A model generated the notes under the pieces. It saw nothing but the letters and a program-made list of their open reading frames with translations. It was not told where the DNA came from and ran no database searches. From the sequence record DRR723986_22395: a DNA stretch of 64,000 nucleotides, one strand, 5' to 3'. Below, piece after piece: positions 1-64,000 of this stretch (position 1 is the first letter of the stretch; each line of letters begins with the position of its first letter). A program made the translations under genes and the position numbers.

Positions 1-30
1 GTTGGAAGACCGATGACCGAAGACCGAAGT
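1..30. repeat. Heptameric tandem repeat (GAAGACC/GATGACC/GAAGACC), possibly truncated by the window edge
   Basis: Sequence gttg-gaagacc-gatgacc-gaagacc-gaagt seen directly; it abuts dispersed element copy A. Confidence 0.6.
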
Positions 31-103
31 ACCCTCAATTCTTAAGTTTAATAAATCTTACATTGCTTTTGTCAACTTACTAGAAGTAAAGCGGATATAC
101 ATA
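26..103 (-). repeat. Dispersed intergenic element, copy A
   Basis: Its reverse complement aligns without gaps to 36341-36418 (61/78 identities by hand count) and to 54082-54159. Confidence 0.85.
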
Positions 104-343
104 ATTCGAAATTTAATTTTAACAAAACTTGCCAAAGACAAGATCAATAAAAGCCCAGAATTCAATTCTGGTTTAAATTGATTGCTAATGTTATTCCGAG
201 TGACAAGGGCTCCATCAGTCTTACAAAATCAATTACTCGACAAATTTTTATTCTTAAAGAACAGGTCTATCTCCTCCTAACCAAATATTTTTCTCCCAAA
301 TCATTCATTTTTTAACGATTATTCTAAATACTTTCGAATACAG

Positions 344-375
344 TTTGGTATTCCAAATTATTAATCATACTTTTG
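344..375 (+). promoter_or_regulatory. Bacteroidota primary-sigma promoter for deaD (-33 TTTG, -7 TACTTTTG)
   Basis: TTTG at 344-347 and TAnnTTTG at 368-375, 20-nt spacer, about 105 nt upstream of the ATG. Confidence 0.7.
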
Positions 376-479
376 CACCGTCAATAAGACAAAGAACAAT
401 TTTTCGTGCCGTGAATTCCTTACTGTCGCTTGTCGGGATATTTATTAGGACCGAATGGCAGGGAAATTAAGGAAACATC

Positions 480-2258
480 ATGGATCAAACACTCAAGTTC
501 TCAGACTTGGGAATTTCTGCGGAAATTCTTAAGTCAGTGGAAGAGATGGGCTATACCCAACCTTCCCCAATTCAATCACAAGCTATACCTTTCGTACTTC
601 AGGGAAGAGATGTCATCGGACAGGCTCAAACTGGTACAGGTAAAACAGCAGCTTTTGCTATTCCAATTATCGACTTAGTCGATGCGGATGTAAACAAGCC
701 TCAAGCAATCATTCTTTGCCCTACCCGTGAACTTGCTGTTCAGGTAGAAGGTGAAATTCAAAAATTGGCTCGTTATCACAGAGCAATTAATTCAGTAGCT
801 ATTTACGGTGGCGAATCTATCGACCGTCAGATCAGAGTTCTTCGCAAAGGAGTTCAGATCGTAGTAGGTACTCCAGGCCGTGTACAAGATCACATCAACC
901 GTGGCACATTGAAGCTTGACTCAGTTGGCATCCTAGTATTGGATGAGGCTGATGAGATGCTAGATATGGGCTTCAGAGATGATATCGAAGCTATCCTTCA
1001 GGAGATGCCGGAAGAAAGACAGACTGTTTTCTTCTCTGCTACTATGGCAAGACCTATCATGGACTTGACTAGAAAATATCAGACTAATCCTGAGATTGTA
1101 AAAATCGACAAGAAGGAATTGACTGTTTCTAACATAGAACAAACGTATTACGAAGTTAAGAATCCATTGAAATTGGAATTGATGGCTCGTTTGATGAATG
1201 TTCACAACATCAACCTAAGCGTAGTATTCTGTAATACTAAGCGTATGGTAGATGAAGTTACTGAAGGCTTGATCGCTAGAGGAATTGCTGCTGATGCACT
1301 TCACGGTGACCTTTCTCAAGCTCAGCGTGATAAGGTAATGGGCAAGTTCCGTAAAGGACATTGCAAAGTACTTGTTGCAACTGACGTAGCTGCAAGAGGA
1401 ATTGACGTTGACAATGTAGAGGCGGTATTCAATTACGACCTTCCATTAGACGAAGAATATTACGTACACCGTATCGGTCGTACAGGCCGTGCAGGTAGAA
1501 ATGGTAAAGCAATCAACTTCGTAACAGGTAGAAGAGATAACTTTAAGATGAGAGATTTGGAAAGATACACCAAAGCTACCATCACAAAGATGTCCCCTCC
1601 TTCTGCTGCTGATTTGATCGAATTGAAAAAAGCTCAATTCGTGAAAAGCGTAACAGAACAAGTTCAGAAAGAAGAAGACAATCAAATCTTCGAAGCAACT
1701 ATCGGACAAATGCTTGCTGAAGGTCTTACCATCGATCAGGTAGCTGTTGGTTTGATGAAGTTAGCGATGGGTGACTCAGTGAAAGAAATGAGCGAGCAGA
1801 ACTTCAGCATCGATACCTATGGTAACGATAGAAGAAGAGAAGGTGGACGTGACGGCGGAAGAGGCGAACGTGGCGGAAGATTCGAAAGAGGTGGAGAAAG
1901 AGGCGGAAGATTTGAAAGAGGAGAGAGAAGCGAAAGAGGTGGTGAGAGAAGAAGAGAATTCGGATCTCGTGACGGTGGCTCTAGAGATGGTGGTAAAAGA
2001 CCAGAAAGAGTTCGCGAAGCAAACATGACTCGTCTATTCTTAAACCTTGGTAAAAAAGACAGAATCCGTCCAAATGATATCGTCGGTGCGATTGCGGGTG
2101 AAACTGGCGTACCAGGACGTAGCATCGGAGGAATTGATATTTATGACAACTTCTCTTTTGTGGATGTTCCTTCTAAAGATGCCAATCAGGTGATCGACGG
2201 AATGAGAAACAACACCATCAAAGGTAAGTCTGTCAACATGGAAATTTCAAAAGGTTAA
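480..2258 (+). CDS. deaD: DEAD-box RNA helicase (DeaD/CsdA-like) with RGG-rich linker and C-terminal DbpA-type RNA-binding domain
   Basis: Q motif, AQTGTGKT, PTRELA, DEAD, SAT, HRIGRTGRAG; C-terminal RLFLNLGKKD...IDIYDNFSFVDV. Confidence 0.93.
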   Translation: MDQTLKFSDLGISAEILKSVEEMGYTQPSPIQSQAIPFVLQGRDVIGQAQTGTGKTAAFAIPIIDLVDADVNKPQAIILCPTRELAVQVEGEIQKLARYHRAINSVAIYGGESIDRQIRVLRKGVQIVVGTPGRVQDHINRGTLKLDSVGILVLDEADEMLDMGFRDDIEAILQEMPEERQTVFFSATMARPIMDLTRKYQTNPEIVKIDKKELTVSNIEQTYYEVKNPLKLELMARLMNVHNINLSVVFCNTKRMVDEVTEGLIARGIAADALHGDLSQAQRDKVMGKFRKGHCKVLVATDVAARGIDVDNVEAVFNYDLPLDEEYYVHRIGRTGRAGRNGKAINFVTGRRDNFKMRDLERYTKATITKMSPPSAADLIELKKAQFVKSVTEQVQKEEDNQIFEATIGQMLAEGLTIDQVAVGLMKLAMGDSVKEMSEQNFSIDTYGNDRRREGGRDGGRGERGGRFERGGERGGRFERGERSERGGERRREFGSRDGGSRDGGKRPERVREANMTRLFLNLGKKDRIRPNDIVGAIAGETGVPGRSIGGIDIYDNFSFVDVPSKDANQVIDGMRNNTIKGKSVNMEISKG

Positions 2259-2291
2259 TAGGTTAATAGGTTATAAGGTTTATATGGTACT

Positions 2292-2323
2292 AAGGCACAT
2301 TTCTAAGGAAATGTGCTTTTTTT
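2292..2323 (+). terminator. Intrinsic terminator of deaD
   Basis: GCACATTTC-taag-GAAATGTGC stem followed by a T-run. Confidence 0.85.
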
Positions 2324-2342
2324 GTGTCTAAGAAAATTCCGT

Positions 2343-3047
2343 ATGCAACTCTTTTTTCAAGAAAACATCAGCCCCCCACTTATCCATTTAGATCCGGATG
2401 AGTCCAAGCATCTTTGTCGTGTACTTCGTAAAAAACAAGGAGACCATGTGAATGTAACCGATGGTGCTGGCAAACTTTTCGAATGTGTAATCCTGGAAGC
2501 AAACCCTAAGAAGACCAGTTTGAAAGTTCTGCAAACCAATGAAGTTGAAGTAGAATCTTTTCATATTCATTTGGCAATTGCGCCAACCAAAAGTCCAGAT
2601 CGTATGGAGTGGATGGTGGAAAAAATCACTGAGATAGGTTTCCATGAATTGACCCTTTTGGAGACCATGAATTCGGAAAGAACCTACCTTAAAACTGACC
2701 GACTGGAAAAAAAGATTATTTCTGCATGCAAGCAAAGCTTAAAATATAGAATCCCTACTCTTAATCCCATTTCCAAACTAGATAAGATCTTGAATTCTAA
2801 AGAATTCGAAGATTATCAGAAATTCATTGCATACGTAGATGAGAATCACGATCACCATTTGTTTGACAGCGCAGAAGCAAATGGGAAATATTTAGTTTTA
2901 ATAGGCCCAGAAGGTGATTTTGATCCAATCGAAATTGAAAAAGCTTTTAGAGCAGGGTTTAAGCCAGTATCTTTGGGACGAGCAAGATTACGAACTGAGA
3001 CTGCTGGACTTGCAGCAGTTCAGATGCTTCAAACACTAAATCGATAA
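2343..3047 (+). CDS. rsmE: 16S rRNA m3U1498 methyltransferase RsmE
   Basis: HLCRVLR, EKITEIG, IGPEGDF, SLGRARLRTETA SPOUT motifs; start moved to ATG 2343 because the ORF-track start lies inside the terminator. Confidence 0.93.
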   Translation: MQLFFQENISPPLIHLDPDESKHLCRVLRKKQGDHVNVTDGAGKLFECVILEANPKKTSLKVLQTNEVEVESFHIHLAIAPTKSPDRMEWMVEKITEIGFHELTLLETMNSERTYLKTDRLEKKIISACKQSLKYRIPTLNPISKLDKILNSKEFEDYQKFIAYVDENHDHHLFDSAEANGKYLVLIGPEGDFDPIEIEKAFRAGFKPVSLGRARLRTETAGLAAVQMLQTLNR

Positions 3048-3135
3048 AATAATCGTTTTTTTCTTGTTGAGTTAAAGTTCTTGTTGAAGAACTTATAGCA
3101 TTTTCATTAATTTAGAGTCAAAGACAATTTTTACC

Positions 3136-3489
3136 GTGCCGTACAAAGAGCGAGAAATAGAAAAGAAATATCATTCCATAGGGGAAGTAGCGCAAATGTT
3201 CAAAGTTGCGCCTTCATTAATTCGCTATTGGGAAGGTGAGTTTGATATCATCCGTCCTAAGAAAGACAGAAAAGGCAATCGTCGCTACACTAAGATCGAT
3301 ATCCAGAAGATCAAATACATCTATCATCTGGTTAAAGAAAAAGGATACACGCTTCAGGGAGCTCAAGAAGTGATCAAAGCGGGAAAAGAGCAAGGATTTG
3401 ATAAGGTACAAGCCGTGCAAAGGCTTCAGGAGATCAAAGATTTTTTAATCAATATCCGGGATGAATTCAATGCTAAATCAGGCTCATGA
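3136..3489 (+). CDS. MerR-family HTH transcriptional regulator
   Basis: SIGEVAQMFKVAPSLIRYWE...GNRRY motif; GTG start. Confidence 0.88.
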   Translation: MPYKEREIEKKYHSIGEVAQMFKVAPSLIRYWEGEFDIIRPKKDRKGNRRYTKIDIQKIKYIYHLVKEKGYTLQGAQEVIKAGKEQGFDKVQAVQRLQEIKDFLINIRDEFNAKSGS

Positions 3490-4588
3490 GGATTTACGTT
3501 ACTTTCTAGCATTATCCTTAGCTCCTAAAATTGGACCTGGTGTATTTAAAGCTATTATAGCCTATTCAGGGTCAGCCACTAATTTTTTCAAACTCCCAAA
3601 AGGCAAAGTAGCCAAGACTCCTAAAGTCGGGGAAAAACTTTTAACCTTAAGAAATCAAGAATCCGATTTACTTCGAAAAGCGGATGACCTGATTAATGAA
3701 TGTGCAAAAAAGCACTTCCATATCCTCACTCCACTTCATCCTGATTTTCCTCAGCGCTTTAAAATGCAAGAGGATTCACCTGTGGTGATTTTCGCTCAGG
3801 GAAAAACCAATCTAAATTTTGATAGAAGTATTGGAATCGTCGGGACAAGAAGTGCGACAAATTATGGTAAATCAGCCACAAGAAAGATCATTGAAGATTT
3901 GGCAATTTACCAACCTACTATCATTTCAGGATTAGCTTATGGTATTGATATAGAAGCTCACCGAGCTGCACTTGCCATAGGTCTTCCTACCATTGCAGTA
4001 ATGGGATCACCAATCGGCAGGATTTATCCTGCAGTTCATCGGAAAACGGCCGAATCGATTTTAGAGACGGGAGCCGTTATTAGTGAATATTCGCCAAGCA
4101 GCACCATGGTTCCGGGAAACTTCCCAGCACGCAACCGAATTATAGCTAGCCTTTCCGATGCGCTAATTGTAGTAGAAGCAGCAGAAAAAGGGGGTGCCCT
4201 AATCACAGCTGAAATTGCTTACAGCTATGACAAAGATGTCTTTGCTGTGCCGGGAAACCTGCAATCCCAATACAGTGAGGGTTGCAATTTGCTGATTAAG
4301 AAAATGAAGGCAAATATATATACCGGACCAAATGACGTAGTAGAAGCTCTGTTTTGGAGCAAACCTGGTGAAATAAAAACTCAAAAGCCTCAACTTGACT
4401 TGACCAACAGAGATGTGGATGATCAGGCTATTTTGAAGCTTTTACAGGAAAAAGGAGAAGTAGAAATTGATTCTTTGAGCATAACCACAGAAATCCCTTT
4501 GGGATTGCTTTCTTCGAAACTTCTGGCTTTAGAGTTTGAAGGGATTGTAAAGTCCTTGCCTGGGAAAAAATATAGGTTGTTGGTTTAG
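3461..4588 (+). CDS. dprA: DNA-processing protein DprA
   Basis: IVGTRSAT, ISGLAYGID, FPARNRII, VFAVPG motifs and C-terminal winged helix; true start may be 3470. Confidence 0.93.
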   Translation: MNSMLNQAHEDLRYFLALSLAPKIGPGVFKAIIAYSGSATNFFKLPKGKVAKTPKVGEKLLTLRNQESDLLRKADDLINECAKKHFHILTPLHPDFPQRFKMQEDSPVVIFAQGKTNLNFDRSIGIVGTRSATNYGKSATRKIIEDLAIYQPTIISGLAYGIDIEAHRAALAIGLPTIAVMGSPIGRIYPAVHRKTAESILETGAVISEYSPSSTMVPGNFPARNRIIASLSDALIVVEAAEKGGALITAEIAYSYDKDVFAVPGNLQSQYSEGCNLLIKKMKANIYTGPNDVVEALFWSKPGEIKTQKPQLDLTNRDVDDQAILKLLQEKGEVEIDSLSITTEIPLGLLSSKLLALEFEGIVKSLPGKKYRLLV

Positions 4589-4593
4589 CAATT

Positions 4594-5445
4594 TTATGGA
4601 TTGAATACAAAATTCGCCAATTTCATAGCCTCTCCAAATTCCAATTTATTAAGCCCTAAATCAAGACCATCAGACTCCAATGTCTCAACCATCACTTCAG
4701 TAGCCATATTGCCAACCAGCTCATCATCGGCCATAGGGCAACCACCAAATCCTTTCAGCGCACCATCAAATCTTTTGCAACCAGCCTTTACTCCTGCCCT
4801 AACCTTCGCTGCAATATGCTCATGCTTACTATGCAGATGCGCACCAAATTCAATATGAGGAAAAGTAGTAATCTGAAAACTCAATAAACTTGTAATCAAT
4901 TCTGGATCAGCTACTCCAATCGTATCAGATAAAGAAATAATTTTAACACCCAGCTGATCCAATTTCTCCACAAACTCTGCAACCAACTCTGGAGAATAGG
5001 GATCTCCATAAGGATTCCCAAAGCCCATGCTTAAGTAAGTCACCAAGGTTTTCCCCTTCACTTCGCAGAGATTCTGAATTTCTTCAACTTTCTCCAATGC
5101 TTGCTGAATACTTGCATTCGTGTTTCTCTGTTGGAAAGTCTCTGATACAGACAGCGGAAAACCTAAGTAATCGATTTCTTGAAATTGTAATGCATCGGTT
5201 GCTCCTCTGACATTCGCAACAATCGCTAAAAGTTTGCTTTTTGAATTATGTAGATCGAGAAGTTCTAAAACCTCGGCCGTATCACGCATTTGAGGTATTG
5301 CTTTAGGACTTACAAAACTCCCGAAATCCACCGTGTCAAACCCCACCTCCAAAAGTTGATTGATATAAGCCGCCTTAATCGCGGTATCAATAAACTCAGG
5401 TATTCCCTGCATTGCGTCCCGAGGACATTCTATCAATTTAATCAT
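4594..5445 (-). CDS. Hydroxymethylglutaryl-CoA lyase
   Basis: ECPRDAMQG, SFVSPKAIPQM, HLH, GFGGCPMA; ATG at 5445. Confidence 0.9.
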   Translation of the reverse strand: MIKLIECPRDAMQGIPEFIDTAIKAAYINQLLEVGFDTVDFGSFVSPKAIPQMRDTAEVLELLDLHNSKSKLLAIVANVRGATDALQFQEIDYLGFPLSVSETFQQRNTNASIQQALEKVEEIQNLCEVKGKTLVTYLSMGFGNPYGDPYSPELVAEFVEKLDQLGVKIISLSDTIGVADPELITSLLSFQITTFPHIEFGAHLHSKHEHIAAKVRAGVKAGCKRFDGALKGFGGCPMADDELVGNMATEVMVETLESDGLDLGLNKLEFGEAMKLANFVFNP

Positions 5446-5780
5446 AGCTAAAGTTACCAAAGATCAATTACTGTAGGGCTGAGATCCTCAAGTTTGTGCT
5501 ATGACCTAGAGTAGATTTTTGCTTTGTGGGTTAAACAAAAAACCTCTAGAATCACCCAAGACCTGGACAGATTTTGGAAAACTTGGGTAATAATTATCAT
5601 AAAGTGGGGAATATAACTAATCGTCAAAAAACGCCTTCAACCCCTAAAAAGTGCCTTAATTAATCGTAATGACCCTTTTTATGATTCCTACAAGCTAACT
5701 ATAGGATTGGATTCAGTATTGTATTAGATGCAATAGATTTTAACCACTAACAACCTTTTTACAACCAAACCAATTTAGAA

Positions 5781-6308
5781 ATGAAAACGAAAGTAAATTT
5801 AATTATCGGGGCAGCAGTAGCCACAGTAGCATTGTACTCATGTGAGACGAAAAATTACACTGAACAAGACCGTGTAGAAGTAACTTCTAACCTTGAGAAT
5901 TATGTAGATAGCGTAGAAAACGCAGTTAAAATAGTTCCAGTACACAACTGGTCAGTAATCGATGAGCGTTTTGACAGCCTTGAAAATAGAGCTGAAAAGG
6001 TGTATGATGACTTGAAAGTAGAAGATGACAATCTTGAAATGATCGAAGAGCGCTACGAAACTGTAGTGAAAAATGCTAAGGCTGAATCTGAGAACTTTGA
6101 AAGAACTGCCGAAATGCACATGAATAATGTGGAAACATGGTGGGATAAGACTTCTTCAGATATTGAAAAAGGAACAAAGAATACAGCTGAAGATTTAGAA
6201 GAAACCACCCAAGAAAGTTTGGATTGGTTAGAGAAAAACTTCGATAAACTCGGTGATGAGACCAAGAAAAAATATGAAGAGATCTCAATGAAATTAAGCA
6301 AAGATTAA
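5781..6308 (+). CDS. Helical, acidic lipoprotein of unknown function
   Basis: Lipoprotein signal (ALYSC) followed by E/D/K-rich predicted helices. Confidence 0.8.
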   Translation: MKTKVNLIIGAAVATVALYSCETKNYTEQDRVEVTSNLENYVDSVENAVKIVPVHNWSVIDERFDSLENRAEKVYDDLKVEDDNLEMIEERYETVVKNAKAESENFERTAEMHMNNVETWWDKTSSDIEKGTKNTAEDLEETTQESLDWLEKNFDKLGDETKKKYEEISMKLSKD

Positions 6309-6326
6309 TTTCACTCAATAAACTAG

Positions 6327-6363
6327 AAATCCTTCTGGAATGATTCCAGAAGGATTTTTTTTT
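6327..6363 (+). terminator. Intrinsic terminator, probably bidirectional
   Basis: AAATCCTTCTGGAA / TTCCAGAAGGATTT inverted repeat plus T-run, between convergent genes. Confidence 0.85.
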
Positions 6364-6465
6364 ACTTTTTCAAAAAACATGTTGATCTAAGAATTTCAGA
6401 AATTCTGGTTTGGAAAGATTTAAACCAAAGCAATCCTACCAGTACCATTGCGGAAATACATATTT

Positions 6466-7419
6466 TTAAAATATCTCCTTTGCAATTTTATAGGTGGTAT
6501 CTGCCTTACTCATGGTATAGAAATGCAAGGATGGCACCTTCTTTTCCACCAACTCCTTGCACTGCTGTATAGACCATTCTATTCCAACTTCCTTTACCTC
6601 AGCGTTAGTTTTACACTTTTCCAACTCATCCATTAACGGATCTGGCAAGTCCAAAAAGAACGTGCGTGGAAGCATAGTGATTTGACCTAAGGTAGTGATA
6701 GGCTTGATACCTGGAATAATAGGAACAGTAATCCCGGCGGCTCTGACTTGGTCTACAAATTCAAAGTATTTTTCATTGTCAAAAAACATCTGAGTTACGA
6801 TATACTCTGCTCCTTTCTCGACTTTTTCCTTGAGGTACTTCAAGTCAAACTTCATCGAAGGCGCCTCGAAGTGTTTTTCTGGATATCCTGCTACACCCAC
6901 GCAAAAGTCAGTTTGGAAGCCAATTTCAGTCTCTTCATGAAGGTATCTTCCCTCATTCATTCGCTTAATTTGCTCCACTAACTCACTTGCGTAGCCATGT
7001 CCTTCTGGCTCACGAATAAATTTTCCCTCAGTTTTAGGCGCATCCCCACGAAGTGCAAGTACATTTTCTACGCCGATAAAGTTTAAATCAATCAGTGCAT
7101 TTTCGGTTTCTTCCTTAGAAAAACCTCCGCAAAGAATATGTGGCACAGCATCCACGTGAAAGCGATTCATTATTGCTGCGCAAATCCCTACCGTTCCAGG
7201 ACGTTTTTTAGTGCTGATTTTTTGTAGCAAACCATTTGGATGCTTTTTATAAATGTACTCCTCCCTATGATAAGTCACATCCACAAAAGGCGGGTTAAAA
7301 TCCATCAAAGGTGAAATTCCCTCAAGCAATTCATTCAGACTTTGGCCTTTTAGCGGAGGCAAAATTTCGAAGGAAAACAGCGTATTCTTCGCGGTTCCTA
7401 AGTGTTCAGTAATTTTCAT
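6466..7419 (-). CDS. metF: 5,10-methylenetetrahydrofolate reductase
   Basis: FSFEILPP, LALRGD, AGYPEKH, TQMFFD, LHFYTM; 1-nt overlap with the metH gene. Confidence 0.93.
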   Translation of the reverse strand: MKITEHLGTAKNTLFSFEILPPLKGQSLNELLEGISPLMDFNPPFVDVTYHREEYIYKKHPNGLLQKISTKKRPGTVGICAAIMNRFHVDAVPHILCGGFSKEETENALIDLNFIGVENVLALRGDAPKTEGKFIREPEGHGYASELVEQIKRMNEGRYLHEETEIGFQTDFCVGVAGYPEKHFEAPSMKFDLKYLKEKVEKGAEYIVTQMFFDNEKYFEFVDQVRAAGITVPIIPGIKPITTLGQITMLPRTFFLDLPDPLMDELEKCKTNAEVKEVGIEWSIQQCKELVEKKVPSLHFYTMSKADTTYKIAKEIF

Positions 7420-10112
7420 CAGGTTGGTTCTACTAGGGTTAAATTAGGTTGGTAAGCAAGGTTTGGAGAAAGCAATCGCTCTGCATCACGAAGAGAAATA
7501 CCTTTACGCTCTGCATAGCTGGTCACTTGGTCTTCTCCTATTTTGCCGAGACCAAAGTATTTACTTTCAGGGTTTCCAAAGAAATATCCAGAGACAGATG
7601 AGGTCGGATACATCGCATAGCTGGAAGTAAGCTCGATTCCTATCTCATTTTTCATATCCAAAAGCTGAGAAATCGTCTCCTTTTCGGAGTGTTCAGGACA
7701 AGCCGGATAGCCTGGTGCTGGCCTGATACCAAGGTATTCTTCTCGAACCAAGGAGTCATTTTCCAAATTCTCATCAGGTGAATATCCCCAGTATTCCTTT
7801 CTGACCAACTCGTGAATATATTCAGCTGCTGCCTCTGCTAGTCGATCTGCCACAGATTTGAACAAGATATCGTTATAGTCGTCCCCAGCTTTTTGAAACT
7901 CAGCTAATTTTGACTCCATACCAATCCCTGAAGTCACAGCAAAGCAACCCAAATAGTCCTGTTTGGAAGGATGCAAATAATCCGCTAGCGAACGATTTGG
8001 AACGCCTTTCCCCTTTTTACCTTGCTGGCGCAAAAAGTGAAAGGAGGCTGTTTGATTTCCATTTTCATCGAATACGACCGCATCATCCCCTGCTCTTTGT
8101 ACTGGATAAAGTCCAAAAACAGCATTCGCGGAAAGCCACTTTTCTGAAATTACTTTGTCAAGCATTTCGTTAGCTTCATCATAGACCTTCTTGGCTTCTG
8201 CTCCCACTACTGGATCAGAGAAAATCTTTGGGTATTTACCACTCAGCATCCAGGTACTGAAGAACGGAGTCCAGTCAATGTACTTTCGGATCTCATTCAA
8301 ATCCAGATCCTTCAATACAGTCCGTCCCAATTTCTTCGGTACAACAGGGGAATACGAATTCCAGTCAATTTCAACAGGGTTAGCTTTGGCTTCTTCATAA
8401 GAAACAAGCTGCTTCACAGATTGCTTAGCTTCATGCTCCACGCGAAGTTGAGCATAGATCTCTTTATACTTTAATCGATAAGCTTCTTTGGTTTCCTCAG
8501 AAATAGCTTCGCCAGCGATAGGTACAGACTTACTAGCATCCATCACATGGATTACCGTTCCGCTGTAAACTGGATCTATTTTCACAGCTGTATGAATTCT
8601 CGAAGTCGTCGCACCACCGATAAGCAAAGGAATCTTGATCCCCTGTCGCTCCATTTCTGAAGCCACATTCACCATTTCATCCAAAGATGGGGTAATCAAG
8701 CCGCTAAGGCCAATGATATCAACCTTATTCTTTACAGCCTCATCTATGATCTTCTGGGCGTCAACCATTACTCCCAAATCAATGATTTGGTAGCTGTTGC
8801 AGGCCAAAACAACGCCAACAATGTTCTTACCAATATCGTGAACATCGCCTTTGACAGTTGCCAAAAGGATTTTCTTCAAGGATGATTCCTCAGCCCCTTC
8901 CTCTGGTAAAGGCATAAATGGCTCTAAATAAGCAACCGCCTTTTTCATCACACGAGCAGATTTCACCACTTGAGGAAGGAACATTTTTCCCTCTCCAAAA
9001 AGATCACCTACCACGTTCATCCCATCCATCAATGGCCCTTCGATGACCTTTAGAGGGTTCTTTAGCTCAAGTCTTGCTTCCTCAGTATCCTCAATAATAA
9101 AGTCCAAAATGCCTTTTACCAAGGCATGCTCCATACGCTTGGCTACAGGGTCTGAACGCCAAGCTTCATTCACTATTTCTTTTTTATCGGCGGACTTTAC
9201 AGTTTCAGCAAAATCAAGTAAACGCTCAGTAGCATCCTCTCTGCGATCGAAAAGCACATCTTCAACCCGCTCAAGAAGTTCTTTAGGAATATCATCGTAA
9301 ATCTCCAACATGGTTGGATTCACGATACCCATGTCCATTCCGCTTTTGATAGCATGATATAAAAAAGCTGCATGCATCGCTTCACGTACGGGATTATTTC
9401 CTCTGAATGAAAAACTAACATTACTAACCCCACCGCTGACTTTTGCACCGGGAAGGTTCGCTTTTATCCATTTGGTAGCATTGAAAAAGTCTAGGGCATT
9501 TTTGCGATGCTCATCCATCCCAGTAGCCACCGGGAAAATATTCGGATCGAAAATAATATCTTGAGGATTGAATTTCACTTGGTCCACAAGTACCCTGTAA
9601 CTCCTCTCACAAATCTCGATTCGCCTTTCGTAAGTATCAGCTTGCCCCGCTTCGTCAAAGGCCATTACGACTACCGCTGCGCCGAATTTCTTCACTGTTT
9701 TGGCCTGTTCGATGAATTCAGCTTCACCATTTTTTAGGGAAATAGAATTTACGATTCCTTTTCCCTGCACACATTTCAATCCCGCTACGATAATTTTCCA
9801 TTTGGAACTATCGATCATAATCGGGATTCTGGAAATCTCTGGTTCAGATGCAATCAGGTTCAGGAATTTGACCATAGCAAATTCGCCATCAAGCATTCCT
9901 TCATCCATGCAGACATCTAGTACCTGCGCGCCTCCCCTAACTTGATCCAAGGCTACTTCCAGCGCTTCATCATAATTTCCATTCAATATCAAGCGGGCAA
10001 ACTTCTTCGAACCGGTGATATTGGTTCGTTCGCCTACATTGACAAAGTTAATTTCGGGTGTAAAAACCAGGGGCTCTAAGCCCGAAAGTTTCATGTAGTT
10101 TGTTCTTGCCAT
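7419..10112 (-). CDS. metH: B12-dependent methionine synthase: pterin-binding, cobalamin-binding and reactivation domains
   Basis: [17 protein letters not shown] (DxHxxG cobalamin motif), [12 protein letters not shown]. Confidence 0.95.
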
Positions 10113-10116
10113 CTTC

Positions 10117-11169
10117 TCAATCCAACGTTTCTTCTAATTCTTCTTCTTGTAATTTTCTAGGCTGAAAATTTGCAGCCATATGTGCTAATGCGGAAATATG
10201 CTCAGGCGTAGTACCGCAGCATCCACCAAGGATATTTAGCATTCCTTCTTTCAAAAAGTCTCTCACCTGATCAGCCATTTCATTGGCTCCCTGATCATAT
10301 TGACCAAATTCATTCGGTAAACCGGCATTAGGATAAGCACTCACAAAGAATGGTGCTTTATTCGCCAACACTTTTAAATAAGGTCTCAATTCTTTTGCAC
10401 CCAAAGCGCAATTCAATCCTACCGAAAGTAAAGGCACATGGGAAATAGAGATCAAAAATGCTTCAGTAGTTTGACCTGAAAGTGTTCGTCCAGAAGCATC
10501 TGTGATTGTTCCCGAAATCATAATCGGAATACCGCCGTCCTTTGGATCCAAAGGAATATTTCTTTCCTCGTAGACATCTTGTATAGCATACAAAGCTGCT
10601 TTCGCATTTAGTGTATCAAAAATCGTCTCCACTAATATGATATCTACTCCCCCATCTAATAATCCTCTCACTTGCTCAGAATATGCCTCCGCAAGTTGAT
10701 CAAAAGTGATCGCTCGGTAACCAGGATCATTTACGTCCGGAGAAAGCGAAGCCGTTCTATTTGTAGGTCCGATTGCACCGGCTACGAAGCGAGGTTTAGC
10801 TGGGTTCTTTGCGGTGAATTCATCGGCAACTTCCCGAGCCAGTTTTGCCGACTCAAAATTGATCTGATAAGCCAAGTGAGAAAGGTCATAATCAGCCTGA
10901 GCAATCGTGGTAGCGGAAAAGGTATTTGTTTCAATAATATCGGCTCCAGCCTTGAAATATTCTGCATGAATATCCTTGATGAGCTGAGGTTTGCTTAGAG
11001 ACAGCAAATCATTATTACCCTTCAAAGATTTGGGATGATCAGCCAATTCAGGAGTTCTAAAATCCTCTTCACTTAGGGTATATCGTTGAATCATGGTTCC
11101 CATAGCTCCATCGAGTATCAAAATTCTCTGAGAAAGTTGCTGAAGTAGGGATTCCGTTCTGTTTTGCAT
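10117..11169 (-). CDS. metH: Methionine synthase homocysteine S-methyltransferase domain (split MetH, N-terminal part)
   Basis: [28 protein letters not shown] zinc-binding motifs. Confidence 0.93.
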
Positions 11170-11235
11170 ACTGTAGTTTCGTTAATCAAAAAGCGAATCG
11201 AGCAAAACACGGAGAGAAGTACTAAGTACTAGTCC

Positions 11236-11332
11236 GCTCATCTGTTCCCGAATGATCGGGATGGGAGTTAGCACCTTATTTTCAGGTTGCTAAGACGTCG
11301 TAGGGCCCTTCCCTCGGTCTTTCTCGATAAGC
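11236..11332 (-). ncRNA. SAM-I riboswitch (S-box)
   Basis: Minus strand reads GCTTATCGAGAAAGACCGAGGGAAGGGCCCTACGACGTCTTAGCAACC...AAGGTGCTAACTCC...GATGAGC. It has the P1 pairing, kink-turn and GCAACC/GGTGC P3 signatures and lies upstream of the met operon. Confidence 0.93.
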
Positions 11333-11422
11333 AACCCAAAGGTAATAGCATTTTGATAATAAAACAGTAGAATCACCTAAAAGGACTTACTAAAAACAGA
11401 ATCAAATTATCAACTGTGTAAA

Positions 11423-12739
11423 TTACGGTCTTACGCCAATTCCAAAACTCAAATATGGCCCTGCCATAAAACTTGACATGCTGAAATCTCCAAGCTTGTA
11501 ATTTGCCAGAGGAATTTCATACCCTGCAGCTGCAGTGAATACCAGCTTAAAAAGTTTACGCTTTGTCATCGGAATCCCATAATCCACAAAGAGTTCTGGC
11601 TTCATCATCAAGCCACTATTTTTTATGTACCCATCAAATTCACGTTGTTCAAAAAGCTCAGGAAAATCAGGTTTATCAAGTTTAAGGAGAGAATACCGAA
11701 TATTTCCGAATCCTAATCCTGCAAGTGCCCCAACTCCAAAATTTCTATATTCAAGTAAATTATATCCCAAATTCCCATAAATTCTTAAGCTATTTAAAGA
11801 ATGATTTTTCGCTTCATTAGCAGACCCGCTCAAAGCAAGATTATAAAGTTCTGTACCATATAATAAGCGTTCGGTATTTCCCAAAATTCTCAATCCCCAA
11901 TTGGAAGGTGTTCCATCCAAAGAATTTAATCCTACTTCTTCCAACTTCGCATTGAATTCCTTAGCGTTGGTGAAGTGAATCCCTCGTATTAACGAAATAC
12001 TAATACTAGCATCTTTGTAAAAGAAATTTGCGTCAGGAAGTGAAATCCCAGCCCCCACTCTTATAAATGCCCCATTTTGGGTGTTATCAAACGAAACACC
12101 ATTCATGTTCCATTTACCCTGCAAAGGACTGAAAGAATACCCCATTTTGGTGATGAGTTGCAATGCCTCCGTCCTTCCTGGAAGGTCAAAATCATAGCTC
12201 AATTGAAATCCAATTTCCGTTAGAAAATTACCATAGTTGAAAGTCCCCTTTTGAATATCTTTTTTCCGTAGCACAAATCCTTGTTCTGGATTTGCCAAAA
12301 AAGAATCCAATTTTTCAGGATGCTGGGAGGGTAACATCTGAAAATTAAGGAATCCGACACCCAATGACATGTAGTGAATCAATTGAAAACGAGACTCCTC
12401 CGTAAATGCATAGCCAATATTTAATAAAGCCCGGGAAGTTCTGTAATTCATCCTATAATCATCCAACTTACTCACTCCACCTCTATTATGAAGTATATCC
12501 ATACCCAGCACGAAATCATTTATTCTAGTTTGATAGCCTACCCCTATCGTTTGATATCTATTTCTAAGACCCGATAATCCTCGATCTAGGAGTAGTTTAT
12601 CAAATTGATTGAGTTTGCCACCAGAAGTACCGAGAAGAGCATAGAATGTCGGCCTTTTGGTAACTAATTGTTGTCCTTGTGAAGTTGCAACAATGAAAAA
12701 GAAGAAAAAAAGGAAAATATATCTATAAAAAAGGGGCAT
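11423..12739 (-). CDS. Secreted/outer-membrane protein with two tandem homologous beta-barrel-like halves
   Basis: N-terminal signal peptide; both halves start alike (NQFDKLLLDRGLSGL / KEFNAKLEEVGLNSL) and end in amphipathic strands (FIRVGAGISL / YLSFGIGVR). Confidence 0.65.
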   Translation of the reverse strand: MPLFYRYIFLFFFFFIVATSQGQQLVTKRPTFYALLGTSGGKLNQFDKLLLDRGLSGLRNRYQTIGVGYQTRINDFVLGMDILHNRGGVSKLDDYRMNYRTSRALLNIGYAFTEESRFQLIHYMSLGVGFLNFQMLPSQHPEKLDSFLANPEQGFVLRKKDIQKGTFNYGNFLTEIGFQLSYDFDLPGRTEALQLITKMGYSFSPLQGKWNMNGVSFDNTQNGAFIRVGAGISLPDANFFYKDASISISLIRGIHFTNAKEFNAKLEEVGLNSLDGTPSNWGLRILGNTERLLYGTELYNLALSGSANEAKNHSLNSLRIYGNLGYNLLEYRNFGVGALAGLGFGNIRYSLLKLDKPDFPELFEQREFDGYIKNSGLMMKPELFVDYGIPMTKRKLFKLVFTAAAGYEIPLANYKLGDFSMSSFMAGPYLSFGIGVRP

Positions 12740-12807
12740 TGAGTAGTCGGTTTGAAATAAGCTGGTAAAACCCTCAGCTCATAGGCAAAATTAATGCTAA
12801 ACCGATT

Positions 12808-14739
12808 TCAACTTACATCTTTTGCTTTCAGATGTTCAGTTATTTTTCCAAACAAGCCTTCAGGAGTGAAGGGTTTTTCTATAAAATCATTTATACCTAA
12901 ATCTTGTATTTCTGATTTTATTTCTTGGCGAGATGCCGCAGAAAGCACTAAGATGGGTACTTGGTTTTTACGTGGATCTAAGTCTTCCCGAATTAATTTT
13001 GCAACTGATAGACCATCCAGTATGGGCATCTGCAAATCTAAAAGTATGATATCGAAATAAGTTTTCTGAAATTCTTCAATTGCTTCCTGACCGTCTGAAG
13101 TAACGACCAACTTTCCCGTGTGCCAATTTTTAAGGAATTTCTTAATTAGAATTTGATTAACAAGATTATCCTCCGCGACTAGGATTGAAGAATCCTTTAA
13201 AGATTTTTCCTGGTATTCTACCTCTTGAATTTCCTCATTACTTTTTATTTCCACGCTTCTAAATTTCAATGTAAAGTCAAAGATACTCCCCTGATTCAGA
13301 GCAGTAGATACGTTTATTTCAGAACCGTGAAGTTCAACCAATCTTTTTACAATAGCTAATCCAAGTCCTGTTCCACCAAATTTACGGGTAGTATCCGATG
13401 AAGCTTGGGTGAAAGCCTCAAAAATAGAATCAATTTTATCTTCCGGAATCCCTATCCCTGTATCCTCTACACTAAATTTAATTTCACAGGTATCAGAATT
13501 AGCCTTAACGAGTTTCAAAACAGTTCTTACATGGCCACTATCAGTAAATTTGACTGCATTGGAAAGTAAATTGTTAATGATTTGACTAATCCGAACGGAA
13601 TCTCCAATCAACAATTCCGGGATTTCATCATCAATATCGGCCCTGATTTGTAAAGCTTTTTCTTTCGCTTGATATCTGTACGAATGTACTACCCGGTTGA
13701 CTAAAACACGTAAATCAAATCGGGACTGCTCCAAGTCAATTTTCCCTGCATCAATTTTACTAAAATCCAGTAGGTCATTAATTAGGCTCATCAAACTTTC
13801 GGCTGAAAATTTCAGAGTCTTTAAATTCTCCAATTGATCTTCTCTGTGGTTTTCATCCATCAGCAAATGTGTCAAACCAATCACAGCATTCATTGGTGTT
13901 CTGATCTCATGACTAATCATTGAAAGAAATTGAGATTTTACCAGAGAGGCCTTCTCAGCCCTTTCTTTTGCATGAAACAAATCCTTCTGTGTTTGTTTTA
14001 ATTCAGTCACATCTCTGGCAATGCCCGTATAGAATGGTTTTTTTTCTCTTTTTTCAGGCACCATTCTACCATTTGAGCTAAACACCCTAAATGTTCCATT
14101 TTTATGTTTGATGCGAAATTCCAGGTATTGATTACTATCCAAAAAATCGCTGATCTCCCCTCCAAATGATTGGAAAACATCCAAATCCTCAGGATTCAGA
14201 TAGTCTAATAAACTAGTTCCAATCACCTCATCTGCGTCATATCCAAGAAACTGCTTGACATTTGGAGAGATATAATAGATTTCAAGAGTATCAGAAAGTG
14301 AGAAAATAATCTCGGTAGATTCCTCAACGAGAGTCCTGTACTTTTCCTCAGACTGCAATAACTCTTCTCTGGTCTTTGCTAAAATTTCTCCTTCTTCAGG
14401 ATGAAACTTCAATTGATGACCTCTTACGATCAAAAACTTATCAGAGTAGCTTGAAGGAAGATTAGTAAATGACCACTCGTACTTATTGATAGTAAGTTCT
14501 TTAGGCCTAATATTAGTTAGAAATGTATTCTTAGGAACTATGCCTGTTTTAAAAAAAATCTCTAATGAAATAACAACTTCCTCCTCTGTAATACTTCTTC
14601 TCCAATCAAAAGGAATTTCTAGGAAGTGCTCATTAAAGAATTTATTGAAAAAAATAATCTCTTCAGATTCTAGGATAAACAATGGGGCATTTATCTCATT
14701 AAAAACATCTGCAATATCAAACTGATTGAATTGTTTCAT
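12808..14739 (-). CDS. PAS-domain hybrid sensor histidine kinase/response regulator
   Basis: PAS domain, SHEIRTPMN H-box, NLLSNAVKFT, DTGIGI, GGTGLGL, receiver domain with LLDLQMP. Confidence 0.93.
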   Translation of the reverse strand: MKQFNQFDIADVFNEINAPLFILESEEIIFFNKFFNEHFLEIPFDWRRSITEEEVVISLEIFFKTGIVPKNTFLTNIRPKELTINKYEWSFTNLPSSYSDKFLIVRGHQLKFHPEEGEILAKTREELLQSEEKYRTLVEESTEIIFSLSDTLEIYYISPNVKQFLGYDADEVIGTSLLDYLNPEDLDVFQSFGGEISDFLDSNQYLEFRIKHKNGTFRVFSSNGRMVPEKREKKPFYTGIARDVTELKQTQKDLFHAKERAEKASLVKSQFLSMISHEIRTPMNAVIGLTHLLMDENHREDQLENLKTLKFSAESLMSLINDLLDFSKIDAGKIDLEQSRFDLRVLVNRVVHSYRYQAKEKALQIRADIDDEIPELLIGDSVRISQIINNLLSNAVKFTDSGHVRTVLKLVKANSDTCEIKFSVEDTGIGIPEDKIDSIFEAFTQASSDTTRKFGGTGLGLAIVKRLVELHGSEINVSTALNQGSIFDFTLKFRSVEIKSNEEIQEVEYQEKSLKDSSILVAEDNLVNQILIKKFLKNWHTGKLVVTSDGQEAIEEFQKTYFDIILLDLQMPILDGLSVAKLIREDLDPRKNQVPILVLSAASRQEIKSEIQDLGINDFIEKPFTPEGLFGKITEHLKAKDVS

Positions 14740-14980
14740 AGGTTTAGCAACCTCAGGATTTTGATTTATTCAAGAACTAAACTAGATTCACCTTAGATCA
14801 ATTAACTAAAAACAGAGAGTAAAATATATGTATTTATCTTTAGAAATCTTGTGCTGAAACACATCATATGATTTAAAAGTTACATCAACTACATTTTCCC
14901 AATGATCTAAAGAAAACCTTTTATTCCTGAAATTCGTGATCAGATGAGTGCTTATTTTAACTAAAAACTAACTAAAAATA

Positions 14981-15301
14981 ATGATTGTAACTACCACTAA
15001 CTCACTAGACGGTCACAGTGTGGAACAATATCTGGGAATAGTTTCAGGGGAAACTATAATTGGAGCTAACGTTTTTAAGGATTTTTTTGCAAGTATTACC
15101 GACATCGTCGGAGGGAGATCTTCTGCCTACGAGCGCGTTTTAAGGGAAGCAAAGGCAACTGCGATGACAGAAATGGAGATGCAAGCAAGAGCTTTTGGAG
15201 CAAACGCCATCCTCGGAATAGACTTAGATTACGAAACTATACGAGACGGAATGCTGATGGTCACTGCGAGTGGCACGGCAGTAAAAGTTATTAAAATTTA
15301 A
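14981..15301 (+). CDS. UPF0145/YbjQ-family putative heavy-metal-binding protein
   Basis: [12 protein letters not shown]...DIVGGRS...[13 protein letters not shown]...ASGTAV. Confidence 0.9.
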
Positions 15302-15307
15302 ATTTTG

Positions 15308-15332
15308 AGTCCTGAGAAATCAGGACTTTTTT
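15308..15332 (+). terminator. Intrinsic terminator overlapping the stop codon of the convergent gene
   Basis: AGTCCTGA-gaaa-TCAGGACT plus T-run. Confidence 0.7.
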
Positions 15333-15562
15333 AGTTGCTCCAAAACTTTTTCAGCAGTCGTACTCTTACAAAAAACCTCACCGACGATTACATTCGGCGC
15401 AGTTTTGCACATATCCATGCATTTTGTTTTAATCAATTTGCAACTGCCTTTAAGAGGACGTTGGTCCGTCAGGTTTTTTAGTTCCTTGGATAGCTTTTTA
15501 GCTCCTTCCTTTTTACAGTCGGATCCGTTGCATACAAAAATTAGTTTTCTTGGGTGTTTCAT
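15320..15562 (-). CDS. Thioredoxin-like [2Fe-2S] ferredoxin family protein
   Basis: CNGSDC...CMDMC...PNV pattern; ATG at 15562 overlaps the upstream stop codon. Confidence 0.8.
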   Translation of the reverse strand: MKHPRKLIFVCNGSDCKKEGAKKLSKELKNLTDQRPLKGSCKLIKTKCMDMCKTAPNVIVGEVFCKSTTAEKVLEQLKKS

Positions 15563-16815
15563 TAGCCTCCAGAAATAGCCTGCATCATTAATCCACAAAG
15601 GTAAGCTCCATAAGTACCTGCAGCATATCCAAGCACCGCTAAGAGTACACCAACTGGTGCAAGGGAAGCATCAAATGCTGCTGCTACAATGGGCGCAGAT
15701 GCTGCTCCGCCTACATTTGCCTGCGAACCTACCGCGACATAGAAGAATGGTGCTTTAATGATATACGCGACTATCAGCATAATAAGGATATGGAAGAGCA
15801 TCCAAACTATCCCCACTACAAATAATAGTGGATTGTCCAATACGGCTCCCAAATCCATCTGCATTCCGATAGTAGCTACCAATACATAAAGCAACACGCT
15901 TCCCATTCGAGACGCTCCTGCTCCTTCTAGCTTTCGAGCTTTAGTAAAAGATAACAATAATCCGGCAGTAGTGGCGATAACTACTATCCAGAAAAATGCG
16001 GAGTCCAAAGAGTACTGTTTTAAATTGGGGTAATTTTCTCCTATATAGGGAGCTACAAAATCCGCAATCAAATGCGCAATTCCTGTCACTCCAAAACCTA
16101 CTCCTAAGATTATCATTGTGTCAGAGAGAGTAGGAATCTTCATTATCCCCTTCCTGAATTCTTCTATTTTATCACGTAACTGGAAGATTTTCGTGCTATC
16201 CGCCTTGAAAATTTTATCAATTTTATCCGGCTTTGCAGCCCAATAAAGTAATACTGCCATCCAAAGATTTGCCACCAATACGTCTACTGCGATCATCTGA
16301 CTAAACAAGGCTGGACTTGGACCAAAAACTTCCAACATGGCTGTTTGATTTGCCCCTCCTCCTATCCAGGAGCCAGCAATAGTAGAGAGACCTCTCCACA
16401 CCTCCTCAGGTCCGCTTCCTCCCAATAATTCTGGGAATAGAAAACCTACAGTCATCAATGCGAGCGGACCACCCAGCATAATCCCGAGAGTTCCAGCCAA
16501 AAACATCGTTAATGCCTTTGGCCCTAATTTCAAAATTCCTTTGATATCTATACTAATCGTGAATAACACCAAAGAGGCAGGGAGTAAGTATCTACTGGCA
16601 ACTTTATAAAGTCCGGAGCTCTCTCCCGATATTAAGCCAAAAGAGTTGGCAAGGGCAGGAATAAAATAGCAAAGCAAAACTGTAGGTACTATCCCATAGA
16701 ATTTCTTCCAAAATGGCTTATCACTAGCTGAGGTGGCAAAAATCGCAGCAAGAATCGCCATCAGCAATCCAAAAACTACAGCATCATTTGTAAGCAAAGG
16801 GGTATTTTCTTCCAT
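15562..16815 (-). CDS. DUF819-family integral membrane protein
   Basis: Many TM helices; GSWIGGGANQ and SQANVGG motifs. Confidence 0.85.
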   Translation of the reverse strand: MEENTPLLTNDAVVFGLLMAILAAIFATSASDKPFWKKFYGIVPTVLLCYFIPALANSFGLISGESSGLYKVASRYLLPASLVLFTISIDIKGILKLGPKALTMFLAGTLGIMLGGPLALMTVGFLFPELLGGSGPEEVWRGLSTIAGSWIGGGANQTAMLEVFGPSPALFSQMIAVDVLVANLWMAVLLYWAAKPDKIDKIFKADSTKIFQLRDKIEEFRKGIMKIPTLSDTMIILGVGFGVTGIAHLIADFVAPYIGENYPNLKQYSLDSAFFWIVVIATTAGLLLSFTKARKLEGAGASRMGSVLLYVLVATIGMQMDLGAVLDNPLLFVVGIVWMLFHILIMLIVAYIIKAPFFYVAVGSQANVGGAASAPIVAAAFDASLAPVGVLLAVLGYAAGTYGAYLCGLMMQAISGG

Positions 16816-16872
16816 TTATTCAGAGGTAATAGTTTGCAACAATACCAACATTTGAGTGAAAAGACCAGAATT

Positions 16873-17511
16873 CTACTTTTTTCCGTTTTCCAGAATTTGC
16901 AGAAATTCACTTAATATCATCGCTGTCGCCCCCCAGACCATTTCACGGTCTACTTCAAAATAAGGTGTGTCCAACTGGAAATTGTTACTAAACTCTAAGA
17001 TTTTTTGTTTGCGTATTTCAGGCTCATAAAATGCACTAACGGCTGTTTGTATGATCCGATCTACTTCCTTTTTTTCAGGTACAAAATCAGGCAGCTCTTC
17101 AGTATATCCTAATACTGGGCTTACTAAGAAATTACTAGTTGGTATAAACAAATCACTCATTCTGCCTATCAGCTTGACTTGCTCAGGCTGAATATTGACT
17201 TCTTCCCAAGCTTCGCGTAACGCAGTTTCCACTTCATCTTCATCTTCCTCTTCCTTTTTTCCTCCTGGAAAAGCTATTTGCCCACTATGAACCCCTTGGT
17301 AAACAGGTCTTTTGATTAGGGGAAAAAATGCTTTGTCCTCATTTGGGTAAAGCAATATCAAAACAGACCCTTTACGGTGATTATCAGGTAGTTTTGGATC
17401 AAACCTACTCAAATCGACTGGATTTGGGGACATGGTAAGTTGCGCTTTTTTGCCGGGCAGGGGATGTTTCATTCCATTTACCAACAAATCCAAAACGCTC
17501 TTAAAATCCAT
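16873..17511 (-). CDS. Nudix hydrolase, CoA pyrophosphatase subfamily
   Basis: HSGQIAFPGG...ETALREAWEEV, VWGATA. Confidence 0.9.
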   Translation of the reverse strand: MDFKSVLDLLVNGMKHPLPGKKAQLTMSPNPVDLSRFDPKLPDNHRKGSVLILLYPNEDKAFFPLIKRPVYQGVHSGQIAFPGGKKEEEDEDEVETALREAWEEVNIQPEQVKLIGRMSDLFIPTSNFLVSPVLGYTEELPDFVPEKKEVDRIIQTAVSAFYEPEIRKQKILEFSNNFQLDTPYFEVDREMVWGATAMILSEFLQILENGKK

Positions 17512-17513
17512 TT

Positions 17514-18197
17514 TTAACCTAAATCTATCTGCTTAATTTTCGCATTTATGTAAGAATGCGATTCATATGTCGGAGAAACCTTGGCCAGTTGAAACTGTCG
17601 CAATTCATGATTACCAACATTGATGATCCATGCCATTGGCCTGAATCCTGCTTCTTCTTGAAAATATCCTAACACTAAAAATTCCTCTGAATTTAGCCAC
17701 ATACCATCCTCAAACATCCCGGATGGCCCCATAAATAGTAAGCGTTCTTTCATCCCATCTTCTCTATACCATACAACTTCTGAATCAGGATTTAGAAAAG
17801 GCTCATCGACGGCATCTTGAGCTTCTATTTTGTAACTATAAATATCCATGGTGCCATTGCCAGAAGGATGAGGTATTTGATATGGATAAAGTGGGTCATC
17901 TTTCAAAATTGGATTTCTCTCGGGCATTTCCATAGGATCAATGGAATCAGTCATCATCAATTCGAACTGAGATGCGTTAAACTCCCCAACATCACTGCTC
18001 CAGTGAGTGTACCAATTTTTATTTTGAGCTAATGCCACATCAATAAGCGCCCTGTGGCGACTTATTTCCTCCTCAGCAACAGAACCGTTTTCAAGCCCCT
18101 CATTGGTTTGTTTTTCATTGCTTTCGCAAGCCATCAGTGATAAAAACACAATGCTTAATAAGGCAAAATCAGTAAGTGTAAATTTCAGACTCCTCAT
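17514..18197 (-). CDS. Hypothetical lipoprotein
   Basis: 227-aa ORF with lipobox-like SLMAC after a hydrophobic stretch. Confidence 0.75.
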   Translation of the reverse strand: MRSLKFTLTDFALLSIVFLSLMACESNEKQTNEGLENGSVAEEEISRHRALIDVALAQNKNWYTHWSSDVGEFNASQFELMMTDSIDPMEMPERNPILKDDPLYPYQIPHPSGNGTMDIYSYKIEAQDAVDEPFLNPDSEVVWYREDGMKERLLFMGPSGMFEDGMWLNSEEFLVLGYFQEEAGFRPMAWIINVGNHELRQFQLAKVSPTYESHSYINAKIKQIDLG

Positions 18198-18245
18198 GGA
18201 AGATTTAATTCAGAAGGTTAAGCTAAGTCAGGACGACTAAAAATC

Positions 18246-18276
18246 AAAAAAGGTTGAAACATTGTTCCAACCTTTT
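18246..18276 (-). terminator. Intrinsic terminator on the minus strand with no CDS directly upstream
   Basis: AAAAGGTTG...CAACCTTTT stem; the A-run on + is a U-tract on -. Confidence 0.7.
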
Positions 18277-18514
18277 CCTGCTCTCAAACCTATTAAACCT
18301 ATTGTAGATATTCGTTTTATGAATACCTGCGAAAATTAGAAAATGTTTTCATATACTCCAAACAATCGATTGCGAAAGAATTTCAAAATTATATTTTCCC
18401 AAACAATTTCTTTTATAAACCCTTAAAAATCAATGAAATTATATCTTAGCTGAACAATAAAATATTTTCTGTTTTTTTTGTGCTTTTGCCAAAAGTCTGA
18501 ACCAGACATCCCCT

Positions 18515-20242
18515 ATGCTCAACACACCAATTCAACAAGTCGCTAAGAAAATCCAGATTGGCTTCATGACATACATGGAGCTTTTCAATACTTACACTCG
18601 TTTGGCTCCAAAATATTTCAGTGAAAAAGCTTGGCATGCGACTCATCTGAACAATAAACAGCGTCTTCGGCTATATAAAGATTTACTTTTTCCGCTTGCT
18701 GCAGAATGCACAGAGATGCTTGCTGAAAATGCGACCGATTCTACTATTTGGATGGAAGTAAAAGCTGAATACCAATTATTGATTGCTGATAGGCCGGATA
18801 TTGAGCTTGCAGAGACATTCTTCAATTCCGTAATCAGAAAAAGCTTTCCAAAATTGACTATCGATGATAAGTTGATGTTTGTGATGGAAGGATTTGATTC
18901 CTGTGTAGTTCGAGAATCAGAAAAACTTCTTAGGATCTATCCTTCATTTTTTGGCTTGGAAAAAAACATACGCCAAATCTTGGATGATTATGATTTCGGA
19001 GCCCCATTCATGGACAAGGAGCAAGACATCAAATTCCTGATTGCTGGTGTCCGTAAAGTCATCCTGACCAGGTACCGCGTAGGGCCAGATACTCAAACCC
19101 AAATTTTGAAGTCGGTATTTTACCGAAACAAAGCAGCCTATTTGATAGGAAGGACATTTTTGGGACATAAGTGGATGCCATTTATAATCCCTGTGGTTCA
19201 CGGCAAAAATGGAGTTTTCGTGGATACACTCATTTTTGATCCTAATCTGATGAGTAGCATGTTTAGCTTTACTCGCTCTTATTTTATGGTAGAAGCTGAA
19301 GTTCCATCTCAAATCGTAAGCTTCTTAAGCTCAGTGATTCCGCATAAAAAAGTTCATGAGCTCTATAATGCAATCGGTTTTAATAAGCATGGGAAAACAC
19401 TTTTCTACCGAGATTTTCTTCATCATATGGGACAAAGTGAAGATAAATTTGAAGTAGCTGCAGGTATCAAAGGAATGGTGATGACAGTGTTCACACTTCC
19501 CTCATTGAATATAGTATTCAAGATGATCAAGGACCATTTTGAACCACCAAAAACCATGACACGGCAAGAAGTGAGAGAGAAATACAAGCTAGTTTCTTTA
19601 CATGACAGAGTGGGGAGAATGGCTGACACCCATGAATTTGAACACTTCAAAATCCCTATAGAGCGAATCAGCCAAGACCTGATGATTGAGCTTCGAAAAA
19701 CAGTTAACTCTCTTTTGAAAATCACAGACACACACTTAGTAATCAAACATTTATATACAGAGAGAAGAATGGAGCCTTTAAATCTCTTCTTGGAACATTG
19801 CAGTACCGAAGAAGGGATCAGAGCGGTAGAAGATTATGGTAGATCTATCCTGCAATTGGCACAGGCGAATATTTTTCCAGGAGATATGATGACCAAAAAC
19901 TTTGGGCTTACCCGTCAAAAGCGTGTGATCTTTTACGATTACGATGAGATCGAATTTTTGACAGATATGAACTTTCGCGTCAAACCAAAGGCAGAAACTT
20001 ACGAGCAAATTTATGCTCCGGAACCTTGGTATTCTATTGCCAAAAACGACGTTTTCCCAGAAGACTTCAAAAGATGGATGATAGGAAGAAAGGATCTCAA
20101 AGAACACTTTCTGACATATCATAAAGACCTTTTTGACCCGTTATATTGGCAGGAAGTCCAGCAAAGAATCAATGCAGGAGAATTAATCCATGCCTTCCCC
20201 TACCCTGATGAAATTCGCTTTCGCCCGTATGAAATGATTTAA
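18515..20242 (+). CDS. aceK: Bifunctional isocitrate dehydrogenase kinase/phosphatase family protein
   Basis: AETFFNSV, FYRNKAAY, FSFTRSYF, GFNKHGKT, GIKGMVM, DRVGRMADT, NIFPGDM..KNFG, FYDYDEI. Confidence 0.93.
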   Translation: MLNTPIQQVAKKIQIGFMTYMELFNTYTRLAPKYFSEKAWHATHLNNKQRLRLYKDLLFPLAAECTEMLAENATDSTIWMEVKAEYQLLIADRPDIELAETFFNSVIRKSFPKLTIDDKLMFVMEGFDSCVVRESEKLLRIYPSFFGLEKNIRQILDDYDFGAPFMDKEQDIKFLIAGVRKVILTRYRVGPDTQTQILKSVFYRNKAAYLIGRTFLGHKWMPFIIPVVHGKNGVFVDTLIFDPNLMSSMFSFTRSYFMVEAEVPSQIVSFLSSVIPHKKVHELYNAIGFNKHGKTLFYRDFLHHMGQSEDKFEVAAGIKGMVMTVFTLPSLNIVFKMIKDHFEPPKTMTRQEVREKYKLVSLHDRVGRMADTHEFEHFKIPIERISQDLMIELRKTVNSLLKITDTHLVIKHLYTERRMEPLNLFLEHCSTEEGIRAVEDYGRSILQLAQANIFPGDMMTKNFGLTRQKRVIFYDYDEIEFLTDMNFRVKPKAETYEQIYAPEPWYSIAKNDVFPEDFKRWMIGRKDLKEHFLTYHKDLFDPLYWQEVQQRINAGELIHAFPYPDEIRFRPYEMI

Positions 20243-20319
20243 GATCTGAAGTTTATTTCATTGGTATGCCTGCAACAGTTATTTTTGCAGGCTGGGTTAT
20301 GCCCATAATCACCCACTGA

Positions 20320-21450
20320 ATGAATTCTGACTCCCCACAATTAGATTCCAACCAACCCGTCAAAAAGCGAAAAACCATATTTCTGAACACTTCAGATGAT
20401 GATGACAGACCAGTCTACATCTCGGGAAACTTCAATAATTGGACTACACAGGATCGTCGTTTTTTGATGAAGAAAATCTCCCATGGAAAGTATGAATTTA
20501 CTTTTCCTGAAAGTGAGGAATTTGAATCTGAGCTTATCTACAAATTCACCAAAGGCGACTGGTCTGAGGTAGAAATTGATCGCTACGGAAATCGTACGCC
20601 AAATCGGCGCTGGAAAAATGATAAAGTAACCAAGACCGAAAAAGTAGCCAAATGGCGTAAAAATTGGCTCCCCTATCGCCCTAGCCAACTTCCAATAATA
20701 CGTTTAATCTCAGAGGAATTCGAAATCCCTCAGCTTAACAAAACCCGTAAAGTCTGGGCACTTTTGCCACATGATTACAATAGCAGCGAGGAAAAATACC
20801 CGGTGCTTTACCTTCATGATGCCCAAAACCTTTTCAATGAAAATGCTGAATTTGGAAACTGGCAGATAGATAAAAAGCTGGCTGTAATGTCCGATTATAA
20901 CATTGGAAAGATCATCGTCATCGCAGTAGAGCACGGAGAGTCTGAGCGTTTACAGGAATACAACGTCGGCAAAACCGTGCTCGGAATCGGTAGTGGCAAG
21001 AAATACATCCGTTTCATTACTGATACCTTAAAGCCATTTGTGGATAAAACGTATAGAACTAAAACTGAGCGGGAATTCACCGGAATTGGAGGAAGCTCCA
21101 TGGGAGGCTTGGTCAGTATTTTCTCTGGATTGATATACCCTGAAGTCTTCGGTAAATTGATGGTGTTTTCGCCCTCGCTTTGGGTGATTCCTAAAATCAA
21201 ACTTGGCTTTCTGGATATTTTTGAACCTCAGGAAACCAGACTTTACCTCTATGCCGGTGGGGATGAAAGCGAGACGATGGTAAAACACGTGCTCAAATTC
21301 CGAAAACGCTTACTCAAACGCGAAAGCTTAAAAGGCAAAATGAAAGTCCATCTTAGCATCAATGAAGATGGAAAACACAACGAGACTTATTGGAGTGATG
21401 AGTTCCCCAAAGCCATAGAATGGCTATTTTTCAGTGATAAAGAAGATTAA
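20320..21450 (+). CDS. Alpha/beta-hydrolase (putative esterase) with N-terminal CBM20/CBM48-like domain
   Basis: VYISGNFNNW...YKFTKGDW; YPVLYLHDAQN, nucleophile elbow GSSMGG, putative catalytic His in GKHNE. Confidence 0.85.
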   Translation: MNSDSPQLDSNQPVKKRKTIFLNTSDDDDRPVYISGNFNNWTTQDRRFLMKKISHGKYEFTFPESEEFESELIYKFTKGDWSEVEIDRYGNRTPNRRWKNDKVTKTEKVAKWRKNWLPYRPSQLPIIRLISEEFEIPQLNKTRKVWALLPHDYNSSEEKYPVLYLHDAQNLFNENAEFGNWQIDKKLAVMSDYNIGKIIVIAVEHGESERLQEYNVGKTVLGIGSGKKYIRFITDTLKPFVDKTYRTKTEREFTGIGGSSMGGLVSIFSGLIYPEVFGKLMVFSPSLWVIPKIKLGFLDIFEPQETRLYLYAGGDESETMVKHVLKFRKRLLKRESLKGKMKVHLSINEDGKHNETYWSDEFPKAIEWLFFSDKED

Positions 21451-21468
21451 AAGCCAAAGCGCCACCTT

Positions 21469-22896
21469 ATGAAATTCAACATACATTCAAATTCCAGCAC
21501 TAATTCAGGACTTCTGGTCATCCCGATAGTCGGTTTAAACTGGTCGGAATTACTCAAAGAAAAACTGGGAGGTTACGCTGTCAGCAACTCACTTTTCTCC
21601 GGCAAAAAAGACTCTTCTTATCAGTTAGAAATCAATGGGAAATTAGTTCTGTTGATAGGATTGGGAGAAAAAACAGATGTTTCCAGCATAGAAAAGTCAT
21701 TTCGAAGAATTCTAAGCAAGAATAAGGATTTGGTAGAAAAATCCGTTTCTATTGATTTTTCACCTGATTTTTCATCCGAATTAATTGAAAGTGCCTTAGT
21801 TGGTTTTCAACTTGGTGCTTATAACATTGGCTTTTTTAAGCTGAAAAAAGACGACCAAAAAGACTTTGCTGAACTAGAAGTCTCAGTTATTTCACAAGAG
21901 TCGGGATTAGAAAAAACTCTTGATCGAGCAGCAAAGATTGCCGCAGCAAAAATCGAAGGATTCAAACTAGTTGACCTTCCTCCAAATGTAATCACACCGG
22001 AATATTTGGCAGAATGGGCAGAAAAGTCCGGTGCTGAAAATGGTTTTACTGTAAAAATCTTTGATGAAGAAAAAGCCAAATCTGAAGGGTTGGATGCATT
22101 TTTGGCTGTTGCACGTGGCAGCGCAAAAACTCCCAAATTTATCATCATGGAATACAGGAACCCAGCAGCCAAATCCCATTTAGGGTTGGTTGGAAAAGGA
22201 GTCACTTTCGACACCGGCGGACTTAACATCAAAACTCAAGGGATGGTTTATATGAAATCCGACATGGGTGGAGCAGCTGCAGTTTTGGCTGCCACTCAGC
22301 TTATTTCTTCACTAAAACTTCCAATAAACCTAACAGCAATCGTTCCCGCTGTAGAAAATTCGGTGGATAAGGATGCCTATTTACCTTCGGAAGTTATTGG
22401 TTCGCATGCTGGACTGAGTATAGAAGTGATCGATACGGACGCTGAGGGACGATTGATTTTGGCTGATGGCTTGTCTTATTTAGTGAAGAATTATCAAGTA
22501 GATCAGCTTATTGATTTGGCTACATTGACAGGAAGTAGTGTGGGTACTTTTGGATATGAGTGTGGAGCTCTTTTTTCCAATTCAGACACAATCTCAGATT
22601 TACTTCGTGAAGCTGGAATGCAATCAGGGGAGAAAGTATGGCCTCTACCTATGTGGGAAAGCTATAGAACAGAAATGGACTCAGAGATAGCGGATATCAA
22701 GAATTACCATGGTAAACCTATCGCAGGTGCTATCACAGCAGCCAAATTTTTGGAAGCATTTATTCACGAGCATCCGAACTGGGCGCATTTAGATATTGCC
22801 GGTGTGGCATTTGGAGATAGTGAATTTGCAAAAACCAAGTCAGGGACTGCTTTTGGAGTTCAATTATTACTTAAATTCATCGAAAATCAATTGTAA
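21469..22896 (+). CDS. M17 leucyl aminopeptidase family protein
   Basis: VGKGVTFDTGG, MKSDMGG, DTDAEGRLILAD, DLATLTG, HLDIAG. Confidence 0.93.
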   Translation: MKFNIHSNSSTNSGLLVIPIVGLNWSELLKEKLGGYAVSNSLFSGKKDSSYQLEINGKLVLLIGLGEKTDVSSIEKSFRRILSKNKDLVEKSVSIDFSPDFSSELIESALVGFQLGAYNIGFFKLKKDDQKDFAELEVSVISQESGLEKTLDRAAKIAAAKIEGFKLVDLPPNVITPEYLAEWAEKSGAENGFTVKIFDEEKAKSEGLDAFLAVARGSAKTPKFIIMEYRNPAAKSHLGLVGKGVTFDTGGLNIKTQGMVYMKSDMGGAAAVLAATQLISSLKLPINLTAIVPAVENSVDKDAYLPSEVIGSHAGLSIEVIDTDAEGRLILADGLSYLVKNYQVDQLIDLATLTGSSVGTFGYECGALFSNSDTISDLLREAGMQSGEKVWPLPMWESYRTEMDSEIADIKNYHGKPIAGAITAAKFLEAFIHEHPNWAHLDIAGVAFGDSEFAKTKSGTAFGVQLLLKFIENQL

Positions 22897-22898
22897 TT

Positions 22899-24116
22899 AT
22901 GGAAAACCAAGGCCAGACTTTTCTATGCATTTCTAATTTTTTCAAGGGAAATGCTTTTTTAACTCAGCTGAAAAAACAGGGAAACCGAGTGTTTCTTATT
23001 ACTTCAGAAAAGCTGAAAGACAAGCCTTGGGCATTTGAATACATAGATGAAATTTTCTACATGCCTGGTCAGGATTTGGATTGGGACCTAGAACTGCTGA
23101 TGAAAGGTGTGGGAGGTTTGATGAAAACTCATAAAATCGAGAGCATAGTTGCATTGGATGATTACGATGTAGAGAAGGCAACTTTTCTACGTGAAAGCCT
23201 GAGAATCCCTGGAATGGGTCAGACTACAGGTCGTTTTTTCCGGGACAAACTTGCGATGAGGATCAAAGCACATGATTCTGATATAAAAGTCCCTGCCTTT
23301 GCACCCCTTTTCAATGACGATGATATCAACCAGTTTGCGGATCATATTCCTGCTCCTTGGGTACTAAAGCCAAGATCTGAAGCCTCTGCAAATGGAATAA
23401 TTAAAGTTCACGACAAGGAATCTCTTTGGGAAAACATTCATCAATTAGGAGACAATAGACTATACTACTTAGTGGAGCAATTCAAACCAGGCGACGTCTA
23501 TCATGCGGATGGATTGATGCTGGATGGTAAAAACTTGTTTTGCTCAGTTTCCAAGTATCTGTCCACTCCAATGGAAATCTCCCAAGGCGGTGGGATCTTT
23601 CGATCTGCTAATTTAACTTTTGGATCGACTGACGACAAGGCTATCAAAAAAGCAAATGCTGCCGTTATGAAGGCATTTGGAATGAAATCTGGAGCGACTC
23701 ATACAGAATTCATCAAGTCTCATGAAGATGGGGAAATTTACTTTTTGGAAACTTCATCCCGTGTCGGCGGAGCACATTTGGCTGAAATGGTGGAAGCGGC
23801 AACAGGGATTAATCTCTGGGCAGAATGGGCAAAAATTGAAGATGCATTGGCTAAAGGATATAAATACCAGCTTCCAAAAGTGTCTAAAAACTACGCTGGG
23901 ATTTTGCTTACCCTATCCAAATTTCAGCATCCAGATTTGAGCAGTTTTGACGATCCGGAGGTGTACTTTAGAGTCCCACTGGAATACCATGCAGGTCTGA
24001 TCGTAAAGTCAAAAAATCAGGATCGGGTGATGCAGCTTTTGGATGATTATGCCGAGCGAATTGCACGAGAGTTTTCTACTGTTGCGGATGCGCCTGAGAT
24101 AAAGAAGTTTCATTAG
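22899..24116 (+). CDS. ATP-grasp domain protein (putative amino-acid/peptide ligase)
   Basis: FRDKLAMR, PWVLKPRSEASANG, LVEQF, HTEF, FLETSSRVGG. Confidence 0.85.
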   Translation: MENQGQTFLCISNFFKGNAFLTQLKKQGNRVFLITSEKLKDKPWAFEYIDEIFYMPGQDLDWDLELLMKGVGGLMKTHKIESIVALDDYDVEKATFLRESLRIPGMGQTTGRFFRDKLAMRIKAHDSDIKVPAFAPLFNDDDINQFADHIPAPWVLKPRSEASANGIIKVHDKESLWENIHQLGDNRLYYLVEQFKPGDVYHADGLMLDGKNLFCSVSKYLSTPMEISQGGGIFRSANLTFGSTDDKAIKKANAAVMKAFGMKSGATHTEFIKSHEDGEIYFLETSSRVGGAHLAEMVEAATGINLWAEWAKIEDALAKGYKYQLPKVSKNYAGILLTLSKFQHPDLSSFDDPEVYFRVPLEYHAGLIVKSKNQDRVMQLLDDYAERIAREFSTVADAPEIKKFH

Positions 24117-24117
24117 G

Positions 24118-24888
24118 TTAAAATTTCTCTTCCACCCCTAGCCCAAAAAGCGCAAAGTCATATTTTACAGGGTCAGCAGCGTCAAACTCCCGAAGTTTCG
24201 CTGTTAACTCCAAAGCTGTCAACCAATCGGTTTGCTTTCGGGTAATCATGCCGAGCTTTCGTCCTACCCGATCCACATGCAGGTCGCATGGACAGATCAA
24301 TTGAGCTGGTGAGATTCTTTTCCAAAGTCCAAAATCTACTCCCTTATCATCATCACGCACCATCCAGCGAAGATACATATTAATTCGCTTGCAGGCTGCT
24401 TTGCGGCTTGGAGTCGCGATATGCTTTCGCGTGCGTTGTGGAGAATCTGGTAGAGAAAAGAAAAACTCCTGAAACTTGGTCAACATAGATTGCATAGCAT
24501 CCACTCCGCCAGTTTGTCCAAGGAGAAAAGCTTCTTCCAGTGAAGTATATTTTTTATAAAACCAACTCAAAAAATGGATGAAATAAAGCGTATCCACGTC
24601 ATTGAAGGTTCTGTGCTTGAAATTCAGAAAGGGTTTCAAATCATCTTCCTGATGATTCAGCAAAAAGTCATGAGGTGAATTGTCCATCATTTCAAACAAT
24701 TCTATGCACTTGTTAATAATGGTTTTTCGCTGTCCCCAAGCCAAAATCGAAGCGAAGAATCCTGAGATTTCTATGTCTTGTTTCTTCGAAAAACGATGAG
24801 GAATAGAAATTGGGTCCAGCTTAATAAATCCCGGCCTATTGTATTGCTCAACTTTCTCGTCTAAAAATCCCTTTAAATCCTGCATCAA
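24118..24888 (-). CDS. TIGR02757-family protein (HhH-GPD-related)
   Basis: DPISIPH, LAWGQR, KRINMYLRWMVR, DPVKYDFALF. Confidence 0.9.
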   Translation of the reverse strand: MMQDLKGFLDEKVEQYNRPGFIKLDPISIPHRFSKKQDIEISGFFASILAWGQRKTIINKCIELFEMMDNSPHDFLLNHQEDDLKPFLNFKHRTFNDVDTLYFIHFLSWFYKKYTSLEEAFLLGQTGGVDAMQSMLTKFQEFFFSLPDSPQRTRKHIATPSRKAACKRINMYLRWMVRDDDKGVDFGLWKRISPAQLICPCDLHVDRVGRKLGMITRKQTDWLTALELTAKLREFDAADPVKYDFALFGLGVEEKF

Positions 24889-25439
24889 AGAGCAACTTTC
24901 ACTTCACCACCCTGTGTCCCATCAAACCATTTGAAGGAAAGCTCATTCTCAACTTTCTCAGACACATGCCAATCAAAGCATTTGATATTCGTAAGCGAAC
25001 GCAAGGAATCCTCATCAGGATCGTACAGGCAGATGTCGAAATCTGGTAGATCTTTAGACTCGGTACTATTCCATTTCTCTAGAATAAATCCTTCTTCCAG
25101 TACCCTGACCTTTTTCCCAAAAACATAATCTGAAAGAACAGACGGAACCCCATCTTTCCTTCTAAACTTAAACCCAGAAGGTCCAAAAACGATTTGCTTG
25201 ATCAATTTAGCTTCCAACAATTCTCCAGAATACGGCAAATCTTCCCACTCCGATTCTTTCAAAACCACCTTCTTCCCCTCAGGCCGTAGTCTGTTCAGAA
25301 ATCTTGAGAGTAAAGAAAAAACGTAAGTAATACCGATAAACAACAAGCCAAAACTCGCCAAGATTGGATAGGAAATAATAAAAATAAGATTCCAGATAAA
25401 TCTGAAAATGTGGTGGAATACGAGTTGGACTTTATTCAT
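24885..25439 (-). CDS. Hypothetical membrane-anchored protein
   Basis: 184-aa ORF with an N-terminal TM segment; 4-nt overlap with the next gene; TAATTTTG promoter element at 25450-25457. Confidence 0.75.
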   Translation of the reverse strand: MNKVQLVFHHIFRFIWNLIFIISYPILASFGLLFIGITYVFSLLSRFLNRLRPEGKKVVLKESEWEDLPYSGELLEAKLIKQIVFGPSGFKFRRKDGVPSVLSDYVFGKKVRVLEEGFILEKWNSTESKDLPDFDICLYDPDEDSLRSLTNIKCFDWHVSEKVENELSFKWFDGTQGGEVKVAL

Positions 25440-25523
25440 AGCTCAAGCACAAAATTAACAGTGGCTTTGCGGAAACCAAAATTCACTCTTAAAACCTCCG
25501 CCCGAAAAGATAGGTTCAAAACG

Positions 25524-25553
25524 AAAAAAAGACCGCCAATTCTAACGGTCTTT
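25524..25553 (-). terminator. Intrinsic terminator downstream of the LysM gene
   Basis: AAAGACCG...CGGTCTTT stem with A7 on + (U-tract on -). Confidence 0.65.
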
Positions 25554-25749
25554 CTTTATTATTTGTGATGTAGTTAATCAGTGTTCATAAAATCAAAATC
25601 AAGAGATTTGTGATGCTAAATCATAATTTTATTTGACATCTTTTATTTATTACTACTTATAAAACTTACTAAGTCGCTATTCTCAAATCTCTCAATCTTC
25701 GTTCTCAGGGAATTCAACATCGGTCATCCAACATCAAACACCCGACTCC

Positions 25750-26898
25750 TCAATACATCACCTCAACAGGGAACCTACCATTTACAGCTTTCAATTGATC
25801 AAAAGCGGCCTGGGAAAGTTTGATTACCAATTTAGCATTATCGCCTGTTTCAGGAAGCGTTCCCACTACCCTAGCAAAAATGGTTACGTCATTCTCTTCA
25901 TTTTTCACCCGCATGATCGTGCCAACTGGCGCAGTTCTATGTAGAACCAAGTATTTTTTATGCCCTCCAGTTCCTTCAATTAGCTCAGCCTGACCGGTTT
26001 CCTTGATGTTTTTAAATCCCCCGGAAGTAGACTCATCTGCTGGCTCTACCATCATTTCCTCTGCACTGGAAACAACTCTTGGTGTACCAATTACCGGAAC
26101 AGTGGATTCCTGCATTGCTCCACGACCTACTTTGAGAACTTGACCTTGTTGTAAATTATTCGATGTCAAGGCGTTCCAAGTGATTAGATCCTCTACTCTA
26201 GCAGAATATTGACTTGCAATTGAAAAGAGTGTCTCTCCACTCTGTACTGTATGTGACCTCCATTCTCCCGGAACCATTGGCTTGCTGGTTTCCACTGCTG
26301 CCTCAGGTTTTGGAGCCGGTTCTGATTTTACTTTTACTTTAGGAGTTTCCTCCTCCTTTTTAACTGGCTTTTCTTTTGGCTTTGGCTCTGCTTTAACGAC
26401 TTCAGTTGAAGTGGCAACCGCCACTACGGGTGCTGGCTCCTTCTCTACAGCGACTGGTACAGCAGGCTCTATGATTAACGACTGGCCGACACTAAGGTCA
26501 TTACCTTTCAACCCATTATCTTTCATTACGCTTTCTACCGATACGCCATATTTTTTAGAAATAGAGAAAAGCGTCTCACCAGGCACTACATTATGCAACA
26601 CAGAACCTGCGGGAATTTCGGCCATCGATACAAAAGGAACTTTGATTGTCTGACCGATTTTCAACCCTTGCTTCAACACTGGATTAGCGTTTACAATATC
26701 ACTCACAGGGGAGTTATACCTGCGTGAAATCCCGAACAAAGTCTCTTTCGGATCTACTTCATGCAAAATATATGACTGATCTCCTATACGCTGAACTCCA
26801 ACCGAATCAAAGGCGGTAAGTTCGGAAGCCTTTGATAATGAAGCAGAAAGTGAGAATAGAAGAAGAAAGGACCAGAAAAACTGTGATCTATTATTCAT
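25750..26898 (-). CDS. Secreted protein with three LysM domains and a C-terminal RlpA/DPBB-like domain
   Basis: Three H.V..GETLF.I repeats; LHRTAPVGTIMRVKN...FARVVG; signal peptide from ATG 26898. Confidence 0.88.
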   Translation of the reverse strand: MNNRSQFFWSFLLLFSLSASLSKASELTAFDSVGVQRIGDQSYILHEVDPKETLFGISRRYNSPVSDIVNANPVLKQGLKIGQTIKVPFVSMAEIPAGSVLHNVVPGETLFSISKKYGVSVESVMKDNGLKGNDLSVGQSLIIEPAVPVAVEKEPAPVVAVATSTEVVKAEPKPKEKPVKKEEETPKVKVKSEPAPKPEAAVETSKPMVPGEWRSHTVQSGETLFSIASQYSARVEDLITWNALTSNNLQQGQVLKVGRGAMQESTVPVIGTPRVVSSAEEMMVEPADESTSGGFKNIKETGQAELIEGTGGHKKYLVLHRTAPVGTIMRVKNEENDVTIFARVVGTLPETGDNAKLVIKLSQAAFDQLKAVNGRFPVEVMY

Positions 26899-27250
26899 AG
26901 GGATATACTGAATTGGGGGTAAACGAATTAGAAATACAAGATTAATTTCCAAAGGCTAGAGGCGCAAGAATTATGCTAGAAATCGATCGTGATACAAGCG
27001 ACACTAGGGAATAGTTATAAAACAAGTTAGAATCCTCCGTGTTATCGGCATGGTATCTAAATAGAAATTATAAACCAAAGAAATGAAATGCGGCGGTCTT
27101 GCTTTTGTATTGGCCACAAAGATCGCAGAATAGCTTTATAATCAGAATTTACATCCATAAAATAGTCCAACAAATCTCGGTCGTTAAAAGAAAAGAATCA
27201 GTTTTTACACGTATTTCGTATCTTTTATCATTCGAACAAGACTTCCAATA

Positions 27251-28606
27251 ATGAAAATCTATTTCAGCCCTCTATTCCTATTTCTTATTCTAGCATCCCA
27301 ACTCATTCTGGCCCAAACCGATACTCGCGCTAATAAGAAAGTTTTTACTTTCAAGATCGACACTGATATCGATCCTGCGATGACTCGAAGAGTAAAATTG
27401 GCTTTGGAAAAGGCTGAAGAAGTGAATGCTGATCTGATTGTAATTGACATGGACACTTACGGAGGAGCTGTGAATGACGCGGATGAGATCAGAACGTTGA
27501 TTCTAAATTCTACCACTCCAGTTTACGTTTTTATCAATAAAGACGCTGCTTCTGCGGGTGCCTTGATTTCCATCGCCACAGATAGCATCTACATGGCTCC
27601 TGGCGCAAGTATAGGGGCTGCCACTGTGGTGAACGGAGCAGATGGAGCAGCGGCGCCCGACAAATACCAATCCTACATGCGCTCAATGATGAGAAGCACT
27701 GCGGAAGCGAAAGGTCGTGATCCAAAAATCGCTGAAGCAATGGTCGATGAGAAGATTGAAATCGAAGGAGTCTCAGAAGAAGGATCAGTGATAACTTTCT
27801 CCGTTTCTGAAGCTGAGAAATACGGTTTTTGTGAAGGCCAATACGATTCTATTGAAGATATACTGGCTGCCCAAAATCTCGGTGATGCTGAAATTATAGC
27901 CTATGAAGTAGGCCTTTCTGAGCAGATAATAGCTTTTTTTCTGAATCCTGCTGTCAGCGGATTTCTAATCCTAATAATAATTGGTGGGCTCTACTTTGAA
28001 TTGCAAACTCCTGGCGTTGGATTCCCAATCTTGGCTTCTGTGGTGGCAGTATTTCTCTATTTTATCCCTTATTATCTCAATGGACTTGCTGAAAACTGGG
28101 AAATCTTAGTCTTTTTTATCGGAGTAATTTTATTGGCAGTAGAACTATTTGCGATTCCTGGATTTGGGATTTTTGGCGTACTTGGGATTATCGGGATTTT
28201 GACTGGACTTGTTCTAGGCATGATTCCAAACCAGAACTTCAATTTTGATTTTGTCCCAGCTGCGGACCTATTTGGAGCCTTACTCACCGTAATTTTAGCG
28301 GCCATAGTTTCCGTGGGACTGGTATTTTGGCTTACTCCCAAAGTCAATGAATGGGGAGCATTCAAAACCATCACGCTAGCATCAACTCAGCAAAGAAGTG
28401 AGGGCTATACCTCTTCTTCTTATGCTGAAACTTTAAATGGCAAGACTGGCACAGTGCACTCCAGACTGCGACCAAGTGGGAGAATAGAAATAGACGGTGA
28501 TGTTTATGACGCCTATTCCCGTGGAGAATTTATTGATCAAGGAGAAAAAATAATCGTGATTTCCACTGAAGGCACTTCGCTGAAGGTGAAAAAATGGGAG
28601 GCTTAA
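27251..28606 (+). CDS. nfeD: Long-form NfeD (ClpP-like protease domain, TM region, OB fold)
   Basis: DTYGG, AASAGALI, MAPGASIGAA, ELQTPG, LRPSGRIEIDG. Confidence 0.9.
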   Translation: MKIYFSPLFLFLILASQLILAQTDTRANKKVFTFKIDTDIDPAMTRRVKLALEKAEEVNADLIVIDMDTYGGAVNDADEIRTLILNSTTPVYVFINKDAASAGALISIATDSIYMAPGASIGAATVVNGADGAAAPDKYQSYMRSMMRSTAEAKGRDPKIAEAMVDEKIEIEGVSEEGSVITFSVSEAEKYGFCEGQYDSIEDILAAQNLGDAEIIAYEVGLSEQIIAFFLNPAVSGFLILIIIGGLYFELQTPGVGFPILASVVAVFLYFIPYYLNGLAENWEILVFFIGVILLAVELFAIPGFGIFGVLGIIGILTGLVLGMIPNQNFNFDFVPAADLFGALLTVILAAIVSVGLVFWLTPKVNEWGAFKTITLASTQQRSEGYTSSSYAETLNGKTGTVHSRLRPSGRIEIDGDVYDAYSRGEFIDQGEKIIVISTEGTSLKVKKWEA

Positions 28607-28628
28607 GAGAAATTGGTAAGTTTGCGCC

Positions 28629-29003
28629 ATGAATACTTCTCAGACGATATATGACCTGGTAGGTGAAGAGCAAATCCGCTTGCTCACGCACTATTTTTAT
28701 CAGGAAGTTGCCAAAAACGAGGATTTGAAGAGACTTTATCCTGAGGATTTACTACCCGCAGAGGATCGCTTATTTCTGTTTTTACTTCAAGTCTTTGGAG
28801 GACCTGAAACCTATTCTGAGCAGAGAGGCCATCCCCGGTTGAGAATGCGTCATGCCAAATGGAAAATCGATGCGACCATGAGAGACCATTGGATGACTGC
28901 AATGCTAAGTGCCTTGGATAAGCTCAACTTGGAGCAGAATATCAAAGAAGCCATGTTGAGTTATTTTGTAAATGCAGCAAACCACATGATCAATCATGCG
29001 TGA
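28629..29003 (+). CDS. Group II truncated hemoglobin
   Basis: FY.EV, GGPETYSEQRGHPRLRMRH. Confidence 0.9.
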   Translation: MNTSQTIYDLVGEEQIRLLTHYFYQEVAKNEDLKRLYPEDLLPAEDRLFLFLLQVFGGPETYSEQRGHPRLRMRHAKWKIDATMRDHWMTAMLSALDKLNLEQNIKEAMLSYFVNAANHMINHA

Positions 29004-29727
29004 TCTTTTCGCAAGGCTGTATTCTATATACGCTGGGATAATCTTTGCGCTAAGTTTTCTACTGATCTTTCCTTTTATTCTGATTTGCATCTGGGTTCCA
29101 GGCTGGAAAAAATATGGTCGAAAAATCAATCGCTACTGGGCAAGGGCTTATTTCATTTGCATTTTCCTTCCAGTCAAGATTGAGAAAAGTGAGAAAATCC
29201 AAAAGGACAAAGCCTACATATTTCTTGCAAATCATTTCAGCTACTTGGATATAGCTATGATGGGCTTTATTCCCGGCGATGTTCTTTTCGTAGGAAAAGC
29301 TTCCATTCGTAAAGCGCCTCTATTTGGATATTATTTCAAAAACCTCCATATCGCTGTTGATAGAGAGCGCCTAAAAAGCCGTGCGGAAACGATGAAACGT
29401 ACAGACCGGGCCCTTCAATCAGGCAGCTCTGTGATCATTTTTCCCGAAGGTGGAATTTACACCAAGAATCCTCCAGAGATGATTACATTTAAAAATGGAG
29501 CTTTCCGGATGGCCATGGAGAAACAAATCCCGATCATCCCTGTCACTTTATCCTATAATCATCTAATTTTACCCGATGACGGGAAATTGCTGCTGTACTG
29601 GAGATCTGCAAAAATGGTCCTTCACGAGCCGTTATCCCCTGATAATTTTGAATCTGAAAAAGCGTTGAAAGACAAGTGCTTTCATGTGATTCAAAGTCAA
29701 CTCAACCTAGACAACTCAAAATCATGA
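28996..29727 (+). CDS. 1-acyl-sn-glycerol-3-phosphate acyltransferase (PlsC family)
   Basis: NHFSYLD (NHxxxxD), IFPEGG, FKNGAF. Confidence 0.9.
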   Translation: MRDLFARLYSIYAGIIFALSFLLIFPFILICIWVPGWKKYGRKINRYWARAYFICIFLPVKIEKSEKIQKDKAYIFLANHFSYLDIAMMGFIPGDVLFVGKASIRKAPLFGYYFKNLHIAVDRERLKSRAETMKRTDRALQSGSSVIIFPEGGIYTKNPPEMITFKNGAFRMAMEKQIPIIPVTLSYNHLILPDDGKLLLYWRSAKMVLHEPLSPDNFESEKALKDKCFHVIQSQLNLDNSKS

Positions 29728-29813
29728 AATCGAGCATGACAATAATCTCCCAGCGAGAGAAAAAATCTTAACATGCGAGATTACATCTGATCATTGAAAA
29801 TAAAAAAACACAG

Positions 29814-30101
29814 ATGAAAATAGACACCAACTCAATTAAGAAAATCGCTCACCTTGCTCGATTGGAATTTGATGAAGGAAGCGCTGAAAAAATGTCTAAG
29901 GACATGAGCCAAATCCTCGATTGGGTAGAGAAATTGAATGAAATTGATACAGAAAATGTAGAACCACTGACCACCATGTCCTCAGAAGTAAATGATATGC
30001 GCGAGGATAAAGTAGGTCATCAGCTGGATCATGAAGCCGGACTGAAAAACGCACCAAAAAGAGATGCTGACTACTTCCGTGTACCGAAAGTAATGGAGTA
30101 A
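29814..30101 (+). CDS. gatC: Asp/Glu-tRNA amidotransferase subunit C
   Basis: KIAHLARL...NAP....YFRVPKV. Confidence 0.93.
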   Translation: MKIDTNSIKKIAHLARLEFDEGSAEKMSKDMSQILDWVEKLNEIDTENVEPLTTMSSEVNDMREDKVGHQLDHEAGLKNAPKRDADYFRVPKVME

Positions 30102-30106
30102 CATAC

Positions 30107-32890
30107 TTGACAACCACATTGAATACCTCAACAATTTATAAAACCCTAGCCCTCCTATTCATAAGTACAGGAGGGCTTTTTGCACTGTATTACCTCATAT
30201 TCGATCCGCAGCCTTACCTCAATATTCAGGCTGGTGCATTTCTGGATACTGTCCCTATTCCTTTTGACTGGGTACAGATAGGACCTATTTCATTTCCAAT
30301 TCAGGTAGACAATTACTTGGTATTCCAAGAGTTCAAGACCTTAGCTCCAGCGTTCCATGTGACAGAATCCTTAATTTATGCAGGGATAGTATGGCTGGCT
30401 GTAGTTTCTGTTTTGACATTAGTCACTGAATTTAAAAAGGCCTATTTTATTCTGGGAGGAATTATTTGGATTGTCCTTCTTACCTTCAGCAATTTCAATG
30501 GATTAAATATCGGAGGACAAAATGCCAATTACCCGCTTATCATTCTTCTAACAGGGACACTACTTCCTTTGATTTATTTTCATCTATGGGGACAAAAAAT
30601 ACACTTGGCCATCAAGTGGCTAATAATTTTTGTTGGGACATTTTCAGCTCTTGCTGTCCTTATCACCCAAAGTCCGATTTCAAATCCGGGAATGTATGTT
30701 TCAGAGCACAGTTTAACGATCGGGTTTGGTCTTGCACTTGCATGGGTATTTTGGAACGGACATGGCATACTTTCAGGAATTTACATCCTGCTTGCAAGGG
30801 CAAACCGCAATCTCAATTTGAATATAACTGTCCAAATTAGTCTCATTGCGTTACTCTATTTAGGCACACTTTTCATAATACTTCTAAACCTACAAGGAGA
30901 AGTTCACCTATCTATTCCTGCATTTTCCCCATTATATTTACTCTTGCCTTTAGGGGTTTTTGGTTGGATTTCTATCGGTGAAAAGGTGAGCCAAAGCGAT
31001 GAGTTGATTTCGACTCCTGCTGTTATTAAAGCATTACATTTAATTGGATTAGGAATTACGCTTTGGTTAGTCTGGAAATTAAAACTATCAGGAAATCAAC
31101 CTGCAGAAGAGCTTTTCAAACACTTATTTGTTTACACGCAGCTTGGTTTCTCATTTTTCTTTTTCATATACCTACTGGCAAACTTCATGTCTGTCATGAA
31201 TTCTGGAAAAGCGATTGACAAAATCCTATACAAACCTTATTCCCTGGTCTATTACCACATTAGGATTGGCGGATTAATAGTAATTCTAGTGCTCATTACC
31301 TATACAGGAGGGATAGTTGGCGTGCAGGCAAATGCCATGTCTAGCAATATTCTAGCGGATTACTATTATCAAGTAGACAAGAAACTGGAAGCTAGTATTT
31401 TATATGAAAATGCATGGATGCGTTATCGTAAAAACCCTAAAGCTAAATTTCTAACTGCACATTTGCTATTGGAACTGAAGCAACCGACTTTAGCTAGACA
31501 ACATTTGGAAGAAAGTTTTACAGAATCACCCCAAATCGATAATATCATACTTTTAAGTGATCGCTTACACCAAGAAAACAAGGTATTTGAGGCTATCTAT
31601 TACTTGGAAAAGGGGCTCACAATTTTCTCTAATGAGCCGCACCTAAGTAACAACTTAAGTTTACTCTACACTAAAGTCAATAAAACATCTGAAGCTCTGG
31701 AATTAATGACTAATTCAGAAAGTGCTGATCCAGTAGTCAGGTCAAATCTAACAGCATTAAAAACCAAACTTGGTCAGCCTGAAGTTAGCCTTACCCGCAA
31801 TTCAGATCTCATATCTCAAATAAATGAATTAGCAGCTTCAAATGCTTTGGCTAATATTCCATCTGAAGAGTTATTGGAATCCTTAAAGGAAGAACTTCAG
31901 CGTGAGACTTCTCCAATGCTAATCAATGCAGGCTGGAGAAATCTGATGTCTGAAATCAATAGAAATAATCCAAGTGAAGACCTGCATATACTCGATAGTA
32001 TAGGCCAAAAACCGGAAATGCTAGCTTACCTGATGTCCATGCAAGAAACTGCGGTAATCAGGAGCATGGCAGCAGGAAGAGTTACAGAGGCAGTAAAAAA
32101 CCTAAATGGATTAGCATTCCGAAACCCCAAAGATGCAGCTTATTACCTACAACTTTCCGGTACTATTTTAGCTCAAAACCTGGATTTTCAAAAAGCAGCG
32201 ATAGAATTTATCGCAGCTGAGGAAAAAGGATTCCAAGGATTTGACACCCATCACTGGAGTATTTTTGGTTTGGCAGGAATGCCGGAAAAAGCAGTGGAAA
32301 TCCGGGAAAAATATCAGGTACTCTACCCAACCTATCTGACAGACGAAGGGCCTATCGTGCCGGAGTATCTAAATATGATCAGCAGATTTCACGAGAGTTC
32401 TGCCCAAAATTTATTGTCTCAATGGCGTACAGCTGAGGAGTCTGCGCTGAAAACGGACATAGCAATCCGCATTATAGTCCACAAAGCACATGGTTTGAGT
32501 CAGGATGATTTGAAAGAATTGGAAAAATATATTTCCGGAAAAATCGAGGCTAATGAAGACCTGAAAACTTTTGTCGATAATCCGGATCTCACTGATGAGG
32601 CTTCAGTAGTGGCTTTTATCTCCTGGATAAATTCTGGAGAGGAACCAACAGCCAACCCATACCTTAGCCCATTGATTATTAGTGAATTACATAAAGTAAC
32701 AGATCCTTTGGATCAATATGAAATCCTAAATTCAGCGACCGAATTCAATCATGACCCTATACTTTGGTTTAACAAAATCAAAGCTGCCAGAGAAAGTGGA
32801 TTGGACAATTATGCCGATGAATCCCTGGAAATACTGAAGCAATGGGTCAGCGAAGAGGAACTTGTACGCCTACAAAACTTGAACTATTGA
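30107..32890 (+). CDS. Large hypothetical protein: N-terminal polytopic membrane domain plus C-terminal TPR-like helical region
   Basis: About 10-12 hydrophobic segments in the first ~410 aa, then TPR-like repeats (EAIYYLEKGL...HLSNNLSLLY); TTG start. Confidence 0.75.
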   Translation: MTTTLNTSTIYKTLALLFISTGGLFALYYLIFDPQPYLNIQAGAFLDTVPIPFDWVQIGPISFPIQVDNYLVFQEFKTLAPAFHVTESLIYAGIVWLAVVSVLTLVTEFKKAYFILGGIIWIVLLTFSNFNGLNIGGQNANYPLIILLTGTLLPLIYFHLWGQKIHLAIKWLIIFVGTFSALAVLITQSPISNPGMYVSEHSLTIGFGLALAWVFWNGHGILSGIYILLARANRNLNLNITVQISLIALLYLGTLFIILLNLQGEVHLSIPAFSPLYLLLPLGVFGWISIGEKVSQSDELISTPAVIKALHLIGLGITLWLVWKLKLSGNQPAEELFKHLFVYTQLGFSFFFFIYLLANFMSVMNSGKAIDKILYKPYSLVYYHIRIGGLIVILVLITYTGGIVGVQANAMSSNILADYYYQVDKKLEASILYENAWMRYRKNPKAKFLTAHLLLELKQPTLARQHLEESFTESPQIDNIILLSDRLHQENKVFEAIYYLEKGLTIFSNEPHLSNNLSLLYTKVNKTSEALELMTNSESADPVVRSNLTALKTKLGQPEVSLTRNSDLISQINELAASNALANIPSEELLESLKEELQRETSPMLINAGWRNLMSEINRNNPSEDLHILDSIGQKPEMLAYLMSMQETAVIRSMAAGRVTEAVKNLNGLAFRNPKDAAYYLQLSGTILAQNLDFQKAAIEFIAAEEKGFQGFDTHHWSIFGLAGMPEKAVEIREKYQVLYPTYLTDEGPIVPEYLNMISRFHESSAQNLLSQWRTAEESALKTDIAIRIIVHKAHGLSQDDLKELEKYISGKIEANEDLKTFVDNPDLTDEASVVAFISWINSGEEPTANPYLSPLIISELHKVTDPLDQYEILNSATEFNHDPILWFNKIKAARESGLDNYADESLEILKQWVSEEELVRLQNLNY

Positions 32891-32965
32891 ATCCTATTAA
32901 CGTTTTTTGTGAGGGAGGAAATTAACTTCCCAATCCAAACAGGTAACTTTAGCAAAACCCCAGCC

Positions 32966-33682
32966 ATGAAGAAAATTATTGAAACCCACGAAATAAATAA
33001 AACATATAAGATGGGTGCTGAAATTATTCAAGCCCTCAAGTCTGTCTCCATTTCTGTGAACAAAGGAGAATATGTCGCTTTCATGGGACCTTCAGGATCG
33101 GGTAAATCCACATTGATGAATATCATAGGTTGCTTGGATACGCCTACTTCGGGAACTTATATTTTGAATGACAAAGACGTCTCAGACATGACTGAGAACG
33201 AACTGGCTGAAATTCGGAATAAGGAAATCGGATTTGTCTTCCAGACATTCAACCTTCTACCTAGAGCAAGCTGTCTTGAAAATGTGGCACTCCCATTGGT
33301 ATATGCAGGCATGAGCAAGTCAGATCGGGAAGACATTGCATTTCAGGCACTCACCAACGTGGGACTTGGGGACAGGACCAAGCACCGCCCGAATGAGCTT
33401 TCCGGTGGTCAAAGACAGCGTGTTGCAATAGCTAGAGCGCTAGTTAATAATCCAAGTATCATTCTTGCCGATGAGCCTACAGGAAACTTGGACTCCAAAA
33501 CTTCATATGATATCATGGAGCTTTTTCATGAGTTGCACTCGAAAGGGAACACCATCATCATGGTAACTCACGAAGATGACATCGCTCATTATGCTCATAG
33601 GATCGTAAGATTACGTGATGGATTGGTAGAAACGGACACAATAAACCCGAATCCTACCCGCGGAATTGCAATGCACGTCTAA
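32966..33682 (+). CDS. ABC transporter ATP-binding protein (MacB/LolD-like)
   Basis: [31 protein letters not shown]. Confidence 0.93.
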
Positions 33683-33742
33683 TCACACCTTATAATTTCA
33701 AATAGATTCTTATTTTTGTCCAAAGAGAATCAGGGCAAAAAG

Positions 33743-34294
33743 ATGAAAATCTATACGAAGACAGGAGACGAAGGACAAACCTCACTTTTAGGTGGAACGA
33801 GAGTTCCAAAGTTCGATGTTAGAATTGATGCTTATGGCACAGTGGACGAACTCAATTCGTACATTGGGATGCTTGGTGATCAGGAAGTAAACTGGATGAG
33901 AGCAGAGATACTGAAAGAAATCCAGGATAGACTATTCACCATAGGAGCAGATCTGGCTACAGATCCAGCCAAGCAAAACGTCAAAAAGCCTGATTTGCTA
34001 AAATCAGATATTGAAATGCTGGAAAAGCAAATCGATGAGATGGAAAAAGCACTTCCCCCACTTACCTCCTTTATTCTCCCTGGAGGACATACTTCAGTTT
34101 CTTTTGGACATCTGGCCAGAACTGTCTGCAGAAGAACTGAACGGATAGTGACAGAGCTTGCCGCAATGGAACCCGTCTCCGAATTAATCATTCAATACCT
34201 GAACAGACTTTCTGATTACCTTTTTGTGCTTTGCAGAAAAATGGCACAGGAACTCAACGTAAATGAAGTAATCTGGAATCCCAGAAATAAATAA
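33743..34294 (+). CDS. ATP:cob(I)alamin adenosyltransferase (PduO type)
   Basis: KIYTKTGDEG, YGTVDELNS, RTVCRRTER, YLNRLSDYLF. Confidence 0.92.
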   Translation: MKIYTKTGDEGQTSLLGGTRVPKFDVRIDAYGTVDELNSYIGMLGDQEVNWMRAEILKEIQDRLFTIGADLATDPAKQNVKKPDLLKSDIEMLEKQIDEMEKALPPLTSFILPGGHTSVSFGHLARTVCRRTERIVTELAAMEPVSELIIQYLNRLSDYLFVLCRKMAQELNVNEVIWNPRNK

Positions 34295-34332
34295 TTAGCT
34301 ACCTTGGCTCAGCCAGTTTAAAGGCAAAACAA

Positions 34333-35400
34333 ATGAAGACACAACTTGCCCTACCGATAACTAAAGTTCAGAACTCTAGATTGCCGGAAACAGATTTTTC
34401 CAACTTGGTATTTGGACGCACCATCAGCGACCACATGTTTGTGGCGGATTATAAAAACGGCGAATGGACTGACCTAAGGATAGAACCTTATGGCCCACTC
34501 AGCATCAATCCTGCCAATGCAACCCTTCACTATGGCCAATCTATTTTTGAAGGAATGAAAGCATATAGAAATGATGAGGGTAAAATCCTGGTCTTTCGTG
34601 CAAATGCAAACTGGAAAAGGCTGAATGAATCAGCCGACCGTATGTGCATGCCTGAACTTCCTGAAGAGATCTTTATGGAAGGACTAGCTCAGTTGGTTGA
34701 TTTAGACAGAGATTGGGTACCTAAAGCAAAAGGTGCGTCACTTTATGTGAGACCTTTTATGTTTGCTACGGATGACTACATCGGGGTAAAGCCATCCGAC
34801 ACCTATAAGTTTATCATACTCACTTGTCCGGTGGGCAACTACTATAGCAAGCCAGTAAGTGTAAAAGTAGAAACTACCTTCACCCGAGCTACAGAAGGAG
34901 GAACTGGTGCCGCCAAAACTGCCGGCAATTATGCAGCTTCCCTTTATCCTGCCCGCCAAGCTCAAAAGGCAGGATATGATCAGCTTCTTTGGACAGATGG
35001 TAAATCCCATAGCAAAATCGAGGAAAGCGGTACGATGAACATCATGTTTAAAATCAATGGGACTTTAATCACAGCACCTACCAATACAGGAACAATTTTG
35101 AAAGGAATCACCAGAGATTCCGTTATACAATTGGCAAAAGATTGGAATGAGCCACTAGAAGAAAGGTTTCTGACAGTTTCAGAATTAGAAACTGCACTTC
35201 AAAATGGAACTATCGAGGAGGCTTTCGGAACAGGAACAGCAGCTACCATTGCACATGTTCAACGTATCAACGTAAATGGCAAAGATTACCTCCTTCCAAA
35301 CAAATCCGATGATGCTTTCTCACATAGAGTTCTTGCAGAATTAGATGGAATCAAATATGGCAGCATAGCAGATACTCATGATTGGATAATTTCGATTTAA
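34333..35400 (+). CDS. ilvE: Branched-chain amino acid aminotransferase
   Basis: LHYGQSIFEGMKAY, AKTAGNYA, EESGTMN, ILKGITR, GTGTAA. Confidence 0.93.
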   Translation: MKTQLALPITKVQNSRLPETDFSNLVFGRTISDHMFVADYKNGEWTDLRIEPYGPLSINPANATLHYGQSIFEGMKAYRNDEGKILVFRANANWKRLNESADRMCMPELPEEIFMEGLAQLVDLDRDWVPKAKGASLYVRPFMFATDDYIGVKPSDTYKFIILTCPVGNYYSKPVSVKVETTFTRATEGGTGAAKTAGNYAASLYPARQAQKAGYDQLLWTDGKSHSKIEESGTMNIMFKINGTLITAPTNTGTILKGITRDSVIQLAKDWNEPLEERFLTVSELETALQNGTIEEAFGTGTAATIAHVQRINVNGKDYLLPNKSDDAFSHRVLAELDGIKYGSIADTHDWIISI

Positions 35401-35420
35401 TTTCTGCTTCAAAAGCTAGC

Positions 35421-35457
35421 AAAAAAGGCTGTCTATTAAAGTAGACAGCCTTTTTTT
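35421..35457. terminator. Bidirectional intrinsic terminator
   Basis: AAAAAAGGCTGTCTA...TAGACAGCCTTTTTT between convergent genes. Confidence 0.9.
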
Positions 35458-35843
35458 CATTCAGTAGGAACAGGATTTTGGACCTTGAGAATCTTAAGTT
35501 TCTTTAGTCCACCTGGCAACACCCATTCGATCTCCATTCCTTCTTGAAAGCCTATTAGCGCCACACCCAAAGGAGAAAGTATAGACAGTCTTTTCTCTGC
35601 CAAGTTCCCCAACTTTGGAAGGACCAATTGAAAATTCAAAAGTTTGCCGGATGCTACATCCTGTACTTCAAAATATGAATTGAGGCGAATGACTTGAGGT
35701 TCTAATTTGGAATCAGGAATTTTCTTAGCTAGCTCAATTTCTTTTGCAAGCAGTGAAATCTCTTTTGTTATAAGATGATGAGGAGTATTTAGGATTAATT
35801 CTTTAATCGTATTATAGTCGGATTTTGTGAGTATTGGCTTCAT
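35457..35843 (-). CDS. Rnk-like short GreA/GreB-family factor
   Basis: C-terminal Gre domain (LVLP...SILSPLGVALIG...IEW.LPGG) with only a short N-terminal helix. Confidence 0.85.
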   Translation of the reverse strand: MKPILTKSDYNTIKELILNTPHHLITKEISLLAKEIELAKKIPDSKLEPQVIRLNSYFEVQDVASGKLLNFQLVLPKLGNLAEKRLSILSPLGVALIGFQEGMEIEWVLPGGLKKLKILKVQNPVPTE

Positions 35844-35965
35844 TTGTTTAAGAATAAAAATGTGATGTCTTGATAAAGAGGTGAGTACTTACGCTATGCA
35901 AGAGAAATAAGCTAGGCTGCTTTGGAAAATTGCCCTGCTTACGTAATCCTAATAATCACTGAGGG

Positions 35966-36070
35966 CTAAGAAATAAAGGCTTTATTCTTTTGACAAATCG
36001 CACAATTATCCTGTTTGGCAACTACGGCTGCAAAAGAATTAGATAAAAAGATAATTGTAGTGTAAAACAT
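35966..36070 (-). CDS. Candidate 34-aa leader peptide with a CxxC motif, upstream of the rnk-like gene
   Basis: MFYTTIIFLSNSFAAVVAKQDNCAICQKNKAFIS*; position and orientation suggest a leader; translation unproven. Confidence 0.35.
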   Translation of the reverse strand: MFYTTIIFLSNSFAAVVAKQDNCAICQKNKAFIS

Positions 36071-36340
36071 TGCTTTACTAAAGAGTTGTCTGTTTATGCT
36101 CTTTTGAGAAGATTGAACAGAAGATTGAACAATCACGAAAACGTATTTACGGATCAATGCCTAGAAGGTTTACTTTTGCCAAATTGAAAAAAGACAGGTG
36201 GGTCTGACAAACCACGGCTGTTGAGCTGGTCGACATTAAGCCTCTTAATCAAATCAAGCTAACAATTGTAGGAAAATCTACTATTCGTCAAAGATTTAAC
36301 AGTTTAACTAAAGAAAAATTTCAAAATTGTTTTTACTTAG

Positions 36341-36442
36341 TATGTATATCCGCCTTTTTACCAGAATGGTGGTAAAAGCAATGTAAGATATGTTAACCTT
36401 AAGAATTGTAGCCACTTCAGCCTATCCCGCCAATGCGGGAGT
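36341..36442 (+). repeat. Dispersed intergenic element, copy B (with terminal CCCGC-caat-GCGGG hairpin)
   Basis: Gap-free alignment to 54082-54183, 83/102 identities by hand count. Confidence 0.88.
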
Positions 36443-36540
36443 TTTCAGTCTCCCTGTAGCTATCGAGAGGTCTATCAACTTGATAAGCAAAGAATCTAAA
36501 GTGACTGGCATCATAGCGTATAATCATCTTATTTAGTATT

Positions 36541-37047
36541 ATGAAAAGACTTTTAGTTCTTTTGATCATTTTTACAGCCTCGCTTTCCACATTTGCGCAA
36601 GGAACAGATTTCATTCTTCTCAAAAGAGGCACAAAACAAAAATCTCAGATCCGATATTATCCTGGAGAATCAATTACATATAAGAGTAAGAAAATAGATT
36701 ACTTCGTAACAGATGTAATTCAAAGTATCGATCAAAACTTCATATATCTCTCTGAAAACATCCTCTCTCCTGAGTCGATCACTGAGCTGGATATTCGTGA
36801 TAAAGATCGCCGAAATGGCACCTTAAGAGCTATCAATGTGCTAATTGCAGGAGCTGGGATCATCTTGCTAGGAGCCGAGTCTATCAATAGCATTTACCAC
36901 GAACAGGAATTCTCTATCAGTAAAGGTGTTGGTCTCACTTCTGGGATTTTACTAGGAACAGGACTTGCCATGCTTCCTTTGCGATACAAAACATTCAAAA
37001 ACACTGGCCGAAATAAGATTCAGTTGATCCAAATGAGAATGGATTAA
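36541..37047 (+). CDS. Hypothetical secreted/membrane protein
   Basis: Signal peptide (STFA-Q) and two C-terminal glycine-rich hydrophobic segments. Confidence 0.75.
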   Translation: MKRLLVLLIIFTASLSTFAQGTDFILLKRGTKQKSQIRYYPGESITYKSKKIDYFVTDVIQSIDQNFIYLSENILSPESITELDIRDKDRRNGTLRAINVLIAGAGIILLGAESINSIYHEQEFSISKGVGLTSGILLGTGLAMLPLRYKTFKNTGRNKIQLIQMRMD

Positions 37048-37113
37048 TAGAAGTTTACTGGTATAAACAGATATTTTTTCGGACTTTTGCACCCTAAATT
37101 TTAACCTAGACAG

Positions 37114-38215
37114 ATGACTTCAGAACAACTGAAAGACTTGAAAGCCCGCACATCGGCTTTGAGGAGGTATCTTTGACTACGATCGTAAGATTGCCGAAAT
37201 AGAAGACCTAGAGGCCGTATCGGCCCAGCCTGATTTTTGGAATAACCCAGAAGAGGCAGAAAAAAGCATGAAGCAGATTCAGGCACGTAAAGCTTGGACC
37301 AGTTCATTCGAATCTCTCAATAAAACCATAGAGGATCTCGACGTTTTATTTGAATTCTACAGCGCAGATGAAGTTTCTGAAGAAGAAATGAAAGCTGAGT
37401 ACGTAAAAGCTGAGGCTGCCGTACAAGAGCTGGAACTCAAAAAAATGCTCTCTTCGGAAGAGGATCAGCTGAACGCAGTGCTAGAAATCAATCCGGGAGC
37501 CGGAGGAACAGAGAGTAATGACTGGGCTTCGATCCTCATGAGAATGTACATCATGTGGGGTGAGAAAAACGGTTACAAAGTGAAGGAAGTGGATATGCAG
37601 CCCGGTGAAGTAGCCGGTATCAAATCTTGTACTCTGGAGTTTGAAGGTCCGCTCGCTTATGGATTCTTGAAATCTGAGACAGGTGTTCACCGACTAGTGC
37701 GAATCTCACCTTTCGACTCTGGCGGAAGAAGGCATACCTCTTTTGCTTCGGTGTATGCCTATCCGGAAGTGGATGATTCCATAGAAATCGAAATCAATCC
37801 TGCCGACGTGGAGTTGCATACCTCACGATCAGGTGGAGCTGGTGGACAAAACGTGAACAAGGTAGAAACCAAAGTTCAGTTGACACACAAGCCAACAGGA
37901 ATCGTGGTGGTGTGTCAGATCGAGCGTTCCCAACTTGCTAACAGGGAGAAAGCAATGCAAATGCTGAAATCCCGCTTGTTCCAGCTGGAATTGGAGAAGA
38001 GAAATGCGGAAATCGCAAAGATCGAATCATCTAAGATGCGGGTAGATTTTGGATCACAGATCCGTAACTATGTGCTTCATCCGTATAAGCTGGTAAAAGA
38101 CAACCGAACTGGATTTGAAACCTCAGACACCCAGCATGTGCTGGACGGAGGATTAAATGAGTTTATGAAAGCTTTCCTCCTAGCGCAGAGCGAAGAGCAA
38201 GCAAGTAAAGAGTAA
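37114..38215 (+). CDS. prfB: Peptide chain release factor 2 (programmed +1 frameshift after codon 20)
   Basis: [20 protein letters not shown], then CTT-TGA-C at 37171-37177 preceded by AGGAGG; the +1 frame continues into SPF and GGQ motifs. Confidence 0.96.
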
Positions 38216-38220
38216 TATTT

Positions 38221-38248
38221 AGGCCAGGCATTAATCCTGGCCTTTTTT
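38221..38248 (+). terminator. Intrinsic terminator of prfB
   Basis: AGGCCAGG...CCTGGCCT plus T-run. Confidence 0.85.
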
Positions 38249-38262
38249 CTATTATAGTTTTT

Positions 38263-39447
38263 ATGAAAACAAGCTCTTCATTTTTCTCCCTAGATTTTTC
38301 TCTCCTTTGCCTGAGCTCGTTCTTGTTTTTCTCATCCTTCAATATGATTATCCCTGAGCTACCTGCGTATTTAACATCGCTTGGAGGTGAAGACTACAAA
38401 GGATTTATCATTGCTTTATTTACACTTTCAGCAGGTCTTTCCAGACCTTTCAGTGGAAAGCTCGCAGATAAAATCGGAAGAATACCGGTAATGATGATCG
38501 GAGCAAGCGTCTGCTTTGTGGTTGGAATGCTATATCCCCTTCTCAGCTTTGTAGGAGGATTCTTATTTCTACGATTTGCACATGGATTCTCTACAGGCTT
38601 TACTCCTACTGGAGCTTCGGCTTATGTAGCAGACATCGTCCCCTACCAAAAACGTGGTGAAGCAATGGGTCTGTTTTCCCTTTTCGGATCTATGGGAATG
38701 GCAGCTGGACCAGCAATCGGCGGTTGGCTGGCCACATTATTCCCTTTAGAAACAGTCTTCTATGTTTCTGCCTTTACCGCTATATTTTCCATTTTGATTC
38801 TACTCAAACTCAAAGAAACACTACCAAACAAAGAGCGGATTTCTTTGAACATGTGCAAATTAAAGAAGGATGAAATCATAGAAAAAAGAGTGCTTGTGCC
38901 TTCAGGAATTCTCTTTCTCTGCGCTTTTTCCTTTGGTGTAGTTCTTACGATCATTCCGGATTTCTCCACTCACCTAGGTATAGAGAACAAAGGGCTTTTC
39001 TTTGGGGTATTCACTCTTTCATCGCTTGGAATCAGATTGTTGGCAGGAAAAACCTCAGATCGATACGGAAGAGTGCCAGTTATGCGAGCTGCGAGCGCGA
39101 CATTGGTATGCGCTATGATTTTGATAGGCCTTGCAGAAAGCAAGATTGCTTTAATGGGATCAGGGATACTTTTTGGATGTGCTGTGGGCATGTATAGCCC
39201 AACGACTGCAGCATGGGTGGTAGATTTATCACTGGATCAATTCAGGGGAAGAGCCTTAGCGACTATGTATATTGCTCTTGAGGCCGGTATTGGCATTGGT
39301 GCTCTGGTATCAGGCTTTCTCTTTGCAAATAGCGCAGACAACTTCCAATTGGTTTTTCTAAGCAGTGCTGGAATTGCAGGATTGGCGTTTGTGGGGCTGC
39401 TTTTTGTGAGAAATAAACAGGGCGTATCGTTGGAAGAATATATGTAG
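38263..39447 (+). CDS. MFS transporter
   Basis: About 12 TM helices; GKLADKIGR and GKTSDRYGR MFS motif A. Confidence 0.9.
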   Translation: MKTSSSFFSLDFSLLCLSSFLFFSSFNMIIPELPAYLTSLGGEDYKGFIIALFTLSAGLSRPFSGKLADKIGRIPVMMIGASVCFVVGMLYPLLSFVGGFLFLRFAHGFSTGFTPTGASAYVADIVPYQKRGEAMGLFSLFGSMGMAAGPAIGGWLATLFPLETVFYVSAFTAIFSILILLKLKETLPNKERISLNMCKLKKDEIIEKRVLVPSGILFLCAFSFGVVLTIIPDFSTHLGIENKGLFFGVFTLSSLGIRLLAGKTSDRYGRVPVMRAASATLVCAMILIGLAESKIALMGSGILFGCAVGMYSPTTAAWVVDLSLDQFRGRALATMYIALEAGIGIGALVSGFLFANSADNFQLVFLSSAGIAGLAFVGLLFVRNKQGVSLEEYM

Positions 39448-39450
39448 GTA

Positions 39451-39562
39451 TTTCCCGCAGATAAACGCCGATAAAACCGCAGATTTTACGCAGATCTTAA
39501 AGGTTTTACTTAAAAATCAGCGATAATCTGCGCGCTAAAAATCAGCGATAATCTGCGGGAAA
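39451..39562. repeat. REP-like palindromic element built from CGCAGAT heptamer units
   Basis: TTTCCCGCAGAT...ATCTGCGGGAAA ends; four CGC(A/C)GAT units on the left mirrored by four ATC(A/T)GCG units on the right. Confidence 0.85.
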
Positions 39563-39585
39563 ATTCCTGGAAACTCATGGAAAAC

Positions 39586-40938
39586 TCAATTCCCCAAGTA
39601 ACCTTTTGCTCTAGGAATAGCGAAAATCTCCTTTTGGCGTCCATTGTAATATGTCACTTTTTCCCCATCAAATAGAGCTCCCTCTTCAAGCATGATTCTC
39701 ACATCTTTACTCCATTCGGGCACAAAAACTACAGCATTCAATTCAATAGCATAGCCGGTATTTGCATGAAGCGGAAAGTCACCTGCACCAGGAGTGTCAC
39801 CTTGATTATCCCACATGCCAATAGTTGGGCCAGCAGAGTGCCCATAAAAACCTAATGGGTGGGTATAGATACTTCCTCGAATCCCTTCTGCATCCAATAC
39901 TTTTCGGGAAGCACGAAGAATTTCATTCCCAGTTTTACCAGCCACATAATTGGATGTCAAAATATCCTGAACTCTATTTCCCTGGGCAAAAGCTTTGCTA
40001 AGATATGCCGGAACCTCAGTCTCGCCAGCTTTCAGCACATAAGCCATTTCCTGAGTATCAGTATTTAATCTGAGATAAGTAATTCCAAAATCCACATGCA
40101 GTAAATCCCCTGGTAAAATCACTGACTCAGGAGACTTGGTCGCAAAGTTTCTGTTTTGCTCATTGTTTGCAGGATCCGCACGCTGAATGTCCACAGATGG
40201 ATGAAACCAAGTGTCCAGCTTCATTTCTTTAATTTTCTCCCTATACCACCACACCACATCTTCGGTGGTCGTCACACCGGGAGTAATCACGGCCTCAGAC
40301 AATCCTTCACTCACGATGGAATGAGCGATTTCTTGAATATGCTTGTATGTAGCCATCTCAGGCTCAGTTCTAGTTTCCAACCAGCGAACAGCTAATGTCT
40401 GAGCAGAGACAACATTTGTCTGAAGATTTTGAGGCAAATATTCCAAAAACACCTGATGCTCATTTGTAGTCAACCCGTCTGCATGCCCATAATCTTTAGC
40501 GTAATTCAAGCCTATTTTCTTAGGATTTTTGGAAGAAATCAACTCCATTAAAGCCTTCCACTGATCCGGTTGAGTCTCTGGATCCCAAGCTCTTTTGAAA
40601 GATTTTCCTACATCGTATCGAGCAACAGCATACGTTTCCACTGGAGCATTAGCGGAAGGCTGAAACATTACTAGGATTGTCCTCCTGCGCGCTGCATGCC
40701 AAGTGGCAGGAAGCATGGTTCGGATCACTGGATCTTCATTGTATTCCCTGGAGATCACCACCCACATATCTATGCCAGTCTCAGTCATTAATTCCGGGAG
40801 AAGATTCTCTATTCGGTATTCCAACCAACGATCTATTACCTCAGCTTGATCACGCTGGGAAAGCACGGCAAGGTTTTGTGCGAAAGCACAATTAGAAAGA
40901 AATAGTAGAGAAAAGGCAAAGAGTAGCTTTTTAGTCAT
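39586..40938 (-). CDS. Secreted M24-family (Xaa-Pro) metallopeptidase
   Basis: Signal peptide; DFG, NTD, HPLGFYGH, IEL, LEE metal ligands. Confidence 0.88.
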   Translation of the reverse strand: MTKKLLFAFSLLFLSNCAFAQNLAVLSQRDQAEVIDRWLEYRIENLLPELMTETGIDMWVVISREYNEDPVIRTMLPATWHAARRRTILVMFQPSANAPVETYAVARYDVGKSFKRAWDPETQPDQWKALMELISSKNPKKIGLNYAKDYGHADGLTTNEHQVFLEYLPQNLQTNVVSAQTLAVRWLETRTEPEMATYKHIQEIAHSIVSEGLSEAVITPGVTTTEDVVWWYREKIKEMKLDTWFHPSVDIQRADPANNEQNRNFATKSPESVILPGDLLHVDFGITYLRLNTDTQEMAYVLKAGETEVPAYLSKAFAQGNRVQDILTSNYVAGKTGNEILRASRKVLDAEGIRGSIYTHPLGFYGHSAGPTIGMWDNQGDTPGAGDFPLHANTGYAIELNAVVFVPEWSKDVRIMLEEGALFDGEKVTYYNGRQKEIFAIPRAKGYLGN

Positions 40939-41008
40939 ATCAGATTGGATTTATCCTGAAGATAAAACAAAAAGTATAATTAGGAAGAACGATACTGTTC
41001 GAAAACGC

Positions 41009-42364
41009 CTAGGCTATGACAACCGGTTTATTTGCGGCAATCATACGATTACTTAGTTTATGAAAACGGTAAAAGAGTACCACAGCAGTTACAGACAGAC
41101 CTATTAACAAGCCATACCAAATCCCTTTTTCGGCAAAGCCAAGTTCAAACGCCAAAAAATAACCTAATGGAAGTCCAATAACCCAATATGCTACTAAGGT
41201 GATCAATGTAGGGAACCTCACATCTTCAAGCCCTCTCAATACGCCCAAACCTGCCACTTGCACGCCGTCAGAAAGCTGGAATAATCCCGCAATGATCAGT
41301 AATGATGCCGACAAAGCGACAACCTCCTCATTATCGATGTAAAGGGTGGGAAGATAGAATCTCATTAGGATAAAGATCAATCCGGTGATCGACATAAATA
41401 CCAAAACCATCCCAAAAACCACCATTCCTGCTTCCCGCATTCCTCTAAAATTATTTCGACCAATTTGATTGCTAACACGAATCATACCTGCTGTACTCAG
41501 ACCCGAAACCATCATATAGCTGACAGAAGCGAGATTGATGGCAATCTGATGTGCCGCAAGTGCATTGACACCTATCCAGCCCATCATGATGGCAGCTGCA
41601 CTGAATGCACTTACTTCGAATATGTATTGAAATCCTGTTGGCACTCCTATTTTCAATATTCTGTTGAGGAGTAAAAACCTAAGTTTACCTATACCTAGTT
41701 TTAGGTTAAATACGCTGTATCTCTTCGCACGCATGACATACCAACCCATCATAAGTGGCATCAATACTCTGGAGATCAACGTTGCCAATCCAGCTCCATT
41801 TAGCCCCATTTCAGGAGCTCCAAGATTCCCGTAAATAAATACCCAATTCAGAAATACGTTAACCAGGTTACAAAAAATGGTCACATACATCGCTTGTTTA
41901 GTCTGGGAAAGTCCTTCTGCTAACTGCTTAAACGATTGAAAGATCATGAAAGGCAGAAGAGATGCTGTGATAATAAAAAGATAAGGTATAGTGAGTGTTA
42001 CCACTTCCTCGGGCTGATCAAGAAAGTGTAGCCCTTGGGAAAGCCCTAGTACCACAACCGTCAAAAGAATAGCGGTAGCAATATTAATCCATAAACCATG
42101 CTGAAAAAGATGCCCGATTCGCTTGAATTTCCCTTTGCCTTCCGCTACTGACACCAAAGGAGTAATGCCCATCGAAATTCCCATTCCAAACATGAGAATT
42201 ACAAAAAATATACTATTACCCAAGGAGGCTGCAGCTAGCGGTACCGCCCCCATTCGGCCAACCATCATACTATCGGCTACTCCTACCAGCACCTGACCCA
42301 GCTGGCTCAACACCACTGGAAAAGCCAAGGTAAACGTAGTCTTAAAATGATCCTTGATCGTCAT
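41009..42364 (-). CDS. MATE-family efflux transporter (NorM-like)
   Basis: LAFPV...DSMMVGRMG, GLNGAGLAT, LAAHQIA, FQLSDGVQ, GIWYG. Confidence 0.92.
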   Translation of the reverse strand: MTIKDHFKTTFTLAFPVVLSQLGQVLVGVADSMMVGRMGAVPLAAASLGNSIFFVILMFGMGISMGITPLVSVAEGKGKFKRIGHLFQHGLWINIATAILLTVVVLGLSQGLHFLDQPEEVVTLTIPYLFIITASLLPFMIFQSFKQLAEGLSQTKQAMYVTIFCNLVNVFLNWVFIYGNLGAPEMGLNGAGLATLISRVLMPLMMGWYVMRAKRYSVFNLKLGIGKLRFLLLNRILKIGVPTGFQYIFEVSAFSAAAIMMGWIGVNALAAHQIAINLASVSYMMVSGLSTAGMIRVSNQIGRNNFRGMREAGMVVFGMVLVFMSITGLIFILMRFYLPTLYIDNEEVVALSASLLIIAGLFQLSDGVQVAGLGVLRGLEDVRFPTLITLVAYWVIGLPLGYFLAFELGFAEKGIWYGLLIGLSVTAVVLFYRFHKLSNRMIAANKPVVIA

Positions 42365-42365
42365 A

Positions 42366-42908
42366 TTACAAATTTAGCATTCTTGCTACTTTGAGGACTG
42401 CAGCTATACTGATTCCATCTGTGATTTCGCCATTCATTACCATCTCCACCACTTGAGTGAAAGGCAATTTCTTTATTTTGAGAATCTCGGTTTCCTCAAA
42501 TTCAGTTTCTCCTTGAGTAAGCTCTTGTGCCAAATAAACAAAACCCACTTCGTCAGTTACCGAGTTGGAAGTATGGATTTTCATAATCTCGGTCCATTTC
42601 TCAGCTGTTAATCCTGTTTCTTCCTTCAATTCCCTCTTTGCACTCTCTAGTTTATCTTCTTCCAAAGGTCCCCCACCCATAGGTATTTCCCATGCATATT
42701 CATTCAAGGTGTATCGGTATTGGCCGATGAGCCAGGTATTTCCTTCGGTATCAATAGGAATAATGCCCATTGCTCTATTCTTGAAATGAACTTTACCATA
42801 TATCCCCTCTTTTCCAGCAGGATTTATGATATCATGATGCTCTACCTTAATCCAGGGATTTTCATAAATCGGATTAATCTTTTTTGTTTTCCAGGGATTT
42901 TGTTCCAT
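42366..42908 (-). CDS. Nudix hydrolase (ADP-ribose pyrophosphatase-like)
   Basis: QYRY...WEIPMGG...SAKRELKEETG. Confidence 0.88.
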   Translation of the reverse strand: MEQNPWKTKKINPIYENPWIKVEHHDIINPAGKEGIYGKVHFKNRAMGIIPIDTEGNTWLIGQYRYTLNEYAWEIPMGGGPLEEDKLESAKRELKEETGLTAEKWTEIMKIHTSNSVTDEVGFVYLAQELTQGETEFEETEILKIKKLPFTQVVEMVMNGEITDGISIAAVLKVARMLNL

Positions 42909-42914
42909 TTGTTC

Positions 42915-42944
42915 AAAAAAAAAGGGTGACTTACGCCACCCTTT
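42915..42944 (-). terminator. Intrinsic terminator after the Lrp gene
   Basis: AAAGGGTG...CACCCTTT stem with A9 on + (U-tract on -). Confidence 0.75.
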
Positions 42945-42963
42945 AGCTAGTAGTAAAGGCTGA

Positions 42964-43458
42964 TTAAGCCGGAATTGGCATTACTTTAGAATCTTTGAAA
43001 GTAGACAAAATTACCATGGATTGCATGGAATCTACTTCTTTGATCTCTGACACTTTCTCAAGCATCAAATTCTGGTATGAGGTAATATCCTTTGCTATAA
43101 TCTTAAGAATAAAATCTCCAGTACCAGTGATGTGGTGACACTCTATCACTTCTGGGATGATGTTAATCTCCTTCATGAAAGCTTCAATATTCCCTTTATT
43201 GTGACCTATCAAGCTCACTAATACAAAAGTACTTACACCCAAGCCGATCTTCTCAGGATCTAGCTTTGCATGATAACTCTTTATGATTCCAGACTGCTCC
43301 AACTTCTTCACTCGCTCCAAGGTAGGAGCCGGAGAAAGCCCAATATCTTTTGACAATTGAGCATTCGTGATTTTGGCATTAGCCTGTAAGATTTCCAGAA
43401 TCTTCCTGTCGATTTTATCGAATTTTATTCTTAAGCTATGATCCATGATCTCTTGCAT
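42964..43458 (-). CDS. Lrp/AsnC-family transcriptional regulator
   Basis: DKIDRKILEILQ...IGLSPAPTLERVKKLE HTH; ECHHITGTGDF RAM domain. Confidence 0.93.
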   Translation of the reverse strand: MQEIMDHSLRIKFDKIDRKILEILQANAKITNAQLSKDIGLSPAPTLERVKKLEQSGIIKSYHAKLDPEKIGLGVSTFVLVSLIGHNKGNIEAFMKEINIIPEVIECHHITGTGDFILKIIAKDITSYQNLMLEKVSEIKEVDSMQSMVILSTFKDSKVMPIPA

Positions 43459-43655
43459 TTACAAAATTTTATATCGCACAAAGTTAATATAATTGATGAT
43501 TGTTTTAAACCATTCATCAGAATTTTAAAGAGGAAAATCAAAATTTTCTTAAGATTTAAGGGCCAATACACAAACAATCCTTTCAAAATCCCTTGCCTCC
43601 TTTAAAAAATTCAAATTATCTCCTGTTATTTTTTGTAAAAACGATAGCTAGTGAA

Positions 43656-44849
43656 TTAAAGTTTATTCTTTTTGATAAAATCTCGGGCCTCTTGATGAGC
43701 GGGGTGTTTTCGCTTAGCATACTTCTTTACCTTTTTGAAATATTCTTTTGCGAGAGTCTTGTTTTGCTCCTTAGTTGCAATCTTACCAAGTTGTAGCAAT
43801 GCATGTAAATAATAACCGCTTTCCTGGGATTCAGACTCTTCTCCGTAGCTGAGTGTTTTCAGGTAATACTTCTTTGCTTCAGCGGTATTTCCCATCCGCT
43901 CATTGAATTGGGCAATATAAAATGCTGCATACCTTCCACTATTCGATTCATAACCCGTTTGCTTGGCATCAATTCTATCCAGTATTTCTTTGGATTGCTG
44001 CACGGATTCTGCCCATCTTCCTACTGCATAAAGATGGCGTGCATAAGAGCGATGGAAATACGGGTTGTCAGGAAATTTAGTATGTAAATAATCTGTAATT
44101 TGTAATGCTTTAAATGGCTCTTTTTCCTCTGAAGCATATAGCCTAAATAAAAAATACTGTGCTTCAATTCTGGTGTAAAAGGCATTATTGGCGACCTCCT
44201 CCAATTGTTGTAAACCTAGCTCTTTGTTTCCCTTTGGGAAAAGCGCCATTACAGGCCTCATCAGCGGATAATTTTCCGGTATCCATTCAGAGAAATAATT
44301 GAAAAGCGCATCTCCTAAAAGCAATTCAGGATTGAACTCTTCCTCACCTCTACTTAACTCCATGTATTTTAAGGCATTCTTTCCAGCCCAAGCTGCCTTT
44401 GTCCAGCTTTTTCTCTCAGAATAAAGCCTGCCCTTAAATCCATATCCAGCTGCTAGAAAGAAAGCTGCCTCCTTATTAGTTTCATCCTCATCAAACATGG
44501 CTTGAGCCTTATTAATGGATCTATCCAGATATTTAAGTAAGATGGCATCGTATTTTTCGTTCGTCACATCTACTTCGATCCTCCACCAATATCCCAAAGC
44601 GACTAAAAATTCTGGTAAAGGATGATTGGGGTATTGAATGGCTAGCACAGCGTAATCTCTTTCTGCTGTCGCAAAATCAAAATTATACATGCTATTAATA
44701 GCCTTGGTAATTCTAAACTGCAGCCCTTTGTCCAAAAGCAAATACTTAGAAGGCGCAAAGAACATTGAATCTGCCTCAGCCTGCTGCGCCTGAGCTATGC
44801 CAAGTCCGGCAAACCAAATGCTGAGAATCATTACGATTCGTGTTGACAT
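43656..44849 (-). CDS. Secreted TPR-repeat protein
   Basis: Signal peptide (AQA-Q) and helical TPR-like repeats. Confidence 0.78.
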   Translation of the reverse strand: MSTRIVMILSIWFAGLGIAQAQQAEADSMFFAPSKYLLLDKGLQFRITKAINSMYNFDFATAERDYAVLAIQYPNHPLPEFLVALGYWWRIEVDVTNEKYDAILLKYLDRSINKAQAMFDEDETNKEAAFFLAAGYGFKGRLYSERKSWTKAAWAGKNALKYMELSRGEEEFNPELLLGDALFNYFSEWIPENYPLMRPVMALFPKGNKELGLQQLEEVANNAFYTRIEAQYFLFRLYASEEKEPFKALQITDYLHTKFPDNPYFHRSYARHLYAVGRWAESVQQSKEILDRIDAKQTGYESNSGRYAAFYIAQFNERMGNTAEAKKYYLKTLSYGEESESQESGYYLHALLQLGKIATKEQNKTLAKEYFKKVKKYAKRKHPAHQEARDFIKKNKL

Positions 44850-44928
44850 ATATTCATTCTATTTTAAAACTCAAAATTAGGGGTATTCCCAAACAAAATT
44901 TTAGATTTGGCCAAGATTCATCACAATT

Positions 44929-45579
44929 ATGGCTAAAACTTTAACTCCAGAGGGACAACGTCTGAAAGAACTAATTGATTTCGACAAACGGGTTTATTTT
45001 TTTGTACTGGTGTTTTTGTTTCTGCTGATTAGGTATCTCACCAATACGCTAATTCTGGAAGCCATTCCTGATTATGATAATCTGGAAGCCAGAGGTGACT
45101 TCATGATATTTCATGTTTTCAATGCCTTAAACTACCTATGGACTCCTTTTGCATTGCTGTGGAAATTCACAATAATATCTTTCCTCTTTTGGCTTGGTGC
45201 CTTCTTAATAGGCTATAAAGTTCCCTATAAGGAACTCTGGCAGTTTGCACTTATTGCCGAAGTGGTTTTTATTTTCCCAGAGCTGATTAGGCTGCTGGTA
45301 TACATTTCTCCGCAAACGGGTGTCACTTACTTAGAAATTGATGAATTCAGAGCACTTTCTATGCTGTCATTGATTGGTCCTGAAAATGTAGCTGGTCAAT
45401 ATCACTATGCTTTAGCTACACTCAATATCTTCGAAATCTTATACGGAATTGTTTGGCTCTACGGTTTTCATATGATTAGCAGGCGGCCTTTTGGGGAGTG
45501 CAGTATTGTAGTTTTGATTAGTTATTACCTTCCCCTAGCTATTTGGTTAGTATGGTATATTATGGTTTACAGGAGTTAA
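44929..45579 (+). CDS. Hypothetical integral membrane protein (Yip1-like topology)
   Basis: About five TM helices. Confidence 0.72.
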   Translation: MAKTLTPEGQRLKELIDFDKRVYFFVLVFLFLLIRYLTNTLILEAIPDYDNLEARGDFMIFHVFNALNYLWTPFALLWKFTIISFLFWLGAFLIGYKVPYKELWQFALIAEVVFIFPELIRLLVYISPQTGVTYLEIDEFRALSMLSLIGPENVAGQYHYALATLNIFEILYGIVWLYGFHMISRRPFGECSIVVLISYYLPLAIWLVWYIMVYRS

Positions 45580-45582
45580 CCT

Positions 45583-45631
45583 ATCAAACCAAAAAAGGGC
45601 CAGAGATGATCTGGCCCTTTTTTGGTTTGAT
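45583..45631. terminator. Bidirectional terminator (perfect 22-bp inverted repeat)
   Basis: ATCAAACCAAAAAAGGGCCAGA-gatga-TCTGGCCCTTTTTTGGTTTGAT between convergent genes. Confidence 0.9.
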
Positions 45632-45640
45632 TGTTTTTGA

Positions 45641-47164
45641 TTAGAAACCTAACCCTAATGCCATTGAAGTAGGCGTAAAATTAAGGTCTGAAATTTTTGA
45701 AGCTGCACCTGACATCAGATTTACAGAGTAAACTCCAGAGGCAGACCCTACAGTAAATACTCCATAAGCCATATCTGAAGTTCCACCTATATCAAATCCA
45801 TTATCATCTATCAAATCTATTCCCAATGATCCGATTGCTACGAGCACTCCATCATTTGGAGGAGACACTTGATATAACATATCATTTTGGGCATCTACTA
45901 CGTAAAGGGCTGTAGAAGTAGTTCCTGCAAAGCTTTTGGTATATGCTGCTGCACTCGCCATGGGCGTACCTGGGTTAAGACTTCCGTCCACTGCTACTAC
46001 TGTCCCCAAATCTGGATGTAATCTAAGGTTTTGTCCTGTCTCGGTGATCAGGCGGATTCTATCCACTGTTGGATTAAAATCAAATCCAATAAAGGATCCC
46101 ATTGCTGCTGGCATGAGCTGACTACCGATCGCAGTAACTGCCCCATTCGAAGGGTTGACACTATATAACTGACTCATATTAGATATGGCAAGTAACTGAC
46201 CATTCACAGGACGGAAATCAAGTCCAACGATCATCTCTCCTGCTTTCAATCCCATCATGTCCACTGAAATCGGACTTGGATTTGTAGGGTCAAATCGGTA
46301 AAGTTTATTAGCTGAGTCGGTTGCGTAGGCAATCGGGTTAGTTTTGAAAGCAATACTTACCACTGGTTGAGTAAAAGTTCCTATCCACATAGCTTTTCCA
46401 GTGGAAAGGTCAATTGTGTATAGTCTTGATTCATCATCCTTTCTATTTACTGCCAAAGCCACAGAGTTATCAGGATTCAAATCCATATCACCTACTCCTT
46501 CAAAGTCCACACCTAGTTCACCTACTTCCTCCAATCCACCATCATTTGGAGGAACTTGCTTATAAAGTTTGTCCTGCTCAAAGTCAATATCGAATAAGGT
46601 GGTCATGGTAGTCCCTGAAAAACTATTCGAGTACGCTACAGCGCCGATTCTAGGATTCATACCTCCATTAATAGAGCCATCCGTAGCGACAACAGTGCCC
46701 AATTCTGGATGTAGACGTAAATTCTGTCCGGATTCGGTGACCAATCTTATTCTATCCACTGTAGGGTTAAAGTCTAACGAAGGATTCGCACCCTGAACCG
46801 AAGGGGTAAATGCACCAGTTCCCAGGGCAGTAGCTGCACCTGAGTTTTCATTGATATGATAGATACGACTCATGGAGCTGAGTGCATAAAGCTGACCGGT
46901 CGCTGGACGGTAATCAATTGATACAATCATTTCACCGGAACCTAATCCCGTAATAGCCAAAGAACTAGAAGGGGCGGAAAGATTTTGAGCATTGTACACC
47001 AAAATCATATTATCCGAAGTCAATGCCGTAAAACTTACTTCCGGGGCAGTGCCTGGCATCTCAACGACGGGATCCATATCATCGTCATTATCATCACATG
47101 AGGTAAAAGCCAGAGAAAAAATCATACTGGCCAGTAATACGGGGAAAATGTTTCTTTTTTTCAT
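45641..47164 (-). CDS. Lipoprotein with two tandem DUF4394-like domains
   Basis: Lipobox FTSC; duplicated D(Y/F)RP..GQL and DFNPTVDRIRL.TE.GQNLRLHP motifs; start set to ATG 47164 given the promoter position. Confidence 0.82.
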   Translation of the reverse strand: MKKRNIFPVLLASMIFSLAFTSCDDNDDDMDPVVEMPGTAPEVSFTALTSDNMILVYNAQNLSAPSSSLAITGLGSGEMIVSIDYRPATGQLYALSSMSRIYHINENSGAATALGTGAFTPSVQGANPSLDFNPTVDRIRLVTESGQNLRLHPELGTVVATDGSINGGMNPRIGAVAYSNSFSGTTMTTLFDIDFEQDKLYKQVPPNDGGLEEVGELGVDFEGVGDMDLNPDNSVALAVNRKDDESRLYTIDLSTGKAMWIGTFTQPVVSIAFKTNPIAYATDSANKLYRFDPTNPSPISVDMMGLKAGEMIVGLDFRPVNGQLLAISNMSQLYSVNPSNGAVTAIGSQLMPAAMGSFIGFDFNPTVDRIRLITETGQNLRLHPDLGTVVAVDGSLNPGTPMASAAAYTKSFAGTTSTALYVVDAQNDMLYQVSPPNDGVLVAIGSLGIDLIDDNGFDIGGTSDMAYGVFTVGSASGVYSVNLMSGAASKISDLNFTPTSMALGLGF

Positions 47165-47190
47165 TAGTTGATTAGTTAGTTTCATTCATT

Positions 47191-47217
47191 TACGAAACCA
47201 ACCAACCAACTGGATTT
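47191..47217 (-). promoter_or_regulatory. Putative ECF-sigma promoter (AATCC-N17-CGTA)
   Basis: Minus strand aaATCC-agttggttggttggttt-CGTA directly upstream of the DUF4394-like gene. Confidence 0.5.
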
Positions 47218-47293
47218 TACAACTAGAAAAGAAAACTTACAGCTACCTTAAATTCAATCTTTATTCTCCGCTTTTGAAATGGAATTCACTACC

Positions 47294-48100
47294 TCACATT
47301 GACATGAGTTCTTTGGTGATGATATAAATCCCCATTACAAGCACAAACCAACCAAACCCTTTTTTGAGTGCCTTTTCATTAATCCTTTTGGATAAGGAAC
47401 TACCTATGAAAATCCCAATAATTGATAAGCCTGTAAAAATCAAAAGCATTTTCCAATCTATTGTTTGATTAGAAACATCTCCTAAAAATCCTATTAAAGA
47501 TTTTGCGGCAATTATCAAGAGTGAAGTACCAACAGCCATTTTCATAGGAAGCTTTGCCAAAAGAACCAGAGCAGGAATGATCAAAAATCCGCCCCCGGCA
47601 CCCACTATACCTGTAATCAATCCTACTACAATTCCCTCAACTGCAATCAATGGTATATTAAATTTAATTTCGCTTTCTTCCTCATTTGTTGTATTACCAT
47701 TTCCTTTGATCATAGAATAAGAAGCTGCAAGCATGATCAGGGCAAAGAAGACCATGATTCCAATACTTTTGGTAATCTCCATTCCTGCTAAGTCAAATAA
47801 AGGGTCCGGTAAAGCTGGGACAATGAATTTTCGAGTTAAAAAAACTGCGATAAATGAGGGTATAGCAAAAACTAAAGCAGTCTTGTAATTAACTAGCTGT
47901 TTTTTCATATAAGTAAATGACCCAACCAGTGAAGTACTTCCTACTACAAAAAGCGAATATGCAGTGGCTAAAACAGGGTCAATCCCCAAGATATAGACAA
48001 GTACAGGCACAGTCAATATAGACCCCCCTCCTCCAATTAGCCCCAAACTTACACCTATAACAACCGCCGCTGCATAACCAACAAAAACGATGATTTCCAT
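47294..48100 (-). CDS. Sulfite exporter TauE/SafE-family protein
   Basis: GLIGGGGSILTVP and GIVGAGGGFLIIP repeats, AVGTSL. Confidence 0.92.
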   Translation of the reverse strand: MEIIVFVGYAAAVVIGVSLGLIGGGGSILTVPVLVYILGIDPVLATAYSLFVVGSTSLVGSFTYMKKQLVNYKTALVFAIPSFIAVFLTRKFIVPALPDPLFDLAGMEITKSIGIMVFFALIMLAASYSMIKGNGNTTNEEESEIKFNIPLIAVEGIVVGLITGIVGAGGGFLIIPALVLLAKLPMKMAVGTSLLIIAAKSLIGFLGDVSNQTIDWKMLLIFTGLSIIGIFIGSSLSKRINEKALKKGFGWFVLVMGIYIITKELMSM

Positions 48101-48125
48101 AATGATTTTCTAAGATTTGATAGCA

Positions 48126-48169
48126 CAAAAGTACCTGTGATCCCCAGAAGAAGAAGTGACAATTGTTAC
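48126..48169 (-). promoter_or_regulatory. tauE promoter (-7 TACTTTTG) with upstream near-palindromic operator GTAACAATTGTCAC
   Basis: CAAAAGTA at 48126-48133; GTGACAATTGTTAC at 48156-48169, near the -33 position; Crp/Fnr gene nearby. Confidence 0.55.
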
Positions 48170-48317
48170 ACTGACTTTAGAAAAGGCAAAAAACTTTGAT
48201 ATCCTGAGTAAGAATAATTCCAATAGCTCTAGTTGCAAAAAAAATCTGATTTCATCTGCCGTATAACTCATTTATTCCTCCACATTTGCTTAAATTATTG
48301 TTAAAAACTGAATCGCC

Positions 48318-49121
48318 ATGAAAATAATTCTCCCGATTGATTTTTCAGAAAATTCAATTAATGCATTAGACTTTGCAATCGCACTTGCAGGGAAAAAAGA
48401 TGGCGAAATAATACTCGTACATGTCATAGAAGCAGTTTTCGACTTTGCTTCCCAAGCCTCTGTTGCCATGGAAAGCATGCATCGAGATGCCCAAGCTTTG
48501 ATGCAGAATACTTTAGAAAAATATAAAGGAACCAACCTGATTTTTCAAACTATTATCAAAGAAGGAACTGCTTCAATATCAATAGCCAGGATAGCAAGAG
48601 AATTAGATGCTACATTGGTGGTAATGGGAACTCAAGGCGCCAGTGGAATTAAACTTGCCCTTATTGGAAGTACTACAGTCAACCTGATCAAAGAATCATC
48701 AGTACCCGTATTAGTTGTGCCTGCAGAATCAATTGCAGCAGATATTCGAAAGGTAGCTTTGGCCTTAGAATTTGCTAGTCATGAGGAAAAATTCATAGGC
48801 TGGGTTATAGACATGAGTAGAAGATGGGACCGAGGAATAGAATTCGTTCATGTACAAACTTCCAATGATTTTGAGGAGGATCCCAGGATAAAAAATTTAG
48901 AAGATTTAATTGTCAAACAATATCCAGGCTTACCTCTTAAAATCCATACTTTTTATGCAAGAACACCCATTGAAGGATTAGATCAATTTTTGGAAGAAAA
49001 CGAAAATGTAATCCTCGTAATGTGCCACCAGCACAAAAATCTATGGGAGCAAGTCTTGAGCAGAAGCCAAACTATTCAAATGGTTTTCCATTCAAAAGTC
49101 CCACTTTTAGTAATGACCTGA
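48318..49121 (+). CDS. Universal stress protein (tandem USP domains)
   Basis: IILPIDFSENS, LVVMGTQGASG...IGSTT, PVLVVP; second domain ends in PLLVM. Confidence 0.92.
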   Translation: MKIILPIDFSENSINALDFAIALAGKKDGEIILVHVIEAVFDFASQASVAMESMHRDAQALMQNTLEKYKGTNLIFQTIIKEGTASISIARIARELDATLVVMGTQGASGIKLALIGSTTVNLIKESSVPVLVVPAESIAADIRKVALALEFASHEEKFIGWVIDMSRRWDRGIEFVHVQTSNDFEEDPRIKNLEDLIVKQYPGLPLKIHTFYARTPIEGLDQFLEENENVILVMCHQHKNLWEQVLSRSQTIQMVFHSKVPLLVMT

Positions 49122-49778
49122 TCACTTGCTGATCAACTCCTCGAAATCATCTCGAATGTAAATCACATTTCTACCCAATTCTATCCATTTCTTTTTCTCC
49201 AGTTGCTTTAACAGCCTAGAAACGACTTCCCTCGAAGTAGTAAGCTCATTTGCAATCTCCTGATGGGTAGTATGCAGTTCATTGGTTTTAAGTTGCTTCA
49301 TTTTTTTCACGATATATCCCATCAATCGCTCATCCATTCGTTTGAATGCAACCGCATCTAAGGCAACTAGCATTTCTTGAAAACGATTTTGGTAAGTATT
49401 GGACACAAAATCTTTCCATTGCTTGAAATCATTCGAGAACTGATCAATAATGGCAATAGGTATGGCAATAATTGTAGCATCTTCCTCAACTACGGCTTTG
49501 ATCTCACTTGCTTTTGAAGCAGAACAGCAGGTCAAGGATAACGCGCAAGTCTCACCAGCATCTAAAAAATACAGGAACAACTCTCTTCCCTCATCATCCA
49601 TTCTTGAAATTTTTATAGAGCCATCCAATACTATTGGTACCATTTTCATGAATTGTCCAGGCTCCATAATTACTTTTCCAGCCTTCAACTCCATTATCTG
49701 ACCCTTTTCCAATAGTTGGGCTATTAATGCTGGATCAGTAAAATTAGGTAGTGCTTCTTTCAGTTCTTCAGTAGTCAT
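49122..49778 (-). CDS. Crp/Fnr-family transcriptional regulator
   Basis: GSIKISR...GRELFLY..AGETC; THQEIANELTTSREVVSRLLK HTH; ATG at 49778. Confidence 0.92.
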   Translation of the reverse strand: MTTEELKEALPNFTDPALIAQLLEKGQIMELKAGKVIMEPGQFMKMVPIVLDGSIKISRMDDEGRELFLYFLDAGETCALSLTCCSASKASEIKAVVEEDATIIAIPIAIIDQFSNDFKQWKDFVSNTYQNRFQEMLVALDAVAFKRMDERLMGYIVKKMKQLKTNELHTTHQEIANELTTSREVVSRLLKQLEKKKWIELGRNVIYIRDDFEELISK

Positions 49779-49862
49779 ATCGTAATTAAAAGTTGGCGAA
49801 ATTATAAATCTCCGCTTCTTAGCTAAGTGATAAATATCACGTTTTCTCAATCAATATAGTTC

Positions 49863-49898
49863 AAAAAAAATACCTCCCAATTGACTTGAGAGGTATTT
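49863..49898 (-). terminator. Intrinsic terminator of the giant-gene pair
   Basis: AAATACCTC...GAGGTATTT stem with A8 on +, 22 nt after the stop at 49921. Confidence 0.8.
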
Positions 49899-49920
49899 CC
49901 ACTAAATGCTTCACCATTAG

Positions 49921-52900
49921 TTATTCACAGGTTGGGCAACAAACAAATGGAACCTTAGTGAGTGGAGATGTTCGCAAAATCCTAAAATGTCCCAAACCTC
50001 TACTCAATGGCCTCATTTCCTCTGGAGTATTAGTAGGAGGTATTTTATCCTTGTCAACGTTCTCCAAAATTTTCTCCATCAGCGGACTCTCCCTGACTTG
50101 TTGAAATTGTTCGAAGTGATCAAATATATTAGTAATGTTACCAAAAACCTCCACCACTAAGACACTGAGTGGGCTATCCTCGGGTAAACCAAACATTTTT
50201 AATCTACTTGCAATTTCTTCAGATGAAAACTTAGCTGTACCGACAGGATGAAGTTCCTTTAAATTTGCAACCAAATGTCCTTTGAGAATTAGGGAATCAT
50301 TTTGAACAAAAGAAGACTTAACCTTAGTAGGAACCTTATTTGGCGCTGAAGCTATTTTCTCCAAATCTTTAAATTGTTCATACTCTTTTTTATCATCAAC
50401 AATTTTTATCCCGATCTGCATTTCCTTTTCCCCCAATAATATATTCCTGAAGTCAAGTCCGTCGGCTTGAAAAACTTGAGCATATAACACTGCCCATAAG
50501 CTCGTTCTAGGTGGTTTGGAAGTAACGTTTTTACCATTCATTACCGCCTTTGCAAAAGGAGAAGTAACATACATTTGTTGCTTTCCTCTATTCAAGGTAC
50601 ATAATAAATTAGGAGCAGGATGCTGAATTCCTGTTACTCGAAGTGCTCTACCGAACCTAGCTTGAGCAGTCGACCAAAGGTTATCTTTCACACCGTCAAA
50701 ATGAGCATGCCCTACTCTAAATTCATAAGTAAAAAACCCAAAAAGCTCTGGGCTCTCTGCATGCATACCAGGTGGAAGCGGTAAAATAAAATGTCGATCA
50801 CTATCCAATGATTTAGTCATTTGCTGCATGGCTCCTATTGCTGCCATATCATCGCTCTGGCCAGGAGTGATTATTCTTGTCAGTTCGGGATCGAGATTCA
50901 ATGGGCTTTCTTCTGGTGCTATCAATTGTTCTGGAGCATTATTTGAAATCAACTGATCAGGAGCATTTGCCAACATCCTACAAAAATATAAGTCATCAGG
51001 ATTCTCCACCGGCTCTTCAAATTCAATCCATAAATGCCTCCTTCGCACCTCTGTGGAACTATAATCATCAGATCGATCATATGGAGAAAAGGCCAACCCT
51101 ACACTTTTCATTTTAGGCATTTGCGATGGCGCAATCACTGTTGGCAAAGTTAATTCTTCAAATTCCTTTACTGGGGTTGGTACGTGATTAGGCTTGAATT
51201 TTGGTGTTAGCTTATAATTAACCCAGATTTCATCCGGAAATCGAAGTTCAACCCCATCTCTTTTAAGATCATTTTTGGGTTCTATTGCATCTATAAAAAC
51301 AAGTCGAGTATATCCTCTGTTTATTTCCCCAAAACGATCTTCTTGAAGTGCTTCAAATGAAATAGTATGCTTAAGTTCTATTTCTCCAGCATTTTGAAGG
51401 TTTCTCCATTCACTCTCTAGGTCCCTTCTAAATTTGTACCTCTTACTGATTTGAAAAGCGTCATTCTCCAAACAATCCCAAGTCCAGTCTCTTTCCATTT
51501 TACAACTTATTCCACCAAGCCAGTGAGATTGCAACTCTGCTTTAGATGCGAAGGTCACACTGCTCCCATCCGGAGCTAAAGAATGCTGAATTCGAGAGCT
51601 ACAACCAAATGCTATCCTTTCTCCCTTTGGAGCCAGTAGAGTCATACCTTTGGCTTTACAGCCTAGGGCATCAGCCAACCTATTTACAATATCTGCCTCT
51701 CCAGTTTCTGTAACTCTTTTCAGCAGGTGTGAAAAAAGATTCTTTTTAATCGTCGGAACGCTTTCGGGACGAAGGAAAATGCCCTGCAATTCAGGCACAT
51801 TCCCGTACGGAAATAATAATTGACTCTCTTGAGATGGCTCCTTGTAGAAGCTTAATTGGGTCACTTTCCCATACCTACTATCATTTTCTATATTGGTATC
51901 TATAGAGCCAAAATATTCATCTGGATCATCGTCACTGCTAGCTAAACCTCGTAGAGTTACTCTAATATTTCTGCCCGTAGGTAAGATCAACTGGTCCATT
52001 TCATCTAAATCCGAATTTTTTAGATTATCTATAAAAAATGGATTAGCCTCTTCTCCAAGATTTAAAACCGGGACATCGATGAATTCTATGGGGATATCTA
52101 ATTTTTCATCAAATTCTGAGGGGAAAAAGCGTTTCGTTTGATATAATGTGATGTAGCTGTCAGAACCATTCTGACTTAGGACATTATCCATTCTAAGTGA
52201 TTTCACCTCTACTCTAATATATACTTCATTTACATCAGGATCTGCTAATGCTGGTTTTATAACGTTATTGATAGCAGCCACATTCTTCAATTCTGCAATG
52301 GGGTCCCGTCCCACCTTCTGATATTTTTGAGTAAAAACTACCGCTGGATATTCCAATAATGGTCGATGTAAGGAAATCTTAGGATTAGCAGAAAAAGATG
52401 TTTCTGCAGGATCAGTAGAGTTGAAATATTCTCCTGTCTGATTAAGTAGCTGACTGGGCATTTCAATCCTAAGCATACCAGGAATCACGTAACGCTTGAA
52501 GGCTACATTGGTCACAGGATTTGGCGCACTATTCAATGGCAGCTTATCCACTTTTGGTCCACCTCCGCTTATATCAGTTAAGCGAATTCTAAAGTCATAG
52601 CTTTGTCCATATCTAAGCACAGTATCAATTGGAGCCGGGATCAGCGTGGAATTAGGATCAACTTTCTTCACCTGGCTGCCTTTCAAAATAGCTCCATTTG
52701 CCTGATTATTTTTATAAATCAAAAGCGCGTCAAGATCTTCCGTTACCATGCTTTTGCCAATCCAATGTGCGTAATACATAGGCAACCAAAAATTGCTTGA
52801 ATCCTTCCCTGTCAGCTTAGTAGGATAAACTTGATAAGGAAGTTCTGTTGTAGACGCATCCAATTCCTTTCCCAAATTACTTTCTGGATTTATCTCAACT

Positions 52901-54051
52901 TCATTTAGACTTTCCCACATACTTCCTTCTTCCGCTTCTTTCACATCAATATGATAACCCATCACCCCCAAAGGAGCATCTAGTCTTAACCCTGAACCTA
53001 TGGCTTGAATATCTGTGTTTTCTGTCAGCTGTCTGATATACCACACTAATATCTGCTCATCATCCCATCCCAATCTAATACCTGCCTCGGTTTGGGGATG
53101 AAAACCATCTCTTTTTTCCTTAATAAGATTCCCACTTTTAGGTTGATTAGCATGGACTATTTTTGCAAAACCATCATCATATAATCGGGCCTCCTGAAAA
53201 ACCTCATCCCAAGGTCCCAATGGAATTACTGGAGTTGGATCAGAATTTTTCTTATGAACTACAGGGAAAGTCACAGCCGCAAAAACCGGACGTTCGATGC
53301 CGGGTACCAAAGCTGGAATTCTGGCAGCGTATCGTTTTATTAATGGCCCTTCTGAGTGTTCCAAAAGTTGATCTTGAACTGAAGCATATGGATCATTTAC
53401 TATATCTGCATATATGAAGCCTCCATTTTCAAACCATGATTCTTCCAGAGGTATTGTTACCTTATACACCATTCCACAAGCTTCAGCCAATAAGGGTTGC
53501 TTAAGAATTTGGGCGAAAATCTTGCCCCAACTTATCTTATCTACGGGAGCAACAGGCTGAAGAGGAAGCTTATCCCTTACTGCACATTCATAGCTATCAT
53601 CCGTGACAGCATTGGGATGCCGAGGTTGAGTAAAATTGAAGCTTTTCCTATAAGTTTCAGGCAGATATTTTTTAACGCTCTTGGCCACCTCTACCACTGG
53701 TGGAAGTTTATCGTTGGTATTTCCTATGGTTAGGTTAAAACTCTTGGATACTTTTTCCAGCAAACTTGCCTTTTTTGTAGCTTCTGTGACGGTGACTGGA
53801 ACTAACACCGGCATTCGATCTGGATTTAATGGATTTGAAATTGGGAAGTCATCAGTCCCTCTGACTATCCCCAAACTGAATTGAGGCTGAAAATCAGCAA
53901 ATCCAGGAACGGAATTCGGGCTTGCCGGTCCGGTATTCCAATTAACAAACGGATCCGTATTAGTTGGCACTACTAAAATATTTACAGACAAATTCTTCCC
54001 ATCAAAGTGCTGAGGAAGTGCCATTACTGAAAGAAGTTTTTTAAGTTCCAT
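49921..54051 (-). CDS. Giant hypothetical protein B (1376 aa), proline/beta-rich, possibly with Ig/FN3-like modules; C-terminal CCPTC
   Basis: Uninterrupted 4.1-kb ORF; no signal peptide or recognisable catalytic motif; LRYGQSYDFRIRLTDISG resembles an FN3 strand motif. Confidence 0.85.
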   Translation of the reverse strand: MELKKLLSVMALPQHFDGKNLSVNILVVPTNTDPFVNWNTGPASPNSVPGFADFQPQFSLGIVRGTDDFPISNPLNPDRMPVLVPVTVTEATKKASLLEKVSKSFNLTIGNTNDKLPPVVEVAKSVKKYLPETYRKSFNFTQPRHPNAVTDDSYECAVRDKLPLQPVAPVDKISWGKIFAQILKQPLLAEACGMVYKVTIPLEESWFENGGFIYADIVNDPYASVQDQLLEHSEGPLIKRYAARIPALVPGIERPVFAAVTFPVVHKKNSDPTPVIPLGPWDEVFQEARLYDDGFAKIVHANQPKSGNLIKEKRDGFHPQTEAGIRLGWDDEQILVWYIRQLTENTDIQAIGSGLRLDAPLGVMGYHIDVKEAEEGSMWESLNEVEINPESNLGKELDASTTELPYQVYPTKLTGKDSSNFWLPMYYAHWIGKSMVTEDLDALLIYKNNQANGAILKGSQVKKVDPNSTLIPAPIDTVLRYGQSYDFRIRLTDISGGGPKVDKLPLNSAPNPVTNVAFKRYVIPGMLRIEMPSQLLNQTGEYFNSTDPAETSFSANPKISLHRPLLEYPAVVFTQKYQKVGRDPIAELKNVAAINNVIKPALADPDVNEVYIRVEVKSLRMDNVLSQNGSDSYITLYQTKRFFPSEFDEKLDIPIEFIDVPVLNLGEEANPFFIDNLKNSDLDEMDQLILPTGRNIRVTLRGLASSDDDPDEYFGSIDTNIENDSRYGKVTQLSFYKEPSQESQLLFPYGNVPELQGIFLRPESVPTIKKNLFSHLLKRVTETGEADIVNRLADALGCKAKGMTLLAPKGERIAFGCSSRIQHSLAPDGSSVTFASKAELQSHWLGGISCKMERDWTWDCLENDAFQISKRYKFRRDLESEWRNLQNAGEIELKHTISFEALQEDRFGEINRGYTRLVFIDAIEPKNDLKRDGVELRFPDEIWVNYKLTPKFKPNHVPTPVKEFEELTLPTVIAPSQMPKMKSVGLAFSPYDRSDDYSSTEVRRRHLWIEFEEPVENPDDLYFCRMLANAPDQLISNNAPEQLIAPEESPLNLDPELTRIITPGQSDDMAAIGAMQQMTKSLDSDRHFILPLPPGMHAESPELFGFFTYEFRVGHAHFDGVKDNLWSTAQARFGRALRVTGIQHPAPNLLCTLNRGKQQMYVTSPFAKAVMNGKNVTSKPPRTSLWAVLYAQVFQADGLDFRNILLGEKEMQIGIKIVDDKKEYEQFKDLEKIASAPNKVPTKVKSSFVQNDSLILKGHLVANLKELHPVGTAKFSSEEIASRLKMFGLPEDSPLSVLVVEVFGNITNIFDHFEQFQQVRESPLMEKILENVDKDKIPPTNTPEEMRPLSRGLGHFRILRTSPLTKVPFVCCPTCE

Positions 54052-54081
54052 GATGAAAAAGGTCTATTTAAAAATAAATAT

Positions 54082-54183
54082 TATGTATATCTGCTCGTCT
54101 TCCTGCAAAGTAGGAAAAGCAAAGTAGGATATCTTAAACTTAAGAATTGAAGCCACTTCAGCCTGTTCCGCCAATGCGGGAGT
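54082..54183 (+). repeat. Dispersed intergenic element, copy C, between the two giant genes
   Basis: 83/102 gap-free identities to 36341-36442 by hand count. Confidence 0.88.
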
Positions 54184-54281
54184 CTTTGTTCACTTGTTCT
54201 GAAAATAGCCGATGTATCTTCCAACCTGAAAAACAAAGAATCTAAGCTGACTGGCATTATTGCTAATAATCAAACTAAGAA

Positions 54282-57200
54282 TTAAGCAATCTGTCTGCTT
54301 TCCTGCCATGTCTCCTCAAAATCAATATTGATGATAAAGCAAATGCTGATCTCAAGTCCAAAAGTGACTGACGCTGTGCATTCTGTTCTTTTTTCAGGAA
54401 TAAGTCTAGTAACTGTACCACTGGCTTCAATATAAATAGTCACTGCCACCAAACCACCAACTAAACTTGCCTTACCTCTGAATAGCATAAAAGCAGTGAC
54501 ACTGATTAGGTCCGCACTTGCATACATTTCACATCCTACCATATAGGTGACAGACACATTACCTACAACAGGCAGTCCAACAGCTATGGTGGCTCCAAAG
54601 CCAAGCTTCATAGTCAGGCTTGGACCTATTTTAGTGTCACAAGCTACTTTTAGCTGCACCTCACCGATTGCAAAAATCGTGGCTCCACCCACGGTAACAC
54701 ACATCACTTCGAGCCCACCACGGAACTCAATAAATGCACCTGCGGTAGGTAAAAGTTGTTTTGGATCTGTCGTAACCTTAAGTGCCGCATTGAAATAAAC
54801 CCCTAATGATAAACCAGCTTCTAATTTGAGTGGGGTCTGAGGTGAGTTGTACGCATTTTCTTCTGGCGGAAATCGTACTAAAGGAATTTCTTTAGAAGCT
54901 TCAAATTTGTATTCCCAAATCTCACCTGCATTACTCATGGCTATTTTGAGACCTTTTTGCATTACTGCGCCATAATCTCCGGTACTGAGAGATGCTAAAA
55001 GTTGTAATATATCTATCACAGGCTGTAGCTCATCACTGAACTCAATCTCTGGAGTAGGAAGACCTAGGGCAGGAAAGTCATCATCCTTAAACCCCTCATA
55101 ACCTGACTCTTTACCCTTCTTAGCATCAAAATTCCCTTTAATAGTCATTAAACGTTTAAAACTACCCAAATCGACAACCATAGCCAGATTATTCAATCTA
55201 CTCTTCCATGATTTAGCTGTATCGTTGGCAAAGGAGTCTATATCAAAATTCAGCTTGCTATCTACATAAGTATTTGGATTTTCTTCCTTCTTACCCGTTT
55301 GATAGTCGATATAAATTTTCAATGCTTCCATATCCACCAAATACACTTGGATTGGAGGGAGATCAAAAGCTACCGCTTTCTTCAGAACATCATTAGCACC
55401 AGTAGATAAAAGCTCAAACCCCTGATCTATTATTGATTCCCCTTCTTTTTGGAGTTCAATTTTCAGCATTTCCAAAACTTTAACTCCACCATCTTCCAAA
55501 CCATTCTCTTTGAAAACGCTTGCAGCCGCACCAACACCAGCTAATGCGCCACTGAATAGTACTGCTGCTTTTCCAAATTCATCAATGCCATTTCCCGCAT
55601 TTGGAAAAATACCACTCCCTGCCATTAATCGATAAGCATCTGCATAGAGCATCGGGGTTTTACTAAGAAGCTTTTTAGTTCCATTTTCGAATGATGGCGT
55701 CAAAACAAGTGCTTTCTGGGAAGCAGTGGTTTGGAGTATCCCGAAGTTGACGGTACTTGAGTCAGGATTTCTCAATAATTCTGAAGGGCTGGCTAATCTT
55801 AATAGCTTCGTATTTACATCAGCCTGTTTTACCACGATATCTTTTACCCACTTTCCTACTCTAATCAAGGGAACAGGTATATGCGGAGGTAAAGGAGTCA
55901 CATCGCCAGAACTCACATTATGCTGTACCACAGTCCAGCTACCGGTTTTTGGCAGGATTAGACTACCTCTTGAGGAAGCCACAAAAATTGGGTCTGAAGA
56001 CGATTGGCTTGTAGCATGAGAGAAATCGAACCGTGAAATCCGCATTTGCTGCCCTGATTTATTGACGTCCATTATACAATTAATATCTCCACCTATAATT
56101 CCGCCCTGCAAATTCAACAGTTCTTTAAAGCGGTTAGGACTCAGAGGCACTCCTGTTGGTGCTAATTGTACATATCCCAAGATCTTTTTGGAAGGGGTTC
56201 TGTTTTTAGAATGTCCTTGTACTAAGTTTTCCAGCTCCACATCTGCATCAAACCAAACGGGTCGACATATAATGGGTAATTCTTTGTCAGTATTCTGGTT
56301 CCAAGTTTGTTCTACACCCAATATATCTATATACGTCTCATTCTTTTTTATATAATCTTTTCGTTCAAAATCAGCAATTGACGCATCTTCTTCAATATTT
56401 CTTATGTTGAACAAACCCCGTAATGTGCCCGGATGGATTTCATAAGGATCATGGTGGACCAAATTGCCATTTCTTACGAAATCATATCCGAAATCAAACT
56501 TACCATCTGTCTCAGGTTGCCATCCACTGTCTACACGATAGACGAATCCCGAACTGGTACGAAATAGGGTGATCGTCCGTACCACACGTATTCCCCAAGG
56601 ATAAACCAAGCTTTTCACTTGAATCACTTCATGTCCAGTTCTACCCAGCATAACATCAAATCGAGCTTGACTTGTACTTGCGATCGCTGCAGAAGGGCTT
56701 AGCCAATTACTAAACATGCTCGCTCCGTATCCGGAGAAATCTATTGTTGAGACTGGAACTCCCTTGGGGTCTCCACTTTGGGTGGAAAATTCTGTGTTAA
56801 AAATAGTTGTTACTGAATCACCTAGTGTACTGGCATTGGTGTAGGTACCATATGCGGAAAGAATGTTATTTAATTGAAAGGTAAACCCGTCAAACATCGG
56901 TAAGTCTCTTTCTAAAGGAGGCTTTTTCCCAGCATCACCACCTATAGCTCTAATTTGTATTCCTCCTTGCAAACTATCCGGGAACTTGGGGTTGACCCCT
57001 TCCAGTCGTGGAAGCAAATCTTGATATGGACTTTTTTGTGTGAGTTGAGCTACAGCTTTTAATCCAAAAGGCAACGTAAACTGTGCCAAAAGATCTATCT
57101 TTTTCTGTCTATATTGATCTAATATAAAGGAAGTTAAAGGTATTGGAGATAGAGTTACACTTAAACTACTTGTATTGATAAGTCGTGTAGGTCCACCATC

Positions 57201-59582
57201 ATTAAGGTAATAATTATATCCCCCAGGTGGGTCCATAGGTTGTGGAGGATTGGGAGGAGTGGTCAAATTCAATACAGGCTCCCAGGCCACCTGAGGCAAT
57301 AAGAATACCCTTGCCAAATATCCCGGAACTTTCACCTGCATTCCTTCTACAGAAATCATTTGTCCATCTTGTGCGACAACGTTAGCCTCGGTTTCTGTCT
57401 TGTGGGTTGCTACCCCAGTAACTTGCCGCTGGGATATTGCTCCCACGTTCGTGCCGAGGCTCACCCCAACTTGATTTGCATTGGAACTTACATCCAGCAA
57501 TGTGAAAAAATCCCGAGAGAAACCTGACACTTGCTTATCATATTCAGCCTCATAGTCTGGCGTTTTTGCCTTGGTGCTTGCACTTTTGGGCACATTTGAA
57601 TCGCTACTAAGTCTATAGACTACCTTTTCAGACTCGAAATCTCGTACCGCATTCATAAGCCCTCCAGCTTGAGCATCATTTGAGGTGCCAGAAGCTGGAT
57701 GAGTTACTGCCTGCCCAAAATGGAAAGAAACTAGTACCTCATCATCTTTGTCGGGAATTGGTTTTTGAATAATTCGACATACCAGCCAATTTTTAATGTT
57801 TTGCAGATTGGAACCTTTTCGATTGAAGGATCTACTGAGCTCTCCGAAATTCGCCAAATAAGGATCCGGTAAGGTTGGGAGATATGCCAACATACCAAAA
57901 ACCAAGTAGGTTTGGCTCTCCAAAATTCTTGTCCACTCACCATTACATTTACCAAAAACCATACAGCCATTTACCGGAGATACAGTGAATAATGCATTTT
58001 CCAGTGCTAATGCTATTGATTTAAATTCAGGCACCTTATCAAACGGCAATTTATTATCCCACAGGATATTATCATCCATTAAGAGAAGTAAATTCGACGC
58101 ATCATTTCCAGCTAAAATTAAGGCAGATTCTTTGGTCTTAATTGCAACTGCATGCCCATTTACTTGCTTAGGCCTATCAACATTAACTGAGGTATTACAA
58201 GTAGAAAAAATGAGTTCAGTCCCCTCAGACAGACAGTTATATAAGAAAGCTGTTTTTGAAAGAAATGCGACATCAATCGAGGTTCCATAGGGGTTGAGCT
58301 TATCTTTCCAATGATCAAAATGCATAGCCCCGCCAGATCCATTTGCTGCCAGTGAGGTAATTGCAATTCTTCCTTCTTCTACCAAAAAGAGACTGTCATT
58401 TAACCTGATTTTTTGAGTCTCAACGTTGGCCCAACTAAACTGAATTCCTGACTCCCATTCTTCCACCATCCCTCCTATCCCAGATACTTCTAAAGGAGCA
58501 TTTATATCTAAGGATGCCGCCGGAATTGCCCACCAACTCAATTTAACCTTAGCTTCGCCGGACAACTCCGCCCAATTCCCTTGCACTTTCTTAGGAGAAA
58601 AAACTTTGCCTTTTGAATCAGGTGCAAATGGGATACAAAATCGACTGAGTTGGGTGTTATAGGTAGCTGCTTTGTTCTGAAAGCCGAAAGAATTTGAATT
58701 CCCATACACGTTCCATTGAGCATCACCAGCACTAATTATCTGCCCTAAACCTGAGCCCGTAAACTTGAATTTAATAGCTTCAGGGCATTGAAGCGACATC
58801 TCAGCTGCATCTCTGCCATATTTCTTCAAGCTTTTATTTCCTTTTACAGGAGGTGAATCAAGTTTTAGATCTACAGTTACTTGGGTATTCATCCCCAAAA
58901 GGAGGTTATTTCCATTTAGCACTGGCTTAGCTGTCAATGAAATTGTCCCAGCTAGTATTTTTAGTCCAAAATACCGGTCCTCCGGGGCATTTGATGCAAA
59001 CATTTTAGCTTTAACCCATACACTACCCGCAACCAAGGTGTAGTTTTCAGACACTTCCATGGCAGGACTATTGATTGTCTGAACTCTAGGTTTAGTGAAT
59101 TTTGCTTTAAAAAATATCAAAGGTTCATTTGACCCTTGTTGCCGTAACGCAATCAGCTTTTCTACATTGTAAACATCCACGAAAACCTGTAAGCCATCGA
59201 CTCTGGTTATTGGTCCGATTGTTTTATCAACTTTTGCCCCCACAGCCCATGCCGGCACACTCTTTTTCACCTGACTAGTTCGAACCGGAACTTCACGCAC
59301 AAAAACTTTAGTCTCTGGCTGCGCGGTGACCTTTAGCCCACTTACTTCTTTGGAGATTTCATCAATCTTAATTTTATCAGGCTTAGTAAGCCTGTCCTGA
59401 AAGAAAAAATCTGCAGTTTGAACAGTTAATTTTTCAGCTTGAATATCAGTCAGAGACTGGTGTTGTAAGGCTTTTGCCAGAATTGGAATCCCTTCAGTAA
59501 TCGATTTTTTTTCTTTGGAGTCATTAGCCTCTAATTGACTAAATACCTCTGTAAGCAGGGACTGAATCAGGTCTTTTTCCAT
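54282..59582 (-). CDS. Giant hypothetical protein A (1766 aa), beta-rich, with a C-terminal amphipathic beta-meander
   Basis: Uninterrupted 5.3-kb ORF; no signal peptide; the last ~200 aa are successive Gly-rich alternating hydrophobic strands. Confidence 0.85.
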   Translation of the reverse strand: MEKDLIQSLLTEVFSQLEANDSKEKKSITEGIPILAKALQHQSLTDIQAEKLTVQTADFFFQDRLTKPDKIKIDEISKEVSGLKVTAQPETKVFVREVPVRTSQVKKSVPAWAVGAKVDKTIGPITRVDGLQVFVDVYNVEKLIALRQQGSNEPLIFFKAKFTKPRVQTINSPAMEVSENYTLVAGSVWVKAKMFASNAPEDRYFGLKILAGTISLTAKPVLNGNNLLLGMNTQVTVDLKLDSPPVKGNKSLKKYGRDAAEMSLQCPEAIKFKFTGSGLGQIISAGDAQWNVYGNSNSFGFQNKAATYNTQLSRFCIPFAPDSKGKVFSPKKVQGNWAELSGEAKVKLSWWAIPAASLDINAPLEVSGIGGMVEEWESGIQFSWANVETQKIRLNDSLFLVEEGRIAITSLAANGSGGAMHFDHWKDKLNPYGTSIDVAFLSKTAFLYNCLSEGTELIFSTCNTSVNVDRPKQVNGHAVAIKTKESALILAGNDASNLLLLMDDNILWDNKLPFDKVPEFKSIALALENALFTVSPVNGCMVFGKCNGEWTRILESQTYLVFGMLAYLPTLPDPYLANFGELSRSFNRKGSNLQNIKNWLVCRIIQKPIPDKDDEVLVSFHFGQAVTHPASGTSNDAQAGGLMNAVRDFESEKVVYRLSSDSNVPKSASTKAKTPDYEAEYDKQVSGFSRDFFTLLDVSSNANQVGVSLGTNVGAISQRQVTGVATHKTETEANVVAQDGQMISVEGMQVKVPGYLARVFLLPQVAWEPVLNLTTPPNPPQPMDPPGGYNYYLNDGGPTRLINTSSLSVTLSPIPLTSFILDQYRQKKIDLLAQFTLPFGLKAVAQLTQKSPYQDLLPRLEGVNPKFPDSLQGGIQIRAIGGDAGKKPPLERDLPMFDGFTFQLNNILSAYGTYTNASTLGDSVTTIFNTEFSTQSGDPKGVPVSTIDFSGYGASMFSNWLSPSAAIASTSQARFDVMLGRTGHEVIQVKSLVYPWGIRVVRTITLFRTSSGFVYRVDSGWQPETDGKFDFGYDFVRNGNLVHHDPYEIHPGTLRGLFNIRNIEEDASIADFERKDYIKKNETYIDILGVEQTWNQNTDKELPIICRPVWFDADVELENLVQGHSKNRTPSKKILGYVQLAPTGVPLSPNRFKELLNLQGGIIGGDINCIMDVNKSGQQMRISRFDFSHATSQSSSDPIFVASSRGSLILPKTGSWTVVQHNVSSGDVTPLPPHIPVPLIRVGKWVKDIVVKQADVNTKLLRLASPSELLRNPDSSTVNFGILQTTASQKALVLTPSFENGTKKLLSKTPMLYADAYRLMAGSGIFPNAGNGIDEFGKAAVLFSGALAGVGAAASVFKENGLEDGGVKVLEMLKIELQKEGESIIDQGFELLSTGANDVLKKAVAFDLPPIQVYLVDMEALKIYIDYQTGKKEENPNTYVDSKLNFDIDSFANDTAKSWKSRLNNLAMVVDLGSFKRLMTIKGNFDAKKGKESGYEGFKDDDFPALGLPTPEIEFSDELQPVIDILQLLASLSTGDYGAVMQKGLKIAMSNAGEIWEYKFEASKEIPLVRFPPEENAYNSPQTPLKLEAGLSLGVYFNAALKVTTDPKQLLPTAGAFIEFRGGLEVMCVTVGGATIFAIGEVQLKVACDTKIGPSLTMKLGFGATIAVGLPVVGNVSVTYMVGCEMYASADLISVTAFMLFRGKASLVGGLVAVTIYIEASGTVTRLIPEKRTECTASVTFGLEISICFIINIDFEETWQESRQIA

Positions 59583-60312
59583 AATAAAAAGTGTTTAGAC
59601 TTGTGAAGCCCTCTCATGATAAAAACTGTTTACTTCTGCTACCACATAAAAATCGACACCAAACAATTAAAAATTAAAAGAGCATTATCAAGTTAGTAAT
59701 AAATCCAAATAATCCCTAAGACCATCCAATCTATATCATTGAATATCTACCAATTATGAAATTATTTTTAGTAATATTCACTAACCAGGATTAGGGTTAA
59801 TAAAAATGAAATCTATTAAATACTTAATACTGAGAACGCATTATCACCTATGGAATTAGCTGTACTGATGAATAACATTTAACCAGAAAAAGTTATATCC
59901 ACTTGAGTCTATTGAAATAAGCATTCCAGTTCATTGGAATCTTCAGGACTATCAAGTATGCATATTTCGCTATAACCTAGCTCAAGGGATAAGGATCCTA
60001 CAATTATACTTCGCTAATAACTGATGTCAGCACTTTTCCCGGTGGTAGAAATTTTTTTCTGCTAGTTGGATTAAATTATCTTCAAGCCTGGAATCCTTCA
60101 CAATAGATGAATTGCTATAGAGACAGGGTGAATTATACAAGAATAATTTACCGAACCTAAAGGGACCCTCAGAGCCAGAAAGGGAGCTTATCCTGCATTT
60201 TGAAATCAAACTACTCCTTTAAATTAGCAAGGAATTTATTCTGGTAATTGGGAGGCATTCGATAAAATGACCAAGGAATTTTAAAACATGACAAAAATCT
60301 TCTTTATTTTTC

Positions 60313-60343
60313 TTTAGATTCATTCCAAATAGTTCTATTTTTG
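60313..60343 (+). promoter_or_regulatory. feoAB promoter (-7 TATTTTTG) with an adjacent AT-rich near-palindrome (candidate iron-repressor box)
   Basis: TTTAGATTCATTCCAAATA at 60313-60331, immediately upstream of TATTTTTG at 60336-60343. Confidence 0.5.
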
Positions 60344-60371
60344 CAACCGGTCAAAAGACCTATACAAATAT

Positions 60372-60599
60372 ATGATCGTTACAGCTGATTCTATACCTGT
60401 CACCCGGGCAGCAATTATAAAAGAAATTTTAGATTCTCCATTGAAAATCAACTTGATGGAGCTTGGGTTTTTGCCTGGGAAAACAATCACCCTGCATCAT
60501 TCCGCTCCAATGGGAGGACCTATGGCATTCAAGCTTGATGAAACTATACTCGCCCTTAGAAAAACCGAAGCTTCACTCATTGAAGTACAATTGCTCTGA
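60372..60599 (+). CDS. feoA: Ferrous iron transport protein A
   Basis: LMELGFLPG...APMGGP...ALRKTEA. Confidence 0.92.
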   Translation: MIVTADSIPVTRAAIIKEILDSPLKINLMELGFLPGKTITLHHSAPMGGPMAFKLDETILALRKTEASLIEVQLL

Positions 60600-60604
60600 A
60601 TTTC

Positions 60605-62734
60605 ATGACCGAGTCAACAATTCCCTCCCAAGTCAAATCTCCAAAAATCGCCATCATCGGGAATCCGAATGTTGGTAAATCAACTATTTTCAATCAACTC
60701 ACCGGATTAAACCAAAAAATCGGTAATTATCCTGGAGTGACTGTAGATAAAAGGACCGGTTCTATGGTGTATCATGGGTCAAACTATGAGATCATTGACC
60801 TACCCGGAACTTATAGTCTATACCCAAACTCGGAAGATGAAATCATAGCGCATCGAGTTCTGAACCAGTTGAGTGAAGAGGAGAAGCCAGATTTCGTATT
60901 AATGGTAATTGATTCCTGCCAGCTTTCTCGAGGACTATTCTTGGCTACTCAATTAATCGATTTGGGCTTAAATATGGCCTTGGTGCTAAATATGGCTGAC
61001 ATTGCCACCAGGAAAAATATTGCGATTAAAACCTTTGAGATTTTCAAAGCCCTAGGAGTGCCTATTTTGAGCACAGATGCCAGGGGAGAAAAAGGTTTGG
61101 ACCAAATTCGTGAGTTAATTCATCAACAAAACTTTAGTAAGAAATCGTCTTTTATAACCATTGAAGAGGTAGTTCCTGGTAACATACTAAATGAAGTAAA
61201 AGAAAAATTTGAATTTTCGAACTCCTATCAGGCATATCAAATGCTTCGTTTTGGAGAAAAAGATAAAACCATTTCATTGGAAAACAGAAGTTGGATCAAG
61301 GCAAAACTTGAAGAAACCAACTTTAACCTTGAAAAAGCACAGCTCGAGGAAACCAAAATTCGATATAGAATTATCACCTCAATTGTAGAAAAAGCAGTAG
61401 TAAAAACTCCTGATGTAAAGAAGGAGTCTGGAATTGATAAAATCCTACTCCATCCAGTATTTGGTTATGTCATATTTGGAGGAATTTTATTGGTGATCTT
61501 TCAGGCGATTTTTGCTTGGGCTTCTGTGCCTATGGATTTGATAGATGGATTTTTTGCTGAGCTTGCCGGCTCTGTTTCCAGCCTACTACCTGAAGGACCA
61601 CTCTCCAGTTTAATAACTGAAGGCATAATACCGGGCATAGGGGGAGTAGTAATATTTATCCCTCAGATCGCTATGCTTTTTGGTTTTCTTGCTATTCTGG
61701 AAGATACCGGATATATGTCCAGAGTGGTATTTCTGATGGATCGTTGGATGCGTCCATTTGGACTTCATGGCAAAAGTATAGTTCCCTTAGTATCAGGCGT
61801 CGCCTGCGCTATTCCTGGGGTAATGGCTGCTAGGAACATTGGCAATTGGAAGGAAAAAATCATCACCATAATGGTGACCCCATTGATGAGTTGCTCTGCC
61901 AGACTTCCTGTGTACGTGATTCTAATAGGATTGGTAGTCCCTAACGAACTTGTTTTTGGTTTTGTAAACCTTCAAGCGCTTACTTTACTAGGACTTTATT
62001 TATTAGGAGTTATAGGTGTATTATTCACTGCTTTGCTTCTGAAAAACATCCTGAAAACTGAGGAGAAAAGCTTCCTTATGGTAGAGCTTCCTACTTATCG
62101 CGCCCCTCGTTGGTTAGACGTACTGATGACCATGTACAATAAGTCCAAAACTTTTGTGTTTGAGGCTGGTAAAGTTATCCTTGCGATTTCAGTAATACTT
62201 TGGGTATTGGCTTCCTATGGCCCGCCTGAGAGAATGGATTCTATTCGAGCTGAAAGCGAAGTGAAATTAGCGCAGGCAACTCCCGAGGAAATTCCTGAAA
62301 TCGAAAATGAGACTTCTTCCCTCCTACTTGAGAACTCTTTCATTGGGATTATGGGAAGAGCAATTGAGCCGGTAATCCGACCATTAGGATACGATTGGAA
62401 AATTGGAATCGCATTGATTGCATCATTTGCAGCACGTGAAGTGTTTGTATCAACAATTGCTACTATATATAGCATAGGGGCAGATACAGAAGATGAGCTT
62501 ACTATCCGACAAAAATTGAATCAGCAAATCAATCCTACAACTGGAGATAAAGTTTATAATAAAGCCACCGCATTTTCACTGATGGTATTCTACGCATTCG
62601 CCATGCAGTGTATGAGTACGCTTGCCGTGGTGTATAGGGAAACCAAAGGCTGGAAATGGCCGTTGATTCAGACAGTATATATGACTGCACTGGCCTATTT
62701 ATCGGCCTTGCTGGTCTATCAAATTTTATCCTAA
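60605..62734 (+). CDS. feoB: Ferrous iron transport protein B
   Basis: GNPNVGKST, NYPGVTV, DLPG, NMAD, MSCSARLP, gate domains. Confidence 0.96.
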   Translation: MTESTIPSQVKSPKIAIIGNPNVGKSTIFNQLTGLNQKIGNYPGVTVDKRTGSMVYHGSNYEIIDLPGTYSLYPNSEDEIIAHRVLNQLSEEEKPDFVLMVIDSCQLSRGLFLATQLIDLGLNMALVLNMADIATRKNIAIKTFEIFKALGVPILSTDARGEKGLDQIRELIHQQNFSKKSSFITIEEVVPGNILNEVKEKFEFSNSYQAYQMLRFGEKDKTISLENRSWIKAKLEETNFNLEKAQLEETKIRYRIITSIVEKAVVKTPDVKKESGIDKILLHPVFGYVIFGGILLVIFQAIFAWASVPMDLIDGFFAELAGSVSSLLPEGPLSSLITEGIIPGIGGVVIFIPQIAMLFGFLAILEDTGYMSRVVFLMDRWMRPFGLHGKSIVPLVSGVACAIPGVMAARNIGNWKEKIITIMVTPLMSCSARLPVYVILIGLVVPNELVFGFVNLQALTLLGLYLLGVIGVLFTALLLKNILKTEEKSFLMVELPTYRAPRWLDVLMTMYNKSKTFVFEAGKVILAISVILWVLASYGPPERMDSIRAESEVKLAQATPEEIPEIENETSSLLLENSFIGIMGRAIEPVIRPLGYDWKIGIALIASFAAREVFVSTIATIYSIGADTEDELTIRQKLNQQINPTTGDKVYNKATAFSLMVFYAFAMQCMSTLAVVYRETKGWKWPLIQTVYMTALAYLSALLVYQILS

Positions 62735-62735
62735 T

Positions 62736-62852
62736 ATGTGGCAGGAAATCATCGTTGGAGTAGTAGTTATAGCAGCTTTGGCTTTTTTGGTAAAGAAGTA
62801 TTTCTTCAAATCAAAAACTGAAGCTGGATGTGATAAATGTGCCAAACCTTGA
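62736..62852 (+). CDS. FeoB-associated Cys-rich small membrane protein (38 aa; not in the ORF track)
   Basis: MWQEIIVGVVVIAALAFLVKKYFFKSKTEAGCDKCAKP*, starting 1 nt after the feoB stop; one TM helix plus GCxxC. Confidence 0.85.
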   Translation: MWQEIIVGVVVIAALAFLVKKYFFKSKTEAGCDKCAKP

Positions 62853-62903
62853 TTTTTACACTAAATAATCTCTTAATGCTAGTTTTTTGATACTTTTAGG
62901 CTC

Positions 62904-64000
62904 ATGGGCAAAGTAGCCAAGCAGAGTATTCAAACCGCCTTTTTTTCTTACCTGGGAGTAGTGATAGGGTATGTCAATGTACTTTGGCTCTATCCTTATG
63001 CCTTAGATGCTTCTGAGTTAGGTGCCTTTCGCACAATCCAGGACTTAGGATTACTATTCGTTCCTTTTGCCCAGCTTGGAGTTGGACATGGGATAACTCG
63101 ATTTTTCCCTCAGCTCAAATCAAATCAATCAGCTTTCCTAAGTTATGGCTTAGTCTTTTCCATGGCTGGTTTCGCATTGGTAAGCGCTATTTTTTTAGGT
63201 TTTAGGACTGAAATCATCAATCTTTTTGCGGTAAATTCCCCTGAAGTAATTGACTTTTTCGGAGTGGTTCTTTTGATCACACTTTTTGCGCTATTGAGTA
63301 GTATCCTAGACGCTTATAGTCGGTCTTATGTAAAAGTCGCAGTACCTACACTAGTTAGAGAAGTATTTCTTCGTTTACTCACAGGAATTCTCGTAGGCGC
63401 TTACCTTCTTAAATGGATCAGTTTCCAACAGGTAATGCAAGGCCTGGTGCTAGTGTATGGATTAGCTTTTTTAGGCGTATTAGTCTATTTACTTTGGCTT
63501 AGAGTACTAAAATTAGATTTCCATTGGAATACTTTTCCGAAAGGTTTTCGAACCTCTTTCATTGGCTTTAGTCTGATCACTTTTCTTGCTACCGCAGCCT
63601 CCACCTTAATCATGAAGATAGACAGCATCATGGTGAGTTCTATGATCAGTCTTGAAGCAAATGCCATTTACACCATAGCTTTTAGTATGGCTTTGGTGAT
63701 AGAATTACCTCGTAGAGCCATCTCTCAGGTGGTAATGCCAGTCATTGCAGATCATTTTGCAACTGGAAACTTAGGAGAAATCAACAAGCTGTATAAGCAG
63801 ATTTCAAATCGCCAACTTTATATCTGCTTACTTCTTTTCATTGGGTTATGGGCCAACTTGGATGCATTGTATTTTTTTATTCCAAACCGGGAAATCTATG
63901 AGGCAGGAAAGCATGTGGTAGTTCTGATTGGCTTTGGAAAACTGCTTGATGTTGTATTCTCCGTCAATGGTGAAATCTTAGTTTTCTCAAAGCATTATCG
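62904..64000 (+). CDS. Polysaccharide/oligosaccharide flippase (Wzx-like), truncated at the window end
   Basis: MGKVAKQSIQTAFFSYLGVVIGYVN... reads open to the window end; multiple TM segments, KIDSIMV. Confidence 0.8.
   Translation, partial: MGKVAKQSIQTAFFSYLGVVIGYVNVLWLYPYALDASELGAFRTIQDLGLLFVPFAQLGVGHGITRFFPQLKSNQSAFLSYGLVFSMAGFALVSAIFLGFRTEIINLFAVNSPEVIDFFGVVLLITLFALLSSILDAYSRSYVKVAVPTLVREVFLRLLTGILVGAYLLKWISFQQVMQGLVLVYGLAFLGVLVYLLWLRVLKLDFHWNTFPKGFRTSFIGFSLITFLATAASTLIMKIDSIMVSSMISLEANAIYTIAFSMALVIELPRRAISQVVMPVIADHFATGNLGEINKLYKQISNRQLYICLLLFIGLWANLDALYFFIPNREIYEAGKHVVVLIGFGKLLDVVFSVNGEILVFSKHY

Follow-up and report, generated by a model that had tools for sequence, protein, structure and literature searches.

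Between positions 49921 and 59582 of the window, the 64,000-nt stretch of DNA analysed here (sequence record DRR723986_22395), only two long ORFs were present, both on the minus strand and neither with internal stops in its translation, the remaining ORFs being 82–101 aa long and on the opposite strand. Gene A (P0001; 54282–59582, minus strand) encodes a protein of 1766 aa and gene B (P0002; 49921–54051, minus strand) a protein of 1376 aa, each with an ATG start by ORF and translation, and together they amount to ~9.4 kb of coding DNA, confirming the original prediction of two intact, co-oriented ORFs of these sizes. The unit also has its own Rho-independent terminator (about 49864–49900, minus strand), as had been claimed, lying immediately past the B stop codon with a 15-bp stem and a U8 tract and folding at −21.8 kcal/mol (z = −4.28); 0 of 200 shuffled sequences folded equally well, and a simple terminator scanner gave no match here. 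Upstream of A, the AT-rich gene-free region put earlier at ~790 bp measured 787 bp (59583–60369, minus strand; GC 0.31–0.35), ended at feoA/feoB on its far side and presumably holds the promoter of the A-B unit. The A-proximal 200 bp of this spacer were 87.5% identical to the corresponding sequence of Algoriphagus yeomjeoni and contained short blocks kept across 10 relatives, while the middle part was not common to both species; an Rfam search over 49000–61000, which included the spacer, matched no family.

The downstream neighbour of the A-B unit is a Crp-family regulator, with feoA/feoB on the other flank, and the stress and regulatory genes near the pair in the window comprise Usp as well as Crp. 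A GTGAT-N4-ATCAC palindrome was perfect only before the crp-like gene, none being found upstream of A in the window. The gap between the two genes is not a short spacer but measures 230 bp, ~198 bp of which is a copy of a dispersed, MITE/REP-like repeat of ~200 bp (54075–54281, minus strand). This repeat had 47 matches in G001, the genome nearest to the window, which carries the pair and served as the reference for genome-wide searches, and two more copies elsewhere in the window. The copy between A and B was present in G001 and missing from the close relatives A. yeomjeoni and A. marinus.

At every locus with enough flanking DNA, A adjoined B (77/77 genome loci and 48/48 distant metagenome loci). 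In 77 of 80 genome loci A directly preceded B in the same orientation, the other three ending at contig ends, and the 48 metagenome loci comprised 45 with this arrangement, two with the genes head-to-head and one in which the upstream ORF was recognised as A-family by BLAST only. Measured between the stop codon of A and the start codon of B, the gap had a median of 29 bp and was ≤60 bp in 51 of 72 cases. A naturally fused A-B fragment occurs (P0389); a search for fused forms longer than 2409 aa yielded none, a result of little weight. Across 62 taxa, the pairwise distances of A correlated with those of B (r = 0.98), and the two proteins are not paralogues of each other. Clustering of the genome and metagenome loci yielded no third gene conserved with the pair; the placement between crp and feoAB in the original prediction thus holds locally, in Algoriphagus, but these genes are not conserved partners. 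With dN/dS values against A. yeomjeoni of 0.06 for A and 0.058 for B, both genes are under strong, housekeeping-level purifying selection, and conservation runs along the full length of both proteins, with 41–50% identity across phyla.

Searches of Pfam, NCBIfam, PADLOC and PHROGs returned no family for A or B at E values up to 1, and Pfam scans of 83 homologues (18 + 18 + 39 + 8) gave only noise, except in one homologue with FG-GAP repeats. PDB sequence searches, whether by single protein or by profile (A1, A2, A8 and A12), likewise gave noise, or a fibronectin type III (FN3) lead at E = 1. No NTPase, nuclease, catalytic, nucleotide-binding or cofactor-binding family was matched by A, B or ~80 homologues, in keeping with the lack of a recognisable catalytic motif noted before. 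The reported absence of Sec, lipoprotein and T9SS signals also stood as judged by hydropathy windows, which showed no hydrophobic N-terminal segment in either protein, and neither matched the T9SS sorting domains Por_Secre_tail or CHU_C in Pfam. Both proteins are beta-, Pro- and Gly-rich. Queried with homologues, the ESM Atlas returned unnamed clusters and two weak leads only, one of which (score 0.76) was a cluster with PG_binding_1 in 42% of its members. All 739 A homologues found were labelled hypothetical. Literature searches by locus tags, accessions and motif strings, conducted outside supplementary tables, found nothing, and among the titles and abstract openings covered by a concept search nothing was relevant. 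As judged by these searches, the A-B family is previously undescribed.

In protein A, a variable linker (aa ~625–690; 57513–57710, minus strand), where conservation dips to 0.41–0.43, joins an N block (aa 1 to ~625) to a C block (aa ~690–1766). We derive this two-block structure from variants with a longer linker, extended to 100–155 aa in P0019, P0111 and P0116, because these align as two pieces. The beta-rich C-terminal domain (aa ~1440–1766; 54285–55265, minus strand), where amphipathic-beta power peaks, shows a strong period-2 hydrophobic pattern with Gly-containing turns roughly every 18–19 residues. It diverges much faster than the A core, the profile match ending at about position 1351 in some distant homologues, and its amphipathic-beta character is kept in the Bacillus, Chlorohelix and Microvirga homologues despite lost sequence similarity; distant A proteins also have Cys-containing C-terminal tails. 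Hydrophobic 19-aa windows scoring above 1.6 were confined in A to this beta-rich C-terminus and one lineage-specific Ala/Gly stretch, and B had none. We accordingly assign no transmembrane segment to either protein. The C-terminal pattern of A would be compatible with a buried beta-sandwich or solenoid as much as with a membrane-inserting sheet.

At least 1731 word-indexed homologues of B were found, with 1128 representatives at 50% clustering, and one hallmark of the family, besides the amphipathic beta-rich C-terminal domain of A, is a B tail of the form ...RILRTSPLxxVPxxC in which the Cys is often the last residue. In the window this conserved tail (49924–50019, minus strand) reads ...PLSxxLGHFRILRTSPLTKVPFVCCPTCE. 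The motif occurred in 116 of 117 near relatives and, among 78 diverse full-length representatives, in 76, of which 31 have the conserved Cys as last residue. Across 63 diverse sequences, C1371, C156 and H300 were invariant, as were further polar residues including D369, R490, D493, D604, D855 and E1110. The best PDB match of the B family profile was the consensus FN3 protein 4u3h (E = 1), at motifs of the B/C and F/G strands, and UniRef attaches an FN3 label to some B homologues. The corresponding FN3-like region (aa ~345–505; 52537–53019, minus strand) is a lead only: a profile of this region alone matched nothing in the PDB, Pfam fn3 did not match B or the scanned homologues, and the region is not repeated in A. 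The FG-GAP repeats found by Pfam lie in a C-terminal extension of a single B homologue. FG-GAP and PG_binding_1 domains are usually extracellular; the FN3, FG-GAP and PG-binding hints of the A-B family are weak or single cases.

Many invariant polar residues in B, together with the full-length conservation of both proteins, are what might be expected of a new class of giant enzyme with two subunits, acting for instance in the synthesis or modification of a polymer or secondary metabolite, and biosynthetic genes do lie near a few copies (a thioesterase in L119, a radical SAM gene in L171). No such neighbours are conserved with the pair, however, and neither the beta-, Pro- and Gly-rich composition nor the lack of any catalytic, nucleotide-binding or cofactor-binding family in A, B and ~80 homologues fits an enzyme, so that we hold this reading to be improbable.

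Single homologues bear the source labels 'Baseplate J-like' and 'LysM domain-containing', which, with the beta-rich, signal-less proteins and the FN3-like motif, would suit an origin from a phage-tail-like apparatus (baseplate or fibre), of which the pair would be a remnant or a free-standing offshoot. The data largely refute this origin and leave it a very slim chance: Pfam Baseplate_J (PF04865) and LysM matched no scanned member, the labelled homologues (e.g., P0163) included, and a six-frame search of the pair-carrying genome G001 with Baseplate_J found no match. Moreover, an hhalign comparison of the B family with Baseplate_J proteins (A8 versus A11) gave a probability of 0.08%, no sheath, tube, spike or other tail gene was present in 160 clustered loci and four annotated plasmid regions, and phage and viral collections contained no member of the pair.

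The distribution of the pair is patchy. It was found in 46 of 84 Algoriphagus genomes, always at the same feoAB/crp site and with a GC content native to the genus, and was cleanly missing from a conserved feoB/crp site in three genomes of the same genus; Algoriphagus machipongonensis (ALPR1_14204 and its neighbour) is a culturable carrier. More than 567 genome loci and more than 651 metagenome loci of the family were identified. Of the Bacteroidota genomes sampled, 12 of 401 carried the pair (~97% lacked it), as did 2–3 per 200–300 genomes of Chloroflexota, Acidobacteriota and Planctomycetota. Several phyla were mixed within one clade of the tree, and integrases, transposases and conjugation genes adjoin distant copies. 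Megaplasmid copies occur in Bacillus, Tistrella, Microvirga and Chlorohelix, with the pair intact on three of the four megaplasmids examined; on Tistrella pTM1, A looks frameshifted and lies ~1 kb from B. The pair is a horizontally spread module that has moved as a unit among at least eight phyla. The original view of an undescribed, accessory and obligate pair with patchy taxonomy is therefore borne out by the linkage at 77/77 and 48/48 loci and by the carriage in 12/401 and 46/84 genomes, and neither full-length matches to characterised families nor homologues occurring independently of each other were found.

A patchy, horizontally transferred module may serve defence against phages or mobile elements, in which B or the A core would sense infection and the C-terminal beta domain of A would kill by membrane damage (abortive infection). 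The neighbours of plasmid copies include toxin-antitoxin pairs, a restriction enzyme, an ABC-three-component system and a type I-D CRISPR, and TIR_2, a Type ISP restriction-modification enzyme, Fic, integrases and transposases lie near other copies. The much faster divergence of the A C-terminal domain than of the core is also typical of swappable effector domains. By contrast, PADLOC gave 0 matches for A and B, neither contains an NTPase, a nuclease or any other domain of a sensor or effector, and only ~5 of 142 non-redundant neighbours (within three ORFs, loci L036–L080) were defence- or toxin-antitoxin-like, the rest belonging to ordinary metabolism. The great size of both proteins and their high conservation from end to end are further points against it, as is the pair's stable inheritance at a single site by about half of the genus. 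The association with defence islands is weak for chromosomal copies and only suggestive for copies on plasmids and mobile elements; because plasmid and island copies lie near defence genes, we keep a defence-like function as a candidate, albeit an unlikely one.

The stable single site in Algoriphagus, the native GC and the stress and regulatory neighbours make a physiological role inside the cell equally compatible, such as that of a scaffold or compartment tied to stress or redox state, in which the Cys tails would be metal or redox sites. Proteins without signal peptides and under housekeeping-level purifying selection accord with such a complex, as do the invariant C156, H300 and terminal Cys of B and the Cys-containing tails of distant A proteins. 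Redox and stress genes also recur nearby, with Usp and Crp in the window, a catalase gene next to it in Tistrella and Chlorohelix, and MsrA, MsrB, AhpC, rubredoxin and nitroreductase near other copies, although these occurrences are uncorrected for background and none of the genes accompanies the pair consistently. Absence from ~97% of the Bacteroidota genomes sampled and from ~45% of the genus, carriage on plasmids and mobile elements, which is unusual for core physiology, and the lack of a match to any cofactor-binding family weigh against an intracellular complex, to which we assign a low probability.

Taking these observations together, we tentatively favour, as one possibility among several, that A and B are subunits of one large, self-contained, beta-rich complex, which would resemble a toxin or form particles and have its site of action at a membrane or envelope beyond the producer's cytoplasm. 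The pairing, the conservation, the purifying selection, the patchy and mobile distribution and the sequence hallmarks are observations; physical binding of A and B, action on membranes, location and target are our inferences. A would consist of a conserved core and a fast-evolving, amphipathic beta-hairpin C-terminal domain that contacts or inserts into the membrane, and B, with its FN3-like module, would serve as scaffold or binding body, while its flexible, invariant, Cys-ending tail may dock or latch the complex through metal binding or a thiol link. As A and B lack a signal peptide, this complex would be released by lysis or by another route, and no secretion, lysis or immunity gene was conserved near the pair at the loci examined. 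In Bacillus toyonensis, an XhlA/holin pair, counted for the extracellular toxin-like reading, lies ~10 kb upstream of the pair. Cross-phylum identity of 41–50% and low dN/dS are unusual for arms-race toxins and weigh against the favoured reading. More speculatively, and with considerable doubt, A and B may form a new kind of two-protein machine, in which Cys-ending tails, found on B throughout and on A in many lineages, assemble or arm a giant beta-rich complex by a thiol or metal link, yielding a signal-less, self-delivering device that attacks membranes or remodels envelopes and is carried on plasmids and islands in at least eight phyla. Of the original interpretation, the undescribed paired accessory module stands, while none of its suggested functions, a membrane-inserting or lipid-bridging machine, a lysis-released toxin or a defence module, is established.

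Roughly half of one marine genus thus carries ~9.4 kb under housekeeping-level selection whose sequence matches no curated family and no solved structure. Comparable modules have time and again proved to be novel toxins, defence systems or nanomachines, and the strict pairing, the 1128 B representatives, the invariant Cys-ending tail and the culturable hosts make the family ready for experiment.

Among known systems, the PADLOC two-gene anti-phage systems with large proteins resemble the A-B pair in being accessory and mobile, with some copies located beside toxin-antitoxin, restriction-modification or CRISPR genes. Unlike them, A and B have no PADLOC match and no ATPase, nuclease, TIR or protease domain, and the chromosomal copies lie mostly among metabolic genes. 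The baseplate wedge of phages, extracellular contractile injection systems (eCIS) and type VI secretion systems (T6SS) (Baseplate_J/gp6-like), after which one homologue is labelled, is also large, beta-rich and signal-less; identity with this wedge was rejected, as there is no sequence or profile similarity and no sheath, tube or spike gene nearby.

The nearest named Atlas clusters to the A family (score 0.80) were the DUF6603 (PF20248) clusters of Bacteroidia, in which, as in the A-B pair, a giant domain-less protein is followed by a conserved protein of ~1000–1270 aa, and a short local profile match to DUF6603, of ~85 columns, lay in the beta-rich C-terminus. These clusters contain more genes than the A-B pair, one of them with a GH25 lysozyme and a phage tail collar domain, and a literature search on DUF6603 returned no papers. 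An identity with DUF6603 was rejected: hhalign gave a probability of only 15.9%, falling to 8% with a deeper alignment, Pfam matched DUF6603 to neither A, B nor the scanned homologues, and the A and B profiles matched nothing among the DUF6603 cluster proteins in hmmsearch.

The Tc (ABC) toxin complexes, in which TcA acts with TcB-TcC, are very large signal-less proteins encoded by adjacent genes, with a patchy and often plasmid- or island-borne occurrence. The A-B pair differs from them in having two genes rather than three, in its mostly beta predicted composition and in the absence, from Pfam scans of A and B (E up to 1) and of homologues, of VRP1, TcA_TcB_BD, the TcdB middle regions, SpvB and RHS repeats, which we take to be the families of Tc subunits; nor do we know of any link of A-B to insects or other hosts. 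In overall organisation the two are alike, both being sets of large, signal-less subunits encoded by adjacent genes and patchily distributed with plasmid and island copies, and the A-B complex, like Tc toxins, would have to be released without a classical secretion signal.

The only long ORFs in the interval 49921–59582 were two minus-strand genes, in agreement with the original prediction of a two-gene module: gene A (54282–59582, 1766 aa) and gene B (49921–54051, 1376 aa). The terminator attributed to the module lay directly 3′ of the B stop codon as a 15-bp hairpin followed by U8 (−21.8 kcal/mol, z = −4.28, equalled by 0 of 200 shuffles), and the AT-rich upstream region, put at ~790 bp, measured 787 bp (59583–60369) between A and feoA/feoB. 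Both ends of this spacer are 87–90% identical to A. yeomjeoni, and its middle ~480 bp has no counterpart in that species, which carries ~140 bp there. On the other side, the terminator is followed by a perfect GTGATAAATATCAC palindrome (49827–49840), the sole perfect copy within the window, and then by a Crp-family gene, the palindrome probably being that regulator's own Crp/Fnr-type operator. The GC content of the pair equals that of the window, and dN/dS against A. yeomjeoni (0.06 for A, 0.058 for B) is close to that of the neighbouring feoB, crp, usp and tauE genes.

A word-indexed search retrieved 739 homologues of A and at least 1731 of B, all called hypothetical, and an exhaustive profile search for B yielded 1128 representatives after clustering at 50%. 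In the genome collection, at least 567 stretches encode a B relative among the 599 candidate stretches listed; 77 of the best 80 of these loci have A as the adjacent, co-oriented upstream gene, and contig ends truncate the other three. In a metagenome sample deliberately drawn from a distant subfamily, comprising 48 loci with the B N-terminus and ≥1500 bp upstream, A was upstream on the same strand in 45 and head-to-head with B in two, and the last has an upstream ORF assigned to the A family by BLAST only. A stands beside B wherever the contig allows (77/77 genome loci and 48/48 metagenome loci, one of the latter by BLAST only), bearing out the proposed pairing. The head-to-head arrangement, with A upstream of B on the opposite strand, occurs on two metagenome contigs (L167 and L179), which are alone in departing from the A-then-B order. 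Across 62 taxa, pairwise distances among A proteins correlated with those among B proteins (r = 0.98), one metagenomic protein is a natural A–B fusion fragment, and no third gene was conserved with the pair in the loci compared.

The gap between the A stop and the B start has a family median of 29 bp and is unusually long in the window, at 230 bp, ~198 of which belong to a copy of a ~200-bp MITE/REP-like dispersed intergenic repeat (54075–54281; further copies at 36338–36526 and 26–105). This copy sits exactly between the two genes and leaves both undisrupted. Neither A. yeomjeoni nor A. marinus has the repeat in the A–B gap, and it has 47 matches in G001, the genome nearest to that of the window, where full-length copies are 69–78% identical.

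The patchy taxonomy proposed alongside the pairing was likewise recovered: B was encoded by 46 of 84 Algoriphagus genomes, 12 of 401 Bacteroidota and, seeds included, 2 of 301 Chloroflexota, 3 of 201 Acidobacteriota and 3 of 201 Planctomycetota, with a single copy in all six genomes checked (G001 and G530–G534). By eye and uncorrected for phylogeny, Algoriphagus genomes with the pair tend to be larger (~5.1 Mb versus ~4.4 Mb). In three genomes of the genus that lack the pair, feoB and crp-usp-tauE are still in position and any remnant of A or B is missing; the pair therefore behaves as a cassette that is cleanly present or absent at one fixed site. The B phylogeny (FastTree) comprised a Cyclobacteriaceae clade, a Chitinophagaceae clade and a mixed clade of Chitinophagaceae, Saprospiraceae, Lewinellaceae, Ignavibacteriota, Acidobacteriota, Chloroflexota and Nitrospirota, in which tree binning errors probably account for some MAG labels. 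Four MAG copies labelled Citrobacter freundii, Ca. Brocadia or Limnohabitans (L044, L052, L027 and L033) nest within the Chitinophagaceae or Algoriphagus clades, and probably represent such errors rather than cross-phylum transfers.

Four megaplasmids carry the pair (Bacillus toyonensis, Tistrella mobilis, Microvirga terrae and Ca. Chlorohelix). The Tistrella A appears frameshifted; on pTM1 (L083, 10273–14986) it closes with a Pro/Arg-rich tail that looks out of frame and is separated from B by 1 kb. In three further loci (L038, L061 and L068) A and B are each split into several ORFs, and all four broken copies may reflect decay or assembly errors. Taken together, our analyses establish A and B as a new accessory module that is horizontally mobile and obligately made up of two components.

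Plasmid copies adjoin TA, RM, ABC-three-component and CRISPR genes, and distant copies often adjoin integrases, transposases, conjugation genes and some restriction or TIR genes. Chromosomal neighbours are mainly ordinary metabolic genes, defence- or TA-like ones amounting to ~5 of 142. A defence or abortive-infection system, ranked second among the readings of the pair, is a minority possibility. The pair was not found in the phage and viral collections, and a phage-tail derivative, ranked fifth, is highly improbable.

A consists of a faster-evolving N block (aa 1 to ~625), a variable linker (65 aa in the window, 100–155 aa in some relatives) and a C block (aa ~690–1766). Its core (aa ~83–1334) is still recognisable in Bacillus and alphaproteobacteria, in which similarity over the last 200–400 residues is undetectable and the C-terminus remains strongly amphipathic, with a period-2 beta pattern. 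Conservation of B spans its full length across phyla; past a variable linker, the protein ends in ...DPLGxxLGxxRILRTSPLxxVPxxC, a motif present in 76 of 78 diverse full-length representatives and 116 of 117 near relatives. In 31 of the 76 carriers the protein terminates at the conserved Cys, the rest ending in CC, CCxxC or similar; this Cys is invariant, together with residues including C156 and H300, across 63 diverse sequences. Many distant A proteins also have Cys-containing ends (...GGPC[AP]LPDVL or ...YSHAMSC). We are not aware of any described family bearing this Cys-ending tail signature, and none came up in the literature searches. An N-terminal hydrophobic segment is absent from A and B, as expected from the claimed lack of a Sec or lipoprotein signal, and B has no hydrophobic window along the entire protein. 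Third in our ranking is a complex inside the cell with a structural, redox or stress role that would employ the Cys tails, a reading as doubtful as a defence role.

At E ≤ 1, neither protein matched Pfam, NCBIfam, PADLOC or PHROGs, nor did single-protein or profile queries match PDB sequences, so that confident hits to characterised families were lacking throughout these resources; A and B showed no relationship to each other. Pfam searches of 18 + 18 close, 39 distant and 8 plasmid-borne homologues returned noise, bar one B homologue whose C-terminal extension contains FG-GAP repeats. The top PDB match of a diverse 63-sequence B profile was a consensus FN3 protein, weak (E = 1) and covering both classic FN3 strand motifs, in agreement with the FN3 label that a source gives some homologues; we take a possible FN3-like region in B as a lead only. 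Source labels of 'Baseplate J-like' and 'LysM' on homologues were not reproducible. Literature searches based on locus tags, accessions, motif strings and DUF6603 came back empty, and among publications retrieved by a concept search, judged on titles and the opening of abstracts, none was relevant.

Our ranking of readings rests on the lack of catalytic or NTPase family matches, the beta-rich composition, the amphipathic and fast-evolving A C-terminus, the weak hints that relatives have domains of extracellular type and the carriage of the pair by mobile elements. On these grounds we tentatively place first a self-contained complex, rich in beta structure and toxin-like or particle-forming, that would act on a membrane or envelope, although conservation is unusually strong, secretion, lysis and immunity partners are lacking, and the pair resides stably on Algoriphagus chromosomes. 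A novel enzyme, ranked fourth, is improbable given the same lack of catalytic matches, and the leftover probability falls to explanations beyond these five.

The Atlas gave a weak pointer from A to DUF6603 (PF20248), a family of giant uncharacterised Bacteroidia proteins. We rejected this link, as profile comparison returned a probability of 15.9%, then 8%, over ~85 columns, and the A and B profiles matched nothing in DUF6603 gene clusters. In five Bacteroidia genomes (L102–L106, from G410, G179, G504, G107 and G434), DUF6603 proteins of 1069–1378 aa lie in gene clusters of uniform orientation that encode several giant domain-less proteins, with a conserved partner of ~960–1270 aa directly downstream in three clusters and, in one, an additional GH25 lysozyme and phage tail collar protein. 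The DUF6603 clusters make up a second uncharacterised system of giant proteins, with no sequence relationship to A and B.
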